Part shown: positions 1 to 64,000 of the stretch, piece by piece
Layout: the number at the start of each line of letters is the position of its first letter
How positions within the stretch are numbered: the stretch's first letter is position 1
DNA from: Candidatus Bathyarchaeota archaeon
Lineage (GTDB): Archaea > Thermoproteota > Bathyarchaeia > Bathyarchaeales > Bathycorpusculaceae
Assembly: GCA_963828195.1 (NCBI GenBank)
Contig: CAWHDT010000002.1
Location: forward strand, 14,391-78,390
Reading direction: 5' to 3'
Length of the DNA: 64,000 nucleotides
Notes under the pieces: generated by a model
Databases searched by the model: none
What the model was told of the DNA's origin: nothing
What the model saw: only the letters and a program-made list of their open reading frames with translations
Made by a program: the position numbers and the translations under genes

Positions 1-483
1 GAAAAAAGTTGGAAAAACCTTGAGCACAGTCAACACAGAAAATAATCCGCTTAGGGCAACTGCAGCTACGCAGGCTAACGTCAACCTGACGTTTCGATGC
101 TCAGAGCCGATGGCGACGGAGCGGAAAGAAGCCTGAAATGAAGCGAAGAGCTGCAAAGCCGAAAACAAAAGCAAATCAAGGCCATTAAGGGTTACTCCCC
201 AGTTAGCTGAAGAGTTTGAGAGCCACCCTATTATAGCGCTCACAATAGAAATATAGACAAACGCCGCTGTAATAATCAGAAGCGTTAGAGATCCCGTAAG
301 CAAGTAACCTTTCGCCGAAAGATAAGCCACAGCAGAGCAGATTACTGCCACGAGTACGACATTGAGTCCTATCCTCAGATAAAGGGGATTAAAAACGTAA
401 TGGCCTCTCAAGCCCAGAGCAAGCTCAAGAACCAATGAAAGCGCAATGGCAACAATGGGGATAAGACCTGCATATTTGTTTAT
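1..483 (-). CDS. Partial polytopic membrane protein, possibly the sensor domain of a signalling protein; runs off the window start
   Basis: Manual translation gives an open hydrophobic frame (INKYAGLIPIVAIALSLVLELALGLRGHYVFNPLYLRIGLNVVLVAVICSAVAYLSAKGYLLTGS...) down to position 1. In-frame TGA at 492-490; start uncertain (ATA at 483 follows the SD-like AGGCTGA). Confidence 0.6.
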   Translation of the reverse strand, partial: MNKYAGLIPIVAIALSLVLELALGLRGHYVFNPLYLRIGLNVVLVAVICSAVAYLSAKGYLLTGSLTLLIITAAFVYISIVSAIIGWLSNSSANWGVTLNGLDLLLFSALQLFASFQASFRSVAIGSEHRNVRLTLACVAAVALSGLFSVLTVLKVFPTFF

Positions 484-602
484 ACTTTTTCAGCCTTCGT
501 GTGCGTACAACAAAACTATTCGTCAACATGCCATATTAGCCTTTCCTGAAAACAGGCAATGGCTCCGTTCTCAATCACAGGGAACCCGAGTTCTGATTAA
601 TA

Positions 603-1103
603 TTGGCAGTTCATAACGCTTTAGTAGATTCTTTGCTTAATTTAAGACCGCTTTCAAAAACAGTATCAATCATTGGCGCCAAGCAGGGAAAAAGCGAGTT
701 GGCAGAACTAATTAAAGAAGAGAATTTTGATCAAATATTACTGGAAGCTATTGACGAAGGATTATCAGGTCTCGGCGAAGCTGGGAAAGCCTCGATTTAC
801 ATTCACCTTGAAGCAATCTTCAACATCAGAAAACAGGAAATACCCAATAAACTGGATGTTTTCTCGACCGCACTGCAGCGGATTTTCGGTTTGGGAGCCC
901 CACAGCTGGAGAACTTGATCATGAAGCATCTTAATGCAAAAGTCGGGAGTCTATGCAGATTAGACGACCCCAATCGTCTTGCCCAGAACTTGACTTTCAC
1001 AAAATACGTTGAACTGATGAAGCTTAGCTACAGAAAAGAGGAAAAAATTGAAAAAATGGAGTTTCTGATAAATGCTGGAGAACAACAAGAACAACAGACT
1101 TGA
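603..1103 (+). CDS. Small signalling-associated protein (DUF3227/NitrOD5-like); true start probably TTG near 699
   Basis: Pattern FDQILLEAIDEGLSGLGE...IYIHLE...EIPNKLDVFSTALQRIFGLGA; lies directly upstream of a histidine kinase. Confidence 0.6.
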   Translation: MAVHNALVDSLLNLRPLSKTVSIIGAKQGKSELAELIKEENFDQILLEAIDEGLSGLGEAGKASIYIHLEAIFNIRKQEIPNKLDVFSTALQRIFGLGAPQLENLIMKHLNAKVGSLCRLDDPNRLAQNLTFTKYVELMKLSYRKEEKIEKMEFLINAGEQQEQQT

Positions 1104-3765
1104 AAATTTCACTGTTCTATTGAATCTTATCGCTGACCCTGTGTGCTTAATAGATGAAAAAGGAATCATCTTAGCAGTAAACCAAACCATAAGCCAAATT
1201 CTGGGATTTAGCGAGCAAGAACTAGTTGGAAAAAACGCATTGGATATAGGTTGCTTTGACCAAGAAAACAAAGCCAGCCTTATAAAAAACTTTGAGAAAA
1301 GAATGAAGGGTCTTGACTTAGCGCCCTACGAGGTTGAAGCCACCACCAAAAACGGCGAAATCAAATTATTTGAGGTAAAAGGGAAAAAAATCCGTTATAA
1401 TAACAAAATCGTTGATTTAGTGTTGTTACACGACGTAACAGAGCAAAAAAAGAAAACAGAGGAGAGAATTAATCTCTCAGAAGAGAAGTACAGGAACCTT
1501 TTCGAAAACGCACCTGACGTCATTGTTACATTTGATTTATCTGGAAAAATAACTTCGGTGAATAAAGCCATTGTGCAGCACGGCTTTAAGGAAAATGAAA
1601 TCGTCGGAAGCGACATATTCGAGCTTGTTCCAAGGGTATACTATCAAAAAATGCTCGCGGGACTAAAAAACCTCGCTGCTGGAAACGCAGCTCAAGGCGA
1701 AATCGAAATTCTAACGCCAAACGGGAAAAGAAGCGCAGAGTACAATAGCAACCCCATATGGCTAAACGGCAAAGTAGTTGGTTATCAAACAATAATTAGA
1801 GACACCACTGAACGCAAACACATGAACCTTAAACTTGGCGAAGCAGAACAGCGTTATCACGCTCTTTTCGATCAGGCGCCACTGGGCGTTTTGGTTATCA
1901 ACCCTGAAACCGCGAAGCCCGTCGAGTTCAACGACGCTGCCCACACTCAGCTGGGTTACTCCAGAGAAGAGTTTTCAAAACTGCGAATCCCAGATTTTGA
2001 AGCAAAGGAGACAACGGACGAAGTAAACACGCACTTAGCCAGAATGTTGACGGATGGAGGAGGCGAGTTTGAAACCAAGCACCGCACCAAAAACGGAGAG
2101 ATCAGAGATGTTCTAGTAACTACCAGGTCAGTTGAATTAAGGGGCAAAACGTTGCTCCACTGCATTTTCCATGACATAACAGAAATCAGAAAAGTGCAAG
2201 ATGCCCTTATGAAAAGCGAATCGCAATATCGCCAGTTAGTTAATGTTGCACAAGAAGGGATTTGGGCATTGGACGACCAATATCGCACGGTTTATGTTAA
2301 CTCTCGAATTGCGGAGATGTTGGGATACGTCGAAAGTGAAATGGTTGGAAGAAGTTTTTTTGATTTCATAGATCCCAAGATAGTTGAAATCGCCAAGCGC
2401 GATCTGGAGCAACGGCAACATGGAACGGTAGAACAATTCGAGTATGAGTTTCCGCGAAAAGACGGAACTCATGTATATACGAGCATATCTTCGTCACGGA
2501 TCAAAGATGATGAGGGAAACAGTATTGGAACGCTCGCGTTGGTGGCAGACATCACCGATCGCAAGAAAGCTGAAACATCTCTTAGAAGCTCAGAGGAAAA
2601 GTTCCGCAACCTCTCCGAACAATCGCCAAACATCATTTTCATCAATCAAAAAGGAAAAGTGGTCTATGCCAACGCTAAAGCCGAGGAAGCCACAGGATAC
2701 AAGAAGGAAGAATTCTATTCTCCAAAGTTCGATTTCATGACTTTGATTGCGCAGGAATCCAAAGAGCTCGTGAAGTCGAAATTCATCAAACACATGAAAG
2801 GCGAAGAAGTTCGTCCATACGAATATAAATTAATCACCAAAAAAGGGCAAACAAGAGACGCAATCAACTCTACAAAAGTGATCGATTTCAACGGGGAACA
2901 GGCAATTCTGGGCATAGAAACTGACATTACAGAAAACAAGAGACTGAAAGAAAAACTGGAGCAATACTCCATGCATCTTGAAAGCTTGGTCAAGAAGAGA
3001 ACTGTGCAGCTCGAGCAAACCCAAGCTCAACTTGTCAAATCCGAACGGTTAGCGGCTATCGGCGAGTTGGCAGGCATGGTGGTTCATGATTTGCGTAATC
3101 CGCTGACGGGCATCAAAAACGCTGCCTACTTCTTGAAGAAAAAAGGGAACTCTTGTACCGAAGCTCAATCTAAAGAGATGCTTGAAATCATCGATAAAGC
3201 AATTGATCATGCAAACAAAATCGTCAGTGACTTGCTGGACTACTCAAGAGAGATGCATCTGGAACTCACAGAAGTTGAGACGTCTGCGCTTTTGAATGAG
3301 GCAGTGCGGATGATTCAGGTTCCAGACAGGGTGCAAATCGTAAACCATGTTCTTGGAGAGACCTGGTTTAGGGTTGACGCTGACAAGATGATGCGGGTTT
3401 TCATAAACCTCATAAAAAACGCGATAGACGCCATGCCTGAAAAGGGAACGCTCGAAATCAGAAGTCGCCAGATGGGAGGACAGGTGGAAATTGCTTTCGC
3501 TGACACGGGCGTAGGTATATCTGACGAGGTTTTGCCGAAGATTTTCTCGCCGTTGTTCACAACTAAAGCGACGGGCATGGGATTTGGATTAGCCATATGC
3601 AAACGCGTCATAGAGTCGCATAGGGGCACGATAACGGTGAAAACAACCTTGAACAAAGGAACAACGTTCACGATAACTTTGCCTATTAAACCGAAGTTGG
3701 ATGGAGGTGAAAAAACATGGATAAGCATGCCAGAATCCTTGTTGTTGACGACGATGAAAGCATAA
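1072..3765 (+). CDS. Cytoplasmic multi-PAS (about 5 PAS/PAC) sensor histidine kinase
   Basis: Repeated PAS/PAC units ending DVTE/DTTE/DITE/DITD; H-box HDLRNPL, N-box NLIKNA, G boxes DTGVG and GMGFGL. Confidence 0.95.
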   Translation: MLENNKNNRLENFTVLLNLIADPVCLIDEKGIILAVNQTISQILGFSEQELVGKNALDIGCFDQENKASLIKNFEKRMKGLDLAPYEVEATTKNGEIKLFEVKGKKIRYNNKIVDLVLLHDVTEQKKKTEERINLSEEKYRNLFENAPDVIVTFDLSGKITSVNKAIVQHGFKENEIVGSDIFELVPRVYYQKMLAGLKNLAAGNAAQGEIEILTPNGKRSAEYNSNPIWLNGKVVGYQTIIRDTTERKHMNLKLGEAEQRYHALFDQAPLGVLVINPETAKPVEFNDAAHTQLGYSREEFSKLRIPDFEAKETTDEVNTHLARMLTDGGGEFETKHRTKNGEIRDVLVTTRSVELRGKTLLHCIFHDITEIRKVQDALMKSESQYRQLVNVAQEGIWALDDQYRTVYVNSRIAEMLGYVESEMVGRSFFDFIDPKIVEIAKRDLEQRQHGTVEQFEYEFPRKDGTHVYTSISSSRIKDDEGNSIGTLALVADITDRKKAETSLRSSEEKFRNLSEQSPNIIFINQKGKVVYANAKAEEATGYKKEEFYSPKFDFMTLIAQESKELVKSKFIKHMKGEEVRPYEYKLITKKGQTRDAINSTKVIDFNGEQAILGIETDITENKRLKEKLEQYSMHLESLVKKRTVQLEQTQAQLVKSERLAAIGELAGMVVHDLRNPLTGIKNAAYFLKKKGNSCTEAQSKEMLEIIDKAIDHANKIVSDLLDYSREMHLELTEVETSALLNEAVRMIQVPDRVQIVNHVLGETWFRVDADKMMRVFINLIKNAIDAMPEKGTLEIRSRQMGGQVEIAFADTGVGISDEVLPKIFSPLFTTKATGMGFGLAICKRVIESHRGTITVKTTLNKGTTFTITLPIKPKLDGGEKTWISMPESLLLTTMKA

Positions 3766-4169
3766 GAAGCACTGTGAAAGCAATCCTTGAGGATGAAGGT
3801 TACATCGTGGATTTAGCAGTTACCGGAAGAGAAGCAATCAAAAGAGCGGAAGAGACGGTGTACAATGTGGCGCTGATAGATATTCGTTTGCCTGACATGG
3901 AAGGAGTAGAACTGTTGCAGCTGATGAAGGAGACTGTTCCAAGAACCCGAAAAATAATGATGACGGGCTACCCATCTATGCAGAACGCTATTAATGCCTT
4001 GAACAAAAAAGCTGACGCTTACATGATTAAACCTGTCGATATCGAAAAGTTTCTAAACACACTTAAAGAACAGATAAAGCTGCAGGACAACGAAAGAGAA
4101 TTTAGCGAGCAAAAGATAGCTGAATTCATCGAAACCCGCGTAAACACCTTGTCAGCCGCCCACGTCTAG
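3717..4169 (+). CDS. Response regulator (receiver domain)
   Basis: ILVVDDD, phospho-Asp in LIDIRLPDMEG, MTG, KP; SD GGAGGTGA upstream. Confidence 0.95.
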   Translation: MDKHARILVVDDDESIRSTVKAILEDEGYIVDLAVTGREAIKRAEETVYNVALIDIRLPDMEGVELLQLMKETVPRTRKIMMTGYPSMQNAINALNKKADAYMIKPVDIEKFLNTLKEQIKLQDNEREFSEQKIAEFIETRVNTLSAAHV

Positions 4170-4396
4170 CCTCGCAATCAACAAACCTGTTTTATTTATT
4201 TCTTGAATTTTCAACTTTTACGCCGGATTAGCCACTTGTTTATTTCGGTCGATACCCAGGGGCTTGCAGATGGGAGTAGACCTTGAACCTTTACCCTCGG
4301 AGCGAAAGGGGATTTCGTGAGGCATCCCCTCGAAACGTAGTTTGGAAACAAAAAGCTAATTAATACATTCAGCAATCCTTATTTTCCGACACTAAA

Positions 4397-4960
4397 ATGA
4401 TACCTAAATACTTCTTTTTCACAAAAGGAGTTGGCAAACATAAAGAGCAACTCCAATCTTTTGAGTTAGCACTCCGAGATGCAGGCATCCAAATGTGCAA
4501 TTTGGTTAGCGTTTCAAGCATTGTGCCTCCTGGATGCGAGCAGTTGACCCGCGAAAAAGGTTTGAAGCTGGTGCAGCCTGGTGAAATCACCTTTGTCGTG
4601 ATCGCCCGCAACTCCACAAATGAACCCCACAGGCTTGTCGCGTCATCCATCGGCGTCGCTATTCCCTCAGGCAAAAACCAGTACGGCTACCTCTCAGAAC
4701 ACCACTCCTATGGACAAACAGATGAGTCAGCAGGCGACTACGCTGAAGACCTGGCGGCAACGATGCTTGCAACAACCATGGGCATCCAGTTTGACCCAGA
4801 AACAGCATGGGATGAACGCAAACAGCTCTTCAAAACCACGGGGCTAATCATCAAAACCGCCAACATAACACAGTCAGCGGCAGGCGACAAAAACGGGTTA
4901 TGGACAACAACTGTCGCAGCAGCCGTTTTCGTACCAGAAAATAACAAGCCAAAAGAGTAA
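4397..4960 (+). CDS. pdaD: Pyruvoyl-dependent arginine decarboxylase
   Basis: [22 protein letters not shown] (Ser-Ser cleavage site), [20 protein letters not shown]. Confidence 0.93.
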
Positions 4961-5002
4961 CCCAAAGTTTTATTTTCTTCTTTTTAAAAAAGGCGTGACT
5001 TC

Positions 5003-5503
5003 TTATCCCGCCTCAACAATAAGACAGACAGGGAAGCAGAAAAAATCACCGAAACTATAGAGTTTCCAAAAACATTCACTATAATCGGCAACCTTGCCTT
5101 GGCACTCTGGATTGCATTAGACGCGGTAGCATTCGTGCTCTTCAATGTGGCGGCTGCCGCGGTATTTCTCTTGGTTGCGCTCATCGGCATCTACGGCATA
5201 CTAAAGTTTCTAGGCTGCCTCAGACCCTGCTACAACTGCAAAAAATGCACTTTTGGCTTAGGCAGACTATCCGCGTTGTACTTCGGGAAACGCAGCCTAA
5301 AAGACTACAAACAAACCTACCGCCTAGGCACAGCCATCTTCTTCTACGCCCTAATCGGCCCATTTCCAGCAGCCGTCCTGCTAATTTCCACAATTCAAGT
5401 ATTCGCAGTCACCAAAATTGCGGTGCTACTTTGCCTCTTGTTGGCCTCAATTTACAGGGCCTTAACTTGGCGCACAACCCAAAAACTGCAAAAAAGCAAT
5501 TAG
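5003..5503 (+). CDS. Hypothetical membrane protein with CxxCxxCxxC motif; start uncertain (track start is 5099)
   Basis: About 4 hydrophobic segments and CLRPCYNCKKC; frame is open back to 4988. Confidence 0.65.
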   Translation, partial: LSRLNNKTDREAEKITETIEFPKTFTIIGNLALALWIALDAVAFVLFNVAAAAVFLLVALIGIYGILKFLGCLRPCYNCKKCTFGLGRLSALYFGKRSLKDYKQTYRLGTAIFFYALIGPFPAAVLLISTIQVFAVTKIAVLLCLLLASIYRALTWRTTQKLQKSN

Positions 5504-5532
5504 ATTTCGGCAATTTTTTGAGTTGCCCGAAG

Positions 5533-6339
5533 TCACTCCTCTTTTTGGTTGAAGAATGTTTCCAGCTTTGAGTTTTCTGTCTTCTTGAGAACTTCAGCGC
5601 AAGTTTTCGGGTCAAGCGCTTTGTATTCCAACCCAAGGGTGACCAACAGTCTCTGAACGTCTTTGGCTAGGCTGGGGGCAACGAGCACCGCGCGAATCGG
5701 GCGATTAACCTTGGCTTTGATGGGCTCAATGTATTTTGCCAATTGCAGCGCGGCTTCCTTCGACGCGGTTTTGCGTTTGACCTCTACGATTACGAGTTTG
5801 CCGTTTTTGTCTTCGCCGTAGATGTCCACGAACCCCGGCTCAACTTTTTTCTCCCAGCTGATCGGCTTGAAACCCTCTTCAAGAAGTTCAGGCTTAAGCA
5901 GGATTGCCCGATGCATGTCATCTTCGCTTGCGTGTAAAAGAAAATCGCCTGAATCATCCAAGTTTAAGGCTGAAACCATAAGCACACTGTCAAAGGTTAC
6001 TTTGACGTTTTCGCGTGGCTTCTGCCGCACCCCATGAACCTCCAGCGCGTCGTCTTTTACTTGGACATGAAAAACGCTGCCTGCAGGTTGCCAGTTGACT
6101 GGTTCGTAGCCGACTGGGCGGTGAACAAGAAGCGACCCATCCGACTTTATTATCAATATGCGTTCGCCAAGCTCAAGAGTTGAGCTAGCCCTACCGACGT
6201 AGACCACGTGGCATGCTCCTGCAACGATGAGGGTTCTTCTTTGGACGAAAGCTTTCTCAATGAGCGTGGCAGCTTCCGCAAGCGTTGGTTCGGTAAGGAC
6301 AGAGGTTTTGTTAGGTTGATGCAATTTGTTTTCAGCCAA
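5533..6339 (-). CDS. nucS: Mismatch endonuclease NucS/EndoMS
   Basis: YVGRASS, IIKSDGSLLVH, PVNWQP and RecB-like VDI...IVEVKR...QLAKY. Confidence 0.95.
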   Translation of the reverse strand: MAENKLHQPNKTSVLTEPTLAEAATLIEKAFVQRRTLIVAGACHVVYVGRASSTLELGERILIIKSDGSLLVHRPVGYEPVNWQPAGSVFHVQVKDDALEVHGVRQKPRENVKVTFDSVLMVSALNLDDSGDFLLHASEDDMHRAILLKPELLEEGFKPISWEKKVEPGFVDIYGEDKNGKLVIVEVKRKTASKEAALQLAKYIEPIKAKVNRPIRAVLVAPSLAKDVQRLLVTLGLEYKALDPKTCAEVLKKTENSKLETFFNQKEE

Positions 6340-6389
6340 CTATTTTAGTCGGACTGGGGGTAGATAAGATTTCTCGAAGGAAAGCACAG

Positions 6390-6941
6390 GTGGCAGGTTG
6401 GAAAGACAAACGCAGGGTAATGCAGCGTTATGATTTAACGGCTGAAATGTACGATGCGCGGTATTCTGGGGAGCAGGAGGCAAAATACAGGGTAGCGTTG
6501 CAAAACGTAGGTTTAGTGGGCGGCGCCGTTTTGGATGTGGGATGCGGCTCAGGCTTGTTTTTCAGCCATGTGGCGGCAAAAGCGAAGGCACTGGTGGGCG
6601 TTGATGTTTCACGCAGACTCTTGCTTAAAGCTAAGGAACAAGCACGTTCTTTCCAGAATGTTTTTGTTTTGCAAGCTGACGCTGACCACTTACCTCTCAG
6701 AGAAAAGTTTTTTGACTTTGAGTTCGCGTTCACGGTGCTTCAGAACATTCCGCAGCCCGCTGAAACACTGAACGAGTTAAAACGGGTTGCCAAACAGGGC
6801 GGCAAAGTCGTGGTAACTGGGTTGAAAAAAGCTTTTCCGCTCAATGCATTCATGGATGTTCTTGAAAACTCTGGTTTGAAGCTAGTTTCGTTTGTTGATG
6901 ATGAAGATTTGAAGTGTTATGTCGCTGTGTTAGCCGCTTAG
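6390..6941 (+). CDS. Class I SAM-dependent methyltransferase
   Basis: VLDVGCGSG, GVDVS, ADADHLP. Confidence 0.9.
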   Translation: MAGWKDKRRVMQRYDLTAEMYDARYSGEQEAKYRVALQNVGLVGGAVLDVGCGSGLFFSHVAAKAKALVGVDVSRRLLLKAKEQARSFQNVFVLQADADHLPLREKFFDFEFAFTVLQNIPQPAETLNELKRVAKQGGKVVVTGLKKAFPLNAFMDVLENSGLKLVSFVDDEDLKCYVAVLAA

Positions 6942-7386
6942 CCTGTTTTTTGAGCGCTGTGGTTAACTTTAATGGAATTTTTGAGGTGAAGATGCAGAAC
7001 CCTTTGACCCGAATTAGGGAGAAGGAGGGGAAATGCAAAACCCCGTGAACAGTATTGGGTTAAGTGGTTCTGGGCGACCGACTCTTCAACCGCCACTATA
7101 GAAGTAAGAGCTCTATTGGCATATTCTTGTGTATGTCCTCTTAGAATACATACAGTAGGTTGCCGGCTGAAAAGCCACAGAACCCTCTTCTTGCCCAAAA
7201 AAGATGACCAAAGCATACAAGCCCTAACAAATAACGATGGTTTTGTTTGCGTTATTAAAACAGTAAATAACCTAATGATTCAATCATGAATGTTCACAGG
7301 AACAATCGACTTAAACATGTCAAATTGTTTTAATAAGACGATTTTCCTTAGATGTGAACGCTCCAAGTTGAGGCTAAGAGAGTTTA

Positions 7387-9312
7387 ATGTTAATCCAAGA
7401 AGTTATCCTTGAAAATTTCATGAGTTACGAGTATGCCAGGGTACCGTTTAAACAAGGAGTAAACGTGATCGGAGGACCCAACGGCGCAGGCAAATCCTCA
7501 CTGCTCCTAGCTGTCTCGGTCGGCTTGGGGCAATCGTACACGGAGCGCTCGCGAAAACTAAGTGATTTAATCAGGTGGGGACAGAACCAAGCGCGAGTAA
7601 CACTTATTTTAGATAACAGCAAACAGGGAAATAAGCGTCCAGTACCAAAATACCAAAAAGACCAACTTTTCTTAACCCGCGTTTTGCACCGTGACGGCAA
7701 ATACGGGTTTGAGCTTGAAAACCGAGCCGTCGGCAAACAAGATGTTGAACGGTTACTGGGCAGATTCGGCGTTGACCCCGACAACATGCTTATCATCATG
7801 CATCAGAACATGGTTGAACAATTCACCGTGCTAAGCAACACAGAAAAACTACGCATGGTTGAAGAGGCAGTGGGCTTAGAACCGTTCCGCGGAAACGTCC
7901 TGCAAGCAAAAACAAAACTTACACGAATCCTCACACAGGAAGAATCAGTGAGCAAACTTTTAGAGCAAGCGCAGCAAACGCTCAATTACTGGCGGGAACA
8001 GTACGATAAATATCAAGAGAAAAAGCAACTTCAGATCAAACGCAGATTTTTGGATCGGGAATTAACCTGGGCAGAAGTAGAAAAACGAGAAAGCATAGTT
8101 AAAAATTTACAAGCGAACTTCAACAAAAACAAGGATGCTTTAAGCAAAATTGAAGAGCAGAAACTAGCCAATACTGACCAACTGAGAAGCCAACAGAACC
8201 AGCAGGAAGCCACGAAAAAAGAAGCAAAAACGGCTTTTGACGAAAGATTAAGCCTTGAAAAACAAATTGCCCAAAACCAATCCGCACAATCACTGATTGA
8301 GCAGCTGCTTGAGGAAACAAAAACGCTGCAGCAAGCAATCCAGAGCAGCAAAAGCCCAATTAAGCTTCTTAGAAACGAAAACCTAAAAGAAATGCTCAAA
8401 AATTCGCAGCAGCAAATCTCAGAGGCATGCAAGCAAGTTGAAGAAACCCAAGCGAAAATGCTAAGTCTGGAAGAGGTATCTGACAAGGTTACAGCCGAAA
8501 TGTTAGAGAAACGGGTAAACCTTGCCCTGCTTGAGTTTAAGCGTGCAAACGCGATCGTCAACTTAAAAGAGATTGAAAAGTCACTTAAGGAAGCTGAAGA
8601 AAACCTGAAGGCAACAATTCTGAAAGCTGAGCAGTCAGGTGAACGCATAGCTGTTCTGAAAAGTGCTTCTGAAATCCAAGATGAAATCAGCTTAACCGAT
8701 GGGCATCTGGCAGCACTTGCCGCTGTATCTGAGGATATAGAGCGCCAGTATGAATCTTACTCGAAACTTTATTTGGAGCTTAAAGAAAAAGCGCAGCTTG
8801 TAGCCGAAAACCGAGAGAAAACTCTTGAAGAAGTTAAAACCCGAATGCAGTCTTGGCGAACAGTTATGGAGAACCTGCTTAATCGCGTGAACGTGCAGTA
8901 CCAGCAAATCATGAGCCAGACTTCGGCAACTGGTGAAGTGCAACTATCCAACGCTCAAGATATTGAAACCGCCGGGTTAGAAATAATGGTTGGATTCAAA
9001 GGCGGAAAACCCGTGGCTCTTAACGCTTACACGCAGAGCGGCGGCGAACGAACCACTGCAACCATGAGTTTTCTCTTAGCCCTGCAGCAGCATGTACGCT
9101 CCCCCTTTCGCGCAGTAGATGAATACGACATTCACATGGACCCAAAAAACCGCGAGATGATCGCGAAAATCCTTCTATCAACAATCAAAGATGCCAACGC
9201 CCAGTACGTCGTGATTACTCCAAGCCAAATTACCTTCGCGCAAAAAGACGCTAACGTAATCACGGTTCAAAATATTGAGGGAAAATCTGTCGTGCGTGAG
9301 GTCGTTGCTTGA
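7387..9312 (+). CDS. Short SMC-family ATPase with SMC5/6-type head motifs
   Basis: LENFMSY, Walker A GPNGAGKSS, Q-loop IMHQ, long coiled coil, signature QSGGERT, Walker B PFRAVDEYDIHMD, VVITP. Confidence 0.9.
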   Translation: MLIQEVILENFMSYEYARVPFKQGVNVIGGPNGAGKSSLLLAVSVGLGQSYTERSRKLSDLIRWGQNQARVTLILDNSKQGNKRPVPKYQKDQLFLTRVLHRDGKYGFELENRAVGKQDVERLLGRFGVDPDNMLIIMHQNMVEQFTVLSNTEKLRMVEEAVGLEPFRGNVLQAKTKLTRILTQEESVSKLLEQAQQTLNYWREQYDKYQEKKQLQIKRRFLDRELTWAEVEKRESIVKNLQANFNKNKDALSKIEEQKLANTDQLRSQQNQQEATKKEAKTAFDERLSLEKQIAQNQSAQSLIEQLLEETKTLQQAIQSSKSPIKLLRNENLKEMLKNSQQQISEACKQVEETQAKMLSLEEVSDKVTAEMLEKRVNLALLEFKRANAIVNLKEIEKSLKEAEENLKATILKAEQSGERIAVLKSASEIQDEISLTDGHLAALAAVSEDIERQYESYSKLYLELKEKAQLVAENREKTLEEVKTRMQSWRTVMENLLNRVNVQYQQIMSQTSATGEVQLSNAQDIETAGLEIMVGFKGGKPVALNAYTQSGGERTTATMSFLLALQQHVRSPFRAVDEYDIHMDPKNREMIAKILLSTIKDANAQYVVITPSQITFAQKDANVITVQNIEGKSVVREVVA

Positions 9313-10139
9313 TGCAGTCAATAAAACAGCACAAGGAGCTGGGCAAAGAAAAGCTTGAGCGCATAATTGAAATGTGCATAGCCATCGAAAACCATTCAGT
9401 AGACCCCTTCACGCTAAATATTGATGAAATAATCAAAATAGTGAGAGAATATTTCCCCCATTGGGAACATCCTGACGAGTTAAAACTAGACGCAGAAGCA
9501 CTTCACCACTTAGCCTCCGTTATTAAACTGCAGAGCGAATGGGTCAAGCAACGGTCTTCATCGCTCTATACCGACCCGTTTTTGCTGGAAGAGAAAATCT
9601 TGCAAACGGGCAAGGAAGAGATGGCGAATATTTTTCTTAAAGCCTGGAACCCGCTAATCGAGTTTGAACAAATCAGCCTAAACACTTTAGCGCAGGGATT
9701 GCTTTACTGGGAAGCCTTGGCTCCACTTAGCGAAAGATGGAAAGACATTGCTGCCTCTGAAGTTTCTATGGGTTCCGTAAGCAGAGACGAACTGATTAAA
9801 CAGCGGGTTTTAAGTGACAAGGAATTTTCTGAAGAATTGAATTGCATCTGGCAGGAACTCAAAGACTGCGTAGCTAAGAAAGGACAGGACGGGAAAATCC
9901 ATTATTGGGATTTTATCGGGGCTGACACTTACGAGGAAACAGTTCAAAAAGCTTTCTTAACAAGTTTTCTGGTTACTTACGGTTACGCGACACTAGAAAT
10001 TGACAGGTTAGAAGAGCAGGTTTTCATAAAACCCTTCGACAAACCCAGAACCGAAATTTTAACGCAGCAGTCAACATCAGTTCCCATCGCTGTCTCATGT
10101 GAAGATTGGCAGAAATGGAAAAGAGGCGAATTGGATTGA
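9309..10139 (+). CDS. Kleisin-like subunit (ScpA-like N-terminus, Nse4-like C-terminal winged helix)
   Basis: VDPFTLNIDEII...LASVIKLQS resembles the ScpA N-terminus; IHYWDFI...ETVQKAFLTSFLVTYG resembles the Nse4 C-terminus; start overlaps the SMC stop. Confidence 0.72.
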   Translation: MMQSIKQHKELGKEKLERIIEMCIAIENHSVDPFTLNIDEIIKIVREYFPHWEHPDELKLDAEALHHLASVIKLQSEWVKQRSSSLYTDPFLLEEKILQTGKEEMANIFLKAWNPLIEFEQISLNTLAQGLLYWEALAPLSERWKDIAASEVSMGSVSRDELIKQRVLSDKEFSEELNCIWQELKDCVAKKGQDGKIHYWDFIGADTYEETVQKAFLTSFLVTYGYATLEIDRLEEQVFIKPFDKPRTEILTQQSTSVPIAVSCEDWQKWKRGELD

Positions 10140-10750
10140 GCAAGACAAAAGGGATTTACGGCAGCAAAATCAAGAAGGCAACTCAGATACTTTTCTATAA
10201 GCGTCACCAGAAACCAGGCGTTAAAGGCTGGGAACTGCGCAAAGCCTTAGGTTCAGATTACCCCAAAGTGCTCGACTTACTGGACGATTACCTCAAACCT
10301 CTGGATTTACAGGTAAAAACAATTTTTGAAGAAGAAAAAACACCTGAAAAGCCAACATTGGACGAGTTGGACAAAGCAAGATTCTACGTTGCCCTAAGAG
10401 GCGACTTAGCGACGAAGGACAAGCTGATGGGGTGGCGCATCGACGACCTAGCAGGCTTAGCCATAACAATCTCCTACATCATCAGCAAGAAAGGGCAAGC
10501 AGCGCGAAAAGATGTTGAAAAACTGCTTGGCGAGAAAATGCCCAACTGGAAAATCGGCTTAAACATCGAACGCTACATTCGCTACGGCTACCTTGGGCAA
10601 GATGATAATGGCCAACTATTTTTGGATTGGAGGACACGGGCAGAAGTGGACCAAAAAGCGCTAATCAACATGTTGCTCTCAAGTGAAGCACAAAAAGCAG
10701 AAACCGCAGAGCCTAAAGAAGAAGAAATACAAGACGAAGAAAACGAATAA
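10136..10750 (+). CDS. Kite-family tandem winged-helix subunit (ScpB/Nse1/Nse3-MAGE-like)
   Basis: About 200 aa with two predicted winged helices; LAGLAITISYIISKKG...RYIRYGYL...LFLDWRTRAE; TTGA overlap with the upstream stop. Confidence 0.68.
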   Translation: MSKTKGIYGSKIKKATQILFYKRHQKPGVKGWELRKALGSDYPKVLDLLDDYLKPLDLQVKTIFEEEKTPEKPTLDELDKARFYVALRGDLATKDKLMGWRIDDLAGLAITISYIISKKGQAARKDVEKLLGEKMPNWKIGLNIERYIRYGYLGQDDNGQLFLDWRTRAEVDQKALINMLLSSEAQKAETAEPKEEEIQDEENE

Positions 10751-11085
10751 AAAAGGAAAAACCCCAATAAATCATGCATTAAATTTTAGTACCCACACAA
10801 CGGTGGATTCGCCTTGTTGATTTAGGATTTTTTTAGAGGTCAAACTAAAGAGAAACAGTTCAGTACTGCACTTGACAAATACTGGAAATTCCTTTTTATC
10901 TCGTAACAAGCAAGCCTCAGCTGCCTCGCGGCAACTTAGACCGTTGGTGTATTAAACGTGTTGGCCACGGATCAGCTGGCAGAAATGATAGTAGGATAAC
11001 CGTGGAATTAGGAGTTCCAATTGTAAGCGACGTCTCAGCGTATCCTTGCAATATATTCCAAAGCATAAAACGAGCGAGGCATAAG

Positions 11086-11385
11086 ATGTCTAAGGGCAGG
11101 AGCCGCAATCGGCATAAACTTCGGATAATTTATGATATTCTTGATTGCTGCAGTGCTAAGCCCTTAATTATCTCTCATATTGCACGCAAAGCTAACGTTA
11201 GTAGCTTGCCTTTTTATGAAATAATTGAGGGATTAATTAAATCGGGTTTATTGACTAAGCAAGAAATCGGCAAATCTGCATTCTATAAGACTTCGCCTTC
11301 TGGTTACGACTTCATTAAGAAATATCATGATTTACTTTTTATGGTTAAACCGATATTGGACGCTTCTGAAACGTTCATTGTGTAA
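11086..11385 (+). CDS. Winged-helix DNA-binding protein
   Basis: RNRHKLRIIYDIL...ISHIARKANVS...LIKSGLL...YKTSPSG. Confidence 0.8.
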   Translation: MSKGRSRNRHKLRIIYDILDCCSAKPLIISHIARKANVSSLPFYEIIEGLIKSGLLTKQEIGKSAFYKTSPSGYDFIKKYHDLLFMVKPILDASETFIV

Positions 11386-11581
11386 TCGAGTTTCCAACTT
11401 TAGAACTCTTGCCTTTGCTTCTGTCATTGTTCTTTGTTGCTGTTGTATTTAGGCATCGAAAAACCAGAAATAATCAATCAGATTAGGGAAAGAAACTTTG
11501 ACTTACTGTTCTTTTAGCGGAACAACCTGTTCTTAGGGGAGAGCTATAAGTTTAAAGTACCTACCTAAGCAGGGACAACGT

Positions 11582-12724
11582 ATGAAAAGACAAATGGTCA
11601 TAGTTATCACAATTACAATTTGCTTGGTGCTGTATTCATCCATGATCTCTGCTTGTTGGGCTGATGATTCTTGGACATTGAAAGCTCCGATGCTTGAAGG
11701 TAGAAGTGGGCTAGGGGCGGTAGCTCTCAACGAAAGTATCTATGCAATTGGAGGGGCTACATCAAACGGTTTTTGCAGTTTCAACGAAGAGTATAATACA
11801 ACAACAGGAACTTGGGCATCTAAGGCATCCATGCCCACCGCTAGAAGCGCTTTTGCCATAGCAAGTTTCCAAGACAAAATCTATTGTATAGGTGGCTATG
11901 CATTGATTAATAATCAGGGATTGCCAGTTAACGTAAATGAAGTCTATGACCCAACGACTGATTCTTGGTCTACCAAAGCACCAATGCCTACGCCCGAACT
12001 AAATGTCCGTGCAAATGTTATTGATGGTAAAATCTATGTGATTGGTGGCAATAATAATGGAACGTTAAACCAAGTATACGACCCATTGACTGATTCATGG
12101 ACAATTGAAGCACCCATACCAACTGCTGTAAGTTCCTATGCTTCTGCAGTAGCATATGGGAAAATCTACATATTCACAAGCAACCTGACGCAAATCTATA
12201 ATCCAACAAACGATAGTTGGAGCAACGGAACACCTGCTCCTTTACCCATAATCTTGGCAAACGCTGGAGTTACTTCAGGGGTATATGCACCAGAAAGGAT
12301 TTACATATTTGGCGTTAATGCTCAACTACCTTATTGGCAACTAACCACAAAAGGGTTTATAACTCAGAGTTATGACCCAAAAAATGATAGTTGGCAAACA
12401 TGCAGTCCCATGCAGAATGGGCGTTATGACGTTGGCGTCGCAAGTGTCAATGATTTACTTTTCTTAATCGGTGGCTATACCACTCAATCAGGGTCAGGGC
12501 TTAACCCAAACCCCATTTACACCTACAGCACAGTAAATGAACAGTATACGCCATTAGATTACAGCACTACACCACTACCAACTGACCCATCAAGCGTTCC
12601 AGAGCTGACTTATTGCGCACCTCTAATCGTTTTCTTCTTCGGAACCATAACTGTAATAGTCTTAATTGCTAAAAAAAGCGGTCAACCTTTTACTCCACTA
12701 AAGACAGCGCCCACCCGTTTTTAG
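11582..12724 (+). CDS. Secreted, membrane-anchored Kelch-repeat protein
   Basis: Signal peptide; repeats IYAIGG, IYCIGG, IYVIGG with YDP..DSW; C-terminal VPEL followed by a TM segment and KK (PEF-CTERM-like). Confidence 0.9.
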   Translation: MKRQMVIVITITICLVLYSSMISACWADDSWTLKAPMLEGRSGLGAVALNESIYAIGGATSNGFCSFNEEYNTTTGTWASKASMPTARSAFAIASFQDKIYCIGGYALINNQGLPVNVNEVYDPTTDSWSTKAPMPTPELNVRANVIDGKIYVIGGNNNGTLNQVYDPLTDSWTIEAPIPTAVSSYASAVAYGKIYIFTSNLTQIYNPTNDSWSNGTPAPLPIILANAGVTSGVYAPERIYIFGVNAQLPYWQLTTKGFITQSYDPKNDSWQTCSPMQNGRYDVGVASVNDLLFLIGGYTTQSGSGLNPNPIYTYSTVNEQYTPLDYSTTPLPTDPSSVPELTYCAPLIVFFFGTITVIVLIAKKSGQPFTPLKTAPTRF

Positions 12725-13203
12725 ATGGATCCTGACGGGTTCTGTGTAAGATTCAAGAACTGACCCTCATAACAATAAGGATTATTGGTCTGGATGACGA
12801 ACATCGTTTGGTTCTGGTAAATCCATATGTAAGGCATAATAAAGTTCACTTGGAGAAGGTCACCGCTTTTAATTTGATAATTTAGCGCTTGCGCCATACT
12901 TACTGCTGAGCCGTTCAGGTAAGTATTTACTCCGCTGATTTCTTCGGTAGCCTGTTCCCCTTCAACCGTGCCTGGGTTGATAATAATTTTTTGTATATTT
13001 TCTGATTGCATAGCATTCACGGATACTGAAATATTGTAATATCCATTGTTTACTGTGAAGCCTTGACATTGAATATCAAAAGTTTCGCCAGGCATATGGG
13101 GCACCTGATTTTGGTCTCCAGTCGCATATGATACGAGCATTAGGCTACCTATTATTGCGAGGGGAATGAGGATTATTAGCGCACTGACGATGGACTTTTT
13201 CAC
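12721..13203 (-). CDS. Hypothetical exported protein
   Basis: MKK followed by a hydrophobic segment; N/Q/T-rich body. Confidence 0.65.
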   Translation of the reverse strand: MKKSIVSALIILIPLAIIGSLMLVSYATGDQNQVPHMPGETFDIQCQGFTVNNGYYNISVSVNAMQSENIQKIIINPGTVEGEQATEEISGVNTYLNGSAVSMAQALNYQIKSGDLLQVNFIMPYIWIYQNQTMFVIQTNNPYCYEGQFLNLTQNPSGSI

Positions 13204-13723
13204 TTCTAATTGCCTTCTACTTCACAACATTGCAAGGTCATCTATGCTATAACAAATTAAGCATGTAGCACGGTTTACACACAAGGTGCGTGTCAGGTGT
13301 GCAATCATAGATTTTATAAGCAGGTACTTGCTGACTTGCTATCAACAGCTATTATCTCGCAAGTGTAGAGGCCTACGGACTAACGCCCTGTCTAGCCTTT
13401 AGCCAAGGCTAAAAGTAGATTTGGAGTGTGCCATTATACCGCATCGAAAATCTCCTAGCGGAGTCGCTAGAAACTTTATTCGGTACACTGCAAAGTTTGA
13501 CCGCTTAAAGAAAGAAAGAATAAACGTGTTGACTGGTGGCGAAGTTTTAGCTGTGCTTAGCAAGGCTTTCCTGAGAACCCTTCCTATTGCAATCGTGAAG
13601 CGAATTGTTAAAACATAAAATGTGGTTAGGGAAATAATCGTTTAGGTTATTTGTAAATTCCTTTGCTGAATCATTTTAATGCGTAATTTGTCCAAGAATT
13701 AACTTTAAATTCCGCTTCTATGT

Positions 13724-14008
13724 TCATTGACTGATTGGTTCCAACGTGACTTCTAGGGCGTACCCTTCGAGGCTTGCTTCGTTGCGCTTCAGTAATGCTA
13801 CGGTAAGTTTTGGGATAGCTATGCGTCCATCTTTTTGCATGTTGGCCCAGAAGCTTTCTCGAACGCCCAGCAAGCCAACGATGGTTACGGTGACAACTAA
13901 AACTTCAGATGGGTCCAGCTTGTATTCCCATCGTATAAGCTTAGGAACCTGCAGGCGATTCTGCTTCTGCAACATCGTTTTGAAACTTACTCTTTGAGTT
14001 AGCGGCAA
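13724..14008 (-). CDS. Tandem AbrB/MazE-like DNA-binding protein
   Basis: QKQNRLQVPKLIR and QKDGRIAIPK swapped-hairpin motifs; TTG at 14008 after AGGTG. Confidence 0.7.
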   Translation of the reverse strand: MPLTQRVSFKTMLQKQNRLQVPKLIRWEYKLDPSEVLVVTVTIVGLLGVRESFWANMQKDGRIAIPKLTVALLKRNEASLEGYALEVTLEPISQ

Positions 14009-14031
14009 CCAAACACCTTGCAAATACTATC

Positions 14032-14087
14032 AGGACTTTTAGGTTCGAACAGGAACTTTTCAATACGTTCTAGGACTTTTTAATACG
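14032..14087. repeat. Three direct repeats AGG(A)ACTTTT with about 20 bp period upstream of the AbrB-like gene
   Basis: Copies at 14032, 14051 and 14072; the last two are followed by AATACG. Confidence 0.55.
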
Positions 14088-14260
14088 CAGCCTGCAAAGG
14101 ATTTAACCTTTATTTCAAAAAAGCAACCCAAAACAAACAGAACAAAAAACAGTTTCTTCAGCACGGCACCAAAAAACTCTACTTAAGCTATGTGCTAATT
14201 ATTCTTAAGAAGATAGATTCGGCGACGTTTCATCGCCAAAGTCAGCCCGTCATGGACCGC

Positions 14261-14698
14261 TTAGGTGATGCTTACGTTCTGGATGTCGAAATAGCGTTTT
14301 GCTAAAAAGCGCAAACGTTCAGCGTTTTTGCCGTTTTTGCCTATTGCGACGCCCTTGTCTTTTGGGTTGATAGTGATGACTGCCATTTTTTTGCCGTCGG
14401 TTCGTTCGGTAACGCGTACTTCTCTGACCGCTGCTGGTTTTAGGGCGTTTTTCATGAATGTAACTGGGTCTTCGCTGTACTCTATGATTTCGTGTTTTTT
14501 GCCTGTCATTCGCTCAAGCGTGTGAATGTTTCTGCCGCCTTTACCTATGGCAATTCCAACTTGGCCTTGGTTAACGATGAATATTGCTCGTTGCTCTACC
14601 TCGTCTACAATGCAGTCTTTAACGCTGGCGCCGCTTATGCTTTCAAACAGTGCTATGTAACGCATTTCGTCGCAGGTAATTTTTATGCCGGTTGTCAG
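14261..14698 (-). CDS. nusA: Archaeal NusA (KH domains); probable CTG start
   Basis: GIAIGKGG and GVAIGKNG KH motifs; GGAGG precedes CTG ACA ACC GGC ATA AAA ATT, in frame with the ATG at 14665. Confidence 0.93.
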   Translation of the reverse strand: MTTGIKITCDEMRYIALFESISGASVKDCIVDEVEQRAIFIVNQGQVGIAIGKGGRNIHTLERMTGKKHEIIEYSEDPVTFMKNALKPAAVREVRVTERTDGKKMAVITINPKDKGVAIGKNGKNAERLRFLAKRYFDIQNVSIT

Positions 14699-14715
14699 TT
14701 TTTTTCCTCCATTTT

Positions 14716-15027
14716 TTATTCTTTAACTTCTTCAGTTAATTTGAGAATTTCTGAATCCCCGGTTTCTCGGATGCTCAAGGCTGATATAATAAAGAGTTTT
14801 TTGCAGACTTCCGCCAAATCCATTGAGCCACCTTTGTATGTTATCACGGGGACTTTAGAGATTTCTCCATAGTATTCTATCTGTTCTTTTATGTCTTGTG
14901 GACAGTTAGAAGCTAAAACTATCATCTTAGCCTTGCCTGTTTTAGCGTTCTGCAATGCAACGTTGGCTCCGAAGGATACTTTGCCGGTTTTCACTGCGGT
15001 CGCTAATGCTTTATCTATATCTATCAT
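14716..15027 (-). CDS. rpl30e: 50S ribosomal protein L30e
   Basis: AVKTGKVSFG, IVLASNCP, GDSEIL; canonical position. Confidence 0.96.
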   Translation of the reverse strand: MIDIDKALATAVKTGKVSFGANVALQNAKTGKAKMIVLASNCPQDIKEQIEYYGEISKVPVITYKGGSMDLAEVCKKLFIISALSIRETGDSEILKLTEEVKE

Positions 15028-18000
15028 GTTTCTGTTTTTCCTCCTTGTTTTGCCTGTTTATCAAATGTTGACATGTATAATTCAACTAAGCCTGTGCCGA
15101 TTGGTATCGACTGCCCTACTATAACGTTTTCTGTTACACCTGCCAAGGGGTCACTTTCGCCTTTCACAGCCGCTTCAACAATGTTAGGCACTGTAATTTC
15201 GAATGCCGCGCGGGCTAAAACACTTGCTTTTTTGCCGCTTATGCCGTGCCTGCCGATTTGCTGCACATTTCCAGTTGTCGTCATCATGTCTGCTACGAGC
15301 ATAACGTGGCGCACATCAACATCTAAGCCCTGATCTTCCAAGACGCCTTTTGCCTCGTGGACTAACGCGTTTCTTGAAGCCTCCACACCTAAAGTATTGG
15401 CAATCTCGTGAATGTTGTTGGTGCTTGTTCGTGAAGTATCTACTCCGTGGACTTCTAAGACTTTAGACAGGTTTGAGCCATCAGTGCGTATTACCCATTC
15501 GCCGCTTTCTTCAGTCACTAGCACACGTTTAATGTCAGGTACACCTTTAACTTGAAAACCTGGAATCTTCGTTAACATCCTCTTCAGTTGCTCAGCTTTT
15601 TTCGGCTTAATCTGCACCATATAATCAGTAATGGTCACCGTCGCGTTTTGCAGTTCCAACCGCTCCTTCAGCTCATCCATCGTTATGTTTCGGTCATCCA
15701 TCATTGACTTGCTTAATTCAATAACGATTTCTTCACGCACAGGGTCCTCATAGATCGCGGAAGCCAAGTTTTCGACTGAAGTGTAAATTATGTTCCTTGC
15801 AACTTCAACAGCGCCTTCTTTGCTCTTCGCGAATTCGCCCATTAAGTAAATCGTCATGATTGGCGTTGAAGGAATTCTGCGTGCATCAACGATTTCGATG
15901 AGTCTGGGTAAGCCTAAGGTGACGTTTTGTTCTTTGACACCAGCGTAGTGGAAGGTTCTAAGAGTCATCTGCGTACCAGGTTCACCTATTGACTGGGCTG
16001 CAACGATTCCCACTGCTTCGCCAGGCTCCATTAAGGCGCGTTTGTATTGTTCAGCAGTTGAGGTGGTGGCTTTTTCAACACTTTTCTTGGTTAGTTTGTT
16101 CTTAGCGAAGTTTTGTTTAAGCTGATTCAGCAAAATCGGCGTAAGCTGTTCCTCAACCCGTTTCAGCTGTTTCTTGATTTCTTCGGCTGATGCAGCTTCT
16201 CCTTTTTCTTCGCCGATTTTTATCTGGTCAATAAGCCGGTTGACGTTTACTGCTTTGCCATGGTCGCTTTTAGCTGGGTCAACACCATCTTCTCCATAAC
16301 GGAACTGGATTATATCGCCCGATGAATCTCGAACTGTGCTGTCATATTCTAATCTGACGTGCTCTAAAGCGTTAATCAAACGTCTTTGCATGTAACCGCT
16401 TTGTTGAGTTCGGACGGCTGTGTCAACTAGTCCTTCTCTGCCACCCATCGCGTGGAAGAAGAATTCAATCGCGTCTAAACCTGTCTGGTAAGAGTTGTAG
16501 ACAAAGCCTCTTGCTCTGGGACTTGGGTCACCATCGACGAAGTGCGGCAGCGCTCTTCCAGCATAGCCTCGCAAGATACGTTTGCCTCGCACTGATTGTT
16601 GCCCAACACAAGCAGCCATTTGACCGATGTTCAGGCTTGAACCTCTCGCGCCCGTTCGCGTCATGACAATGCCAGCGTTCTCCAATGTGAAGTCGTCGTC
16701 TGCTATTTTGCCCGATTCATCTCTGGCGGTGGCAAGCTCGTGCATGACGTAGATTTCAAATGATTCCTCTAAGGTCTGCCCAGGCAAGCGCGGCAGGGTT
16801 CCGTTGCGGTAGTTTTCGATGAGTTCATCGATTTTCTTTTGGATACGCTCCATCGTCTTTGCCATGCGATTGCGGGCTTTCGGCGAGAGAACAAGTTGGT
16901 CGTAGGTGTAGCTGAATCCCCGCATGGAAATGTACAGTTTCAGCAGATGAGTTACCTTGTTGAGGAATTCGCGTCCTGCTGGCGTGCCGTAGTCTTTGAT
17001 TATTCTGTGAAGGAGACTTTCGGATTGTTCGGAGCCGATTGATTTCCTGTCAATTATGCCTGAAACTAGTTGGCCATTCCTGACTACCACGTAGGCGTCG
17101 TGTTTGCATTCTTCTTCTTCGCATTTAGTGCAGCCTTGACAAATGTTGGCTTTCAACACGTAATTGAGGGTTTTTGGCAGGAAGAGACTGAAGATTTGTT
17201 TTCCCGACCACATCGGTTGGGGTTCCTTGATTTCTGGCTCTGGCAGTTCGCCTTCATATTGAGTTGTGGTTAGAAGCCTGTTAACTTGACTTCGAGTCAA
17301 ATAGCTTCCTTTTCGTGTGAAGTAATAGGCGCTTGTGATAAAGTCTCTAATTGCACCGATGATGGGTCCGCCGAATCTGGGTGAGAGAATCTGGTCTTGA
17401 ACCTGCATTAGCAACAGCGCTTCGGTCCGTGCTTCTTCGCTTTGTGGAACGTGAAGGTTCATTTCGTCGCCGTCAAAGTCAGCGTTGTAGGGGGGGCAAA
17501 CGCAGAGGTGAAGGCGGAAAGTCTTGTACGGCAAAACCCGAACGTAATGAGCCATAATTGACATGCGGTGAAGTGAAGGCTGCCGATTAAAGATTGCAAT
17601 GTCGCCGTTCTTTAGGTGACGTTCAACCACGAATCCTAATTCTACAGCTTCAGCGATTTTGGTTCGGTCAACAACGAATTCAAGCCTAATGCGCTTTCCA
17701 TCAGGCCTAATAATGTATAAGGCGCCAGGATAGTTTTCTGGACCGTTAATTACGAGTTTCTTGAGTTCATCAATGTTCCACGCTGTGACTTTTTCTGGAA
17801 CAGATAACCGCATAGCAACATCTACCGGCACACCCACCTCGTTAATGTCAAGGTTCGGATCGGGGGAAATAACTGTGCGGGCTGAAAAGTCAACTCGTTT
17901 GCCTGATAGGTTGCTTCTGAAGCGGCCTTCTTTTCCCTTTAGCCTTTGCGAGAGAGTCTTCAATGCTCTGCCGCTGCGGTGCCTTGCCGGCGGAATGCCT

Positions 18001-18860
18001 GAGGCTTCGTTGTTAAAGTAGGTGGTAACATGGTACTGTAAAAGCTCTGAGAGGTCTTGAATGATAAGTGTCGGTGCACCTGCTTCCATGTTCTCTTTCA
18101 GACGCTGATTAATACGGATGATGTCTACAAGCTTATGAGTTAAGTCATCTTCAGAACGGATACCTGATTCTAACGTGATTGATGGGCGAACGTAAACTGG
18201 AGGAACAGGTAAAACCTGCAGAACCATCCATTCTGGACGGGCAACTTTCGGGTTAAACCCTAAGATTTCAAGGTCTTCGTCTGAGACGCGTTCAAGCCTT
18301 TCACGGATCATGCTGGGAGTCAAGGGTTCAGAGCCTGCTTCAGTCTGCTCGATAAACTTTGTCGGTTTCTCAAATGTAATCTTGTATTGTGCGGAGGCGC
18401 AGTAGGGACATTGCTTAGCTTTTATTTCAGTCATTATCTCCTTGTAAACTTCATCTGGAATTGTGCCTAAAAGCTCGTTGTAACGTTCGATTCGTGCGCG
18501 CGCTTTCTTTGCAGCGTCTTCGGACAGGAGTATGCGACCGCAACTGCGGCATGTGGCTTTCAAGAGGTCGAAGATAATTTTTGTAAATTCTATATGGACA
18601 ATCGGCACGGCTAGTTCAATGTGCCCAAAATGCCCCGGGCAGCGAATAGCTGTGTTGCCGCAGGTTTTGCATCTTTGCCTTGGCTCAAGAGTTCCTAATC
18701 TACCATCCATTAAGCCAGCGGTGATGGGTGCGCCGTCTTCGTCGTAGGTGTCTGGTGTCTGGATTTCAACGACTGATTGTTTTCTGAGGTCTTTAGGTGA
18801 GATTAAGCCGAATGAGATTTCATCGACTATTTTATGGATTAGTTCTTCCTGTTGGGACAT
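15024..18860 (-). CDS. rpoA1: RNA polymerase largest subunit, fused A'+A''
   Basis: CPGHFGHIEL, YNADFDGDEMN and A''-type AQSIGEPGTQMTLRTFH in one 1278-aa ORF. Confidence 0.98.
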   Translation of the reverse strand: MSQQEELIHKIVDEISFGLISPKDLRKQSVVEIQTPDTYDEDGAPITAGLMDGRLGTLEPRQRCKTCGNTAIRCPGHFGHIELAVPIVHIEFTKIIFDLLKATCRSCGRILLSEDAAKKARARIERYNELLGTIPDEVYKEIMTEIKAKQCPYCASAQYKITFEKPTKFIEQTEAGSEPLTPSMIRERLERVSDEDLEILGFNPKVARPEWMVLQVLPVPPVYVRPSITLESGIRSEDDLTHKLVDIIRINQRLKENMEAGAPTLIIQDLSELLQYHVTTYFNNEASGIPPARHRSGRALKTLSQRLKGKEGRFRSNLSGKRVDFSARTVISPDPNLDINEVGVPVDVAMRLSVPEKVTAWNIDELKKLVINGPENYPGALYIIRPDGKRIRLEFVVDRTKIAEAVELGFVVERHLKNGDIAIFNRQPSLHRMSIMAHYVRVLPYKTFRLHLCVCPPYNADFDGDEMNLHVPQSEEARTEALLLMQVQDQILSPRFGGPIIGAIRDFITSAYYFTRKGSYLTRSQVNRLLTTTQYEGELPEPEIKEPQPMWSGKQIFSLFLPKTLNYVLKANICQGCTKCEEEECKHDAYVVVRNGQLVSGIIDRKSIGSEQSESLLHRIIKDYGTPAGREFLNKVTHLLKLYISMRGFSYTYDQLVLSPKARNRMAKTMERIQKKIDELIENYRNGTLPRLPGQTLEESFEIYVMHELATARDESGKIADDDFTLENAGIVMTRTGARGSSLNIGQMAACVGQQSVRGKRILRGYAGRALPHFVDGDPSPRARGFVYNSYQTGLDAIEFFFHAMGGREGLVDTAVRTQQSGYMQRRLINALEHVRLEYDSTVRDSSGDIIQFRYGEDGVDPAKSDHGKAVNVNRLIDQIKIGEEKGEAASAEEIKKQLKRVEEQLTPILLNQLKQNFAKNKLTKKSVEKATTSTAEQYKRALMEPGEAVGIVAAQSIGEPGTQMTLRTFHYAGVKEQNVTLGLPRLIEIVDARRIPSTPIMTIYLMGEFAKSKEGAVEVARNIIYTSVENLASAIYEDPVREEIVIELSKSMMDDRNITMDELKERLELQNATVTITDYMVQIKPKKAEQLKRMLTKIPGFQVKGVPDIKRVLVTEESGEWVIRTDGSNLSKVLEVHGVDTSRTSTNNIHEIANTLGVEASRNALVHEAKGVLEDQGLDVDVRHVMLVADMMTTTGNVQQIGRHGISGKKASVLARAAFEITVPNIVEAAVKGESDPLAGVTENVIVGQSIPIGTGLVELYMSTFDKQAKQGGKTET

Positions 18861-18861
18861 T

Positions 18862-21800
18862 TTATGCCTTCTCCTTAAGTCTTAATTTGGGTGTAATGCA
18901 AAGGCTTTGAAGCTCCTGCAGCAGAAGCTTGAAAGCATACGAAACGATTACGGGTGAAATCTTCGCTTTTTCGTCGCATATCCTGCAGACGTAGCGTCTT
19001 TGTTTCATGTCGAAGTACGCAATTTGACCACAGTTCTCGCATATATATAGCGTGTACTTATCTGACTCTTCCAGCAACCTGTCTCTAAGCAGCATAGCAG
19101 CGCCGTGACCGATAAGGCAGTCTCTCTCCATTTCCCCGAATCTTAGACCCCCGCCTCTGGCTCTGCCTTCCGTTGGCTGTCTTGTTAACATCTGTACCTG
19201 GCCACGGGCTCTGGCGTGTATTTTGTCTGCAACCATATGGTGAAGTTTTTGGTAATAGACTACTCCGACGAAGACGTCTGCAACGAATTTTTCGCCTGTA
19301 GTGCCGTTGTAGAAGACCTCGCTTCCAGTGTGGCTGTAACCAAGTTTTATGAGGTTCTTACGGACTTCGGTGGGACCTTCGTTTGAGAATGGTGTTCCGT
19401 TGGCTGGTTTTCCTCTTGCTGAAGCAGCTTTTCCAGCGATGGATTCGATGAATTGGCCGATGGTCATTCTTGAGGGTATGGCATGTGGGTTGATTATTAG
19501 GTCAGGTACCATGCCGTCATCAGTGAAGGGCAGGTCCTCTTGGGGCACAATTAAGCCTATGACTCCTTTTTGTCCGTGGCGTGAAGCGAATTTGTCGCCA
19601 AGCTCTGGGACCCGTTGGTCGCGAACTCTAACTTTTACAAGTTGGCTGCCTTCGCCTGACATTGTTATGAATATGCCGTCTACAATCCCTGTTTCGGAGG
19701 GACGCATATCGACTGAGGTATCACGCATCGATGGACCTTTAACTTCGAATTCCTTGTATTCTTCCAAGAATCTTGGTGGGCTGATTCTGCCGATTAACAC
19801 GTCTCCGCCGACAACCTGTGATTCTAAACTGATTATTCCGTCAGGCTCAAGCAAACGGTAATATTGTTCGCCGCGGTAACCGCGGGTTCCAGGCTCGGGA
19901 ACCGTGAACTTGTCTTTTAATCCGCCTAGGTACTGGCGGCATTCTGCTTCGTAAATGCGGTAGAATGTGGATCTGGCTAAGCCGCGTTCTATGGATGCTT
20001 TGTTGAATATTATCGCGTCTTCCATGTTGTAGCCTTCGAAGCTAAGCACAGCGACGATGCAGTTTTGACCTGTGGGCCGTTGTTTGTAGCCCATGACTTC
20101 CATCAGTTCGGTTTCAACCATGGGAACTTGGGGATAATGCAATATGTGGGAGCGCGAGTCAACGCGGTGGTGGAAGTTGGTGCCGTAAACGCCCAGCGCT
20201 TGTTTAGCCATAGCTGCCTGGTATGAGTTGCGAGGCGACTGGTTATGTTCAGGATACGGGATTGTTGAGGCGCAGATTCCAAGAATCGTGTAAGTGGCAA
20301 TTTCTACATGAGTGTTTGTAGGTTGAATTGCATCAAATGTTAAGGCGATGTAAGCGTTTTCTTCTTCTTCAGCGTCCAAATACTCGATTAAACCGTTCTT
20401 AACAACATCTTCCCAAGTCCACTCGCCTAAACCGATCTTTTCAAAATGTTTAGGCTGAAGCTTCGAAACCCCATTTTCAACGATAATAAGTGGGCGCCTG
20501 ACTCTGCCTTCGTCACAGTTAGCATGCACTTCTTCAGTTTCGGTTTGCTGCCTTGAGAAATATGTTACGTTTACTTCTGTTGAAATTTCTCCAGCGCGTC
20601 TTTTCTCGCGGAAAGACTTCACCATTTCCTGCGGGTTATTACAATAGCCAATTATGTTTCCGTCAACGAAAACTTTAGCTCCTGAAATACGCAATTCGCG
20701 GCTGGCTTCTGCTGCCGGCACAGAACCCATTTCAAAAAGCAACTGCTTTACTCTGTCAGGATTTACTCCAACAGCAATCGAGGCGGATAATGCCAAGTTT
20801 TTGACCAAGCCACAGTTAGAGCCTTCGGGGGTTTCGTTTGGACACAAGCGTCCCCAGTGAGTTGGATGCAAGTCTCTGGCTTCGAAGTTTGGTTGGCTTC
20901 TGCTCAATGGAGATTGGAGCCTACGCAGGTGGCTCAGCGTTGAAATGTAGTTTGTTCGATCTAGCAGTTGAGTGATGCCGACTCTGCCTCTTCCCCAGTT
21001 GCCTGTTGCCAAAGCATGCTGGAAACGTTCAGTTATAATACCTGGGCGAACAGCAGCTGAAACGGTTATGATTGGTCCTTTAACGCCTATGCGTTCAAGC
21101 TGATACTTTATATCGCGGGTTAAGTTCCTGAATGAAACACGGAACAGGTCTGCAAGAAGTGGACCGCCAAGTCGAAGACGTTTGTTTTTGAAGTGGTCTT
21201 TATCGTCAGGTTGCCTTCTGCCCGTTTTCAACTGCAGAACTCTGTAAGCCATTTCGCCTAGGAAAATTGCTTTTTCCTTTCGGTTCTTTTCGCTTCTGCC
21301 CAGATGCGGCAAAAAGTTTTTGTCCAGGGCGGTTTCGGCTTTCTGCAGTCGGTACTCTTCAACTTGTCCGTGTGCAACGCGGTTCCCGATGAACAGGATT
21401 GCGTCAGCAGGTGTATCTACGCCGATGGCTTTTTCAAAAGAAGCGGCAAGTTGGCTTTGCATTTCGCTGTCAAGCGAGACAGCTTCTGCGATGTCTTTGT
21501 CTTTTTCCAGGCTTAAGGCACGCATTATAACGACAAATGGGATTTCAGTCGGCACTCCGGGCATGGTAACGTAGATGGCATCGTCTGATTTGAGTTTAAG
21601 TTCAATTCGTGCTCTGAAGCCAACTGTGGTTGAGAAAATTTTTGCTTGGTAAACAGGCGAGGTTCCTTTCTCGTCGATGTCTACGATAACTCGGTTAGGC
21701 GCCAAGTCTTCCATGGCAACGATGACTCGTTCAGAACCGTTAACCACGAAGTATCCGCCTTGATCGTCAGGGTCTTCTCCTGCGGCGATAAGTTCTTCTT

Positions 21801-22230
21801 CGGAGAGTTGCGATAGGAAGCAGAGTTTTGATTTAAGCATGACTGGGATGTTGCCGATGTAGACTAGTTCCGTGTCCTGTTCTCTTCCGTCGATTACCGG
21901 CGTCATTTCCAGTGCGATTGGCGCTGAATATGCTAAGTTGCGCAGTCTGGCTTCCATGGGGTAAATTTCGTGTTTGGTGCCGTCTACTTCGGTTACGTAT
22001 GGGCTGGTGATGCGTGATTGCGGGTCAATTACCCAGATTTGCCCAAGTTTTACTTTGTAGGGGCTTTCTGGAACTTCAATGGGGATTTCCGCGACTTCGT
22101 CAACAACTTCTTGTAAGCCATGGTCGATGAATTCGTTGTAGCTGTCAAGGTGCTGGCGTACGAGGCCTTTTTGGTTGAAAAAAGTTTTCAGTAACTCGCG
22201 GATATCTTCTTTTTGGATAAGTGCAGTCAA
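18862..22230 (-). CDS. rpoB: RNA polymerase subunit B, unsplit
   Basis: GGYFVVNGSERV, GDKFASRHGQKG, GGLRFGEMERD, C-terminal Zn ribbon. Confidence 0.98.
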   Translation of the reverse strand: MTALIQKEDIRELLKTFFNQKGLVRQHLDSYNEFIDHGLQEVVDEVAEIPIEVPESPYKVKLGQIWVIDPQSRITSPYVTEVDGTKHEIYPMEARLRNLAYSAPIALEMTPVIDGREQDTELVYIGNIPVMLKSKLCFLSQLSEEELIAAGEDPDDQGGYFVVNGSERVIVAMEDLAPNRVIVDIDEKGTSPVYQAKIFSTTVGFRARIELKLKSDDAIYVTMPGVPTEIPFVVIMRALSLEKDKDIAEAVSLDSEMQSQLAASFEKAIGVDTPADAILFIGNRVAHGQVEEYRLQKAETALDKNFLPHLGRSEKNRKEKAIFLGEMAYRVLQLKTGRRQPDDKDHFKNKRLRLGGPLLADLFRVSFRNLTRDIKYQLERIGVKGPIITVSAAVRPGIITERFQHALATGNWGRGRVGITQLLDRTNYISTLSHLRRLQSPLSRSQPNFEARDLHPTHWGRLCPNETPEGSNCGLVKNLALSASIAVGVNPDRVKQLLFEMGSVPAAEASRELRISGAKVFVDGNIIGYCNNPQEMVKSFREKRRAGEISTEVNVTYFSRQQTETEEVHANCDEGRVRRPLIIVENGVSKLQPKHFEKIGLGEWTWEDVVKNGLIEYLDAEEEENAYIALTFDAIQPTNTHVEIATYTILGICASTIPYPEHNQSPRNSYQAAMAKQALGVYGTNFHHRVDSRSHILHYPQVPMVETELMEVMGYKQRPTGQNCIVAVLSFEGYNMEDAIIFNKASIERGLARSTFYRIYEAECRQYLGGLKDKFTVPEPGTRGYRGEQYYRLLEPDGIISLESQVVGGDVLIGRISPPRFLEEYKEFEVKGPSMRDTSVDMRPSETGIVDGIFITMSGEGSQLVKVRVRDQRVPELGDKFASRHGQKGVIGLIVPQEDLPFTDDGMVPDLIINPHAIPSRMTIGQFIESIAGKAASARGKPANGTPFSNEGPTEVRKNLIKLGYSHTGSEVFYNGTTGEKFVADVFVGVVYYQKLHHMVADKIHARARGQVQMLTRQPTEGRARGGGLRFGEMERDCLIGHGAAMLLRDRLLEESDKYTLYICENCGQIAYFDMKQRRYVCRICDEKAKISPVIVSYAFKLLLQELQSLCITPKLRLKEKA

Positions 22231-22567
22231 ACTCTTTTTTCTCCATAAATTTTATGTTCTTGTGATTTCGTTAGTGTTTTCAAACTTCCAACTCCTTCGA
22301 TATGGGATCATCCATTTGAAAAAGGATTCTACGGACTTTTCTAAGAGCACAAACACATGCTACAGAGCTATCTAATAAACCTTATCGTGCACAACGCGGC
22401 TAAACTGAAGGAGCAATAAACTTCCATAATGCAACTACACTAAAAAATGTTTGCTGACTTGCCGCATAACAAAGAAAAACGCGAAAGAAAACTGAAGAGG
22501 TGCGTAAATTGAAAAGCGGTTTCCGCCAGAAAGCAAATTTGAGAAAACAGGTTTTTGGCAGATTTTT

Positions 22568-22815
22568 AAGTTGCGACTTTGTGGTTTGGGGAAGTTGCGA
22601 CTTTCCGCGTTGGCTCTTTGTGTTTTGGGTTGTTTTGTTGGTTTGGGGTTTGAAGGCGTTTGTTTGTTGCGACTTTAGGATGGGCGGGATGCGACTTTGC
22701 ATGTTGACTCCATGTTGAAGTTATTGTCGGTTATGGCCGCGGCGGTTTTCAAGGCGTCGGGTTCGGTTTTGCTTGGGTTTCAATTTGGGGTTGCTGGTTT
22801 TGAGAGTTGCGACTT
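22568..22815. repeat. Cluster of five near-palindromic (AAGT)TGCGACTT motifs in a G/T-skewed intergenic region
   Basis: Copies at about 22568, 22592, 22666, 22690 and 22805. Confidence 0.65.
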
Positions 22816-23098
22816 CGGCTTAACCTAAATTGAAAATGGGGTTCGTCGCGCAATCAAGAAAAATCGGCAACGCCAAGCATACAGATTCCAAGTCGAAAAC
22901 CACCTAAACGAAATACTCGCATGCGGCGCGGAATACCAAAGAACCCGAACGGACCCTTAACGGTGATTTTGGCAAAACTGATGCGTCCTCGATTTTATCA
23001 GTCTAAGTCCTCGACCCCTTTGCATATTTTTCCGTAAAGTTAAAGAGGTCAAACAGTTAAAAGTGTATTAAAACATGGCACATTGAGATTTTAAGAGC

Positions 23099-23395
23099 AT
23101 GGAAAAGTCACTTGAAGAAGTAAAACTGCAGCTTCAGGCATTAAAACCCACTTTAAACAGGCGATTCAAGGTGGAAACAGTAGATATTTTCGGCTCATTT
23201 GCCAGAGGAGAGCAGAACGAAAAAAGCGATTTAGATATTCTGGTGACGTATTCTGAAATGGTTGATTTCCTTCTAATTGCCCGCTTACGAAGATACCTCA
23301 GACGCAAACTACACATGAAAGTTGATGTAATCTCAAAAGAGTTTCTAAATAAATACATTAAAGAAAAAGTACTAGAGGAAGCTGTGCCCGTGTGA
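23099..23395 (+). CDS. Minimal nucleotidyltransferase (MNT antitoxin)
   Basis: IFGSFARGEQNEKSDLDILV and KVDV. Confidence 0.92.
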   Translation: MEKSLEEVKLQLQALKPTLNRRFKVETVDIFGSFARGEQNEKSDLDILVTYSEMVDFLLIARLRRYLRRKLHMKVDVISKEFLNKYIKEKVLEEAVPV

Positions 23396-23411
23396 AAAGG
23401 CCGTTGATTGA

Positions 23412-23738
23412 ATGCGTGAGGTCGTCTTTGAAGTAATCTCGAAGCTCTCAAAGAAGATTGCTTTGACAGCCAATGGATATGAACATGTTTCTGAGAGGCA
23501 TCCTGAGGTTTCGGGCGAGGTCGAGAAGATGAGGAACACGCTGGTCAACCCACAAGTAATCAGGAAAAGTACGTATGAAGACAAGGTTTGGTTGTTCTAC
23601 AGGCTATTTGATAAAACGCCTGTCAGTCGGAAATATTTAATGGTTGGCGTGAGATTATTCAATAATGAAGGAATTGTGATTACGAGTTACTTCACAGACA
23701 AAATTAAGATGGGTGACGAAATTTGGCAAGAAGAATAA
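23412..23738 (+). CDS. BECR/RelE-like toxin (PBECR2/DUF4258-like)
   Basis: LTANGYEHVSERHPE...TLVNP...LFYR...VITSYF; paired with a DUF2283-like gene. Confidence 0.7.
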   Translation: MREVVFEVISKLSKKIALTANGYEHVSERHPEVSGEVEKMRNTLVNPQVIRKSTYEDKVWLFYRLFDKTPVSRKYLMVGVRLFNNEGIVITSYFTDKIKMGDEIWQEE

Positions 23739-23959
23739 ACTTCTTCTTTGACGAAGAAAGCGATGTACTAGACATTACTATAGGGGAGCCCAAAAAAGCC
23801 GTTGCTAAAGAGCTTAAAAACGACGTAGCTGTCAGATGCGACCCTGCGACAGGTGAAATAGTGGGCATAGTAATATTGAATTTCAGAAAAAGATTTGAAG
23901 GAAAAAACAAGCCAGAGAAAATTGATCTCCCCCTCAACATAACCATAACACCAAGCTAA
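23723..23959 (+). CDS. DUF2283-like antitoxin
   Basis: FDEESDVLDI...D..TGEIVGIVILNF. Confidence 0.85.
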   Translation: MARRINFFFDEESDVLDITIGEPKKAVAKELKNDVAVRCDPATGEIVGIVILNFRKRFEGKNKPEKIDLPLNITITPS

Positions 23960-24046
23960 CAACATAAAATAATACGTCAATTTCTATGCGTTCAACCAAA
24001 GCTATGCGTTGTTGAATTTTCAAAGAATTCTTAGTCAGGAACTGTG

Positions 24047-24934
24047 TTAGCGTTTAATTATCTGCATGTCGATGTTCTTGTTGTCGATATTTACTGCCTT
24101 TTTAGTCAAAATTGGTAGTAGGTTTTGGTCGGTTTCATACCCGACGCTGTTGCGTTCGTTCTGCATGGCTACTTTTGCGGTTGTTCCCGAGCCTAAAAAC
24201 GGGTCTAGTACTGTGTCGCCTTTTATGCTGAACATTTTGATTAGGCGGTCTGCGATTTCGTCGGGGTAGGCTGCGGTTCTTCTTTCCAGTTCGTTTGAGG
24301 TCTGCCGTGTTCCCTTGAGTGCCCAGATTTGGCTGAACCACTCGTCCCGCTGGGGTTTAGTGAAGGCGCTGTCGTATCGGGTTTTGTCTTTGGGCGGGAA
24401 TTTGCGGAGGCTACCTTTCCTGAATAGGAGGATGAATTCGCAGTCCAATGTGACGTAGGCATTTGGCGGCAGAAAACCTGAGCCTAAAAACGCGCCTTTA
24501 CCCTTGTATTTCGGCTTAGTCGTGGGTTTCTTCCAAAGAATGTAGGGCAGCGTGGTGAAGCCGATTTTTTCGCAAATCTCCATGATCCGCGCATGGTTGG
24601 GAAAAAGCTTGAATTTGCCGTTTACTGTGCGTGTTGCATCGCCGATGTTTATGCAGGCTATGCCCCCGTCGCAGAGAACGCGGTATGTTTCCCGCCAAAC
24701 CTCCCCGAGGTAAAGGTGCATTGCATCGTAAATTTGCGGGACAGCCTCGTCTTCGCAGTCCTCTTCCAGTTTCCGCCACAGCGCCCCAATCCTTGGGTCG
24801 GCATCTGAGAAGAGGTTGTCCCACATCTGGATCATGGGGTAAGGCGGCGAAGTAACCATCAGCTGGATGCTGCCGTCTTTGAGTTCTGGCATCGTTTGGC
24901 TGTTGCCGAGGATTATTTTGTGTTCCGTGTGCAT
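24047..24934 (-). CDS. Beta-class N4-cytosine DNA methyltransferase, M.MthZI/Zim-like (CTAG inferred)
   Basis: VTSPPYPMIQMWD, INIGDATR, GSGFLPPNAYVT, VLDPFLGSGTT. Confidence 0.88.
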   Translation of the reverse strand: MHTEHKIILGNSQTMPELKDGSIQLMVTSPPYPMIQMWDNLFSDADPRIGALWRKLEEDCEDEAVPQIYDAMHLYLGEVWRETYRVLCDGGIACINIGDATRTVNGKFKLFPNHARIMEICEKIGFTTLPYILWKKPTTKPKYKGKGAFLGSGFLPPNAYVTLDCEFILLFRKGSLRKFPPKDKTRYDSAFTKPQRDEWFSQIWALKGTRQTSNELERRTAAYPDEIADRLIKMFSIKGDTVLDPFLGSGTTAKVAMQNERNSVGYETDQNLLPILTKKAVNIDNKNIDMQIIKR

Positions 24935-25055
24935 GCGTATTCCATACTGTATCGTCTGGCGAGCGCTTTTACTTTTGCGGTAACTGCTCGGAATCAACAG
25001 ACAGGAAACCCAAAATAACCTAGCCGAGTTTAATCTATTGTTAAAGTGAACCAAA

Positions 25056-26846
25056 ATGACCAGCAGCACTAATCAGGAAATCACTTGGGATCTAAGTGAG
25101 CTTTTTCCCAGAATCACTGACCCCTCCGTTGAAAAAACATTGAATACAGCAAAGGTTTTTGCAGATGACTTTGAGGGCAAATACCGGGGAAAAATAGCCT
25201 CCCTTGAGCCTACCAATCTGCTCCGTTGCATCCAGGAGTTGGAAGATTTTGATGTTAAGCTCGGCGACGTTTCGCTTTTTGCTGGCTTGTCTTTTTCGGC
25301 TAACATGACGTTGCCTGAGGTGCAGGCGCTTTATGATAGGGTGAGCAAGTTTGAGGCGCAGTTGGGTAAGCAGTTGGCGTTTTTTTCGCTGGAACTTGGT
25401 GCGCTTGTGAAAGCTAAGCCCGAAATTATTGACGAGCCAGTTTTGTCTGTGTACAAACATATGTTGGAACGCGTGCAACGTCGTGTGGCTCATCAGCTTA
25501 GCGAGGTGGAGGAGCAGCTTATCATCGAGAAGGACCAGTTTGGGGTTCAAGGTTGGGAGGAGCTGCAGAGTAAATGGCTAAACACCCGCACCTTCGACAT
25601 CATGGTTCTTGGGGAGAAGAAGACGTTGAGCTACGGCGAAGCAAACGGATTATTGTCTCACCCTGACAGGGCAACTCGGGAGTCGGCGAACCGAGCGATT
25701 TACGGGTTGCTTGGCAGAGACGGCGAAGTTTTCTCTGCAGCTCTGCGCAGCATCTGCAACGACTGGGTCACCGTTTCGCAGCGCAGAAAATACGCCTCGC
25801 CCATGGAGTCCAGCCTCATGAACAATGACACCGAAGAGGCAATAATTGAGAATCTGCTGAAAGCGATAGAAGAAAACTCTGGAGCGTATCGCCGTTACCT
25901 TAAACTTAAAGCTAAATTCATGAACCTGCCCGTCCTCGGAAACCACGACATCGTCGCCCCCCTACCCGAAGCGCCCGAATTGAAATACACGTTTGAAGAA
26001 GCCCAAAGCCTCATCACACGCGCATACAGCCGCTTCGACGAAGAATACGCCGCGGCAGTCAAAGAAATGTTTGCAAAACGCCGCATCGATGCAACTCCAA
26101 GGTTTGGGAAACGCAACGGTGCCTTCTGCGCAAGCTGGTATCGAGGCAAATCAGCCTTCATCCTTGACAGCTTCAACGGAAACCTCAGCGACGTTTACAC
26201 GTTAGCGCATGAGTTGGGACATGCTACCCACGATTACTACATGTCTCGGAGCCAAACGCTCATGAACACAGCCGTGCCGTCCACTGTAGCGGAGACCGCA
26301 TCTATTTTCGGCGAATTATTACTGACAGACCTCCTGCTTAGCGAGGCGAAATCAAGCAAAGAGCAGAAAGAAATTCTGTGCCAAGTTCTCGACGAATCAG
26401 GAATGACGACTTTTCAAGTTACCGCCCGCGTCTGGTTCGAGCAGGCGCTCTACGCCTCCATTCAGAAAGGCGAATACCTTGATTACCCAACTATCTGCAA
26501 GCACTGGACAGCAGCACGCGACCGCATTTTCGGCGACGCAGTCACGTGGTTCCCAGAAATGGAGGCTGAATGGACCATGAAACCGCATTATTACATGGCG
26601 AACTACCGCTTCTACAACTACCCCTACGTCTACGCCCAAATGTTCGTCTACAGCCTCTACGAGCGGTACCTCGAAGAGGGCAAAGCGTTCGTGCCTAAAC
26701 TGGTCAAGGCATTGGCGGCGGGAAGCAGCGTATCACCAGTGGAAATCGGCAAAATCGTCGGCTTAAACGTGGCAGACCCCAGCTTCTGGAACGGCGGCTT
26801 AAAAGTGTTCAAACGCTTCATAACTGACCTGGAAAAAGTCACTTAA
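25056..26846 (+). CDS. pepF: Oligoendopeptidase F (M3B)
   Basis: WDLSELF, GKRNGAFC, HELGH, AETASIFGE, FYNYPY. Confidence 0.93.
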   Translation: MTSSTNQEITWDLSELFPRITDPSVEKTLNTAKVFADDFEGKYRGKIASLEPTNLLRCIQELEDFDVKLGDVSLFAGLSFSANMTLPEVQALYDRVSKFEAQLGKQLAFFSLELGALVKAKPEIIDEPVLSVYKHMLERVQRRVAHQLSEVEEQLIIEKDQFGVQGWEELQSKWLNTRTFDIMVLGEKKTLSYGEANGLLSHPDRATRESANRAIYGLLGRDGEVFSAALRSICNDWVTVSQRRKYASPMESSLMNNDTEEAIIENLLKAIEENSGAYRRYLKLKAKFMNLPVLGNHDIVAPLPEAPELKYTFEEAQSLITRAYSRFDEEYAAAVKEMFAKRRIDATPRFGKRNGAFCASWYRGKSAFILDSFNGNLSDVYTLAHELGHATHDYYMSRSQTLMNTAVPSTVAETASIFGELLLTDLLLSEAKSSKEQKEILCQVLDESGMTTFQVTARVWFEQALYASIQKGEYLDYPTICKHWTAARDRIFGDAVTWFPEMEAEWTMKPHYYMANYRFYNYPYVYAQMFVYSLYERYLEEGKAFVPKLVKALAAGSSVSPVEIGKIVGLNVADPSFWNGGLKVFKRFITDLEKVT

Positions 26847-26859
26847 TTTTCTGGAAGTT

Positions 26860-27609
26860 TTATTTGAAGAGGAAGATTTTTTTTATTACATCTATCCCTT
26901 TTTGAGTTATGATGTAGTCACCTTTGTTGTCCTCTTGAATTATCAAGCCTGAATCAAGAAGCTTTTTTAAGTGAAAAATCAGATGCCCACCTTTCAAGTT
27001 ACTTATCTGCGATAGCTTCGAAAAGCTTTTTTTGCCCTCATAAATGCCGAGGAAAATCTTTAGCCTTGCAGAATTAGCCAGCGGCTCCAGCACCGTCTCA
27101 ACTAAACGATCAATATTTATTTGCTCGTTGTTTTGGTCGTCAGATGCTTTTTCGACAAGAACGACTGTTTGAAAAGTTCTTTTTTGTCTTTTCAGTTTTT
27201 TCTGGAAGTTCTGGTGGCATTCTTCGCAGGGCTCTCCTTTTGTTTTTTCGGCGGTTTGCGCGATTTTGCTTATTTTAGAATCCAAGTCTGCAAGCGCGTT
27301 TTCTGGGTTTGCTTCTTGGGATAGGTTGAGGTTTTCGGTGGCGATGGCTCTAAATGTTTCGATGCATCTAAGCCGTTTTTGGCATTGGGGGTTGACTATT
27401 TCTTCTAAGTCTTCGCCAAGTTCATCCTGCATTTGCTTTGCATATAGCATGAGTCGGTTTTGGCTTAAGGCTTGCTCGACCGCTTTTACGCGCTCTTTCA
27501 GAATTGAGCCTTCTATCCTGTTTAATTCAGCTCGCAGGGTTTTTACTTCTGACTGCAGCTCCAAAAGTGAGTTTAGCATTGTTTGCGGGGTGTCTTTTTT
27601 GTTGGACAT
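26860..27609 (-). CDS. ArsR-family regulator with Cys-containing N-terminal region
   Basis: PLANSARLKIF...SFSKLS...GGHLIFHLKKL...YIITQKG; CQKRLRC and CEEC. Confidence 0.82.
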   Translation of the reverse strand: MSNKKDTPQTMLNSLLELQSEVKTLRAELNRIEGSILKERVKAVEQALSQNRLMLYAKQMQDELGEDLEEIVNPQCQKRLRCIETFRAIATENLNLSQEANPENALADLDSKISKIAQTAEKTKGEPCEECHQNFQKKLKRQKRTFQTVVLVEKASDDQNNEQINIDRLVETVLEPLANSARLKIFLGIYEGKKSFSKLSQISNLKGGHLIFHLKKLLDSGLIIQEDNKGDYIITQKGIDVIKKIFLFK

Positions 27610-27704
27610 TTTGCGACCTTGTTTTGGTATATTTTTATGACCTAAAACTATATAAAATTACCTGAGCTAAGTCATCCTCAAGGAAAAATTATGGAGGTGT
27701 ATAA

Positions 27705-28145
27705 TTGCCAAAAATACTAATTGCGTATTACTCTAAAACTGGAAATACCGAAAAAATCGCCAAGCTCATCGCGGAAGGAGCCAAAACCGTAAGCGGCGCA
27801 ACCGTTGAGGTAAAAAACGTGGCGCAAATCAATGCGAAAGAAGCCGTTGAAGCAGATGCATTCGCGTTTGGCTCGCCAGCCTATTTCAGCATGATGTCAG
27901 GACCCCTGCTCACACTGCTCACCGAGTTTTACTTCAACAAAGAAAAACTTGCAGGCAAACCGATGGCAGCATTTGCAACCGGAGGCGGAAGCCAAGCAAA
28001 AGCGGTAGAGCACATAGAGAGCATTCTGAAAGCTTTTAACCCGAAAATTATCCAGCCAGGGCTCGCTGTCAGCAGCACCATTTCAAAAGCCGACGAACAA
28101 CAGGCTAAAGCGCTTGGAGAAAAACTCGCCAAAGCAGCAGCATAA
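27705..28145 (+). CDS. Flavodoxin/WrbA-like protein
   Basis: YYSKTGNTEKIA, GSPAY, AFATGG. Confidence 0.9.
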   Translation: MPKILIAYYSKTGNTEKIAKLIAEGAKTVSGATVEVKNVAQINAKEAVEADAFAFGSPAYFSMMSGPLLTLLTEFYFNKEKLAGKPMAAFATGGGSQAKAVEHIESILKAFNPKIIQPGLAVSSTISKADEQQAKALGEKLAKAAA

Positions 28146-28316
28146 AACCACCAAAAATAAAATTAGCCAAAACCAACTTCCCATTTTACCTTTTTTATTC
28201 AGACTGACTTTCTCCATTGGGAGCTTTTTCTGAAAGAACTAAATTTTAAGCGTATAGCCGCTGCACTGATGGAAATGATTAATAAGACAGAAGCAAGACA
28301 TTTTTAGCTGCATTGT

Positions 28317-28439
28317 GCTGAGGTAACCAAGCCAGGTCAAAGGTGAAGGACTCAAGATCTCGACGCTTTGACTTGAGCGCCCGAATGGGAAATCCTTTCC
28401 CGCAGGGGTTCGCAGGTTCGAATCCTGCCCTCAGCACCA
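28317..28439 (+). tRNA. tRNA-Leu(CAA) with a 35-nt intron (28357-28391) at the canonical 37/38 site; CCA encoded
   Basis: Acceptor GCTGAGG/CCTCAGC, anticodon arm AAGGA-CTCAAG|A-TCCTT, BHB helix CTCA/TGGG with 3-nt bulges, long variable arm, GGTTCGAATCC. Confidence 0.93.
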
Positions 28440-28513
28440 ACTAATCCAGAATTTTCATAGGAAAATTTTAGTAGCCTACCCTTGTAAATGTAGTTGTTCG
28501 CTTGGTGGCTTAG

Positions 28514-28756
28514 TTGGTTAAAACAGTCTTGACAGAGCAGGACAAGAGAGACTTCAAAGCCATAGCCTTGGAACTTTTAGAAATCAGCAAGCTCGTCGAT
28601 AAACTTGCCGAAACCTTGGTAAACCTAAGCGACAAAGAACTGTTGAAGCTTTGTAATGCAAGCCAAAACGGCGACCTTAAAGAAAAACAAGTAGAAAAAT
28701 ACGAAGAAACGCTGGAAAAACAACTCGACATCGCCGAAAAAGAATTTCGGCAATAA
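28514..28756 (+). CDS. Small protein resembling an orphan antitoxin
   Basis: LAETLVNLSDKELLK resembles the ETLxxLxDxEL pattern of RelB/Phd-type antitoxins. Confidence 0.5.
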   Translation: MVKTVLTEQDKRDFKAIALELLEISKLVDKLAETLVNLSDKELLKLCNASQNGDLKEKQVEKYEETLEKQLDIAEKEFRQ

Positions 28757-28856
28757 TTTGACTTTAAGCACTTGAATAGGATGTTTGTCCCTGCAGGGTC
28801 TTCTTAGGAGTTGTGTAGGCATGATTGATTCTTAAATACTTCAAGTATAGTAGGTT

Positions 28857-29720
28857 TTGTTCATGGGATATCAGCCGCGGTCTAAATCGCCTCGTGGTTC
28901 TGGTCGAGGGTCAATAAAGTCGCCGTATGATAGGGTCAAGGGTAGAGGAAGAAAGCGGAGACCTGCGGACGATTCAAAGGTGGAGGAGAAGCAGGTTGCT
29001 TCAGCGAAAGAGGTTTCGGAGAAAACCATCACGAGGCTTCGTGTTTTGGGCAACCAACGATTCGGTTCTTCCCCGTTTAGAACTCATTTTGAACGTTGGA
29101 TGGTGAACCTGAAAGATGTGCTAGGCGAGTTTGAATCGAACCCAAACATTTCTTCAGATGAGCAGTTCGTGGAGGAACGGTCGCAGATAATCTCGACTGT
29201 TGAGGTTGAACTTGAGCAGCGGCGCCGCGAGGAAACTATCCTTGAAGAAGCATATGACAGGCTTTCCAACAGCAAAATTCTTCTGAGAAAGATTAAGCAG
29301 GAATACGATGCTGGGGCAAGCAAGATTTTAGGGCGCAAAAAAAGTGAAATCAGAAGGCTGTACAAAAATGTTGATGACCTCAAAGAGGAACTGGACTATA
29401 TTGTACGTATGAGAACGGGTCTGTTCAGGGGAATCTCTAAGAAAGAAAGAGAGCAGAAGGAAACGGTGGCAATGCAGAAGCTTAACGATAAGCAAAGAGA
29501 GCTTGAGTTAGCCATGTTGGATTTGACCGAGACGAAAGAAAGGCTTCGAGACGCTTACGACGCAAAGAAACAGCCGATAATGGATCAGATACGGGATAGC
29601 CAGCGTAAAATTGCGAGCCTTGAGACCGATGGTTCTTTGGAGCAAAGATGGTTTGCCTGCGAAGCCCTCGTGGACGCGGTAAACACGCTTCTCGAAAGAA
29701 AAACGCTTAAGCTTCCTTGA
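28857..29720 (+). CDS. Hypothetical coiled-coil protein with basic N-terminus
   Basis: 287-aa charged helical ORF. Confidence 0.7.
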   Translation: MFMGYQPRSKSPRGSGRGSIKSPYDRVKGRGRKRRPADDSKVEEKQVASAKEVSEKTITRLRVLGNQRFGSSPFRTHFERWMVNLKDVLGEFESNPNISSDEQFVEERSQIISTVEVELEQRRREETILEEAYDRLSNSKILLRKIKQEYDAGASKILGRKKSEIRRLYKNVDDLKEELDYIVRMRTGLFRGISKKEREQKETVAMQKLNDKQRELELAMLDLTETKERLRDAYDAKKQPIMDQIRDSQRKIASLETDGSLEQRWFACEALVDAVNTLLERKTLKLP

Positions 29721-29747
29721 GCATTTTTACAACACGTTTGGGCAACT

Positions 29748-32045
29748 TTACTTGGTTTCTTCAGGTTGCAATGGTTCTTTTTGTTCGCCCAAATTGGTCC
29801 GGTTAATTGGCTCCGCGTTTGCTTGCGGTTTTTTCCTTCTCCGTTTCTGATAAGAGTAGCCCACGGCGGAAACGGCGGCTGCCACTGCAACCGCTGAGAC
29901 GGTTAACGGCAACGCTAGGCTGGTTTTTGAAGTAACTTGGTAGGGACGCATCATCTCGTTGTCCTCGTGCTCGAGAAGGTGGCAGTGCCACACGTATCCT
30001 GGTCCAGCGGTTGCGTCGAACGGAAAACCAGTGCCATCTTGCTGTGCAAAGCGGACGCGGAGGGTTACGACTTCGCTGGAGTTCACTAGGATCGTGTCTT
30101 TCCAGCCTTGCTCGTACGGTTGAGGGGGTATAACCAAATTTGAGAGATAATGGCTGAGGTCCGGGACATTTACTGTTGGGTGAGTAAGCGGAGGTTCCCC
30201 GTTTAGCGCAATCCAGTCTTCCATGTATGCTGTCGGGTCGAACGCTTCTCTTTGAACCAGTTGGAATTGAATGAGGTGCAGATGGATTGGATGCTGATCC
30301 ATCGTTGGGTTGACAATTATCCAGTCTTCGGTTGCTCCCACTTCAGGTTTTTCGGAGATGGGGGCGCTCCAGTTTTGCCCATCAAGTAGCGCTTCTTCCA
30401 TTATGCTGTTTTGATTCGTGACTTCGAACAGGGTGAGAATTCTTTGTTTTGTTGCTGTTGGCAAGGTGGGAAAACTGCCGACTGGAAGCGTCGGGTTAAA
30501 AGGGGTCGGGGCCTGAGCAAGACTGAAAGGCGTGGTTCCTGTTTGGCTGGTAGCGGTGAATTGGATTATTTGACCCACCGTTTGTGTTTCCTCGGCGGTG
30601 TTTGATGTTAAAGCGCTGTTTTGAAGAATTACTGTTTTCCCTGGAGACAGATTAGAGAAGTCCACTATGATGTCGGCGCGTTCTGCAGGGGCCAGAAGCA
30701 GGGAAGTTAATGTGATTGGCGCTTGGAGGTAGCCGCCGTCGCTTCCTATCTGGATGAAAGACATTCCGTTTGAGAATTTGATTTCATAAAACCTGGTGTT
30801 TGACCCGTTCAAGATTCTAAATCGATATTGCCCCATGTCAACGTTCATGTTAGGCCAGACTTTGCCGTTGACCATGATGGCGTTGCCTAAGAAACTGTTG
30901 ACCCAGTAGGGATGGACAACAGTGTCGGCGCCGACATACGGATAGTTGATTGAGCCGTCGGTGTTGAATGTTCGGTCTTGAATCACAAGCGGCATCTCGT
31001 ATTTTCCAGTCGGTAGCAGAGGCGCAACTTTGTCGCTTCCATTAGTTTCCCTTATGAGGTAGAAACCGGCGAGCCCTGACATTACATTGAGGCGAGTAAC
31101 TCCTAAGGCGTGGTCGTGGTACCAAAGCGTTGTGGGTTGCTGCGTATTAGGGTAATAGTAGACTGAGGCGTTTGAATCAGCCTTGATGTAGGTGCTGTAT
31201 GCGGGACCATGCTGCCCGCTTGATGTAAACCACCCTTCTGGGCCTCCATCGTAGAAGGATTGGTTTTGGCCGCCGTGAAGATGAGTGACAAGAGGCACAG
31301 GACTCTGTACGCCAGAAAAACCTGGCGGATACGCCGGAAAGGGCGTTGTGAACCCTGAATAATTGCTTGGGTTAGCCCAGTGAATGGTAGGGTTGACTGC
31401 AAACAGATAAGGCGAGGAAATGTTGTTTTGCCACTCCACTTGGATGGGGATGCCTCTTGTGGCTTCAAACGTGGGGCCGGGGCTGCTTTGAACAAGGCCT
31501 AAGGATGCCCCTGTCAACGCATCATTTGCTTCGCCGCCGTATCCCCAAACTGCGGTGGGCAGATTCATCGAGGGCGGGAGAATTTGCTGTGTGAAACTGG
31601 CCATTGCAACCGTGTATTCTTGTCGAATTACCTTGCCCTGGCTGGTCACCGCTTTGGGTGCATACACGGGCGGAGGAGCAGTCAACTGGTTTTCAAACAA
31701 GGGGATACTTGTCGGATCTAAAAGGGCTAGCGTGGACAACTCAAGAGGCTCAACCAACCCCATTTCCACATTTCCATTTGATTTTAAAAGAATTTGACCT
31801 GCGGCTTTCGGCATCAGGTTCAGGGATTTTAATGGGTCTTCAAGAAAAATTGTGGCTAAGCCTCCGCCCGCCATCATGGCTGAGAGCTTCAGGAATTCTC
31901 TTCGATCAAATTCATGGCGGACAACTTTCGCCTCAACGTTATTAACAGCCGAAGGAGAAGGCAGATTATGCTCAGGTCTAAGATCTGCAGATTTGCCGCT
32001 CTTTTCTTTTTGATGCTGACCTCTAAAATTCTTCAGCTTACCCAT
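29748..32045 (-). CDS. Multicopper oxidase (CotA/bilirubin-oxidase-like), Tat-exported and C-terminally anchored
   Basis: FDRREFLK Tat motif; HLHGG, WYHDH, HPIHLH, HCHLLEHEDNEMM; C-terminal TM followed by KRRRKK. Confidence 0.93.
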   Translation of the reverse strand: MGKLKNFRGQHQKEKSGKSADLRPEHNLPSPSAVNNVEAKVVRHEFDRREFLKLSAMMAGGGLATIFLEDPLKSLNLMPKAAGQILLKSNGNVEMGLVEPLELSTLALLDPTSIPLFENQLTAPPPVYAPKAVTSQGKVIRQEYTVAMASFTQQILPPSMNLPTAVWGYGGEANDALTGASLGLVQSSPGPTFEATRGIPIQVEWQNNISSPYLFAVNPTIHWANPSNYSGFTTPFPAYPPGFSGVQSPVPLVTHLHGGQNQSFYDGGPEGWFTSSGQHGPAYSTYIKADSNASVYYYPNTQQPTTLWYHDHALGVTRLNVMSGLAGFYLIRETNGSDKVAPLLPTGKYEMPLVIQDRTFNTDGSINYPYVGADTVVHPYWVNSFLGNAIMVNGKVWPNMNVDMGQYRFRILNGSNTRFYEIKFSNGMSFIQIGSDGGYLQAPITLTSLLLAPAERADIIVDFSNLSPGKTVILQNSALTSNTAEETQTVGQIIQFTATSQTGTTPFSLAQAPTPFNPTLPVGSFPTLPTATKQRILTLFEVTNQNSIMEEALLDGQNWSAPISEKPEVGATEDWIIVNPTMDQHPIHLHLIQFQLVQREAFDPTAYMEDWIALNGEPPLTHPTVNVPDLSHYLSNLVIPPQPYEQGWKDTILVNSSEVVTLRVRFAQQDGTGFPFDATAGPGYVWHCHLLEHEDNEMMRPYQVTSKTSLALPLTVSAVAVAAAVSAVGYSYQKRRRKKPQANAEPINRTNLGEQKEPLQPEETK

Positions 32046-32267
32046 AATCTCAACCGATTGAGCGCTTCAATTAGCTATGGCTCTCAAATCTGCTAAAACA
32101 GATTTTGCTTCTTAAAAGTATGTGACTGCATCGCCACACCAACAATCACCATCTTATTCGGACGCCACCCTGTTTCCCAGTGATTAATGCAAATAAGAAT
32201 GTTGGAGTAAGTTAACAGTAAAACCGAAAGAATAGCGAAATAGAGTGTAAAGACACTGGCTACTTGC

Positions 32268-32774
32268 TTATTTGCTTTTTTTGTCTCCAGGTTCTTGGAA
32301 TAGCTTCTTTATTGCGCTTATTCTTGCTTTCTGCGCCAGCGTATCGCTTGTTACCAGTGTTAATGCTTCTTCAGGGCACCATTTGATGCATTGTGGTCCA
32401 TCAGCTTTGTCTTTGCATAGGTCGCAGACGTAAACTACTTTGGTTTCAGGATGCAGCATTATGGCGCCGTAGTCGCATGCTTCGATGCACCAGCCGCAGC
32501 CGTTGCATTTGTCCGGATCTATAGTTATTGTTCCCGTTTCTTCGTTTTGAGTAAGTGCTTCTCTTGGGCAAGCCGCTACACATGCTGGTTCTTCGCAGAG
32601 TCGGCAAGTGACTGACATGTTGGCTAACTGGTTAACCCGCACGACACGAATGCGTGACTTAAGGGGGTTGAAGGCTTTCTCCTTAGTGAAAGAGCAAGCG
32701 TACTCGCACACTTGGCAGCCGACGCATTTTTCCGGGTCAACGGAAACAAATTTTCTGTCATGAATCTTTACCAT
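32268..32774 (-). CDS. Multi-[4Fe-4S] electron-transfer subunit
   Basis: CVGCQVCEYAC, CRLCEEPACVAACP, CNGCGWCIEAC, CDLC. Confidence 0.93.
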   Translation of the reverse strand: MVKIHDRKFVSVDPEKCVGCQVCEYACSFTKEKAFNPLKSRIRVVRVNQLANMSVTCRLCEEPACVAACPREALTQNEETGTITIDPDKCNGCGWCIEACDYGAIMLHPETKVVYVCDLCKDKADGPQCIKWCPEEALTLVTSDTLAQKARISAIKKLFQEPGDKKSK

Positions 32775-32777
32775 TTT

Positions 32778-34635
32778 TTATGCCTCTTTCCCCACTATCA
32801 TGCTGGATAAGTCGTCCATACCCAACTTTTCTAGTTGAGACTTTGTTGGCACTCCGTCGGCTGTCCAACCGCGTGATTGGTAATAGTCATCCAGCAACAA
32901 ATCAAGCTCCTCTTGAGTTACAACTGCTCCTTTTACTGGTCCATCGTCGGGGATGGGATGGTTCATAACTTTCCAAGGCAACGTATCGTCTTTGCGGCTT
33001 AATCCTTCTCTAACATTGATTAGGCGGGCAAGGGTGTTTATTCTCTGGCCCGCAAGACTGAGTTCTTCAGGGGTCATTTCGTACCCAGTTACTAAAGTGT
33101 AGAGCTTAGCCATGTCCGCTAGTTCCTTGTACAGTGTGCCTTTTGCGTTTTTGCAGATGATGAGCGAATCAAGTAACGCGTAAACGTCTTCGGCGTCTTT
33201 GACAAGTTTCCCGCGGCCTTTTTCGGCTTTCAAACGGTCAACTTTACCTGTCAGGTCAAAGGTGTAAGCGCCGCTTCGGTTGTGGTCTGCGCCTCGGAAG
33301 GACACAGCAAAACTTAAAGCGGCGGTTTTTAAGCAACGCAAATCGTAGCCTGTAACTTCTAAGCCCTTAATGTTTTGAGCTAGCTTATCCGAGCCTTTAC
33401 CGATTTTAGCCGCGGCTGCTTTTACGCCGTCAGCTAGAACATCACCGATTCCTTCCCGTTTGCCAATTTTCTCTATTAGTTGCAGCAGCGCTTCTGCGTT
33501 GCCAAAGTGCGCGTCAATTCCGCCGAGCTCTTCATGCGTGAGGATTCCGGTTTCATGGCAATCCATGACGAAACTGACGGTCACACCGGTGCTTTGAGCG
33601 TCAAGGCCAAAGTAGTTGCAGAGTTCAGCAGCTTTTATTATTGCGTCAAGCCTATCTACGCCGCAGTTTGGTCCAAGCGCCCACACATTATCATATTCCA
33701 TCCGCGCCATAGTCCCCTTGTAGGGTCCATCTCGAACCACAGCTTCATGTTCGCACCGCATAGCGCATGAGTTGCATGCGATTATTTTTGCGATGTACCG
33801 CTCGTTTAGGGTTTCGCCGCTTACTCTTTCGGCGGTTTCGAAATGAGCGTTGTTATAGTTGCGTGTAGGCATGCAGAACATGGCGTTTTGAACCATGATG
33901 TTTTCTGTTGTACCTAAAGTTCGATATTTCTGAGCTGCTGGTCCCTTCATTCTTTCATGGAATTCTTTTACCATTTCTATGAATTCCTCTGGCTTGGCGA
34001 CAACTATGTCGCGGGTTCCTCTGACAGCGATTGCTTTGAGGTTCTTTGAGCCCATAACTGCGCCTAAACCTGTTCTTCCCGCAGCACGGGTTTTCTCGTT
34101 AATTATGTTTGCTATTTTTGATAGCTTTTCACCAGCTAAACCTATAGATGCAACCCGCACGTAGTAATCCCCAATCTCATCTTTAATAGCGTCTTCTGTT
34201 TCAGATGGCGATTTGCCCCAAATTTGTTCAGCATCAAGCAACTGGACTGAATCATCATCAATCCATAAGTAAACAGGTTTTTCGGCTTTTCCAGTTAAAA
34301 TAACAGCGTCGTATCCTGCTCTTTTTATTTCTGCGCCAAAAGTGCCGTGGCTTACTGCTTCCCCGACGCCGTTGGTTGCCGGCGATTTTGAAATAAAAGC
34401 GTGACCGTTTCCAGCTGTTGGAAACATCGTTCCTGAAATTGGACCGACCGCTAAAACCAGCGGATTCTCCGGGTTAAATGCGTCTACGCCTGCTTTTGAA
34501 TTGGCTAGCCAAAGTTTCATGCCTAAGCCTATGCCGCCTATGTATTTTTTGGCGGTTTCCCTCATCTAGTTTTTCTAGGCGAGTTTTGCCTGTGGACAAA
34601 TCAACGCGTAAAACTCTTCCTGCGTAACCGAGCAA
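32778..34635 (-). CDS. aor: Tungsten aldehyde:ferredoxin oxidoreductase family enzyme; one-base frameshift near 34560
   Basis: RAAGRTGLGAVMGSKNLKAI, CNSCAMRC, DYYQSRGW. The conserved N-terminus LGYAGRVLRVDLSTG (TTG at 34635 after GGAGG) is out of frame with the main ORF. Confidence 0.9.
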
Positions 34636-34862
34636 ACCTGTTCCTCCGTTATTTTTAGAGTATTAGTCAGTTGAAAAGTATATTAACTTAATGGGTTTCT
34701 AATTTGGAAATTCACGGCTAAAACGGAGTCTTCTGCGACCCGTCATGCATAAACAGTCATAACGGTTTTTCTATGATATAGCAGGTTGAAGTTCAGTTTG
34801 ATAGAGAAAAAACATATCAGACGCTACCGTTAATCTTTCCTAGAGCCGGGCAAGGTAGAATC

Positions 34863-35150
34863 ATGAAGATAAAAGTCCACTACATCAGTCTAGTTAAAAG
34901 TTTTACAAAAACAAGTCAAGACGAATTCGACCTCAAAGAAAGCGCAGATCTGGCGGACCTTTTAGAAAAAATCGCCGAGAAACATGGAAAGCCATTCACT
35001 CAAGAAGTCTATGACCAAGACAAGAAAGAAATGAAACCCACCTTTGTAGCAATGGTTAACGGCGTCTTAATGGACCAACTGAAAGGCGTTAACACATCGC
35101 TGAAAGACGGCGACAACATAATTCTTATGTCGCTTGTGACAGGCGGCTAA
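34863..35150 (+). CDS. MoaD/ThiS/SAMP-like sulfur carrier
   Basis: VNG...LKDGD...VTGG C-terminal diglycine; divergent from aor. Confidence 0.9.
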   Translation: MKIKVHYISLVKSFTKTSQDEFDLKESADLADLLEKIAEKHGKPFTQEVYDQDKKEMKPTFVAMVNGVLMDQLKGVNTSLKDGDNIILMSLVTGG

Positions 35151-35154
35151 AAAA

Positions 35155-35793
35155 TTGTTTTCTGCCGCTAAAAACGAAAAACCAAAAACCGTTTACTGGC
35201 TAGACAATAAGCTTTACCTAAACATAACTAACAAGTGCTCAAACGCCTGTTTTTTCTGTCTCAAAAATTTTAAGCGAGGAGTCGATGGCTTCAACCTTAA
35301 ATTACCAGCAGAACCAAACCTTGCTCAGATCACAGGTGAGCTTGGCGGCGTTTTAAACATGAGAGGTTGGGATGAAGCGATTTTTTGTGGTTTCGGCGAG
35401 CCGACAGAGAGGTTGGATGTTTTGTTGGAAATCACGCGGTGGATACGGCAGAATTATGGCAGGCCACTGAAAATCCGCGTTAACACGAACGGGCACGGCT
35501 ACGTTCTTAATCACGGTAGGGACGTGGCGGCGGAGTTGAAGAAGGCTGGCGTGGACAAGGTAAGCGTCAGCTTAAACGCTGGAGATAGAGAAACCTACAT
35601 GGAGATTTGCAAGCCAACTTTTGCTGATGCATACGAGGCAGTGATTGATTTCATACGAAAGACCAAGCCTGTGCTCCAAGTTGAGGTTACGGCTATAAGA
35701 ATGCCAGAAGTAGACATGGTAAAAGCTCAGGCTGCCGCTGACTCATCAGGTGTCAAGTTTAGAATTAGGGATTATATTCCATGTTTTTATTGA
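35155..35793 (+). CDS. TatD-associated-type radical SAM protein
   Basis: LYLNITNKCSNACFFC, FCGFGEPT, NTNGHG, SVSLNA. Confidence 0.88.
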   Translation: MFSAAKNEKPKTVYWLDNKLYLNITNKCSNACFFCLKNFKRGVDGFNLKLPAEPNLAQITGELGGVLNMRGWDEAIFCGFGEPTERLDVLLEITRWIRQNYGRPLKIRVNTNGHGYVLNHGRDVAAELKKAGVDKVSVSLNAGDRETYMEICKPTFADAYEAVIDFIRKTKPVLQVEVTAIRMPEVDMVKAQAAADSSGVKFRIRDYIPCFY

Positions 35794-36095
35794 ATGCGTA
35801 TGCTGGGCAACCTATGGTTTTAAACGCTTAAGTCACAGATACAAAAACCCGTTCGCAATTGACATTTCAGATGGAAACCTTTCAACGCGAGGTCCACCCC
35901 CTTGCGTTCGAAGTGCAGTTCCCCAGAAGTTGAAATACAATCTTTCTTGGGGTTGCAAACGATGCGTTCTCAGTCGCTTATTGTTGAGTTGATTACAAGG
36001 ATTAGCCGATTAAGCGTTTGTTTGCCGAAAAAAAGATTGTTTATGTTAAAACATTACGGGAATTTCATAAACCTTTTAATATAACTTGCTAAGGT

Positions 36096-36722
36096 ATGCG
36101 TAGAGAAAAGTATATGTCAAATAAAAATAAATTAAAAAAACTACCCCGCTCATTAATTATTAAAGGTCTCATTTGCTTAATCTGCTTAGCCTCTGTAAGC
36201 TTTGCTTTATTAACCTACGCCAACGCGTTGACATTATCGCCGACTACACAGTTTAACGCAGGCACGTCAACTGCCTCATGGATCATTTATGTAAATGAAG
36301 TCAACCAAGCACGATACATGCCAGGCGGATTCTCTGAGCCTACATTGAACACAGGAGATACAAGCACCTATGCCTTCAAAGTTGTAACAAATGCAAATAA
36401 TGTCTGCGCAGTAAAGGTGGAACTCACATCAGCAATGGATGAAACTGAATTTCCAAATTTTGAAGTAACAATCCTCTCGTCAACAGGTCAGGGGGGCTGG
36501 AGTACTGAGCCACTTTATGCCTCCTCAACAGGCGGAACCACTAAAGCGTTTATTAACGGATTGATACAAGGTGACGCTGCCTACATTCATCAAGGTGTTT
36601 CAACTACAAAGTACTATTTGATCCAAGTAACTTACACTTATGTTCCATCGGCTGATAACAGCCAGACCCATATACCTGCAAGCTTCATGTTCACTCCATT
36701 TACGCAGGCAAGTTTCGCTTAG
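36096..36722 (+). CDS. Exported beta-rich protein, paralog of 36820-37404
   Basis: Basic then hydrophobic N-terminus; shares SEPT.N..DTSTYAF.V.T with the neighbour. Confidence 0.75.
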   Translation: MRREKYMSNKNKLKKLPRSLIIKGLICLICLASVSFALLTYANALTLSPTTQFNAGTSTASWIIYVNEVNQARYMPGGFSEPTLNTGDTSTYAFKVVTNANNVCAVKVELTSAMDETEFPNFEVTILSSTGQGGWSTEPLYASSTGGTTKAFINGLIQGDAAYIHQGVSTTKYYLIQVTYTYVPSADNSQTHIPASFMFTPFTQASFA

Positions 36723-36819
36723 CTTAGCTCTAAAAATTTTTAAAAATGTAATACAACTGATAAATAGAATAAGTCTCCAAAAAAAAGAATGGGGAAAAAT
36801 AGAGTTTAGACTGGCGAAT

Positions 36820-37404
36820 TTAGGATGGCGTTTCCGGGTGTGGCGTGTACTGCATGTTTATCGAGTAGGTGCCTGGAGTACCTGTTGGGGTGTACGTGTA
36901 AGCAATCGCTACAAGATAGTATGTGTTTGGGGTTGAAATTGGCTGCTGAATATATCCCGAGGCGCCAGACATTGTGCCGTCAATGTATGATAATGGCGTG
37001 GATCCCGTGGCTGTAGTGTAAAGCGTAGCTAAAGACCATGCTGAACCTGTCCAGGAGTAAACCGTTATTTGAAAACTGCTAAAGTCGGAGGACACTGATG
37101 CTGCTAAGTTGATTTCTACAGAACATGCTTCGTTGGAATCGGTGGTTACGTTAAAAGCATATGTGCTGGTGTCATCTGGGTTGAAGGTTGGTTCCGAGGC
37201 TGTTCCTGGTACATATTGGGTCGCCATCTCGTTGGGATAGACTGTCCATGAAGATGAGGTTGTTCCTTGACTCAACTGCTGAACTCCTGTGATCGAAATG
37301 GTTGTCGTGTAGTAAGCTAACTCGTATGCGACTGCGACTCCTATCATGACAGCGGTTAAAATTATGGCAGCCAGAAGGTAGCGTTTTTTAAGCTTTTTAT
37401 TCAC
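36820..37404 (-). CDS. Exported beta-rich protein, paralog of 36096-36722
   Basis: KKLKKR followed by a hydrophobic segment; SD GGTGAT before TTG/GTG; shared motif as above. Confidence 0.75.
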   Translation of the reverse strand: MNKKLKKRYLLAAIILTAVMIGVAVAYELAYYTTTISITGVQQLSQGTTSSSWTVYPNEMATQYVPGTASEPTFNPDDTSTYAFNVTTDSNEACSVEINLAASVSSDFSSFQITVYSWTGSAWSLATLYTTATGSTPLSYIDGTMSGASGYIQQPISTPNTYYLVAIAYTYTPTGTPGTYSINMQYTPHPETPS

Positions 37405-37635
37405 CAAAAAATCACCAAAATTACAGTGACTCAGCGTGCAACATAAACGTATGCTGGTGTAATATGACAATCACAAGCATTATTGTGGTTTCCGAGGACG
37501 GGCGGGTTCTTGTTTTGTGCCATGAATCATGAATTGCGCAAATCAGGGCTTATTACAAAAAGCGAGAATTATAAAACATATATTAACTAGTAGTTAACGA
37601 GTTATTTCTTAGTTGTATTTAATGAGGAAACAAAA

Positions 37636-38625
37636 ATGGTTTCTCTTAGAGCTTTAGCCCCGTCGTTAACAAGAATAACGGTTGCGGGAGCAGTAGGCGC
37701 CGCTTTGCATGTTGGTCAAGGCGACTGTGATTTAATCGACGCTGACGCAGTTGAGTATTCAAGAGCAGTCCTCGCACAAATGGACATTGAAGGCGAAGTA
37801 ATCTGCTGCGAAGGACCAAAAGACAATGCACCATCGTTTGCACGCAGAGAAAAAGTCGGTACAGGCGGACCCAAAGTGGAGTTCGTTATTGACCCAGTTG
37901 ACGGAACTACAGCCGCAAGCAAAGGAAGAAAAGACGCAATTTCCGCGTTGGCATGTGCACCTGCTGGATGCTTCCAAGTTTTGCCTGACGACGGCTATTA
38001 CTTCAAAATTGCCACCGACTATCACTCAATGGGCAAAATATCATTAGACATGTCGGTTGAAGAGATTGTACGCAAAGTAGCTCACGAAAAATGTCTGCCT
38101 TTATCCAACTTTACAGTCATAATGTTGGAACGCGATAGACACATTGAAATTCTGAAAACCCTCCGACAACTTGGGGTAAGAATAATTCTTATTCCTGACG
38201 GCGACATTGCAGGTGCAGTCGTTGCATGTACCCCTGATTCAGGTGTTGATTTGCTTATAGGTGCCGGAGCAGGTCCAGAAGCCACCATCGCGGCTACAGC
38301 GGTAAAGATTCTTGGTGGAACAATGCTCGTCAATGTTTGGCGGCAACCCAACGATGCTGCAAGAATGGAGCGTTTAAAAGAAGTTGGAGTTGACATAAAA
38401 AAAACATATGACCAGGAAGAATTGGCAAAGGGCAAAGAACTCGTGTTTGCCGCGTCTGGAGTTACAAAAGGGGAGCTTTTAGATGGCGTACGATTGATTC
38501 CCGAAGGCGCAGTGGTGCATTCCATCTGCATGCGGTTGCCGAGCGGAACAATAGAGAAGTCTGAGACGACGCTGCGTTTTAAGGGACATCCTGTCTACAA
38601 GCAGTTTGCCGCGAGAAAACCCTAA
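37636..38625 (+). CDS. glpX: Class II fructose-1,6-bisphosphatase (GlpX family)
   Basis: EGPKDNAP, IDPVDGT, LERDRH, IPDGDI, FAASGVTKGELLDGV. Confidence 0.88.
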   Translation: MVSLRALAPSLTRITVAGAVGAALHVGQGDCDLIDADAVEYSRAVLAQMDIEGEVICCEGPKDNAPSFARREKVGTGGPKVEFVIDPVDGTTAASKGRKDAISALACAPAGCFQVLPDDGYYFKIATDYHSMGKISLDMSVEEIVRKVAHEKCLPLSNFTVIMLERDRHIEILKTLRQLGVRIILIPDGDIAGAVVACTPDSGVDLLIGAGAGPEATIAATAVKILGGTMLVNVWRQPNDAARMERLKEVGVDIKKTYDQEELAKGKELVFAASGVTKGELLDGVRLIPEGAVVHSICMRLPSGTIEKSETTLRFKGHPVYKQFAARKP

Positions 38626-38698
38626 GCATCAACTTGAGCAAATCTTCAAATCTTTTTTTTCAATTCTAGTCTTACATAAAGATACTCGGTTTTTAAGA

Positions 38699-40660
38699 TT
38701 GAGTGAAAATGAAAAAACTTGCGTGGAAAAGCCGCAGAAAAAAGAAACGGAGAAACATGAAACCCAAAGGGTATTGATTTTTTTTGCAGTTTTACTAGGT
38801 CTAACTGTTCTCGTCGGAGGCTTACTTAGTTACCTCTTCGCGGGTGTTCCACTTCACTTTACTATTCCACTTATAAATGTTCCAGCAACCATGAGCAACC
38901 TATTGTATTATGTGACTGTGCTTTTCGCTTCCATATACATTGGAATTATTGGGTTTCGCGAGCTTTTTGTTGAAAAAAGGTTTTCTGTTGAGTTCCTGAT
39001 GGCTGCTGCTGCCATAGGTGCCTTGTACTTAAACGCATTGTTTGAAGCCGCAATGGTGTTGTTCCTGTATTCTATCGCGGAGTACTTTGAAGGCTACATT
39101 GAGGATAGAGCGCGCCGAACAGTTGAGAAATTATCGAAGTTCATGCCGGACAAAGCAAGAATCTTAACTGATGGGACAGAAAAAACTGTCAACGTCAACG
39201 AGGTCGAGCCCAACATGACTTTGCTTGTGAGACCTGGCGAACGGGTACCTTTAGACGGCAACGTTGTTGAGGGTTTATCGCATGTTGACCAAGCCATAGT
39301 TACCGGTGAATCTGTTCCAGTCACCAAGAAAGTGAACGATTGCGTCTACGCTGGCACACTAAATATGAGCGGAGTCCTAAAAATCACCGTGACAAAAAAA
39401 GCCAGCGAAACCCTTGTCTCAAAAATTATGGTGCTTGTAGAGCAATCAGGCAAACAAAAGGCATCTATGGAAAAACTTGTGGATCGATTCGCAAAAACTT
39501 ATGTGCCCATAGTTATCGTATTAGCCGTTTTAACCGCTGCTTTACCCACCTTGCTCGCCGGCATGTCCTTTCATGTTTGGCTGTACCGCTCGCTTATTCT
39601 GCTGGTAGTTTCATGTCCCAGCGCCTTCATTATTTCGGTTCCAGCAACCATTCTTGTAGCAATAACAGTTGCAGCGAGAAGAGGAGTCATAATTAAAGGC
39701 GGAATCTACGTTGAAAAATTAGCAAAGGTAAAACGGGTAGTTTTTGATAAAACGGGCACCTTAACGTTGGGCAGGCCGACAGTGCATGAAGTAAGACTGA
39801 CTCAAAGAACTGAACTAGATGCGTTGGCTTTGGCTGCATCACTTGACCAGTTTTCAAATCATCCCGTTGCCCAAACCATCGTCAGACGCGCCACAGAAAC
39901 AGGCATTGACTTAAGCAAGTTCAAAGTAATCGACGTTGTTGAAATACCTGGAAAAGGCATCGTAGGCAACGTTAATGGAAGTTTTGTAGCGGTCGGCAAC
40001 TTGGAGCTGATGAACGACTTCGGCTGCAATTGTAAAGAAGCCTTTAAAATCGATGAAAACGACGCTCACACTACCGTTTGTGTTTCTCTGGGTAAAGAAG
40101 GGTTAGGCACAGTTTGCGTTGTGGACCAAGTCAGGGAAGATGCCCTTCAAGCAGTAAGCAATTTGAAGAAAAACGGAGTAAAAACAGCCATGTTAACAGG
40201 CGACAGAGCTGAAATTGCTAAGGAAACGGGAGAAATGTTGAAGATTGATGAAGTATACGCGGAACTGTTTCCTGAGGATAAACTGAAGTGCATAGAAGAG
40301 ATGAAGGGTAAAGATGGTTTAGTAGCAATGGTCGGGGACGGCGTGAACGATGCTCCCGCATTGGCTGCTTCAGACGTGGGCATTGCCATGGGCGCTGCAG
40401 GGGTGGATGTTGCCCTGGAATCGGCTGATGTTGTATTGGTAAAGGATGAGTTGGCCCAAATTCCCTACTTGATCAAGCTCAGCGACAAAACCATGAATAT
40501 AGCCAAACAGAACATCACCGCCTCACTTATCATAAAATTGATTTTAGGAGCCTTAGGAGTACTCGGCGTGACAGGATTGCTTGCAACTGTAATTGCGGGC
40601 GATGATGGAGTCACAATGCTTCTTCTGCTGAACTCTCTGCGTCTTGAAAGAATAAAGTAA
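38699..40660 (+). CDS. Heavy-metal P1B-type ATPase (SCP motif)
   Basis: TGES, VSCPSA, DKTGT, SNHP, GDGVNDAPAL. Confidence 0.93.
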   Translation: MSENEKTCVEKPQKKETEKHETQRVLIFFAVLLGLTVLVGGLLSYLFAGVPLHFTIPLINVPATMSNLLYYVTVLFASIYIGIIGFRELFVEKRFSVEFLMAAAAIGALYLNALFEAAMVLFLYSIAEYFEGYIEDRARRTVEKLSKFMPDKARILTDGTEKTVNVNEVEPNMTLLVRPGERVPLDGNVVEGLSHVDQAIVTGESVPVTKKVNDCVYAGTLNMSGVLKITVTKKASETLVSKIMVLVEQSGKQKASMEKLVDRFAKTYVPIVIVLAVLTAALPTLLAGMSFHVWLYRSLILLVVSCPSAFIISVPATILVAITVAARRGVIIKGGIYVEKLAKVKRVVFDKTGTLTLGRPTVHEVRLTQRTELDALALAASLDQFSNHPVAQTIVRRATETGIDLSKFKVIDVVEIPGKGIVGNVNGSFVAVGNLELMNDFGCNCKEAFKIDENDAHTTVCVSLGKEGLGTVCVVDQVREDALQAVSNLKKNGVKTAMLTGDRAEIAKETGEMLKIDEVYAELFPEDKLKCIEEMKGKDGLVAMVGDGVNDAPALAASDVGIAMGAAGVDVALESADVVLVKDELAQIPYLIKLSDKTMNIAKQNITASLIIKLILGALGVLGVTGLLATVIAGDDGVTMLLLLNSLRLERIK

Positions 40661-40796
40661 AATTTTGTTGAGCGGGTTTAAAGGCGACAAATTTTGGGCG
40701 AATCATTATTGCCTGTCGTCTGCTCGGCAAGTTAATCGTTGACATTGGATGCAACTTATGAAAAATTAATAAGTGAACGAACATGTCAGATAGCTC

Positions 40797-41291
40797 ATGC
40801 CCAAGACGAATAAGTACGCTAAGAAGCAGCCTAAAAAAACTAAACCTAAAAAGCCTCAGCCTAAACCAGTAAGCATAACAACCCGCAAATCTTACTGGGC
40901 AACGCTGACCGCCTTAACGGTTGTTTTTGCTTCAGCCTATGGATACATCATTAACATGCCTTTAGAAAGTATAGTGATGATGCTTGCTACTGTTCTTTTA
41001 CTCATCGGATTTGCATGTTACATAAGATTTACTCCTTTCACCGCAACGGCTAACAAGAGAGCAACATTCATTTTTGTCGGAGCATGCGTCATCGGCTTCA
41101 GCATCTGGGCTACAATGATTCTTATTTTAAGCACACCAATGATTCGTCCCCCAGCTGCAAGCGCAATAGGCAATTTCTTCGTCACAACAAGTCTAATTAT
41201 CTGCTTGATTTCTGGAGCATTCATAGGTGACTTGATAGGCAAGCATAGAGAAAGCCTAAATCATTTTATCAACAACAAGCTAAGAAAATAG
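40797..41291 (+). CDS. Hypothetical membrane protein (about 4 TM)
   Basis: Lys-rich N-terminus followed by four hydrophobic segments. Confidence 0.7.
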   Translation: MPKTNKYAKKQPKKTKPKKPQPKPVSITTRKSYWATLTALTVVFASAYGYIINMPLESIVMMLATVLLLIGFACYIRFTPFTATANKRATFIFVGACVIGFSIWATMILILSTPMIRPPAASAIGNFFVTTSLIICLISGAFIGDLIGKHRESLNHFINNKLRK

Positions 41292-41402
41292 CCGAGTGGA
41301 TAAGACGAAGCAACCCAGTTTTCTTTTCGGTGCTTTCTCACAGAAACTTTAAGAGCACAATCAAATTAGCATCTTCAATACATAACTAAGGATAGATCTG
41401 CA

Positions 41403-42278
41403 TTGAAATTTGGAATAATGACGCGCAACATGGAAGCATGGAGCAGCACCCAAGTTCGGGAAGCCTTAACTAAACGGGGCATCCCATACGAATGCTTCAC
41501 TTTCCCAAAGCTCGTTGCAAGGCTCGCATACAAACCCTACTTCAAAGTTAACGGCATAAGCATCCTAGACGATTTAGACGCCCTTATCATCCGCCCCATC
41601 GGACGCGGCTCGCTTGAGCAGCTCGTATTCAGAATGGACATGCTCTACAAGCTGGAACGCCAAGGCTTCTATATGGTGAATCCGCCCACAGCCATCGAGC
41701 ACTGCGTGGACAAATATGACATTTTAGCTCTGCTTGAAGATGTAGGGGTTCCGGTACCGCGCACGTTAGCCACGGAGAGCGTGAATGAAGCAATAAAAGC
41801 ATTCAGTGAACTTGGCGGGGACATAGTGGTTAAACCGATTTTCGGCTCCAGAGGACAAGGCGCCACACGCGTGGTCGATGTGGACATCGCTGACACAATT
41901 TTTAAAGCCATAACTTTTCACCACGGCGTAATCTACATGCAGGAGTTCGTTCCCCACGGCTTCTCAGACATACGGGCATTCGTCATCGGCGACCGAGTAA
42001 TCGCGTCGATGCGGCGAGTAGCGAAGGGCTGGAAAACCAACTATAGCCAAGGAGCTAAACCTGCTCCAGCAACAATCAGCAAAGAATTCGAAGAAATAGC
42101 CATAAAATCCGCAAAAGCCGTCGGCTGCAAAATCGCGGGCGTAGACATCTTAGAAGGACCCGACGGACCACGCATAGTAGACGTAAACAGCCAGCCAGGA
42201 TGGAAAGGACTGCAAGTCGTCGCCAAGGTAAACATCGCCGAAGAAATAGTCAACTTCGTACTATCCGAACTCAAATAA
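41403..42278 (+). CDS. RimK-family ATP-grasp glutamate ligase (MptN/CofF-like)
   Basis: DKY, VPVPRT, VVKPIFGSRGQG, QEFV, DIRAFVIG, WKTNYSQG, VNSQPGW. Confidence 0.88.
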   Translation: MKFGIMTRNMEAWSSTQVREALTKRGIPYECFTFPKLVARLAYKPYFKVNGISILDDLDALIIRPIGRGSLEQLVFRMDMLYKLERQGFYMVNPPTAIEHCVDKYDILALLEDVGVPVPRTLATESVNEAIKAFSELGGDIVVKPIFGSRGQGATRVVDVDIADTIFKAITFHHGVIYMQEFVPHGFSDIRAFVIGDRVIASMRRVAKGWKTNYSQGAKPAPATISKEFEEIAIKSAKAVGCKIAGVDILEGPDGPRIVDVNSQPGWKGLQVVAKVNIAEEIVNFVLSELK

Positions 42279-42330
42279 AGTCAACTCGACAAAAATAGGC
42301 AATTTATTGTGCCTTCCTATTATCTAAAAA

Positions 42331-42927
42331 TCAAATTCTCACAATTAAATTCATGAATTTCAGCATTGCCTCAACCATTTGCTTCTCTCTACCGCTTATT
42401 CCTGTTCCTAAATCTTTTGCAAGCTTCGAACCGCAGTAAGCAGTGACCAGAAAAGTTTCAGATAAATCTACGCATTCCATGACTTTCGCAAGTTCTCCAA
42501 AATGAAAATAAAGAGTCACATCATTTAGGACAAGAATTCTAGTTTTACTTTTAATGAACCTGTCAAGCAGATGCCCCATGTTTTTCGCGTTTAATTTCGC
42601 AAAACGCATAATTTGTTCAGCTGACGTCCCAGTTAGCCTGGGTGCGTAAACGCGTGTGGGCAAGAGATATCTGGTTTTTTTGTCTAATTCCACGTAGTCT
42701 TTTATTTTTCCGCCGACTTCACCGATTTTATCTGGAGCAAAGTCAATAACTGTAATCTCCTCGGGATTGACAGTTACCTTTAGTTCCTGCAGCAGTTTGG
42801 CGGCTAACGCAGTTTTTCCCGTGTTAACTTCACCTAAGATCGCGGTTTTTCTCCTGATTATGTTTATGCCGTTTAATTGGGGTTCTTTGCTATTTGGTTC
42901 CAAATAATTTTTCCCTGCTGATTCCAA
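42331..42927 (-). CDS. Uncharacterised small P-loop NTPase; start uncertain
   Basis: Walker A GEVNTGKT and Walker B-like ILVLND. Confidence 0.7.
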   Translation of the reverse strand: MESAGKNYLEPNSKEPQLNGINIIRRKTAILGEVNTGKTALAAKLLQELKVTVNPEEITVIDFAPDKIGEVGGKIKDYVELDKKTRYLLPTRVYAPRLTGTSAEQIMRFAKLNAKNMGHLLDRFIKSKTRILVLNDVTLYFHFGELAKVMECVDLSETFLVTAYCGSKLAKDLGTGISGREKQMVEAMLKFMNLIVRI

Positions 42928-43459
42928 TCCTGTTTAATACAACTAAAATTACAAAGCCCAATATGCATCCTGTAATGCAGCTTACCGCCCAGCCCGCGCT
43001 TAAACTTGAAAAGGCGATTAGTGGACCCTCTTTAGTTAAACCTATCATACTTGAAGTTCCAAGCATTGGAGCAAACAAATAGAGCGAAAGTGGCACGCCT
43101 ATCAATAATGTGCCTATGGGTTCTGTGAGGGCGGCGGTTAAGGATTTTTTTTCGGTTAGTTTGAAGCGTTTTAGAAGCCAGTATGATACGCCGACAACTA
43201 TGCCGCCGGGGATTCCTCCGGGAAACGCGTAGAGAGTTCCAGTTCCCATCATGTTTCTCGTCACACCGATCGTTATCGCAGCGCCAACTGCCCAAAATGG
43301 CCCCAAGAGTACTGCAACAATAGCATTTATCATGTGTTGGGTGGGATTTGCCAATGTTCCAAAAACAGCAAAAGAGGTGAATTGCGAGAGGACCACTCCC
43401 AAAGCGCAGAAAACAATGAACAATGCAAGCTTTTTGACATGTACGGTTTGATTTCTCAT
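42890..43459 (-). CDS. thiW: ECF S-component ThiW (thiazole precursor uptake)
   Basis: PTQHMINAIVAVLLGP, RNMMGTGTLYAFPG, EPIGT. Confidence 0.9.
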   Translation of the reverse strand: MRNQTVHVKKLALFIVFCALGVVLSQFTSFAVFGTLANPTQHMINAIVAVLLGPFWAVGAAITIGVTRNMMGTGTLYAFPGGIPGGIVVGVSYWLLKRFKLTEKKSLTAALTEPIGTLLIGVPLSLYLFAPMLGTSSMIGLTKEGPLIAFSSLSAGWAVSCITGCILGFVILVVLNRIGISREKLFGTK

Positions 43460-44829
43460 GTGTCTCTCACTTCAATGGCAAGCTGCAAAACAAGTTTCGC
43501 CAAGTCAGAAGCCTGCGGGCCAAAAAGGACAATCATGGGTTCTTTGCCCATTCCTCCACGGTGATATATGATGTCTGGAGCTTTCCCCGCTCTTTTAATT
43601 GCTTCTTTAACGCCCCATGGAATCGTCATGCCCTCAACAGCCCGAGTCGTTTCAGACTCTTCATCTCTATCGTAAAAAGAAACGGCGAGGTTCCTTTGCT
43701 CCAAAATTCTGAGTAGATCTTCGGAAAATTTTATGTTAACAGCAGCCATTTTGGTTTCGTCATACTTCATGAGTTCAAGTATGTATCTTGCAAGATGTGA
43801 GGAGCAACCGTATTTTACTGCGCCGACTGCTCTTGCGCCCTCTGACGTTTTTGTTATTCGTCCATCAATCGATGCGACATCTTGTTTGTTTTGCGCATAA
43901 GGGGTAGCCATGGCAATGTTCATGCCGACCTCAGGCACTAGAAATGAAACTTCAGGGGCGTTTTCAATCAGAGCTTTTGCTTTTTCAACGTTTATTAAAA
44001 CGTCGTATCGTGAAGCATCATGGTAAAGCTGAGCCATCGGGTTCACTGGACCCCAACCTTCCCCGATGTTTAAGCCAAATCTGATTCCAAAAGCCACTAA
44101 ACCTTTTGCTTTTTCCACAGCAACTAGTATATCTGACCCTTTAGCAAGTTCAGCTGCCACGGCCGCCGAAAAAACGCAGCCCGTCCCATGCGTTGTCTTC
44201 ACATCTAACCTCTCTGAGGTGAAAGTTTTGAACTTGCCTTCATAGTACAATAAGTCTACGGCGTCTTTTCCTTCCAAGTGCCCTCCTTTAACGACGACGG
44301 CTTTGGGGCCCATTCCAGAAATTTTCTCAGCGGCGATCTTGGCATCCTCCAAGCTTTTTATGGTTATTCCAGACAGTTTCTCAGCTTCAAATCTGTTAGG
44401 AGTAACGACTGTGGTTTTTGGCAAAAGGTAGTTTTTCAAGGCGTCTACGGCTTGGGGTTCTAACAGGGGTAAGCCTGATTTAGAAACCATAACTGGGTCA
44501 ACAACTAATGGAAACTCGAAATTTGAAACTTCCGAAGCAACTGTTTTGATAATTTCCTCAGTGTGGAGCATCCCGGTTTTTGCGGCATCTATGCCCAAGT
44601 CCCCAGCCACCGCTCTGATTTGCTCTCGAATAATGCGTGGAGATAAGTCTTCAACTGAAATTACTGATTGGGTGTTTTGGGCGGTGATTGAAGTAATGGC
44701 TGATGCACCATGCACGCCCAGCGCTGCAAAGGTTTTCAAGTCGGCTTGAATTCCCGCGCCGCCCCCAGAATCGCTTCCGGCAATGGTGAGGGCAACTGGG
44801 ATTTTGCTTTTGGTTTTTTCCTTTATCAA
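43456..44829 (-). CDS. thiDN: Bifunctional HMP(-P) kinase / thiamine-phosphate synthase ThiDN
   Basis: TIAGSDSGGGAGIQADLKT, THGTGC; ThiN domain VPEVGMNIA, SSHLAR, GMGKEP. Confidence 0.93.
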   Translation of the reverse strand: MIKEKTKSKIPVALTIAGSDSGGGAGIQADLKTFAALGVHGASAITSITAQNTQSVISVEDLSPRIIREQIRAVAGDLGIDAAKTGMLHTEEIIKTVASEVSNFEFPLVVDPVMVSKSGLPLLEPQAVDALKNYLLPKTTVVTPNRFEAEKLSGITIKSLEDAKIAAEKISGMGPKAVVVKGGHLEGKDAVDLLYYEGKFKTFTSERLDVKTTHGTGCVFSAAVAAELAKGSDILVAVEKAKGLVAFGIRFGLNIGEGWGPVNPMAQLYHDASRYDVLINVEKAKALIENAPEVSFLVPEVGMNIAMATPYAQNKQDVASIDGRITKTSEGARAVGAVKYGCSSHLARYILELMKYDETKMAAVNIKFSEDLLRILEQRNLAVSFYDRDEESETTRAVEGMTIPWGVKEAIKRAGKAPDIIYHRGGMGKEPMIVLFGPQASDLAKLVLQLAIEVRDT

Positions 44830-46124
44830 TGAGGAGGCTCCTGGGCTTTCATTGCTTCTTTCAAAACTTTTATGGCGCAAAACTCTGAGCACATTGAACA
44901 AGTATCAGCGTTCTTTAGCGGTACGCGGTTGTGGATTGCTTTGGCTTTTTCCGGGTCTAAAGAGCATTCAAACTGCTTTTCCCAATCGAGGTTTGCCCTG
45001 GCTTTGGCCATGGCTACATCACGAGCCGACGCCTTAGCGCCTAATTTTACGATGTCAACAGCGTGAGCCGCTATCTTAGAGGCTATGACTCCTTCTCTAA
45101 CGTCTTCTAAGTTTGGCAGCGCTAAATGTTCAGAAGGTGTAAGATAACACAGGAAATCCGCGCCGGCAAGCCCAGCTATTGCCCCTCCGATGGCACCCAC
45201 GATGTGGTCATATCCAGGCGCGATATCAGTCACGAGGGGACCAAGCACATAGAACGGTGCGCCTTTGCAAACTGATTTTTCAAGCGTAACATTTGCAGCT
45301 ACATCGCTCAGCGGCAGGTGACCTGGTCCTTCAACAATGGTTTGCACATTGTAAGCTCTTGCCCTCTCGACGAGTTCGCCAAGCGTAACGAGCTCTTGAA
45401 TTTGAGGCCAATCTGTAGAATCGGAGATACATCCTGGTCTAAAACCATCTCCTAAGCTTAGGGCGAAATCGTATTTGGCAGCCAATTCGAGCAGATAATC
45501 AAAATTTGCGTATAAGGGATTTTCCTTATCATGGTGAAGAATCCATGCGGTTAGAAAGGTTCCGCCTCGGCTTACTATCCCCATTTGGCGCGGGTGTTTA
45601 ACGAGTTGCTTGACGGTTTGCTTTGTTACTCCGCAGTGCACCGTCATGAAGTCCACGCCGTCTTTCGCTTGCCTCTCGATGTTGCCAAAAATGTCGTCTT
45701 CAGTCATATGCAGAATAGAGCCTTTCTTGTTCGCGGTTTCTACTGCCGTTTGATATATGGGAACCGTTCCGATGGGAACGTTGACGGTTTTTATGATGGT
45801 CTTTCGCATTTGATCTGGGTTGCCGCCTATGCTCAAATCCATGATGGTGTCTGTGCCGTATTTGACGGCGATTTTTGCTTTTTCAACCTCCGTTTCGGCA
45901 ACGCACATGTCTGGGCTGGTGCCGATGTTTGTGTTTATTTTCGTGCTTAACCCAGCGCCGATACCTATCGGGTGAACATTAGCGTGATGGACATTGCAAG
46001 TTATGACAACAGTTCCCTGCGCAACCCGATCCCGGATGACTTCAGGTGCTTCCCCTTCATCTTTAGCAACAATTCGCATCTCTTGAGTTATTTGCCCCTT
46101 TTTTGCCGCTTCCATCTGAGTCAT
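44826..46124 (-). CDS. thiC: Phosphomethylpyrimidine synthase
   Basis: KINTNIGTS, MDLS, GIVSRGG, EGPGH, CSMCSEFC. Confidence 0.97.
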   Translation of the reverse strand: MTQMEAAKKGQITQEMRIVAKDEGEAPEVIRDRVAQGTVVITCNVHHANVHPIGIGAGLSTKINTNIGTSPDMCVAETEVEKAKIAVKYGTDTIMDLSIGGNPDQMRKTIIKTVNVPIGTVPIYQTAVETANKKGSILHMTEDDIFGNIERQAKDGVDFMTVHCGVTKQTVKQLVKHPRQMGIVSRGGTFLTAWILHHDKENPLYANFDYLLELAAKYDFALSLGDGFRPGCISDSTDWPQIQELVTLGELVERARAYNVQTIVEGPGHLPLSDVAANVTLEKSVCKGAPFYVLGPLVTDIAPGYDHIVGAIGGAIAGLAGADFLCYLTPSEHLALPNLEDVREGVIASKIAAHAVDIVKLGAKASARDVAMAKARANLDWEKQFECSLDPEKAKAIHNRVPLKNADTCSMCSEFCAIKVLKEAMKAQEPPH

Positions 46125-46139
46125 AGTTTGATTTTTCTC

Positions 46140-46280
46140 CTATTTGTTAAAACGAATATTTTGAATTCTAACGCTTTCTCTAAGCAAATATATAGCTGCT
46201 GGTGATCCAAAATTAAAATTTGAATAATAAGAGCTAAGTTTAGTTGAAAATATTTTGCTGGATGCCTTAGCTTGGTTCAT
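46140..46280 (-). other. Candidate 46-codon leader ORF between the TPP riboswitch and thiC
   Basis: GGAGGG-A7-TG start; reads MNQAKASSKIFSTKLSSYYSNFNFGSPAAIYLLRESVRIQNIRFNK; its TAG overlaps the thiC SD (TAGGAGA). Confidence 0.45.
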
Positions 46281-46283
46281 TTT

Positions 46284-46376
46284 TTTCCCTCCGCCAGCAT
46301 TACCTGGTTCAGGTTCCGCGGGTTGACAGCAAACAGCCGTCCTCTCAGCCAGGTCACAATCCCAGCTCCCCAGATT
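46284..46376 (-). ncRNA. TPP riboswitch (THI element)
   Basis: Minus strand reads GGGGAGC...GCTGAGAGG...ACCCGCGGAACCTGAACCAGGTAATGCTGGCGGAGGGA, upstream of thiC. Confidence 0.93.
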
Positions 46377-46608
46377 ACCTTACAAATAACGTCCACAACG
46401 CTTTATTTTAGGGTTGCGAAAACTCGCATTGATTGCGCCTTCTGGAATTTTTTGTCAAAAGAAGAAGAAGCCTCAAAAAACAATTTTTCTTCTTCTACCA
46501 CTGCACTTTTTCAAAAGAACAACAACACCCAAAAAACAACTGTTGTTTCTTTTTTGATTTCGGATTGTTTGTTGAAAAGTAAAAAAAGCCGTTCTTTTTC
46601 TGACAGCT

Positions 46609-47337
46609 TCATTCGTTTAATATGTCGGCGAGTAGGCGCCGTTCGGCTCTTCGTAAATGAACGGCTAGCGTAGAGCTCGCAAGATCAAGCTTTGCTGCAA
46701 GCTCCTCTACGCTTATTTTTCGGGGCGTGTCAAAGTAGCCAAGCCTGAAAGCCAAAGAAATCGCTTCTTGCTGCTTTTCAGTCAAGCGACTGATGGGCGA
46801 ATTAAGCGAAAATTTGGCGTCAGTCAGCGACAACACCTTATAGTTAACGCTTCCGTTTTCAAGGAACTCCTTAACCTGCTCATCATCTCCGACAAGGGTA
46901 ACTCTAACTTTTCCATCCCGTACAGCAAAAGGCAACAGGGGGTACATTCCTCTTCTGTTAGGTGTTCCTGAAGCTGACAAAGGCGGTTTTCCCTTGATAA
47001 AAAAAATGCAAGCTCCTCCATCTTGCTCTAAGAGTTGATAATCGATTTTGACGTCGTGAAGAAGTAACTTCAGAAGTTCTTCAACTTCCATAGAATCATC
47101 CTTGAGTTCTAGTCTGAATATGGCTGCAACTTCGGAGGAATCAAATCGTAAAATGTGTAGCATCTCAAATGCCTTGATTTTTTTCATAGTTTCGAGCCTG
47201 TTTAGTTCAGTCAATTGAGCTTTTTTGATTAATTCGGAATTGTCATCCTCTCCAGATGTTTTGAGTCTCTCGATTTCTCGCTCCTTAATTTTTTTGACTG
47301 CTTCGTTGATTGACCATTCCACAACTAGCCTGCGCAT
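46609..47337 (-). CDS. Bacterio-opsin-activator-type HTH (HTH_10) regulator
   Basis: LTEKQQEAISLAFRLGYFDTPRKIS..ELA..L.....L..HLRRAE. Confidence 0.9.
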   Translation of the reverse strand: MRRLVVEWSINEAVKKIKEREIERLKTSGEDDNSELIKKAQLTELNRLETMKKIKAFEMLHILRFDSSEVAAIFRLELKDDSMEVEELLKLLLHDVKIDYQLLEQDGGACIFFIKGKPPLSASGTPNRRGMYPLLPFAVRDGKVRVTLVGDDEQVKEFLENGSVNYKVLSLTDAKFSLNSPISRLTEKQQEAISLAFRLGYFDTPRKISVEELAAKLDLASSTLAVHLRRAERRLLADILNE

Positions 47338-47450
47338 GTATGTTACTTCGGTTTCATCGAATAAATAAGTTTCTATGGCGAATATGCTCGCTACAAAGTT
47401 AATCCGAAACGGCAACTATGTATCATGAAATTACGTGAAGTGAAAAATAA

Positions 47451-48452
47451 ATGAAAACATCAGATATTATTTCGGTCGAAAACCTCGTAGAGGTTTATGC
47501 TGACGGCACAAGAGCACTTGAAGGGATCTCTTTTGATGTGAAAGAGGGCGAGTTTTTCGGGTTTCTGGGGCCCAATGGCGCAGGAAAAAGCACCACAATC
47601 AAAATCCTCACCACGCTCCTCAGAAAGACTTCAGGGCACGTGCAAGTAGCTGGTTACGATTTAGAAAAATCGCCAAAGGAAATCCGAAAAGTCATCGGAG
47701 TTCTCACACAAGAAACCATAATAGACGTTGACCTAACAGGCAAAGAAAACCTCCGTCTTCAAGGTCGTCTCCAACAAATGCGTGGAAGCGCCTTAGAAAA
47801 ACGAGTAGACGAACTACTAAAAACTGTGCAGCTTGAAGAATTCGCAAACAAACCTGCTGGCCGATATTCAGGCGGCATGAAAAAAAGGCTTGACCTCGCC
47901 TCTGCCCTAATTCATAAGCCTAAATTACTTTTCCTTGATGAGCCGACGACTGGGCTTGATCCCCAAGCCCGTGCGTCAATATGGGACTACCTGGATGAGC
48001 TAAACAGGGAAGAAGGCATTACAATATTTTTGACCACACAGTACTTGGAGGAGGCAGACAAGCTCTGCCGGCGACTCTCAATAATTGACCACGGGAAGAT
48101 TGTTGCTTGGGGTTCGCCAACAGAACTCAAGCAAGCAATCGGACATGACACCATAACTCTTTCACTTAAGAACCCAAAAGATTCCTTGTTGAGATCCGAA
48201 ACGAAAAGGACTTTGCAAGAAATTCCGGGAGTAGTCGATGTTACTGATTCAGACGGCGGCATTACTGCTCATGCGAAGAACGCAAACGAAATAATAGCTG
48301 ACGTAGTTACAGCGTTGGACCGCAACAACATTCGCCCGACTTCTTTGAACATGTCCTCTCCAACACTTGACGATGTTTTCCTGCACCATACAGGCAGAAG
48401 AATAAGACCCGAAGAACTCGGCAGAAAAACCGCCGAACAAATCTTAATGTGA
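47451..48452 (+). CDS. ABC-2 exporter ATP-binding subunit (DrrA-like)
   Basis: GPNGAGKST, YSGGM, LFLDEPTTGLDP, C-terminal PTLDDVFL. Confidence 0.93.
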   Translation: MKTSDIISVENLVEVYADGTRALEGISFDVKEGEFFGFLGPNGAGKSTTIKILTTLLRKTSGHVQVAGYDLEKSPKEIRKVIGVLTQETIIDVDLTGKENLRLQGRLQQMRGSALEKRVDELLKTVQLEEFANKPAGRYSGGMKKRLDLASALIHKPKLLFLDEPTTGLDPQARASIWDYLDELNREEGITIFLTTQYLEEADKLCRRLSIIDHGKIVAWGSPTELKQAIGHDTITLSLKNPKDSLLRSETKRTLQEIPGVVDVTDSDGGITAHAKNANEIIADVVTALDRNNIRPTSLNMSSPTLDDVFLHHTGRRIRPEELGRKTAEQILM

Positions 48453-48463
48453 GGTAAACTAAA

Positions 48464-49225
48464 ATGACACTATTTTATGACATTCAATCCTTGTTCCAAA
48501 GAGCTTTAACAAAACTCTGGAGAAACCCAACTTTACTGTTTGTCCACCTCTTCACGCCATTGCTGTTTCTGATCCTTTTCTCGCAGTTACTTCAAAAACT
48601 CGGCATTTTTCTAGGACCCACCGGGAGTTACCTTGCTTACCTTACGCCTGGCGTATTGGTGTTGAATTTAGTAATTGGTATGCCGTCTGGCCAGTCGGTT
48701 GTGAGTGATCTTGACTCGGGGTTTCTTCAGAAAGTGCTTTTAACTCCTGCCAGCAGATCGGCAATTTTGCTTGGTCGCTTGATGAGCGACATACTCGTGC
48801 TCATGGCACAGTCAGCCATAATAATTGGAGTAGCAATGCTGCTGGGTCTTAGAATCGCAACCGGGGTCGGTGGACTCTTACTCATTTTCGTGACTTTTGC
48901 CTTCTTCGGACTTGCATGGTTTGGGCTTTCACTTGCCTTGGGCTTGAAGACAAAGAACGCAGAAACTCTATCAGCAATGTCCAACATTATAGCCTTACCA
49001 CTTATCTTCATCAGCAGCGGCCTCTTTCCCACATCAATCATGCCTCTTTGGGCACGAACCGTTTCTGACTACAACCCATTGAGTTATGTCGCAAACGTTA
49101 CAAGGGGCTTAATCGAGGGCGGGTTGACCTGGGGAACGTTTGCTTCTGCTTACGCTGTAATCGGGCTGATTGCAATTCTGACTTTCGCGGCCACTCTGTA
49201 CCTTTTCAGGAAGGTAGTCACCTGA
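48464..49225 (+). CDS. ABC-2 permease (DrrB-like)
   Basis: Six TMs; YLAYLTPG, TPASRSAILLGR, NPLSY. Confidence 0.9.
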   Translation: MTLFYDIQSLFQRALTKLWRNPTLLFVHLFTPLLFLILFSQLLQKLGIFLGPTGSYLAYLTPGVLVLNLVIGMPSGQSVVSDLDSGFLQKVLLTPASRSAILLGRLMSDILVLMAQSAIIIGVAMLLGLRIATGVGGLLLIFVTFAFFGLAWFGLSLALGLKTKNAETLSAMSNIIALPLIFISSGLFPTSIMPLWARTVSDYNPLSYVANVTRGLIEGGLTWGTFASAYAVIGLIAILTFAATLYLFRKVVT

Positions 49226-49355
49226 GAGGACCGAAAAAGGGAAAATGCTGATATTTGGTGTTAGTGACATGCTTGAACTGAAAAAAAATTGCTGTCAATC
49301 GTCAAAAATGAGGTCTGGTGTTAGCGGTCGCTCTATCTCTGTGTCTATAGTCGAA

Positions 49356-50033
49356 TCAGGGTTTGGTTAGGGCAGATTTTAACCCTGTTATTATTACCTG
49401 CAAGCCCCAGTCAAAAGTTTCTGCTGGAGTTGTTTTGCGGTATTCTTCCATAAAGGCTCTTAGGAATGCGTCGTCTTCTGGATTAGGCCCGGCGGATTGG
49501 GTATGTTGTGGGTCGGACAAGTGCGCAATGAGTTCTTCGGGTTCAGTGCCCGCTTGCTCTTCAATCACGAAGCCCCAAACGTAATCGATTGTTGTGGCGG
49601 CAGCTAGACCTGCACGAAGGCTGTCAAACCCAGCTTTGTTTAAAACCCTGGCAGTTTGCCCTAACAGTTTTTCTAAAGCGTAAGCGCGACCAAACGATGC
49701 TCCCGCAACAACGCGTCCGCCGTCTCTGTGAGCAATTAGCGAGTCACGTAGGCAATGCATTAAGTCTGCTAGCCATTGAGGCCAGTTGTTGATGTCGGCT
49801 GGTGGGGTGAAGTTGTCGAGTTTTGCGTTTGAAAGGATGGCTTGGGCCATGTCCTCTGTGAGATCCTGTTTGTCTTTGAAATGCCAGTACAAGGCTGGTG
49901 CTTGTACGTTGAGTTTTGCTGCTATGCGTCGCAGGGTTACGTTTTCTAGGCCTTCAGCGTCTAATATTTCTAATGCGGCTTTTATGACGGCGTCAGGTTG
50001 TATGTGTGGCGTTTTGGTTTTTCTTGTTTTCAT
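49356..50033 (-). CDS. TetR-family regulator (TetR_C type)
   Basis: AALEILDAEGLENVTLRRIAAKLNVQAPALYWHFKDK; FDWGLQVIITGL. Confidence 0.93.
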   Translation of the reverse strand: MKTRKTKTPHIQPDAVIKAALEILDAEGLENVTLRRIAAKLNVQAPALYWHFKDKQDLTEDMAQAILSNAKLDNFTPPADINNWPQWLADLMHCLRDSLIAHRDGGRVVAGASFGRAYALEKLLGQTARVLNKAGFDSLRAGLAAATTIDYVWGFVIEEQAGTEPEELIAHLSDPQHTQSAGPNPEDDAFLRAFMEEYRKTTPAETFDWGLQVIITGLKSALTKP

Positions 50034-50065
50034 TACTGTTGATTGGGTGTCGGCTGTTTATATGT

Positions 50066-50139
50066 TTAACCACGTTAATTGATTATTTAACACAGTTAAG
50101 TATTTATTTAACTATGTTAAGTTACCTTAACAATGTTAA
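50066..50139. promoter_or_regulatory. Four palindromic operators TTAAC-N3-GTTAA, likely TetR sites
   Basis: Copies at 50066, 50087, 50108 and 50127, between divergent tetR and ABC genes. Confidence 0.8.
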
Positions 50140-50156
50140 GTAAATGGGGCTGAAAA

Positions 50157-51110
50157 ATGCAGTCAATCATACATGTAGAAAAATTAACTAAACGCTACCG
50201 CAAAGCCGAGAAACCAGCCGTAGACAACATCAGCTTTGATGTATACCCCGGCGAATTCTTCGCGTTCCTCGGACCCAACGGAGCAGGAAAAACAACCACA
50301 ATATCCATCCTAACCACAACACTGGCAAAAACAAGCGGAAACGTAACAATCGAAGGCTATGACATAAACACTAAAGCAAAAGACGTCCGCCAAAACATAG
50401 GAATTATTTTCCAGAACCCAAGCTTAGACCTCAACTTATCGGCTGAAGAAAATATCCGTTTACACGTAAACCTCTACGGCACTTATGCATACAAACCATT
50501 CTTTCGACTTATGCCCAAGGAATATCAAAATCAGGTTTTAGAGATGGCCGGGTTTATGGGCATACGCGAGGACTTGTTCAAACCCCTTAAAACCTTCTCA
50601 GGCGGAATGAAGCGTAAGCTAGAAATCATCCGCGGGTTAATGAATAAACCCAGAGTGCTGTTCTTAGATGAACCAAGTCAAGGTTTAGATGCCGTTTCCC
50701 GCAGAGATCTATGGATCTATTTACGGAATGTAGCCAAAAACCAAAACATCACAATATTCCTCACCACTCACTATATCGAAGAAGCCGAAAACGCTGACAG
50801 GGTATGCATAGTAAATCATGGGCAAATTATTTTTCTGGGAACACCAAGCGAGATGAAAAACAGGTTACTTGGCAAGTACCTTGTCTTAGATGCTGAAAAC
50901 CGAAGCATGCTGCATTCCCAGATTGCGAACTTTAAGTCAGAGACTACGGTGGACGGTAAGGTAAAAATCTATTTCGAGGAGCAAACTCCACAGAAAATTC
51001 TAGCACAAATCAAGATGCCACTAACTTGCATGGAGCTCCATACACCGACTCTCGAAGAAGCGTACATGGATTTAATCGAAAACAAAACCTCGGAGGCTAC
51101 AGTTCAATGA
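50157..51110 (+). CDS. ABC-2 exporter ATP-binding subunit
   Basis: GPNGAGKTT, FSGGM, LFLDEP, LTTHY. Confidence 0.93.
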   Translation: MQSIIHVEKLTKRYRKAEKPAVDNISFDVYPGEFFAFLGPNGAGKTTTISILTTTLAKTSGNVTIEGYDINTKAKDVRQNIGIIFQNPSLDLNLSAEENIRLHVNLYGTYAYKPFFRLMPKEYQNQVLEMAGFMGIREDLFKPLKTFSGGMKRKLEIIRGLMNKPRVLFLDEPSQGLDAVSRRDLWIYLRNVAKNQNITIFLTTHYIEEAENADRVCIVNHGQIIFLGTPSEMKNRLLGKYLVLDAENRSMLHSQIANFKSETTVDGKVKIYFEEQTPQKILAQIKMPLTCMELHTPTLEEAYMDLIENKTSEATVQ

Positions 51111-51904
51111 AGCCATTTCAAAAAGACCTAAACGCAATTGTAGTTATTGCTGGACGAGAGGTTCTGCGATTCTTTAAAGATTGGAAAACTTCACTTGTGT
51201 TTAGCTTTATGTTCCCAGTTCTGTTTCTGGGAATTCTGGGTGGCGTTATTGCACAAAACTTAGGTGGCGGTCTAGGGTACAATTACCTTCAGTTTGCGCT
51301 TTTAGGAATGGTCGCCGCAACAATTTCCATGAACACTATGCTGAGCGTCACCTCCCTTGTCGAAGACCGAGAAAATGATTTCACACAAGAAATCTTTGTA
51401 GCTCCAATATCGCGCTACTCAATCATACTCGGTAAAATCATAGGAGGCAGCATCACAAGCATACTGCAGCTTTTTGTATTCGTCATCATCGCTCCCATTA
51501 TGGGCATATCCATCGGGCTGTCGGCAATCGGCTGGATCCTTGCGCTGTCGCCACTTATCTGCATATCAGGCGGAACTCTCGGTGTGTTAGTTGCCAGCAT
51601 ATTTAGCAGCAGCCCAAAAAATGCGGATAGAGGCGTAATCCTGTTCACATTTGCCCAGATGTTTCTCTCAGGCGCATTCATACCGATAAACAAATCTAAC
51701 GGCGTCTTGAGCGCTCTATCTCATGCCATGCCACTGACTTATGTAGTTGATTTACTCAGAGGACTAGTCTATCAAGGCACACCATACTACAGCCAAATAG
51801 CTCTATACAACCCACTGCTCGATTTAGCGATAGTCGCCGCAATTTCAATAGCATCTTTCGTAATTGGAACATTCCTCTTCGTGCGAAGCGAAAGAAACCG
51901 ATGA
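51107..51904 (+). CDS. ABC-2 permease
   Basis: DRENDFTQEIFVAPISR..I.LGK, PLTY; ATGA overlap with the upstream gene. Confidence 0.9.
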   Translation: MKPFQKDLNAIVVIAGREVLRFFKDWKTSLVFSFMFPVLFLGILGGVIAQNLGGGLGYNYLQFALLGMVAATISMNTMLSVTSLVEDRENDFTQEIFVAPISRYSIILGKIIGGSITSILQLFVFVIIAPIMGISIGLSAIGWILALSPLICISGGTLGVLVASIFSSSPKNADRGVILFTFAQMFLSGAFIPINKSNGVLSALSHAMPLTYVVDLLRGLVYQGTPYYSQIALYNPLLDLAIVAAISIASFVIGTFLFVRSERNR

Positions 51905-52158
51905 TGATGAACGAATTTCAGAAAAGGAAAAAATACCCAATTTTTCTCTTCTTAATTTTTTACTCACCTTGCTTCAGGGAAAAATGCTAATCTTTTGAGC
52001 TGCGAGCAGTTTACTCGTTACTCTCTAATCGCCCTGAAGAATTCTTAAAATTTCAATGGGTCTTGCCCCTGAGCTTACCTTGCATCTGAGAAGGGGGGAA
52101 TGTTTTTAGGTTATATTTTAGTTTCCTACCGTCATTACTAATAAGTGGATTGATTAGC

Positions 52159-54633
52159 ATGCAGCCTATGCCAAAAGAATACAACTTTGCCGAGATTGAG
52201 CGTAAGTGGCAAAGTAAATGGGAAGAAATGGGCATTTACCATTACGATTGGAACGACAAAGAGCGGGTTCCCTTCAGCATTGATACGCCGCCGCCTTACC
52301 CGTCAGGCGAGCTGCACATGGGCAACGTGCTCAACTGGACTTATTTTGATATGGTTGCACGCTTCAAGCGCATGCAGGGCTTCAATGTGCTTTTTCCGCA
52401 GGGCTGGGACTGCCACGGCTTGGGCATTGAAATCCAAGTTGAAAAAGCCAGAAACATACGCAAACGAGATGTTCCTCCTGACCAGTTCCGCGCTTGGTGC
52501 ATCGAGCTGGTTGAAAAATACATTGCGATGATGAAGGAGGGTATCCTGAAGATGGGGGCAAGCATAGATTGGACCACCGAATACAAAACGATGGACCCAG
52601 ACTACTGGCGCCGCACCCAACTTAGCTTTGTTCTGCTTCACCAGAAAGGTTTCATGTACCAGGGCACTCACCCAGTGAATTGGTGTCCACACGACGAAAC
52701 CGCTATAGCTGACGCAGAGGTTGACCACATAAAAAAAGATGGTTTTCTGCACTACATTCGTTTCCAGCTTGAAGGCAGCAACGAATACCTGCTTATAGCA
52801 ACCTCGCGACCCGAATTCATCCCTGCCTGCGTTGCAGTGGAAGTCAACCCGGCTGACGAGCGCTACAGCAAATACATCGGCAGAAAAATCGCTGTGCCCC
52901 TGATGAACCGCGCTGTAACCATCATAGGCGATGACTGCGTTGACACCAAATTCGGCACAGGAGTCGTGCAGATCTGCACTTACGGAGACAAAGAAGACGT
53001 TAAAACCGTCATAAAACACAAACTCCCAGTCATCCAGCTCTTAACAGAAACCGGCCAAATCAGCGAAGCAGGCTGCAAATACGCAGGCAAATACGTTAAC
53101 CAAGCCCGCGCAGCCATCGTTGAAGACCTCACCGCAGCAGGGTTGCTGGAGAAAACAGAGAAAATCCAGCATGAAGTCGGAGTCTGCGACCGCTGCAAAG
53201 CCCAAGTTGAAATCTTAGAAGTCAAGCAATGGTTCATGAAAACCATGCCGTTATCCGAGGCGGTGGAGAAAGCCGCAAACGAGATCCCATGGTACCCAGA
53301 CTACATGAAAAACCGCCTCATCGACTGGACCCGCGCGCTGGATTGGGATTGGGTTGTTAGCCGCCAAAGATTGTTCGCCACGCCGATCCCAGTTTGGTAC
53401 TGCAAAAGCTGTGGCGAAGTTATTGTTGCCCAAGAAAGCTGGGTGCCGATTGACCCGCGAATGGAAAAACCCAGAATAGATAAATGCCCCAAATGCGGCG
53501 GAACCGAATTTAGCGGTGAACCCGATGTTTTGGACACGTGGATGGATTCCTCAATCACCTGCGCTGTCCACGCTGGCTGGCCTGACCGAGCGGACTGGAA
53601 GCACCTGTTCCCCGCAAGCATGCACCCATCAGGCACAGACATCATCCGAACCTGGGCCTACTACCTTATGGTACGTCACTTAGCCCTATTCGATGAACGC
53701 CCATTTAACAGCGTCCTCATAAACGGCATGGTACTTGGCGCTGACGGCAGAAAAATGAGCAAGTCACTCAAAAACTACGCTGCCGCCCCAGAAGTTCTCA
53801 ACAAGAACGGCGCCGACGCAGTCAGGCAATGGGCTGCAGCTGGAGGAGCAACAGGATCAGACATTCCTTACCGCGCCCAAGATGTTGAATATGGCAGGCG
53901 CTTCTTAGTTAAATTGTGGAATGCATCGGGTTTCACCGCTAGCCTCTTAGCTGACTACAAACCTGTAAACGTCAAAGATTTGAATCTTCAGCCGCTTGAC
54001 AAATGGATATTAAGCAAAGCTGAAAACATAACCAAAAAAGTCACCGATGAATTTGAGAAATGCCAATTTAACGTTGCCATCGAAGACGTACGCAATTTCA
54101 CTTGGCACGTACTTTGCGATTACTATGTTGAAGCAGTAAAAGATAGGCTCTACAACCCAGATTTGCATGGACAACCCAAAAAGTTGGCAGCTCAATACGC
54201 CCTATACGAGGTTCTGTACCGCATGCTGCAGCTACTTGCGCCCGTAACTCCTCATGTCACTGAAGAGATTTACCAGCACATGTTCGCAGCTGACAAGGGT
54301 TTTGAGAGCCTGCAGGTTTCGCCTTGGCCAAAATTCAACGCGGCGCTCGTGGATGAGGCGGCAGAGAAGAACGGCGACTTAATCATCGCAATCATCGGTG
54401 AAGTGCGTCATGAGAAGGCAGAGAAAAAACTGCCGCTGAACGCTCCAGTCAAAAACCTGGTTGTTTACGCTGGAGACGATGAGACAGCGAAAATTATCTG
54501 TTCAGCCAGCGGAGACATCGCAGGAACCTTGAAAGTAACTAACATAGAAGTGGTTGCTGAAAAAACCAGTGAAGGACGCCAAGTCTGCCCTTACAATGTG
54601 AGCATCAAAGTTGAATACGAGGCTAAAGTGTGA
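52159..54633 (+). CDS. valS: Valine--tRNA ligase (archaeal type)
   Basis: DTPPPYPSGELHMGN, WDWVVSRQR, DTWMDSS, KMSKS. Confidence 0.96.
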   Translation: MQPMPKEYNFAEIERKWQSKWEEMGIYHYDWNDKERVPFSIDTPPPYPSGELHMGNVLNWTYFDMVARFKRMQGFNVLFPQGWDCHGLGIEIQVEKARNIRKRDVPPDQFRAWCIELVEKYIAMMKEGILKMGASIDWTTEYKTMDPDYWRRTQLSFVLLHQKGFMYQGTHPVNWCPHDETAIADAEVDHIKKDGFLHYIRFQLEGSNEYLLIATSRPEFIPACVAVEVNPADERYSKYIGRKIAVPLMNRAVTIIGDDCVDTKFGTGVVQICTYGDKEDVKTVIKHKLPVIQLLTETGQISEAGCKYAGKYVNQARAAIVEDLTAAGLLEKTEKIQHEVGVCDRCKAQVEILEVKQWFMKTMPLSEAVEKAANEIPWYPDYMKNRLIDWTRALDWDWVVSRQRLFATPIPVWYCKSCGEVIVAQESWVPIDPRMEKPRIDKCPKCGGTEFSGEPDVLDTWMDSSITCAVHAGWPDRADWKHLFPASMHPSGTDIIRTWAYYLMVRHLALFDERPFNSVLINGMVLGADGRKMSKSLKNYAAAPEVLNKNGADAVRQWAAAGGATGSDIPYRAQDVEYGRRFLVKLWNASGFTASLLADYKPVNVKDLNLQPLDKWILSKAENITKKVTDEFEKCQFNVAIEDVRNFTWHVLCDYYVEAVKDRLYNPDLHGQPKKLAAQYALYEVLYRMLQLLAPVTPHVTEEIYQHMFAADKGFESLQVSPWPKFNAALVDEAAEKNGDLIIAIIGEVRHEKAEKKLPLNAPVKNLVVYAGDDETAKIICSASGDIAGTLKVTNIEVVAEKTSEGRQVCPYNVSIKVEYEAKV

Positions 54634-55370
54634 ACGTAAAAAAAGTCGGTTTGATTGGCTGCGGCGTAATAGGCACCGTAATTGCAGAAGCCATAGAGCG
54701 AAAACTTGTAGAGTGCCGAGAACTGGTTATCTACGATGTTGACCCTTCAAGAGCACAGGAGCTTAAGGCTAAACTTGATTTTCCCGTATTGATCGTTGGA
54801 AGCGTTGATGAGTTACTTGCCCAAAAACCCAAAGTCATTGTGGAAGCAGCCTCACAGCAGGCGGTAAGAGATTACGTGGCAAAAATCGTTTCCTCAGGAC
54901 TCGATCTAATCGTGATGAGCACCGGTGCATTACTTGATCTAGACATTAATTCAAGCAAAATTCATTTTTCTTCAGGAGCCATCGGCGGTTTAGATGCCCT
55001 CTCCGGCGCAGCACTAGCGGGAATTGACGAAGTTGTTCTGACGTCACGCAAAAACCCCAAAGCCTTCGGAGTATACAATACGCAAGAAAAAGTAATTTAT
55101 GAAGGCTACGCTGAAGAAGCAGCAAAAAAGTTCCCGCGGGAAATGAATGTAGCCGCGACTTTAGCGTTAACGGTTAAACCAGCCAAAGTTAAAGTTCGAG
55201 TGGTCTCAGACCCAGCGGTGAAACGGAACACGCATGAGATTGAGGTTAAATGGCGGTTCGGCGAGATGTTTCTGCGTTTCGCAAACGACCCGCACCCAGA
55301 CAACCCCCATACCAGCGCGCTAGCAGCGTGGTCAGCCATCAAATTGTTGCAGACACTCCTAAAAACCTAA
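54630..55370 (+). CDS. nadX: L-aspartate dehydrogenase
   Basis: GCGVIG, VEAAS, SGAIGGLD, FPREMNVAA, NTHEI, NPHTSALAA. Confidence 0.9.
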   Translation: MNVKKVGLIGCGVIGTVIAEAIERKLVECRELVIYDVDPSRAQELKAKLDFPVLIVGSVDELLAQKPKVIVEAASQQAVRDYVAKIVSSGLDLIVMSTGALLDLDINSSKIHFSSGAIGGLDALSGAALAGIDEVVLTSRKNPKAFGVYNTQEKVIYEGYAEEAAKKFPREMNVAATLALTVKPAKVKVRVVSDPAVKRNTHEIEVKWRFGEMFLRFANDPHPDNPHTSALAAWSAIKLLQTLLKT

Positions 55371-55610
55371 ACCTCAGCCTTTCGGCAACAACCAAAAAAT
55401 CACCTATTTTGCCAAAAAAATCAGGAACAAAAAAACGCAAATAAAACCCTAAACCAAAAAAACAACCTGAATTAAGCCCTGAATCCGACCAGCCTACCCT
55501 ATGAGAGGGTCTAGTATTTGTGCCAAAAGCCCAACACAAATATGGGTTCCACAAAAATACAACTAAAAATTTACTACAAAAAATAAAAAGAAAAGAAATA
55601 AAGAATACGT

Positions 55611-57155
55611 TTATTCGCTGTTTTTACTGGAGTCTTCGGTTTCTGTTGCGGCGGTTTCTTCGCTGTTTTGCTCTGCTGCTTCCGTCTGCCCCAGATGTGG
55701 GGCCTCTAAAGGGTGGGCTGGAAGTGTAGTCTCCTCGACCATGATTGGAGCGACAAAGGTTTCTATTGTTGGTTCCATTACTTTTTCAAGGGTTATCTCA
55801 ATCGGAGCTGATTCTGGAATAACCTCAAAATCCTGCAGGTCCTTAACTGTTGTCTGTTCGGGTTCTTCTTCGGCAATCATTTCAGCTGGAGCAATCTCTA
55901 CTATTTGAGCTTCAGCTTCGGGCTGCTCAATTGTTGGCTCAACGGCAACTTCGACTGGCGTAACAATTTCTGTTTCAGCTTCCATCGAGGGCTCTTCATG
56001 TACAGGCGCTGGTTCTTCTATTGGGGCGGCTTCCAAGTTTATGATTGGTTCTTGCGGCGCGGGCTCAGTCACTTCTGGTTCTGCTGGGGCAATTTCAGGC
56101 GCTGGCTCATTTAATAGTTGGACCTCTGGTTCGGGGGCTGCAATTGGAGCTGTTTCTGTCGGAGCTGGGTTTTCAATTGGGGCCTCTTCGATTGGGGCTT
56201 CAAATATTGGAGCTTCTGCAGGGGTTATCTCTATGTGAGCTGTTTCAATGCTTGGAGTTTCTATCGGAGCAGCTTCAACAACGGGAGCTTCAACTGGAGC
56301 GGCTTCGGCAACTGGAACTTCAACGACTGCAGTGGTCTCGACTGGAGTGACTTCAACGGGAACAGTCTCTACTGTTGGAGTTTCAACGGGGGCAGTTTCA
56401 ACTGGAGCTTCAACAACCGTCTCAACTTCTGGGGCTACATCGGCTTTTGCGACTTCGATTGGCGCTGTTTCAACTGCAGCAGTTTCGATTGGAACTTGAA
56501 CAGTTTCTATTGGCGCTGGTTCTACGGGCGCTGTTTCCACTGGAGCGCTTTCCGCCGTCGCCATTTCTGCTTTTACAGTTTCAATAGGAATTTCAGCAGG
56601 GGCAGCTTCAATTGGGGCGAGAGTTACTGGCGATGTTTCCACTGCAATTTCAACTGGGGCAGCTTCAACAGGAGCCTCAATTGGAGTTGGTTCTACCGGC
56701 GCTGGCTGCACAACTTCGATGACTGGAGCAACTGGTTCCGGGGCTGCGGGAGCCTGCATTGTGGGAGGTGAGGTTAGTTGGTTTGCGGATTGTTTGATTG
56801 TGTTTAGTTCGTTTCGGGTTGTTTCTAATCCGGTTGTGAGCAGACCTATTTCTTGCTGATAAATTGCTTCGTCGATTTCTCCGACTACATGTTGAATTTC
56901 ATAGTTAGCAAGAAGTGTTTCTAACGTTTTGATTTGATTTTCCAGTTCCTGAGTTTTTATTGCCATGTTTTCAATTAGTTCTTTCTGCTGCTTTTCGATT
57001 TCCAAAATTGCTGCGTTGATGTCGTTGGTAAATGAGTCACGGGTGGATTGTGAAATTTTGCCGCTTTCTAAAAGCCTGTCTAGCGCTTGCTTCTTTTTAT
57101 TAGCTATTTCGTATTCTTCGTTTAATCGTTTAAATGTATATTTCCATGAAATCAA
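55611..57155 (-). CDS. CdvA-like coiled-coil protein with a long acidic P/E/A/V/T-rich tail
   Basis: KKKQALDRLLESGKISQSTRD...LANYEIQHVVGEIDE resembles the CdvA coiled-coil region; then about 390 aa of APVE/APIE repeats; TTG start after GGTG. Confidence 0.72.
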   Translation of the reverse strand: MISWKYTFKRLNEEYEIANKKKQALDRLLESGKISQSTRDSFTNDINAAILEIEKQQKELIENMAIKTQELENQIKTLETLLANYEIQHVVGEIDEAIYQQEIGLLTTGLETTRNELNTIKQSANQLTSPPTMQAPAAPEPVAPVIEVVQPAPVEPTPIEAPVEAAPVEIAVETSPVTLAPIEAAPAEIPIETVKAEMATAESAPVETAPVEPAPIETVQVPIETAAVETAPIEVAKADVAPEVETVVEAPVETAPVETPTVETVPVEVTPVETTAVVEVPVAEAAPVEAPVVEAAPIETPSIETAHIEITPAEAPIFEAPIEEAPIENPAPTETAPIAAPEPEVQLLNEPAPEIAPAEPEVTEPAPQEPIINLEAAPIEEPAPVHEEPSMEAETEIVTPVEVAVEPTIEQPEAEAQIVEIAPAEMIAEEEPEQTTVKDLQDFEVIPESAPIEITLEKVMEPTIETFVAPIMVEETTLPAHPLEAPHLGQTEAAEQNSEETAATETEDSSKNSE

Positions 57156-57548
57156 TTTTAGTGCACCGAACACCTTTAACGTAAAAGAAGAGATAACGTT
57201 TCTTAACATGCACGTATATCGCTGAATAGTAAAAATGGATATTGAGGCGGAAAAATAGAAGTTTTGCGTTAAATTTGTCTTATGCCCCTGAGCGGTTATG
57301 TATATGAAAAATGAAAATTTTTTACCCTGTGCTTCAGGGCTATGACATTTCCATGTCAAATAGCTAGGCTTCGCTGTCCTGCTATGGCATCATATGTTAA
57401 AATGTGCAGGGCCTATTTGCGACGATGCAAGCTTCTTCACAGGTTTAATATGTTTATACTTTTCAGTTTTTGTTACAATATATTATTCTAAATCCGAATA
57501 AGTCTTATATATCTAAACACGAATAAACATTAGTGAGCGTGAAAAAAC

Positions 57549-57920
57549 ATGGTAGCATTAACAATAACAGTAAACAGCGAAAAATCAGAAGCAAGAATAC
57601 TAAAAAAAATGCATGAAAAAGTCATCAAAAGCTTCATGGACACAATAATAATGGGCGAACTACAAAATGGACCCATAAGCGGATACGACGTCATATCATT
57701 CATACACAACAAATTCGGCTTCCTCGTCAGCTCAGGCACAGTCTACTCACTCCTATACTCGCTTGAAAGAAACGGCCTCGTTGAAGGAGTATGGATCGAA
57801 AGAAAAAGAGTCTACAAACTCACCGAAAAAGGCTCAAGAACCATCGAAACCATACTTAACTCGCAGGATAAAATCAAAAGCTTCATGACAACCATCCTAA
57901 GAGCTCAGACAATCCAGTAA
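57549..57920 (+). CDS. PadR-family regulator
   Basis: GPISGYDVI...SSGTVYSLLYSLERNGLV...RVYKLTEKG. Confidence 0.92.
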   Translation: MVALTITVNSEKSEARILKKMHEKVIKSFMDTIIMGELQNGPISGYDVISFIHNKFGFLVSSGTVYSLLYSLERNGLVEGVWIERKRVYKLTEKGSRTIETILNSQDKIKSFMTTILRAQTIQ

Positions 57921-57999
57921 ACTATTTTTTTATCTCTTTTCTAATCGAAACGCTAAAAAAGCCCTTCTTGTTTTCCTATCAGTCCGCAACAACTAAAGC

Positions 58000-58074
58000 G
58001 GGTCCGTAGCTCAGTCAGGCTAGAGCACCGGACTTTTAATCCGGGGGTCGCGGGTTCAATTCCCGTCGGACCCG
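58000..58074 (+). tRNA. tRNA-Lys(TTT)
   Basis: Acceptor GGGTCCG/CGGACCC, anticodon arm CCGGA-CTTTTAA-TCCGG, T arm GGTTCAATTCC. Confidence 0.95.
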
Positions 58075-58314
58075 CCCCTGCACAACTACATTTATACTGA
58101 ATCTTCCGCTTTCTCCCCTCTCTTTTTTTAGTTTAAAATTAGTTAGCGTACGCTCCAGAATAGACGATTTTTCAGGGAAAGAACTTCGCTGTATGGATTG
58201 CTTTTTTTGGTGTGGCCGCTGCTCTGAGCCCACCTTGAAAGGTAAGAAGTCAATTGGTCAAATAGCTTCAAGCAGCGCTTGCTCTAAGCTCCAGCCCAGA
58301 GGAGGCAGCCCTAA

Positions 58315-58578
58315 ATGAGCTTTGCCGCCGATTCGTTTAAGCCTCCATGTCTTCTCGGATACTATCCCTGCCTAAGTAATCCATCATCGAAAGACTGCGG
58401 AGTATTGGATACTTGTTCTAAGGACTTGTTTTTCTGCAAGTTTGCAAAGTTGGCGTTGGCTGATGGAACCGATATTTCTTGTAAGCGGTACAGTTTTGCT
58501 AATCGACATTGTACGCATGGAGGCGGCTCTTGTCCTGGGCGGGGAGCTCTTGAGCATCGACGTTTTGGAGGAAGGTAA
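58315..58578 (+). CDS. Small Cys-rich hypothetical protein
   Basis: GGAGG upstream; 8 Cys; stop abuts the next gene. Confidence 0.4.
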   Translation: MSFAADSFKPPCLLGYYPCLSNPSSKDCGVLDTCSKDLFFCKFAKLALADGTDISCKRYSFANRHCTHGGGSCPGRGALEHRRFGGR

Positions 58579-58580
58579 CG

Positions 58581-58826
58581 ATGATTCAAAACGGCGATGG
58601 TTCAATAAAAGACCGAATTAAATCTGATGTTTTACAAGAAATCCAGCGCGTCTTACTAACATACGAAGAAAGAATCGCTGTTCTAGAAAAAGAAAACCGA
58701 CTGCTTTGGGAAGAAAACCGAAAACTTTGCAGTACGTTAGATGACCTAACGCTTTACATTGATGCTTTTGAGGAAGAAATGAAAGCGAAAATAAATGATG
58801 CCTTATCCAACTGGACGGAGCTTTGA
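58581..58826 (+). CDS. Small coiled-coil hypothetical protein
   Basis: SD GGAGG; heptad pattern; TTGA overlap with the next gene. Confidence 0.6.
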   Translation: MIQNGDGSIKDRIKSDVLQEIQRVLLTYEERIAVLEKENRLLWEENRKLCSTLDDLTLYIDAFEEEMKAKINDALSNWTEL

Positions 58827-59746
58827 TTTTTTTGGTTGAAGATCAAAGTACAAAAGTCGGTGCTGAAAATGCTCAAAGTACAACTAGACATCAAGCAACA
58901 GGTTGCGTGCAGTTTGATAGCGATAAAGTCCGCACATGGGTTCTTCCTCTGATGAAGCGCATTTACGCGGGTGATTACCCCACGCAAGCTGGCAAAATCT
59001 TGGGTTTAAGCCGTTCCCACGTATGGTACTACATCGGCAAGCTAACAAAAGCCGGCCTAATCTACCAGGAGAAGCGCAGCAGTGCAACTTTTTATGCCCT
59101 TACAACTGAAGGCTCAAATCTTCTCAAATCATGTGAGGGCAGAGTTTTTCCAGGCGAGTTGCACAGGTTAGACAAATGTCAGGTGTCATTTAAGATTCTG
59201 GCAGAGGGACGTTATCCTGATGGAAAGTTCAAGGCTGTAGAAATGCAGAATTGGACCGCTCTTTTGGGCTTGGAACAGGGCGTTAAGGTTAGGCATACTT
59301 CAAAGAGTTGGATTATTCATGTGCCAGTGATTCGCGGTAAGAATCCGGCAGAAGTTTACGGTTTAGCCATGAACCTGAGTAATCGTATTGCGGTGGCTTT
59401 GGCGAAGAAATATGGAGTTGTCTTTGCTGAGGGGTCGTTTTGTGGCGGCGAAATGGCTGTTGAGGATCCTATCGCAAAACTGTTCGGCAGATACTTTAGC
59501 GTAAGAGCGGGGCGTCGCAAGATTGATCACAGTTGGGGCGAGGGCGAACTTGAGAATATCGGCAAAGACGCTGCGATTGATTACATGCAGATGCCTGAGA
59601 AAGTCAAGAGTATCAACAAGAAAGTGGATCGGCTTGAGATTAAATTTGAGCGGCTAATCGAAGCCCTTGGCCAAGTAGACAATTTTGAAGCTGACCCGAA
59701 AGGGCTGGCTGAAGGACAAAGAAAACTTGGAGAGTACACCGTTTGA
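58823..59746 (+). CDS. Winged-HTH protein with an uncharacterised C-terminal domain
   Basis: PTQAGKILGLSRSHVWYYIGKLTKAGLI...YALT.EG; C-terminal IDHSWGEGELE. Confidence 0.75.
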   Translation: MIFLVEDQSTKVGAENAQSTTRHQATGCVQFDSDKVRTWVLPLMKRIYAGDYPTQAGKILGLSRSHVWYYIGKLTKAGLIYQEKRSSATFYALTTEGSNLLKSCEGRVFPGELHRLDKCQVSFKILAEGRYPDGKFKAVEMQNWTALLGLEQGVKVRHTSKSWIIHVPVIRGKNPAEVYGLAMNLSNRIAVALAKKYGVVFAEGSFCGGEMAVEDPIAKLFGRYFSVRAGRRKIDHSWGEGELENIGKDAAIDYMQMPEKVKSINKKVDRLEIKFERLIEALGQVDNFEADPKGLAEGQRKLGEYTV

Positions 59747-59803
59747 CGTCGGTTATTTCTGCACTAATGGCAGTTAAAACCTGTTCAAAAGCCATTTCAG
59801 CAT

Positions 59804-60394
59804 ATGACCTTGGGCATGGGAAAAGTCCGTGCTTTTCACAAGTCACTTTTCTGCAACTATTTGGTCCTGATTACCCACAGTCAATTTTGCGCTGTGTTGA
59901 TGTTGGAGAATTCTTGGAGTGTGCACTCTGATATGGAAAACGCTGAAAAACCTGTTCAAAACCCCAAAAAAAAGCGTAGCCAAAGCGACAAAATAGGCCG
60001 CTTGAAGTACAACCAGCAACTACTAAAGCAAACCTTGACGGAAATCGAAAATATAAAATTAATGCTCCGGACTATTTTTGCTGGTCTAAAGGGTTCCTTC
60101 AATTTCGAGCAATCACTGATAGAACGTACAGCATGCTTCGACGATGTAGATCGAGAAATCCTGCGTTTGCTCTTCGAAGCAGGGTTACCTGGTTTACTGC
60201 CTAAAGATTTGCAAGCGCAACTCATTGGATTCAATGTTACCCGTCACCAGATAAGCAGAAGAATTCTAAAAATGAATAAGCGAGTAGAGAACGAATTAGG
60301 AGAACATTTGGCTGAAAAAAGGGGCTGGCATTGGTCTCTTACACGCTTTGCTTACGAAATTTGGGGAGAAACCATTAAACTATCTGAAGATTAG
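59804..60394 (+). CDS. Hypothetical protein with C-terminal winged helix; true start possibly 59933
   Basis: DDVDREILRLL...LPKDL...TRHQISRRILKMN...WSLT. Confidence 0.65.
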   Translation: MTLGMGKVRAFHKSLFCNYLVLITHSQFCAVLMLENSWSVHSDMENAEKPVQNPKKKRSQSDKIGRLKYNQQLLKQTLTEIENIKLMLRTIFAGLKGSFNFEQSLIERTACFDDVDREILRLLFEAGLPGLLPKDLQAQLIGFNVTRHQISRRILKMNKRVENELGEHLAEKRGWHWSLTRFAYEIWGETIKLSED

Positions 60395-62109
60395 TTATTC
60401 TTATCTTTGCTCAAAAAATTGTAAACTTTTCGGAATTGATTTGTTGTTTGCGAGTATGGTTGCCTAATTTGATACCATAATAAGGCAAGTATGAAACCGC
60501 CGATGAATCCTAATCCGTGCGCAAAAACATTGACGCCTGGTCCAACGTTAAGAAAGATCAAAGGCTCAGAAATTATTACGATGAAAAAAACTGCAAACAG
60601 GATGAGATTGAATATGCTAAACCCGATTAATTTCATTTTTGCAACCTCACTAGTCTCTTTGCTTATGTCCTTTAACCTAATTGTGTTCAACAAAGAAAAG
60701 CCTAAAACTGTTCCTTGTAAGGCAAAAACTAAACCAGAAAGCCCCACAACTCCCATTGTTGGAAAAATAGATATCCAAAGAATGTTTGCAAAAACTGCAA
60801 GTAAAAAGGCTATTAAGAGAATGAATGAGCTTCGCTCAATTTTCTCTTCGTTAGAAATAAATGAATTAGAAAAAACAAACAGTAACACGAGCCCAACCAG
60901 ACCCAGCAGATTTTGCCAAAGATGACCGAGGCTTGAATGAACAAATAGAGATGTAATTACTCCCCACGGAGTTTGAGCTGAAGCAAGCAAAACATTAGCT
61001 AGAACTGGGAAAATAACACAGTTAACATAAACCACAACACAACTGACGACTATAAATGAAGTTGCCAAAAAGACCGCTTTAAATGGTTTAAACGTATTTC
61101 CTAAAAAAATGGATCCGTAGAAGCTAGTTTTGTTCCGATCTAAAACCCATTTAAATCCTCTCACTAAATCAATTGCTATCCAAACCCCAAGAATCTCGAT
61201 CATAGAAATTTCTATCCGGGTCAGAGTAGGCGGTGCAAAGTTCCTAACAGTAAAAAGATATGCAAAAGTTGCAAGTAAAGCACCAGAAAAAATCTTGACT
61301 CTTTCATCAGGTTCTCCGAAACGCAGTTGTGTGATTGCGAAGATAGACCACAATCCAAGTATAGGTACAAGAACATACATCGAAAGCCAAAGCAATGACT
61401 CATTATTTCTTATCATTGAAATCTGAAATTCCAAACCCCATGCGTTATTCAGGTTAGAGGAGCTTGCTCCAATGTAACTTGTCCCGAGCAGGGATTTGAT
61501 ATCGCTTGGCGAAAGTTCCTTTATGTAACTGAATGTGGCAGAAAAGCCGGTTGGAATTTGCGAATTCAAGTTAAATGAGCTGAAAGTAAACTTAGACATG
61601 CTTGTTTGGTTATTGCTAAAAGCTATAATCATCCGATTAGTTTCATAAATATCAAAAGGGAAGGCGAAGGGATCATATTTTTCAAGAAAATCGCCCAGTG
61701 TCATATAGCTGTTCCAAGAGGAATATGTCGCACTGTAATTTGCTGTACTGTACGTATCTTCATAGGGCGAGCCCTGCATTTGCATGGGGATGACCATTAC
61801 TTCGCTATAATTGCCAAATGCCGGTTGGTATTCAGAATAAGTCATGCTTACGACTTCGTCACTTTCGGCTGTACAATTTACTGTGAGAGAATACGAGTTA
61901 TCTTGGAGATTGTTCTTGGTAAATGTTAGTTCGATTGTTGCTATGCCAAGTGGTGGTGAAGGTTGATCGCTAAAATTTGTTGCCCCAACAGATATATTAG
62001 AACTTGCAGCATACAAAGGAGCCAATGCGCCTACAATCACTCCTAAAAATAAACACGGCATTAGTATGAGGGAAATGAAGGCCAAAGTTATCGTAATTCT
62101 TTTGTCCAT
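60391..62109 (-). CDS. Rhomboid intramembrane serine protease fused to an N-terminal Pro-loop channel-like module
   Basis: C-terminal PWGVITSLFVHSSLGHLWQN, GLSG, AHGLGFIGG; N-terminal signal, beta-rich ectodomain with FPFD, then three TMs. Confidence 0.8.
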   Translation of the reverse strand: MDKRITITLAFISLILMPCLFLGVIVGALAPLYAASSNISVGATNFSDQPSPPLGIATIELTFTKNNLQDNSYSLTVNCTAESDEVVSMTYSEYQPAFGNYSEVMVIPMQMQGSPYEDTYSTANYSATYSSWNSYMTLGDFLEKYDPFAFPFDIYETNRMIIAFSNNQTSMSKFTFSSFNLNSQIPTGFSATFSYIKELSPSDIKSLLGTSYIGASSSNLNNAWGLEFQISMIRNNESLLWLSMYVLVPILGLWSIFAITQLRFGEPDERVKIFSGALLATFAYLFTVRNFAPPTLTRIEISMIEILGVWIAIDLVRGFKWVLDRNKTSFYGSIFLGNTFKPFKAVFLATSFIVVSCVVVYVNCVIFPVLANVLLASAQTPWGVITSLFVHSSLGHLWQNLLGLVGLVLLFVFSNSFISNEEKIERSSFILLIAFLLAVFANILWISIFPTMGVVGLSGLVFALQGTVLGFSLLNTIRLKDISKETSEVAKMKLIGFSIFNLILFAVFFIVIISEPLIFLNVGPGVNVFAHGLGFIGGFILALLWYQIRQPYSQTTNQFRKVYNFLSKDKNN

Positions 62110-62271
62110 TTAAGCGGCACTTCAATCGTTCTATTCTAATACCTTGCTTATATATTTGGAACCAAGGCGATAGTTTGTCGATTTGGCTGCCAAGTTATAA
62201 GTAGAATTACCCAAAAGCAATAAATCTTTAAAGAATTTGAACGATATTATGGAAGTCCGAGGTAGCGTTGT

Positions 62272-63162
62272 TTGAAAACCTCAAAAATCCTCGCAGCAAC
62301 TCTCGCTTCGCTTGGAATTATTCTTCTGATAGTAGTAGCTTTGCAAAAAACAGGCAACATTAGTGTAGTTCCTAGCGATATCATTGGTATTTTGACAATT
62401 TTGAGCTTAATTGCCACGATTTCGGGTTTCATCCTTCAGGTTTTACTGCTTATTAATGAACCGCGTTTGTCGTTTCTAAGTTACCGAGAAATTCCACTTC
62501 ACCGTGCAGTCGAAGTGGAAATTATTCACAGCGGTGGCAAGTTTCGGTTAAAACTCCTTGTTACTGGAATCAAGAATATTGGCGGGCGGTTTAGCAAATG
62601 CGCTGAAAGATGCGAAGTTGACTTAATGATGCCTGATTTAATTCCTCGCCGGCTTCCTTTTCGAGTAAACAAGAAGGTACAGGTAAAAGTGGATCATGAG
62701 GTGAATGCTGAATCGGCTCAAGAGATAGTTGATGCACTAAATTCGACGCTCTTCCTGGATAGGGAAGTTGATGTAAAGAGAGACCAAACTCTTCAAACAA
62801 TCATCGGCTTTTTTGTTGAGACTGGGAGATTCTATTTCGCAACTGAAGACGCCATCGAATTACCACTTTCAAAAGGAGATATGGTATTGGGAGCAACACC
62901 ATTTTACCTTACGGCAAAAGGAAAAAACTTTTCAATGACTGAAAACTCAAGCAGGATGGTGGTAGGTGGAAATAGTTGGAAAGATGCCCAAATAGGTTTT
63001 GTGGAAAAAGATGAAAAGATTTCTGACAATGAATACTCTAGTCTCATACATTTCCCTGAATATATCCAGCTTAACGAAAAAGCAAAACGCATGCTGAGCG
63101 ACTCTATAAAGACTGTTACTCCGATTGCGGAATGGATATCTAGTACACAAAATTCCAATTAG
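62272..63162 (+). CDS. Hypothetical membrane-anchored protein
   Basis: Two N-terminal TMs followed by a soluble domain; 296 aa. Confidence 0.65.
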   Translation: MKTSKILAATLASLGIILLIVVALQKTGNISVVPSDIIGILTILSLIATISGFILQVLLLINEPRLSFLSYREIPLHRAVEVEIIHSGGKFRLKLLVTGIKNIGGRFSKCAERCEVDLMMPDLIPRRLPFRVNKKVQVKVDHEVNAESAQEIVDALNSTLFLDREVDVKRDQTLQTIIGFFVETGRFYFATEDAIELPLSKGDMVLGATPFYLTAKGKNFSMTENSSRMVVGGNSWKDAQIGFVEKDEKISDNEYSSLIHFPEYIQLNEKAKRMLSDSIKTVTPIAEWISSTQNSN

Positions 63163-63250
63163 TCAAGACCAAGACTCTGATTAATGGTTTCGTTGTTAAA
63201 ATAAGATCGTACACTGGGTTTTCTGTAAGATTTTCAGTGCAACTTTTCCG

Positions 63251-63907
63251 ATGACATACATTCCTAAAAGGAAAGGCATCAAGAAATTACTCATACTGAA
63301 AAAGGCTGATCCAATATTAACAAACGGTGAAATCAGCAAATCTTTCCATGTTGACGTTTCCGCAAATGTTAACGAAGCAAATTGTGGTAAAATGACGGAT
63401 TATCTTCGCTGTATGGAAGAACAAAAAGCAAAGAAGACAAGTGATATTCAAGGTCTTTCAAGTAAGTACAACTTCCCCGTTGACTTTCTCAAGGAAGCTA
63501 TTCAATCAATAAACAAGCTCAACGAGAAAGAGCGTCACAAGAAAATGGTCTCGAAATTCAAACAGGAAATAATTGATTACTGTAAAAAAAATTACCATTA
63601 TCCCGTAGATAGAGATTCAATTAGAGTTGATATAGACCCAGAATTGACAGCTCTTTCGCAATTGTACTTAGAAAACAAATGGCCTCCTATTTTTAGGCAC
63701 TGGCAAGTCTTGGGCGAGCAACAAAATGCTTCTGAGGTGAAGTCCGCTGAATGGCAAAGAAATATTGGCTTTGGAGTCGCTATCGCTGTTTGGGTTCTTT
63801 TGGTGCTCGGTGCTTTCATTTTGAAATATTCAAGCTGGTTTTTTATTCTTTGGAGCTATATTATTTGGTTCTTATTTTGCTGTAATCCTCGGGATATTTG
63901 GTCGTAA
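63251..63907 (+). CDS. Hypothetical protein with C-terminal TMs
   Basis: 218-aa ORF ending in hydrophobic segments. Confidence 0.55.
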   Translation: MTYIPKRKGIKKLLILKKADPILTNGEISKSFHVDVSANVNEANCGKMTDYLRCMEEQKAKKTSDIQGLSSKYNFPVDFLKEAIQSINKLNEKERHKKMVSKFKQEIIDYCKKNYHYPVDRDSIRVDIDPELTALSQLYLENKWPPIFRHWQVLGEQQNASEVKSAEWQRNIGFGVAIAVWVLLVLGAFILKYSSWFFILWSYIIWFLFCCNPRDIWS

Positions 63908-64000
63908 GTATTTCAAGAAATACCAGAATGGTTCTAAATCAACTACTCCATCCAAATAAAATGGGTCTGAAAACCTCTATAATAGTTTGTTTTTAGCTTT

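What the first reader, a model, noticed from the sequence alone, without database searches (positions are those of the whole stretch)
7387..10750. Minimal archaeal SMC5/6-like complex: SMC + Nse4-like kleisin + Nse1/Nse3(MAGE)-like kite in one coupled operon
Seen: three genes joined by TTGA stop/start overlaps. The SMC C-terminal head reads QSGGERTTATMSFLLALQQHVRSPFRAVDEYDIHMDPKNRE. Knowledge: eukaryotic Smc5 has QSGGERS...LQ...PFRVVDE...MDP.NE and Smc6 has DEFDVFMD, whereas canonical prokaryotic Smc has (L/M)SGGE...DE(V/I)(D/E)AxLD. Gene 2 has an ScpA-like N-terminus and a C-terminal TV..AF..SFL winged helix like Nse4 (TVEN.F..SFL). Gene 3 ends YL...LFLDWRTRAE, echoing the MAGE/Nse3 YL...F.WGPRA.AE pattern. 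Inference: a symmetric one-SMC, one-kleisin, one-kite form of SMC5/6. Archaeal SMC5/6-related proteins have been noted in phylogenomic surveys, but I know of no functional characterisation of this operon type.
Basis: partly seen in the sequence, partly recalled or inferred. Interest (0 to 1): 0.9.

Follow-up and report, generated by a model that had tools for sequence, protein, structure and literature searches.

The report
Hinge-less archaeal SMC5/6-like operon
Three coupled genes in a Bathyarchaeia genome encode the archaeal relative of the eukaryotic Smc5/6 genome-maintenance complex, an operon type already in print, though its motor protein has short arms and no hinge.

Summary
Three same-strand genes at 7387-10750 overlap at their junctions and carry the quoted motifs.

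The interpretation also holds.
- Gene 1 (641 aa) is an SMC ATPase. Its family profile scores best against solved Smc6 and Smc5 (238-195 bits), ahead of Pyrococcus Smc (180), SMC1-4 (152 or less) and Rad50 (49).
- Gene 2 carries an Nse4-type C-terminal winged helix.
- Gene 3 folds confidently (pLDDT 91) into a tandem winged-helix kite. Its nearest structures are Nse3 and Nse1 (Z 13.1 and 11.0).

The same genome has a separate canonical Smc-ScpA-ScpB operon and Rad50/Mre11. The three-gene order is kept in 18 of 20 diverse Thermoproteota loci.

It is not new. SMC5/6-related archaeal SMCs, Bathyarchaeota included, were published in 2021. The full SMC-kleisin-kite operon is in a 2024/25 preprint. 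Three earlier reports of this scan reached the same reading on other genomes.

Two things remain open. I found no functional study. The texts I could read do not mention that this SMC has half-length arms ending in a bare hairpin with no hinge.

Identity is well supported. The mechanism (an ATP-driven DNA clamp or loop holder for chromosome maintenance) is inferred.

The parts
7387..9312 (+). SMC5/6-related SMC ATPase, 641 aa. N-terminal head to about residue 160, antiparallel coiled-coil arm (helix 165-320, apex loop 321-327, helices 328-417, 427-443 and 451-511), C-terminal head from about 512. No hinge domain.
   Evidence: ORF. Pfam SMC_N 9.1e-29 with no SMC_hinge hit at E<=1. PDB profile scores: Smc6 237.8 bits, Smc5 228.8, Pyrococcus Smc 179.9. 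AlphaFold2 model with pLDDT 82. Foldseek top hit is Smc6 8i4x_B at 5.6e-21. Invariant in the 20-sequence family alignment: GPNGxGKSS, Q140 within the MHQ motif, SGGER, D578-E579, ITP.
9312..10139 (+). Nse4-like kleisin, 275 aa from ATG 9312 (TTG 9309 is also possible). The C-terminal winged-helix domain spans about residues 185-245.
   Evidence: Pfam Nse4_C 4e-5, 24.2 bits against a cut-off of 26. 10 of 19 family members hit Nse4_C, best 3.5e-7, and none hit ScpA or Rad21. Family profile against PDB: yeast Nse4 9.2e-5, human EID3 2.8e-4, ScpA 0.79. hhalign against ScpA-like kleisins of canonical operons: probability 95%, E 4.1e-8, C-terminal 77 columns only.
10115..10750 (+). Nse1/Nse3 (MAGE)-like kite, a tandem winged-helix protein of 211 aa from ATG 10115. 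The start is ambiguous: TTG 10106, ATG 10115 or TTG 10136.
   Evidence: AlphaFold2 pLDDT 91.4, pTM 0.80. Foldseek: Nse1 7dg2_A 3.8e-5, NSE1 5hvq_C 4.6e-5, Nse3 7dg2_C 7.8e-5, JetB 2.9e-4, ScpB 1.5e-3, MukE 5.2e-3. VIA-align: Nse3 7dg2_C Z 13.1 (rmsd 3.7, 172 aligned), NSE1 Z 11.0, JetB 9.3, ScpB 9.1. Family profile against PDB: 7dg2_C 1e-4. Pfam SMC_Nse1 in 8 of 43 members and MAGE in 6 of 43.
7328..7337 (+). A+T-rich TTTTAATAAG, a possible archaeal TATA-like box 50-59 nt upstream of the gene 1 ATG. GAGG at 7370-7373 is a possible ribosome-binding site. Both are inference only.
   Evidence: Read directly from the sequence. Not tested.
10828..10834 (+). Run of seven T about 80 nt after the gene 3 stop, a possible archaeal oligo-T terminator. 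Inference only.
   Evidence: Read directly from the sequence. Not tested.

Best explanation
This is the Bathyarchaeia copy of the archaeal 'SMC5/6-related' complex. It is a second SMC machine, encoded beside a canonical Smc-ScpAB elsewhere in the genome.

Inferred assembly:
- Two copies of the 641-aa SMC ATPase engage their heads around two ATP.
- One Nse4-like kleisin bridges the two heads.
- A dimer of the single Nse1/Nse3-like kite sits on the middle of the kleisin.

Inferred action:
- Kite, kleisin and engaged heads together clamp double-stranded DNA, and ATP turnover opens and closes the clamp.
- The arms are half length and end in a plain hairpin. The ring therefore cannot be closed by a hinge. 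It is more likely a head-proximal clamp, with arms that zip alongside each other or meet only weakly at their tips.
- Its role is most likely housekeeping chromosome maintenance (repair, junction or segregation tasks), as for eukaryotic Smc5/6.

Shown here: gene order, family identities, folds, intact ATPase motifs, conservation.
Inferred: stoichiometry, DNA clamping, cellular role.

The confidence given (0.8) is for the identity of the system. For the hinge-less clamp mechanism and the housekeeping role I would put it near 0.5.
For: SMC identity:
- Single sequence against PDB: best hits are human SMC6 at 6.5e-30 and yeast Smc5 at 1.4e-29.
- 20-sequence family profile: the top 10 distinct PDB sequences are all Smc5 or Smc6 (237.8-194.6 bits). 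Next come Pyrococcus Smc 179.9, SMC2 152.1 and Rad50 48.7.
- C-terminal head profile alone: SMC5 99.8 and 99.0, human SMC6 72.4, Pyrococcus Smc 65.0, SMC3 44.4, SMC1 41.7.
- Foldseek on the model: 8 of the first 9 rows are Smc5/6 chains.
- Reciprocal control: the genome's 1183-aa canonical Smc hits Pyrococcus Smc at 351.9 bits, then SMC2, 4, 3 and 1 and the hinge structures. None of its 49 hits at E<=1e-10 is Smc5/6.

Kleisin. Kite.

ATPase motifs are invariant across 20 family members.

Second, canonical operon in the genome: Smc, an ScpA-like protein (Pfam 4e-5) and ScpB (7.7e-37).

Conservation:
- Kleisin found in 35 of 41 relatives.
- SMC found in 108 of 201 genomes of the phylum at E<=1e-20.
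- SMC-kleisin-kite order kept in 18 of 20 diverse loci.
- Single copy of each gene in this genome.
- Two families in the sample have this SMC (16 of 17 and 7 of 8 genomes) but no ScpA-like kleisin with my query (0 of 9 and 0 of 5). This fits a housekeeping role.

Kleisin-kite binding: weak support only. Score 0.54, best control 0.00. The mark was reached by 116 of 157 solved complexes and 2 of 215 mismatches. At 0.60 or under it was reached by only 18 of those 157 and by both passing mismatches. The runs agree in at least 75% of contacts and the partner pLDDT is at least 72. The pass may reflect memory of solved Nse1/3/4 complexes.

Published phylogenies place Bathyarchaeota and other TACK 'SMC5/6-related aSMC' next to SMC5+6 (PMC8665677, section 8 and passages). 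They place the neighbouring kleisins and kites with Nse4 and Nse1/3 (bioRxiv 10.1101/2024.01.07.573240, sections 8 and 14).
Against: - The N-terminal head profile does not discriminate: Smc6 94.8, Smc5 91.5, Smc2 head 91.1 bits.
- Part of the full-length score comes from coiled-coil alignment, with bias of about 20 bits per stretch.
- I built no tree with eukaryotic sequences. None could be obtained.
- The window kleisin's own Nse4_C score (24.2 bits) is under Pfam's cut-off of 26. Its N-terminal domain matched no kleisin profile.
- The window kite has no Pfam hit of its own. Only 8 and 6 of 43 family members hit SMC_Nse1 and MAGE.
- No hinge means the textbook hinge-closed ring cannot be assumed. 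How two SMC chains are held together is therefore unknown.
- PADLOC gives LmuB (Lamassu SMC-like) at 7e-23 for the ATPase.
- There is no expression or biochemical evidence of any kind.
Confidence: 0.8

Rival explanations
1. It is an SMC-based defence system against plasmids or viruses, in the manner of Wadjet (JetABC) or Lamassu (LmuB), and not a chromosome-maintenance complex.
For: PADLOC gives LmuB at 7e-23 (79.6 bits, over residues 1-570) and mad3 at 2.5e-20 for the ATPase. Like this protein, the PADLOC LmuB profiles that matched it best are of similar length (610 and 611 positions). JetB is among the kite's structural matches (2.9e-4; Z 9.3). From general knowledge, eukaryotic Smc5/6 also restricts episomal viral DNA.
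Against: - The LmuB score is well below the Smc5/6 scores (107.8 bits single sequence; 237.8 bits profile).
- Kleisin and kite have 0 PADLOC hits.
- The operon holds no nuclease or other effector gene.
- The flanking genes are not defence genes, and none recurs beside the operon in 20 diverse loci.
- The operon is single copy and widely kept: 35 of 41 relatives and 108 of 201 genomes of the phylum. Defence systems are usually patchy.
Confidence: 0.08
2. It is simply a second, divergent condensin-type Smc-ScpAB. The Smc5/6 likeness would be a long-branch or convergent signal with no special evolutionary tie.
For: The N-terminal head profile scores Smc2 heads within 4 bits of Smc5/6. Pyrococcus Smc ranks third by fold. 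The published support for the node joining eight of these archaeal homologs to SMC5+6 is moderate (59%/70%/0.97) and weaker after recoding (PMC8665677, section 8). The preprint could not reject monophyly of all eukaryotic SMCs (p-AU 0.317).
Against: Three independent proteins point the same way.
- The C-terminal head scores Smc5 35 bits above any SMC that is not Smc5/6.
- The kleisin hits Nse4 and not ScpA.
- The kite is nearest to Nse3 and Nse1 and not ScpB.

In addition, the genome's true Smc-ScpAB gives the opposite pattern.
Confidence: 0.08
3. It is a Rad50/RecN-type double-strand-break repair ATPase with accessory proteins, and is not an SMC-kleisin machine.
For: It has short arms without a hinge, as in RecN and Rad50-like proteins. 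There are weak NCBIfam hits to Rad50 (4.7e-19, N-terminal part) and RecN (4.2e-6).
Against: - Rad50 scores only 48.7 bits against the family profile, versus 237.8 for Smc6.
- There is no CxxC hook. The middle region holds 0-2 cysteines in 20 members.
- The genome has its own Rad50 and a Rad50-like gene next to Mre11.
- The partners are a kleisin and a kite and not Mre11.
Confidence: 0.02

Closest known systems
Archaeal 'SMC5/6-related' complex: SMC5/6-related aSMC (Yoshinaga & Inagaki 2021, PMC8665677) with Nse4-related kleisin and Nse1/3-like kite in one operon (van Hooff, Raas, Tromer & Eme, bioRxiv 10.1101/2024.01.07.573240)
   Same: Same three subunit types, the same single-operon arrangement and a second canonical SMC operon in the same genome. 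The lineage is TACK/Thermoproteota, and Bathyarchaeota are named in the 2021 paper. The present operon is a member.
   Different: Nothing differs in kind. The main texts I read do not mention the short arms or the missing hinge. In the preprint, 'hinge' occurs only in the general introduction and 'shorter' does not occur. In the 2021 paper, 'hinge' occurs only in the introduction and the reference list.
Eukaryotic Smc5/6 core (Smc5-Smc6, Nse4, Nse1-Nse3)
   Same: Best sequence and fold matches for all three proteins. Shared head motifs: QSGGER...ALQ...PFRxVDE as in Smc5, DE(F/Y)DxxMDxxNR as in Smc6, and ITP in place of the usual H-loop region.
   Different: - One SMC gene instead of two, and one kite gene instead of two.
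- The kite has no RING domain: it is 211 aa, all of it winged helix.
- No hinge, and arms of about 150 residues instead of about 350.
- No zf-Nse (Nse2) hit in the genome, but that search had no positive control.
- Nse5/6 were not searched.
Prokaryotic Smc-ScpAB
   Same: Same SMC, kleisin and kite architecture and the same gene order (smc, kleisin, kite). The kleisin C-terminal winged helix is homologous (hhalign probability 95%). ScpB is a lower-ranking structural match of the kite.
   Different: The genome has its own Smc-ScpAB with a hinge. The present proteins do not reach the ScpA or ScpB Pfam models.
Wadjet JetABC / MukBEF and Lamassu LmuB
   Same: SMC-family ATPase with kleisin and kite (Wadjet, MukBEF), or a short SMC-like ATPase (LmuB). 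JetB and MukE appear among the kite's fold matches, and LmuB among the PADLOC hits.
   Different: Scores are much weaker than for Smc5/6. There is no JetD-type or LmuA-type effector. The gene order differs from jetABCD and mukFEB (that order is from general knowledge).

Membership tests
Archaeal SMC5/6-related complex | SMC paralogue closer to Smc5/Smc6 than to canonical Smc or SMC1-4 | tested here: met
   with the reciprocal control. The N-terminal head alone is not discriminating. No tree was built here; the trees are in PMC8665677 and the 2024/25 preprint.
Archaeal SMC5/6-related complex | Adjacent kleisin of the Nse4 type | tested here: met
   Nse4_C in 10 of 19 members. Nse4 at 9.2e-5 and EID3 at 2.8e-4 against ScpA at 0.79. 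The window protein alone scores 24.2 bits, under the cut-off of 26.
Archaeal SMC5/6-related complex | Adjacent kite of the Nse1/Nse3 type | tested here: met
   Fold: Nse3 Z 13.1 and NSE1 Z 11.0; Foldseek 3.8e-5 to 7.8e-5. Profile: 7dg2_C at 1e-4. Pfam SMC_Nse1 in 8 of 43 members and MAGE in 6 of 43, with no ScpB or MukE hit listed.
Archaeal SMC5/6-related complex | All three genes in one operon, distinct from the canonical Smc operon | tested here: met
   (overlapping genes). 18 of 20 diverse loci keep the order. The canonical operon lies on another contig.
SMC protein (strict sense) | Central hinge dimerisation domain between two long coiled-coil arms | tested here: not met
   No SMC_hinge hit at E<=1. 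The model shows a 7-residue apex loop between helices 165-320 and 328-417. The region between invariant W228 and N475 varies from 169 to 289 aa in 20 members and is unconserved. No member longer than 774 aa appears among the 150 listed phylum matches. No long form was found among proteins over 1122 aa, which is weak evidence.
SMC protein (strict sense) | ABC-type head with Walker A, Q-loop, signature and Walker B/D-loop motifs | tested here: met
   GPNGxGKSS, Q140 within MHQ, SGGER and D578-E579 (DE(F/Y)DxHxD) are invariant in 20 sequences.
Eukaryotic Smc5/6 holocomplex | Smc5-Smc6 heterodimer and Nse1-Nse3 heterodimer | tested here: not met
   One SMC of this type at E<=1e-20 and one kite gene in a genome that is 96% complete.
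Eukaryotic Smc5/6 holocomplex | Nse1 RING domain and Nse2 SUMO ligase | tested here: inconclusive
   The kite is 211 aa with only the two winged helices and no RING hit. The zf-Nse search of the genome found nothing, but it also rang in none of the 14 control genomes.
Kleisin | C-terminal winged helix that binds the SMC head cap | tested here: met
   The homology is met: hhalign probability 95%, E 4.1e-8 against ScpA-like kleisins, plus Nse4_C. The binding itself was not tested.
Kleisin | N-terminal helical domain that binds the SMC neck | tested here: inconclusive
   A conserved N-terminal block exists (DPF.VDV...L..LR). No profile match to ScpA, Rad21 or Nse4 N-termini was obtained.
KITE | Tandem winged-helix fold; dimer bound to the middle of the kleisin | tested here: met
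   The fold is met. Binding to the kleisin has weak support only: 0.54 against a best control of 0.00. Dimerisation was not tested separately.
Wadjet / Lamassu defence systems | SMC-like ATPase together with a nuclease or other effector (JetD, LmuA) | tested here: not met
   No fourth gene in the operon. 0 PADLOC hits for genes 2 and 3. The flanks encode NucS, a methyltransferase and a winged-helix protein, none of them conserved beside the operon.

The most novel reading that the evidence does not exclude
The archaeal relative of Smc5/6 is not a hinge-closed ring at all. It would be a compact, hinge-less head clamp, held together only by ATP-engaged heads, the kleisin and a kite dimer.

If the short form is ancestral, the long arms and hinge of eukaryotic Smc5/6 were gained or re-gained later. 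If it is derived, Thermoproteota show that an SMC-kleisin-kite machine can work without a hinge. Either way it would be the smallest natural SMC-kleisin-kite complex and a direct test of what arms and hinge are for.
Probability: 0.3. Interest if true: 0.7.

Novelty: already known. Interest (0 to 1): 0.4.

Why it matters
Eukaryotic Smc5/6 is the least understood SMC complex, and its origin bears on eukaryogenesis. The archaeal version needs one SMC, one kleisin and one kite gene, about 1,130 residues of unique sequence in all. That makes it an attractive minimal model for structure and single-molecule work.

Its missing hinge raises a concrete question: can an SMC-kleisin-kite machine hold or extrude DNA without a hinge-closed ring? 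As a genomic finding, however, it repeats what two papers and three earlier reports of this scan already state.

Tried and rejected
- Literature searches with a slash in a term failed on syntax and were resent without it (then 13 and 28).
The C-terminal head alignment worked, but the best 80 loci were all near relatives. I therefore could not sample Asgard or other phyla.
- The search among proteins longer than 1122 aa gave only canonical hinge-bearing SMCs at 98 bits or less. The tool itself calls a blank weak evidence.
- No RNA holder was listed for the operon.
- The single-sequence PDB search for the kite found nothing. For the kleisin it gave only E 0.58-1.2.
- In the kite profile search, a designed helical repeat protein scored 2.6e-6. 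This came from four weak repeated stretches and I treat it as spurious.
- The N-terminal head profile did not separate Smc5/6 from Smc2.
- The zf-Nse genome search had no positive control.
- A 'hinge-less SMC' literature search found only a marine actinobacterial group, which is unrelated.
- Conserved neighbours were sought and none was found.
- The Rad50/RecN reading and the defence reading were considered and rated low. See the rival explanations.

Full report
WHAT IS THERE

Three + strand ORFs fill 7387-10750: 7387-9312 (641 aa), 9309/9312-10139 (276/275 aa) and 10106-10750 (214 aa at most).

At the first junction the TGA stop (9310-9312) overlaps both a TTG (9309) and an ATG (9312). Homologues are almost all 275 aa, which favours the ATG.

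At the second junction the stop (10137-10139) overlaps TTG 10136. ATG 10115 and TTG 10106 lie in the same frame, and the start is not settled.

Names attached to near-identical proteins and contigs are Candidatus Bathyarchaeia/Bathyarchaeota. The assembly has 2.83 Mb in 9 contigs and is 96% complete.

GENE 1: AN SMC ATPASE OF THE SMC5/6 TYPE

- Pfam gives SMC_N at 9.1e-29 and no hinge family at E<=1.
- NCBIfam gives SMC_prok_A at 165 bits, far under its cut-off of 729. Weaker hits go to Rad50, ASRP and arcadin-4.
- Against solved structures the single sequence hits human SMC6 (6.5e-30) and yeast Smc5 (1.4e-29) first, then Pyrococcus Smc (3.8e-27).

I collected 20 diverse loci from the phylum and aligned 19 full-length SMCs with the window protein. 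L029 was left out because its gene is cut by a contig end.

The family profile scores yeast Smc6 237.8, yeast Smc5 228.8, human SMC6 227.1 and human SMC5 194.6 bits. Then come Pyrococcus Smc 179.9, SMC2 152.1, SMC3 about 125, SMC4 about 112 and Rad50 48.7. Part of that score is coiled coil, so I repeated the search with the heads alone.
- The N-terminal head does not discriminate: Smc6 94.8, Smc5 91.5, Smc2 head 91.1.
- The C-terminal head does: SMC5 99.8 and 99.0, human SMC6 72.4, Pyrococcus Smc 65.0, yeast Smc6 60.4, SMC3 44.4, SMC1 41.7.

The printed alignments show the shared QSGGER...ALQ...PFRxVDE and ITP of Smc5. They also show the DEFDVxMDxxNR of Smc6.

As a control, the genome's own 1183-aa Smc hits Pyrococcus Smc (351.9 bits), SMC2, 4, 3 and 1 and hinge structures. 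It hits no Smc5/6 among 49 matches at E<=1e-10.

Foldseek on the model puts Smc6 first (5.6e-21). Smc5/6 chains take 8 of the first 9 rows, and Pyrococcus Smc is third.

I built no tree, because no eukaryotic sequences could be obtained.

THE MISSING HINGE

The AlphaFold2 model (pLDDT 82, pTM 0.57) has one helix from 165 to 320 and a 7-residue loop (321-327, pLDDT under 50). It returns through helices 328-417, 427-443 and 451-511 to the C-terminal head. That is a bare hairpin with arms of roughly 150 residues.

In the family alignment the apex is the only unconserved part. The stretch between invariant W228 and N475 ranges from 169 to 289 residues. It holds 0-2 cysteines, so there is no zinc hook.

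All 150 listed matches in 201 genomes of the phylum lie in open frames of 774 aa or less. A search among proteins over 1122 aa found only canonical hinge-bearing SMCs at 98 bits or less. The tool calls such a blank weak evidence.

Walker A, Q-loop, signature and Walker B/D-loop residues are invariant. An active ATPase is therefore expected.

GENE 2: AN NSE4-LIKE KLEISIN

- The window protein hits Pfam Nse4_C at 4e-5 (24.2 bits, cut-off 26).
- Of 19 family members, 10 hit Nse4_C (best 3.5e-7). None hit ScpA or Rad21/Rec8. These 19 are the window plus 18 of the 19 loci with a kleisin. L034's copy lies apart on the other strand and was left out.
- The profile finds yeast Nse4 (9.2e-5) and human EID3 (2.8e-4), with ScpA only at 0.79.
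- Compared by hhalign with the ScpA-like kleisins of canonical operons, the C-terminal winged helix aligns at 95% probability, E 4.1e-8. That alignment used 20 of the 24 ORFs found; four truncated ones were dropped. The N-terminal part does not align.

The 'ScpA-like N-terminus' is therefore unconfirmed. A conserved N-terminal block does exist.

GENE 3: AN NSE1/NSE3-LIKE KITE

The window protein alone has no Pfam, NCBIfam or PDB sequence hit. An exhaustive search of 1.84 billion representatives found only 124 clusters at E<=0.001.

I aligned the window protein with 35 full-length representatives and 7 locus proteins, 43 rows in all.
- The profile hits 7dg2_C, the MAGE/Nse3 chain of an Nse1-Nse3-Nse4 complex, at 1e-4. 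It hits MAGE-G1 at 0.014 and NSE1 at 0.043. A designed repeat protein at 2.6e-6 is spurious.
- Pfam SMC_Nse1 is hit by 8 of 43 members (best 4.7e-6) and MAGE by 6 of 43 (best 5.3e-4). Every other family listed is hit by one member only.
- The model is confident (pLDDT 91.4, pTM 0.80) and shows two winged helices.
- Foldseek ranks Nse1 (3.8e-5), NSE1 (4.6e-5) and Nse3 (7.8e-5) ahead of JetB (2.9e-4), ScpB (1.5e-3) and MukE (5.2e-3).
- VIA-align gives Nse3 Z 13.1 (rmsd 3.7, 172 aligned) and NSE1 Z 11.0 (rmsd 3.4, 155 aligned). JetB scores 9.3 and ScpB 9.1.

A complex prediction of the kleisin with two kite copies gave weak support: 0.54 against a best control of 0.00. The mark was reached by 116 of 157 solved complexes and 2 of 215 mismatches. 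At 0.60 or under it was reached by only 18 of the 157 and by both passing mismatches. The runs agree in at least 75% of contacts and the partner pLDDT is at least 72. The pass may come from memory of solved Nse1/3/4 complexes.

CONTEXT

Elsewhere in the genome lies a coupled operon with three genes:
- Smc (1183 aa);
- an ScpA-like protein (Pfam ScpA 4e-5, Rad21_Rec8 0.0018);
- ScpB (7.7e-37).

A Rad50 and a Rad50-like gene next to Mre11 are also present.

Each gene of the present operon is single copy.

The kleisin is found in 35 of 41 relatives. The SMC is found in 108 of 201 genomes of the phylum at E<=1e-20. The order SMC-kleisin-kite holds in 18 of 20 diverse loci. One of the other two is cut by a contig end. 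The other has the kleisin upstream on the other strand, near a contig end.

The window's neighbours are NucS, a methyltransferase, a winged-helix protein, a Kelch protein and arginine decarboxylase. None of them recurs beside the operon.

By anonymous family label, the sample shows four patterns:
- both complexes present;
- only the SMC5/6-like one (16 of 17 and 7 of 8 genomes with this SMC, against 0 of 9 and 0 of 5 with an ScpA-like match);
- only the canonical one (0 of 26 against 10 of 10);
- neither.

The two searches drew different samples and used single queries, so these are 'not found' counts and not absences.

PADLOC gives LmuB at 7e-23 for the ATPase and nothing for the two partners.

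HOW IT PROBABLY WORKS (INFERRED)

Two SMC chains engage their heads on ATP. A kite homodimer sits on the middle of the kleisin. Together they clamp DNA on the heads, as in the DNA-bound Smc5/6 core (PMC9191643; I saw only the abstract in a search listing).

Without a hinge the arms cannot close a ring in the usual way. They may zip, touch at the tips or stay free. A housekeeping role in chromosome maintenance is more likely than defence. The reasons are wide conservation, single copy, no effector gene, and lineages where it seems to be the only SMC complex.

COMPARISON WITH WHAT IS KNOWN

Yoshinaga & Inagaki 2021 (PMC8665677; I read section 8 and passages of sections 10, 13 and 14) defined 'SMC5/6-related aSMC'.
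- They found 80 such homologues, 66 of them in TACK archaea, with Bathyarchaeota named.
- 44 of the 80 co-occur with a canonical aSMC.
- The authors proposed separate homodimeric complexes.

Van Hooff et al. (bioRxiv 10.1101/2024.01.07.573240; I read the abstract and sections 8 and 14) report the following.
- Nse4 branches with TACK/Asgard kleisins.
- Archaeal kites include an Nse1/3-like type.
- Many archaea carry two complete operons, one condensin/cohesin-related and one SMC5/6-related.

The present operon is a member of that described kind.

Searches for a functional study found none in the library. Neither main text mentions short arms or a missing hinge. A search for 'hinge-less' found only an unrelated actinobacterial group.

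Three earlier reports of this scan on other Bathyarchaeia genomes reached the same reading. I saw them after my own tests, and they are not independent evidence.

VERDICT

The residual interest lies in the hinge-less, half-length architecture and in the lack of any experiment.

Noticed in passing
window 5533-6339 (-): A NucS/EndoMS mismatch endonuclease gene (NucS_N 2.2e-26, NucS_C 1.9e-27) lies about 1 kb upstream on the opposite strand. It is not found beside the operon in 20 diverse loci, so the adjacency looks incidental.
   Followed up: partly
L133-L136 (G058, G073, G089, G081): In four genomes of one family, the match to the canonical ScpA-like kleisin contains one in-frame TGA. In three of the four, the longest ORF from a start codon is correspondingly short (172-179 aa). 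This could be a shared frameshift, a split gene or recoding.
   Followed up: no
phylum sample: Families of the phylum differ in which SMC complex was found: both, only the SMC5/6-like one, only the canonical one, or neither. This echoes the either-or pattern reported by Yoshinaga & Inagaki.
   Followed up: partly
L048, L061, L120: Contigs that encode an 89-92% or 82% identical SMC head are titled Candidatus Acidoferrum sp., Limnocylindrales bacterium and Methanocella sp. They are probably mis-binned Bathyarchaeia contigs.
   Followed up: no
L005 and L008 (own genome): There is a second Rad50-like ATPase directly after an Mre11 gene, in addition to a 920-aa Rad50 (L003). On another contig there is a PtuA/retron-effector-like ATPase, a possible defence gene.
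   Followed up: partly
window 11582-12724 (+): A Kelch-repeat protein of 380 aa (Kelch_1 1.2e-32) with hydrophobic N- and C-terminal segments. It is preceded by a small winged-helix protein (11002-11385).
   Followed up: no

Follow-up and report, generated by a model that had tools for sequence, protein, structure and literature searches.

A gene from a Bathyarchaeia genome joins a divergent pentameric-channel-like module to a rhomboid protease domain

Introduction

Can a receptor of the ion-channel type and an intramembrane protease be parts of the same polypeptide? The question is raised by one gene in a stretch of 64,000 nucleotides from a Candidatus Bathyarchaeota archaeon (hereafter the window). 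The original prediction, made from the sequence alone, recognized in it a module resembling the pentameric ligand-gated channels (pLGICs) followed by a complete rhomboid. Two heavily studied membrane-protein superfamilies would thus be joined in one chain, and their pairing could tie extracellular sensing to proteolysis within the membrane. The regulation and substrates of prokaryotic rhomboids are largely obscure, and for that field a rhomboid joined to a receptor-type ectodomain is a case in which signal-controlled proteolysis within the membrane can be tested directly. For the channel field, it represents a natural pLGIC-like subunit that lacks the helix M4, has an apparently permuted N-terminal helix and carries an enzyme in M4's place; it bears on the purpose of M4 as well as on outputs, other than ion flow, of the allosteric machinery of the fold. 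The prediction knew of no described fusion of this kind, and a literature search likewise found no description in print of a channel-like module fused to a rhomboid.

One gene with two halves

The gene occupies positions 60391..62109 of the minus strand (stop codon included), the strand to which all the coordinates of its parts given below also refer. It is a single frame of 572 aa with an ATG start and no stop inside, and it has seven full-length relatives (460-570 aa, 42-46% identity), all of which carry the rhomboid family PF01694. Every motif quoted in the original prediction was found again in this frame and its coordinates were re-derived: AFPFDIY at aa 149-155, ISMIRN at aa 230-235, YVLVPILGL at aa 245-253, DERVKIFSGALLATFAYLFTVRNFAPPTLTRIE at aa 268-300, GLSG at aa 456-459 and AHGLG at aa 530-534. 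Residue conservation indicates that these motifs are more than chance, both in an alignment of 35 rows, made of relatives with 15-50% identity to the window protein and used for the residue counts given here, and among the eight fused proteins.

As far as the architecture alone is concerned, we are highly confident of a single genuine gene whose product, a membrane protein with ten predicted helices, is composed of a channel-like half (aa 1-335) and a rhomboid predicted to have six of them. The first half runs from an N-terminal anchor helix through a ten-strand ectodomain with a P-x-D loop and a pre-M1 Arg to M1-, M2- and M3-like helices, and lacks M4. M3 is then connected to the rhomboid through a cytoplasmic linker, ~10-20 residues long. 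The junction with this linker (aa 326-345, 61075..61134) is covered by contig pieces of two sequencing runs, X1 and X2, and four Lys and Arg residues fall within aa 322-346.

The N-terminal half has a pLGIC-like fold

In the N-terminal half we see a relative of the pLGIC (Pro-loop) superfamily that is member-like but very divergent. The AlphaFold2 model of aa 1-335, built with the 35-row alignment (pLDDT 89.9, pTM 0.85), consists of a ten-strand ectodomain followed by three membrane helices, that is, a beta-sandwich ectodomain that runs straight into M1-M3 helices within one subunit. A Foldseek comparison with ELIC and GLIC, as the prediction had proposed, was run with this model against the PDB and, at E <= 0.001, gave at least 500 matches. 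Those listed include ELIC, GLIC, DeCLIC and sTeLIC as well as GlyR, GABA-A and other Cys-loop subunits; ELIC 6hjy_B ranks first (E 4.3e-11, probability 1.00, ~300 columns). When VIA-align was applied to the 1000 best chains of Foldseek, Z reached 9.7-10.4 over 217-240 residues, with residues 48-328 of the model paired with GLIC 11-286 at an rmsd of ~6 A. A search independent of Foldseek, covering 48,161 chains, aligned at least 200 residues in 20 of its best 50 rows, and 19 of these 20 are of pLGIC type by title. In particular, the nAChR pore chain 1oed_D superposes on M1-M3 of the module with an rmsd of 2.4 A over 82 residues (Z 9.6). The superposition of whole subunits is loose (TM-score 0.32-0.43 and rmsd ~11 A by Foldseek; rmsd 5-7 A by VIA-align), and in the wide search the pLGIC matches, with Z 8.3-10.1, do not rise above generic three-helix bundles (Z up to 10.9). 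The full-length model is poor (pLDDT 51.6), yet Foldseek still puts pLGICs first with it (E 8e-7), and pLGIC chains fill its list of matches. All in all, the pLGIC-like fold proposed for this half is borne out by the model, by the Foldseek and VIA-align matches and by the hallmark residues described below. A complex prediction with three copies of aa 1-330, run without controls, gave a score of 0.30 and a mark of 0.42 and is not used as evidence here.

The hallmark residues can be followed along the chain. The first segment is the membrane helix TM0 (aa 3-37, 61999..62103; helix pLDDT 89-93), in which P18 is present in all 25 relatives having that region. TM0 is probably retained as an anchor rather than cleaved, with the N-terminus in the cytoplasm. 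The ectodomain (aa 48-234, 61408..61968) is, by its predicted strands, a ten-strand beta sandwich like the extracellular domain of pLGICs, aligned from GLIC residue 11 onwards; six of the eight N-x-S/T sequons of the protein fall within aa 38-235. The Pro-loop motif F-P-F-D (aa 150-153, 61651..61662) lies between strands 126-141 and 160-166, and its P151 and D153 are each conserved in 34/34 sequences, with F or Y at the first place in 24/34. In the superfamily, this motif reads [F/Y]-P-x-D and forms the tip of the beta6-beta7 loop, its Pro being 100% conserved (PMC4795631, Table 1), and the fusion protein carries it in a loop of the beta6-beta7 type. The pre-M1 Arg position is taken by R234 (61408..61410; 35/35), the final residue of the last ectodomain strand, for which a salt bridge to the Pro-loop Asp is putative.

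Modelled next to it is the M1-like helix (aa 236-263, 61321..61404), with Y245 (35/35) and the M1 Pro, P249 (31/35). The M2-like helix (aa 267-288, 61246..61311; R270 35/35, G276 33/35) is the best-conserved segment, as in pLGICs, with a mean column entropy of 1.39, whereas the ectodomain and the other helices have 2.2-2.4. In the register that we infer, R270 would provide the basic residue at 0' next to an acidic residue at -1', with G276, L279, A283 and F286 at 6', 9', 13' and 16'. The M2-M3 loop carries R289 (35/35) and P293-P294, with P293, the loop Pro, in 29/35, and it leads to the modelled M3-like helix (aa 298-333, 61111..61218), whose W310 is invariant (35/35). Indeed, the most conserved positions of pLGICs (PMC4795631, Table 1) are the invariant or near-invariant positions of this family, and they follow one another in the order seen there, at similar distances: D153 to R234 spans 81 residues (70 in GLIC), R234 to P249 spans 15 (12), and P249 to P293 spans 44 (43).

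Thus, the module resembles the prokaryotic pLGICs GLIC, ELIC, sTeLIC and DeCLIC in its ten-strand ectodomain and in the M1-M3-like helices after it. Unlike these channels, it shows in the model a helical insert (aa 201-220) before the last ectodomain strand, it has an extra conserved membrane helix at the N-terminus, and it bears a C-terminal enzyme; a pentamer and a current are putative here. The extra domains of DeCLIC are reported to be N-terminal and periplasmic. A further difference concerns M4, a helix that all pLGICs described so far possess. In the fused form, M3 is followed by rhomboid TM1, and the prediction had suggested that this helix doubles as M4. The suggestion is weakened by the stand-alone modules (~295-343 aa), which end ~10-25 residues past M3 with no fourth C-terminal helix and carry the conserved N-terminal helix instead. 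TM0 is the likelier fourth helix and a candidate stand-in for M4.

The relationship is one of fold and hallmark residues, and sequence-level searches return no pLGIC. PF02931 and PF02932 had no match to the protein (E <= 1) or to 20 relatives (E <= 10), and PF02932 none in the organism's own genome (E <= 0.01). With PF02931, neither 401 genomes of the phylum nor 14 control genomes gave a match, so that this search has no positive control. In the PDB, phmmer with the whole protein found 0 chains. Three chance-level matches there (E 0.8-1.0; Mediator and the BMX kinase among them) came from a profile built on 20 modules, stand-alone and fused; they were rejected, and no pLGIC was among them.

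The C-terminal half is a divergent rhomboid

The second half (aa 337-546, 60472..61101) is a rhomboid domain with six predicted membrane helices, assigned by PF01694, a family for which we take E. coli GlpG to be the type rhomboid (MEROPS S54). PF01694 scores 33.6 bits over aa 380-546 against a cut-off of 22.6; in a six-frame search of the genome it scores 37 bits here vs 94 bits for the other rhomboid, a protein of 210 aa. The motif H391-x4-H396-x3-N400 of TM2 (60910..60939) is conserved at each of the three residues in 8/8 fused proteins. The catalytic Ser motif G-L-S458-G (aa 456-459, 60733..60744) has G456, S458 and G459 each in 8/8, and in the catalytic His motif A-H531-G-L-G (aa 530-534, 60508..60522), H531 is likewise found in 8/8, as is G537 after it. 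The Ser-His dyad, with G-x-S-G on TM4 and His on TM6, is thus accompanied by the TM2 motif, and with PF01694 above its cut-off the domain is, judged by its residues, the intact rhomboid with a complete catalytic set that had been predicted.

In other respects the domain is unlike typical rhomboids, being very divergent and joined to a receptor-like module of 335 aa. Between TM1 and TM2, the loop of rhomboids carries a W-R motif; here the loop ahead of TM2 has an invariant W382-G383, a putative equivalent. Solved rhomboids were found in the PDB neither with the single protein nor with a profile of the eight fused proteins (0 chains). Assignment to the rhombosortases (TIGR03902) was rejected at 27 bits against an NCBIfam cut-off of 84. 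The six helices appear in the low-confidence model alone, with pLDDT 45-69 in this half. Loop charges are consistent with an N-in, C-in rhomboid topology: Lys and Arg number four in the linker, five in the TM4-5 loop and five in the tail, all on the predicted cytoplasmic side, and none in the three predicted outer loops.

Possible functions of the fusion

Our best guess, which we hold tentatively for the mechanism as a whole, is an intramembrane protease controlled by its ectodomain. The channel-like modules would assemble into a ring, probably of five, and the proteases would sit at its lipid-facing rim, where M4 normally sits. The ectodomain would sense something extracellular, and the movement that opens the pore in ordinary pLGICs would pass via M3 to the attached rhomboid, which would in this way be controlled as to which membrane proteins it cuts, or when. 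In its most specific form, which is possible and rather doubtful, a five-fold ring of pLGIC type would use the superfamily's conserved machinery for coupling ectodomain and membrane to switch five covalently attached rhomboid active sites, instead of or besides opening a pore. If this were true, extracellular ligand binding would lead directly to membrane-protein cleavage; such a signalling output has never been described for the pLGIC fold, nor such regulation for rhomboids. A precedent is YqgP (GluP) of B. subtilis, a rhomboid with an attached extramembrane sensor, whose cation-sensing N-terminal domain steers target cleavage (PMC7231995). The sensor of YqgP is a small cytosolic metal-binding domain, whereas here it would be a four-helix membrane module with a large channel-type domain outside.

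The protein might instead be mainly an ion channel in which the rhomboid has replaced M4 and serves the channel, for instance by trimming the anchor helix as the protein matures, by subunit turnover or by lending lipid-facing outer helices. The conservation of M2 fits such a role; in the inferred register, its acidic -1', Arg at 0', small residues at 6' and 13' and hydrophobic ones at 9' and 16' look like a pore lining. Bacterial pLGICs have a short M3-M4 loop, and the linker between M3 and rhomboid TM1 is short as well. Moreover, gene fusion commonly serves to unite an enzyme with its partner, and a stand-alone rhomboid of the same subtype occurs (P0053, 245 aa, 40% identity). One relative, P0015, has Tyr at the places of both H391 and H531 and has apparently lost both histidines while keeping the fold, so the family as a whole may not require proteolysis. 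Against this, the invariance of the catalytic residues in 8/8 full fused proteins argues for real proteolysis over a purely structural role. In addition, the stand-alone modules manage without a C-terminal fourth helix, so that a replacement of M4 is not needed, and the anchor helix would run from N-in to C-out, an orientation that usual rhomboid substrates do not have. We consider a channel served by its rhomboid unlikely.

A second alternative gives up gating: the module would be related to pLGICs by descent or by shape and would work as a platform for oligomerisation or substrate recruitment, perhaps of the DUF4436 kind. The absence of M4, the loose superposition and the absence of a pLGIC Pfam match would agree with such a scaffold. 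The original prediction had itself named a relative of DUF4436 (PF14494), a family of uncharacterised membrane proteins of similar length, as an alternative for this half, and here the evidence is divided. The PF14494 model has no match to the protein, to 20 relatives or in the organism's own genome, whereas an ESM Atlas feature search gives as nearest two clusters of bacterial hypothetical proteins in which 14% and 25% carry PF14494. These two clusters score 0.89 (201 shared features) and 0.88 (195), which is to be read as a lead only. On the fold or function of DUF4436, the literature search found incidental mention and no dedicated paper. The residues that are invariant in the family are those of the interface that couples ectodomain and membrane in pLGICs, and a passive scaffold need not keep them, which speaks against a platform without gating; we regard it as improbable.

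Genomic setting

The fusion gene is a rare, accessory cargo in variable DNA rich in mobile elements. The last conserved chromosomal feature ahead of the variable segment is a tRNA-Lys (UUU) at 57999..58077 of the plus strand, whose 3' end is not repeated within 57500-64000. A neighbouring module of small ORFs (58190..60375, plus strand), including a 307-aa winged-helix protein, is multicopy: 15 of 25 same-genus genomes contain it (65-90% DNA identity), often more than once, and it occurs at more places in the source genome; its HTH matches fall below the Pfam cut-offs. The fusion gene lies between this module and the end of the contig at 64000, 1.9 kb away. No part of 60376-64000 was found in the 25 same-genus genomes, and among 401 genomes of the phylum the family profile matches in the source genome only.

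Such a location would suit a conflict system, that is, cargo of a mobile element for defence or competition that opens a pore or cuts a membrane protein on sensing a virus or a rival. Among the neighbours at related loci are a GmrSD/NsnA-like nuclease and a Schlafen AlbA_2 protein at L007, a DDE transposase at L004 and a resolvase at L005. However, a location in variable DNA indicates mobility and not function. PADLOC has no match for the protein, the single PHROGs match is weak (E 9.4e-4) and of unknown function, and short-pattern scans of genome contigs and viral contigs, which can miss distant relatives, found none. Nor is a partner gene conserved: all-against-all BLASTP with the ORFs of six related loci and of the window at 54001-64000 found no neighbour in common with the window, and hence no candidate substrate either. 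A role in conflict is accordingly very unlikely in our view, and an ectodomain-controlled protease remains the reading that we prefer. Apart from the fusion gene itself, the sole cross-locus BLASTP match was an antisense shadow ORF inside it.

Reality and distribution of the fusion

The fusion is not private to this genome, and the search for the same architecture elsewhere that the prediction had called for yielded, besides the seven full-length relatives, six metagenome loci that represent three lineages. The idea that two genes were merged, whether through misassembly or through the private loss of a stop codon, which the nearby contig end and the low read depth in public runs might have favoured, is close to refuted, since the architecture recurs in these independent proteins and loci, at 43-46% identity, with no stop at the junction, and since the contig pieces of runs X1 and X2, which come from two studies, span the junction with 0 differences. 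No RNA holder of the gene was found among the 11 runs listed.

In the tree, a single branch (support 97/92), nested among stand-alone forms, holds the fused rows. Apart from one Bathyarchaeia genome bin, the stand-alone module was seen in metagenomes only. Members of the N-terminal family are named "hypothetical protein" in their sources and were previously unannotated, and the family broadens the range of the pLGIC fold within archaea. A further word-index search with the family profile added one new protein.

Open frame and predicted fold of the N-terminal module

The fusion gene is a single open frame of 572 codons that starts with ATG and lies on the minus strand (60391-62109), and all the strings quoted in the original prediction are found in it. 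When sub-ranges of the window were translated, the motifs were located, all on the minus strand, at 61651-61662 (Pro-loop FPFD), 61408-61410 (pre-M1 R234), 60910-60939 (rhomboid H-x4-H-x3-N), 60733-60744 (GLSG) and 60508-60522 (AHGLG). The stop codon overlaps by four bases (60391-60394) with that of the convergent 196-aa ORF (59804-60394), thus leaving no space for a terminator between the two genes.

AlphaFold2 modelled the full-length protein poorly with the eight fused rows (pLDDT 51.6), and the N-module, aa 1-335, with 35 rows at pLDDT 89.9 and pTM 0.85. The latter model begins with a long N-terminal helix (aa 3-37) followed in order by ten strands, with a short helical insert (aa 201-220) before the last strand, which ends at R234, and then by three helices (aa 236-263, 267-288 and 298-333). 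Upon comparison of this model with the PDB, Foldseek found 500 or more matches with E <= 0.001, with ELIC, GLIC, DeCLIC, sTeLIC, glycine, GABA-A and other Cys-loop subunits among those listed. The best match reached E 4.3e-11 and probability 1.00 over about 300 columns; TM-scores in this search were only 0.32-0.43, and the rmsd about 11 A. VIA-align on Foldseek's best 1000 gave Z 9.7-10.4 with 217-240 residues aligned; in particular, model residues 48-328 matched GLIC 11-286, the ectodomain through M3, at an rmsd of about 6 A. A search made without Foldseek over 48,161 representative chains was less clean, as generic three-helix bundles scored up to Z 10.9 on the helices alone. Among the 50 rows listed, 20 align at least 200 residues, and 19 of these are by title pLGIC-type subunits (pLGIC, pentameric ligand-gated ion channel); the one left over, an OST subunit, has an rmsd of 21 A. 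Thus, among the rows listed, the two-domain architecture is paralleled solely by pLGICs. From that search, 1oed_D, a pore chain of nAChR, superposed on M1-M3 at an rmsd of 2.4 A over 82 residues. The domain-to-domain placement in the predicted monomer is loose.

Conserved residues and probable kinship with ligand-gated channels

A stronger argument for pLGIC kinship than the fold searches is provided by the conserved residues. According to Table 1 in Jaiteh et al. 2016 (PMC4795631), the sites most conserved in pLGICs are the beta6-beta7 loop motif F/Y-P-x-D (100% for P and 93% for D), the Arg before M1 (94%), the Pro of M1 (77%) and the Pro between M2 and M3 (88%); the same source reports a basic M2 0' residue in 79% of pLGICs and a gathering of the most conserved positions at the ectodomain-membrane interface. 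In the N-module alignment of 35 rows, P151 and D153 are found in 34/34, R234 and R270 in 35/35, P249 in 31/35 and P293 in 29/35. As judged from the alignment, the invariant or nearly invariant columns are the most conserved pLGIC positions, and the pLGIC-like fold originally proposed for this region is thus upheld by the hallmark residues together with the Foldseek and VIA-align scores. Y245, F282, R289 and W310 are also invariant (35/35 each). These residues are similar to those of GLIC in order and spacing: the D-to-R distance is 81 residues in the fusion protein and 70 in GLIC, R to M1 Pro 15 versus 12, and Pro to Pro 44 versus 43.

Several results speak against membership of the pLGICs. 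PF02931 and PF02932, the pLGIC models of Pfam, had no match in the fusion protein or 20 relatives, nor PF02932 in the genome, and no PDB pLGIC chain was found by sequence, either by phmmer with the protein or with the family profile. Moreover, pLGICs have an M4 helix, whereas the N-module has none. It had been proposed that the first rhomboid helix, TM1, may double as M4; the short linker from M3 to TM1 would still set the rhomboid at the rim, beside M3, but stand-alone relatives carry no helix past M3. Since all of these have the N-terminal helix, with P18 invariant (25/25), this helix, modelled at pLDDT about 90, is a likelier fourth helix than TM1, and like pLGIC M4 it would run from inside to outside. 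If so, the helix bundle would be circularly permuted.

The N-module as a family of its own

The N-terminal half belongs to no family in Pfam or NCBIfam. When 1.84 billion cluster representatives were searched exhaustively by phmmer with aa 36-335, 34 proteins came up at E <= 0.001, 20 of them at E <= 1e-10. Most of these are 295-343 aa long and end soon after the third helix, which indicates that the module also occurs alone. No Pfam threshold was reached by any of ten stand-alone modules or by any of the 20 rows of an N-module alignment, and in their sources the proteins are named "hypothetical protein", or "membrane associated rhomboid family serine protease" if fused. The stand-alone module is an unannotated pLGIC-like family without M4.

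Two relatives, P0026 (432 aa) and P0041 (431 aa), join the channel-like module to another extension at the C-terminus, about 100 aa long, with additional hydrophobic stretches and no Pfam match, and so the end of M3 seems to be a recurrent attachment point for other membrane domains. A "Candidatus Bathyarchaeia archaeon" bin is the source of one stand-alone relative whose C-terminal extension differs.

The rhomboid half

PF01694 matches aa 380-546 with 33.6 bits (cut-off 22.6), and H391, H396, N400, G456, S458, G459 and H531 are each conserved in 8/8 rows of the fused-protein alignment. In agreement with the complete rhomboid first described, with GLSG and AHxxG, the C-terminal half is thus a rhomboid with a complete catalytic residue set. 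The NCBIfam rhombosortase model reached 27 bits, well under its cut-off of 84. The domain is divergent, as no solved rhomboid was found by sequence with the single protein or with a profile of the eight fused proteins. The genome also encodes an ordinary rhomboid of 210 aa (94 bits versus 37 for the fused copy), so the fused one is an extra copy. Lysines and arginines number 4 in the M3-TM1 linker and 5 each in the TM4-5 loop and the tail, with none in the three predicted outer loops, a distribution that fits the usual rhomboid topology.

P0015, a fused form of 411 aa with a cut N-terminus, keeps G-A-S-G, with Tyr replacing both H391 and H531. This protein is possibly a pseudoprotease of the fused family, and proteolysis may then be dispensable in some members.

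Predicted function

Upon the predicted topology, the fold class of the first half, full catalytic set of the second and conserved covalent link between them, a tentative reading can be placed in which the ectodomain controls the rhomboid; we regard it as possible, somewhat short of an even chance. The N-module would assemble into a ring, as pLGICs do, and its ectodomain would sense a cue from outside. Movement may then be relayed to M1-M3 by P151, D153 and R234, the invariant coupling residues, and the rhomboid, tethered to the M3 end at the lipid-facing rim, would thus be switched or granted substrate access. YqgP, described as a rhomboid under the control of an attached sensing domain (PMC7231995), is a precedent.

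M2 is the most conserved segment, with a mean column entropy of 1.39; the ectodomain and the other helices have 2.2-2.4. With R270 as 0', the places of M2 that usually face the pore would be acidic at -1', variable at 2', Gly at 6', Leu/Phe at 9', Ala at 13', Leu/Phe at 16' and Asn/Gln at 20', a prime numbering anchored only by ELIC mutant names among the Foldseek matches. 

Among the rival readings, a channel with an attached protease that acts in the service of that channel appears unlikely. A non-gating scaffold, perhaps related to DUF4436, is likewise doubtful. The DUF4436-like alternative raised at the outset is in part favoured by ESM Atlas features, whose nearest clusters are bacterial hypothetical proteins, 14% and 25% with DUF4436, at scores (0.89 and 0.88) under the tool's trust line, but PF14494 has no match in the fusion protein, 20 relatives or the genome, and DUF4436 receives only incidental mention in the literature searched.

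No description of a pLGIC-rhomboid fusion, of which the original prediction knew none, was found in the literature searched, which covered few subscription journals; neither "fused" nor "ion channel" occurs in the available text of a rhomboid-superfamily review from 2025 (PMC12615303). The finding is real and the architecture newly joins two known kinds of protein, with a function that is predicted.

Genomic setting

The source genome is archaeal and comprises 2.83 Mb in 9 contigs (96% complete), and the contig ends at window position 64000. A minus-strand gene (55611-57359) encodes 582 aa with a CdvA coiled-coil domain and a long proline-rich, extensin-like stretch. Matching DNA repeats at 579-nt spacing in relatives (four copies in contig C16 of genome G409), which suggests that this gene of cell-division type has a tandemly repeated, length-variable part.

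A tRNA-Lys (57999-58077) immediately precedes a 2.2-kb module of small ORFs (58190-60375; 87, 81, 307 and 196 aa, the 307-aa product being winged-helix-like). In the complete same-genus genome G403 (L015, G403:C1:1525400-1534000), a 449-aa ORF with a tyrosine-recombinase-like domain (Ndc10_N) comes after the same tRNA, and about 7 kb downstream there is a 28-nt copy of the tRNA 3' end, thus suggesting that the tRNA is a recurrent integration site. Copies of the small-ORF module, 65-90% identical in DNA, occur in 15 of 25 other genomes of the genus, often more than once in each, and on three other contigs of the source genome (C6, C9, C3); it appears to be the constant part shared by a family of integrated or plasmid-like elements whose cargo varies. 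In G414 other genes come after the module.

None of the 25 genomes has a match past query position 2275 (window 60375); accordingly, the fusion gene and two further ORFs, of 296 aa (62272-63162) and 218 aa (63251-63907), are not found in them. The family profile matches this genome only among 401 genomes of the phylum (0/10 in the genus), with no match in five further same-genus genomes in a search that had a positive control. The two ORFs contain hydrophobic stretches and are unmatched in Pfam, PADLOC and PHROGs. They encode putative membrane proteins beside the rhomboid and are its sole local candidate substrates; they are not conserved at related loci.

Among those loci, the neighbours at L007 encode a GmrSD/NsnA-like nuclease and a Schlafen AlbA_2 protein, at L004 a DDE transposase, and at L005 a resolvase and an M48 peptidase, with none in common with the window. 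The fusion protein had no match in PADLOC and one weak match in PHROGs, and a role in a conflict system is quite improbable. Given this distribution and its element-rich, variable setting, it is a rare, accessory gene and probably a mobile cargo, a status that says little on its function.

Reality and origin of the fusion

The search for the same architecture elsewhere, proposed with the original prediction, returned seven relatives of 460-570 aa (42-46% identity), all with PF01694, and six metagenome loci encoding the fusion in three lineages that are mutually 66-80% identical and 43-45% identical to the window. In addition, 14 short contig pieces from four soil-metagenome runs in three studies show zero differences over the gene. 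The junction (61075-61134) is spanned by piece 3 of run X1 (61048-61521) and by piece 7 of run X2 (61008-61197); as X1 is possibly the source sample, X2 alone counts as independent support. With relatives sharing the architecture and the X2 piece crossing the junction without a difference, an artefact, be it an assembly join or a privately lost stop, is scarcely conceivable.

In a maximum-likelihood tree of 33 rows, midpoint-rooted only and built without the two short rows P0013 and P0015, the eight fused rows are separated from the rest by a branch (support 97/92) that nests within the stand-alone forms, and the deepest of the fused rows is the window's copy. By these comparisons the fusion is genuine and, on the present data, arose once. 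A stand-alone rhomboid of the same subtype, P0053 (245 aa), is 40% identical over aa 343-542, and its Met start lies 15 residues ahead of TM1.
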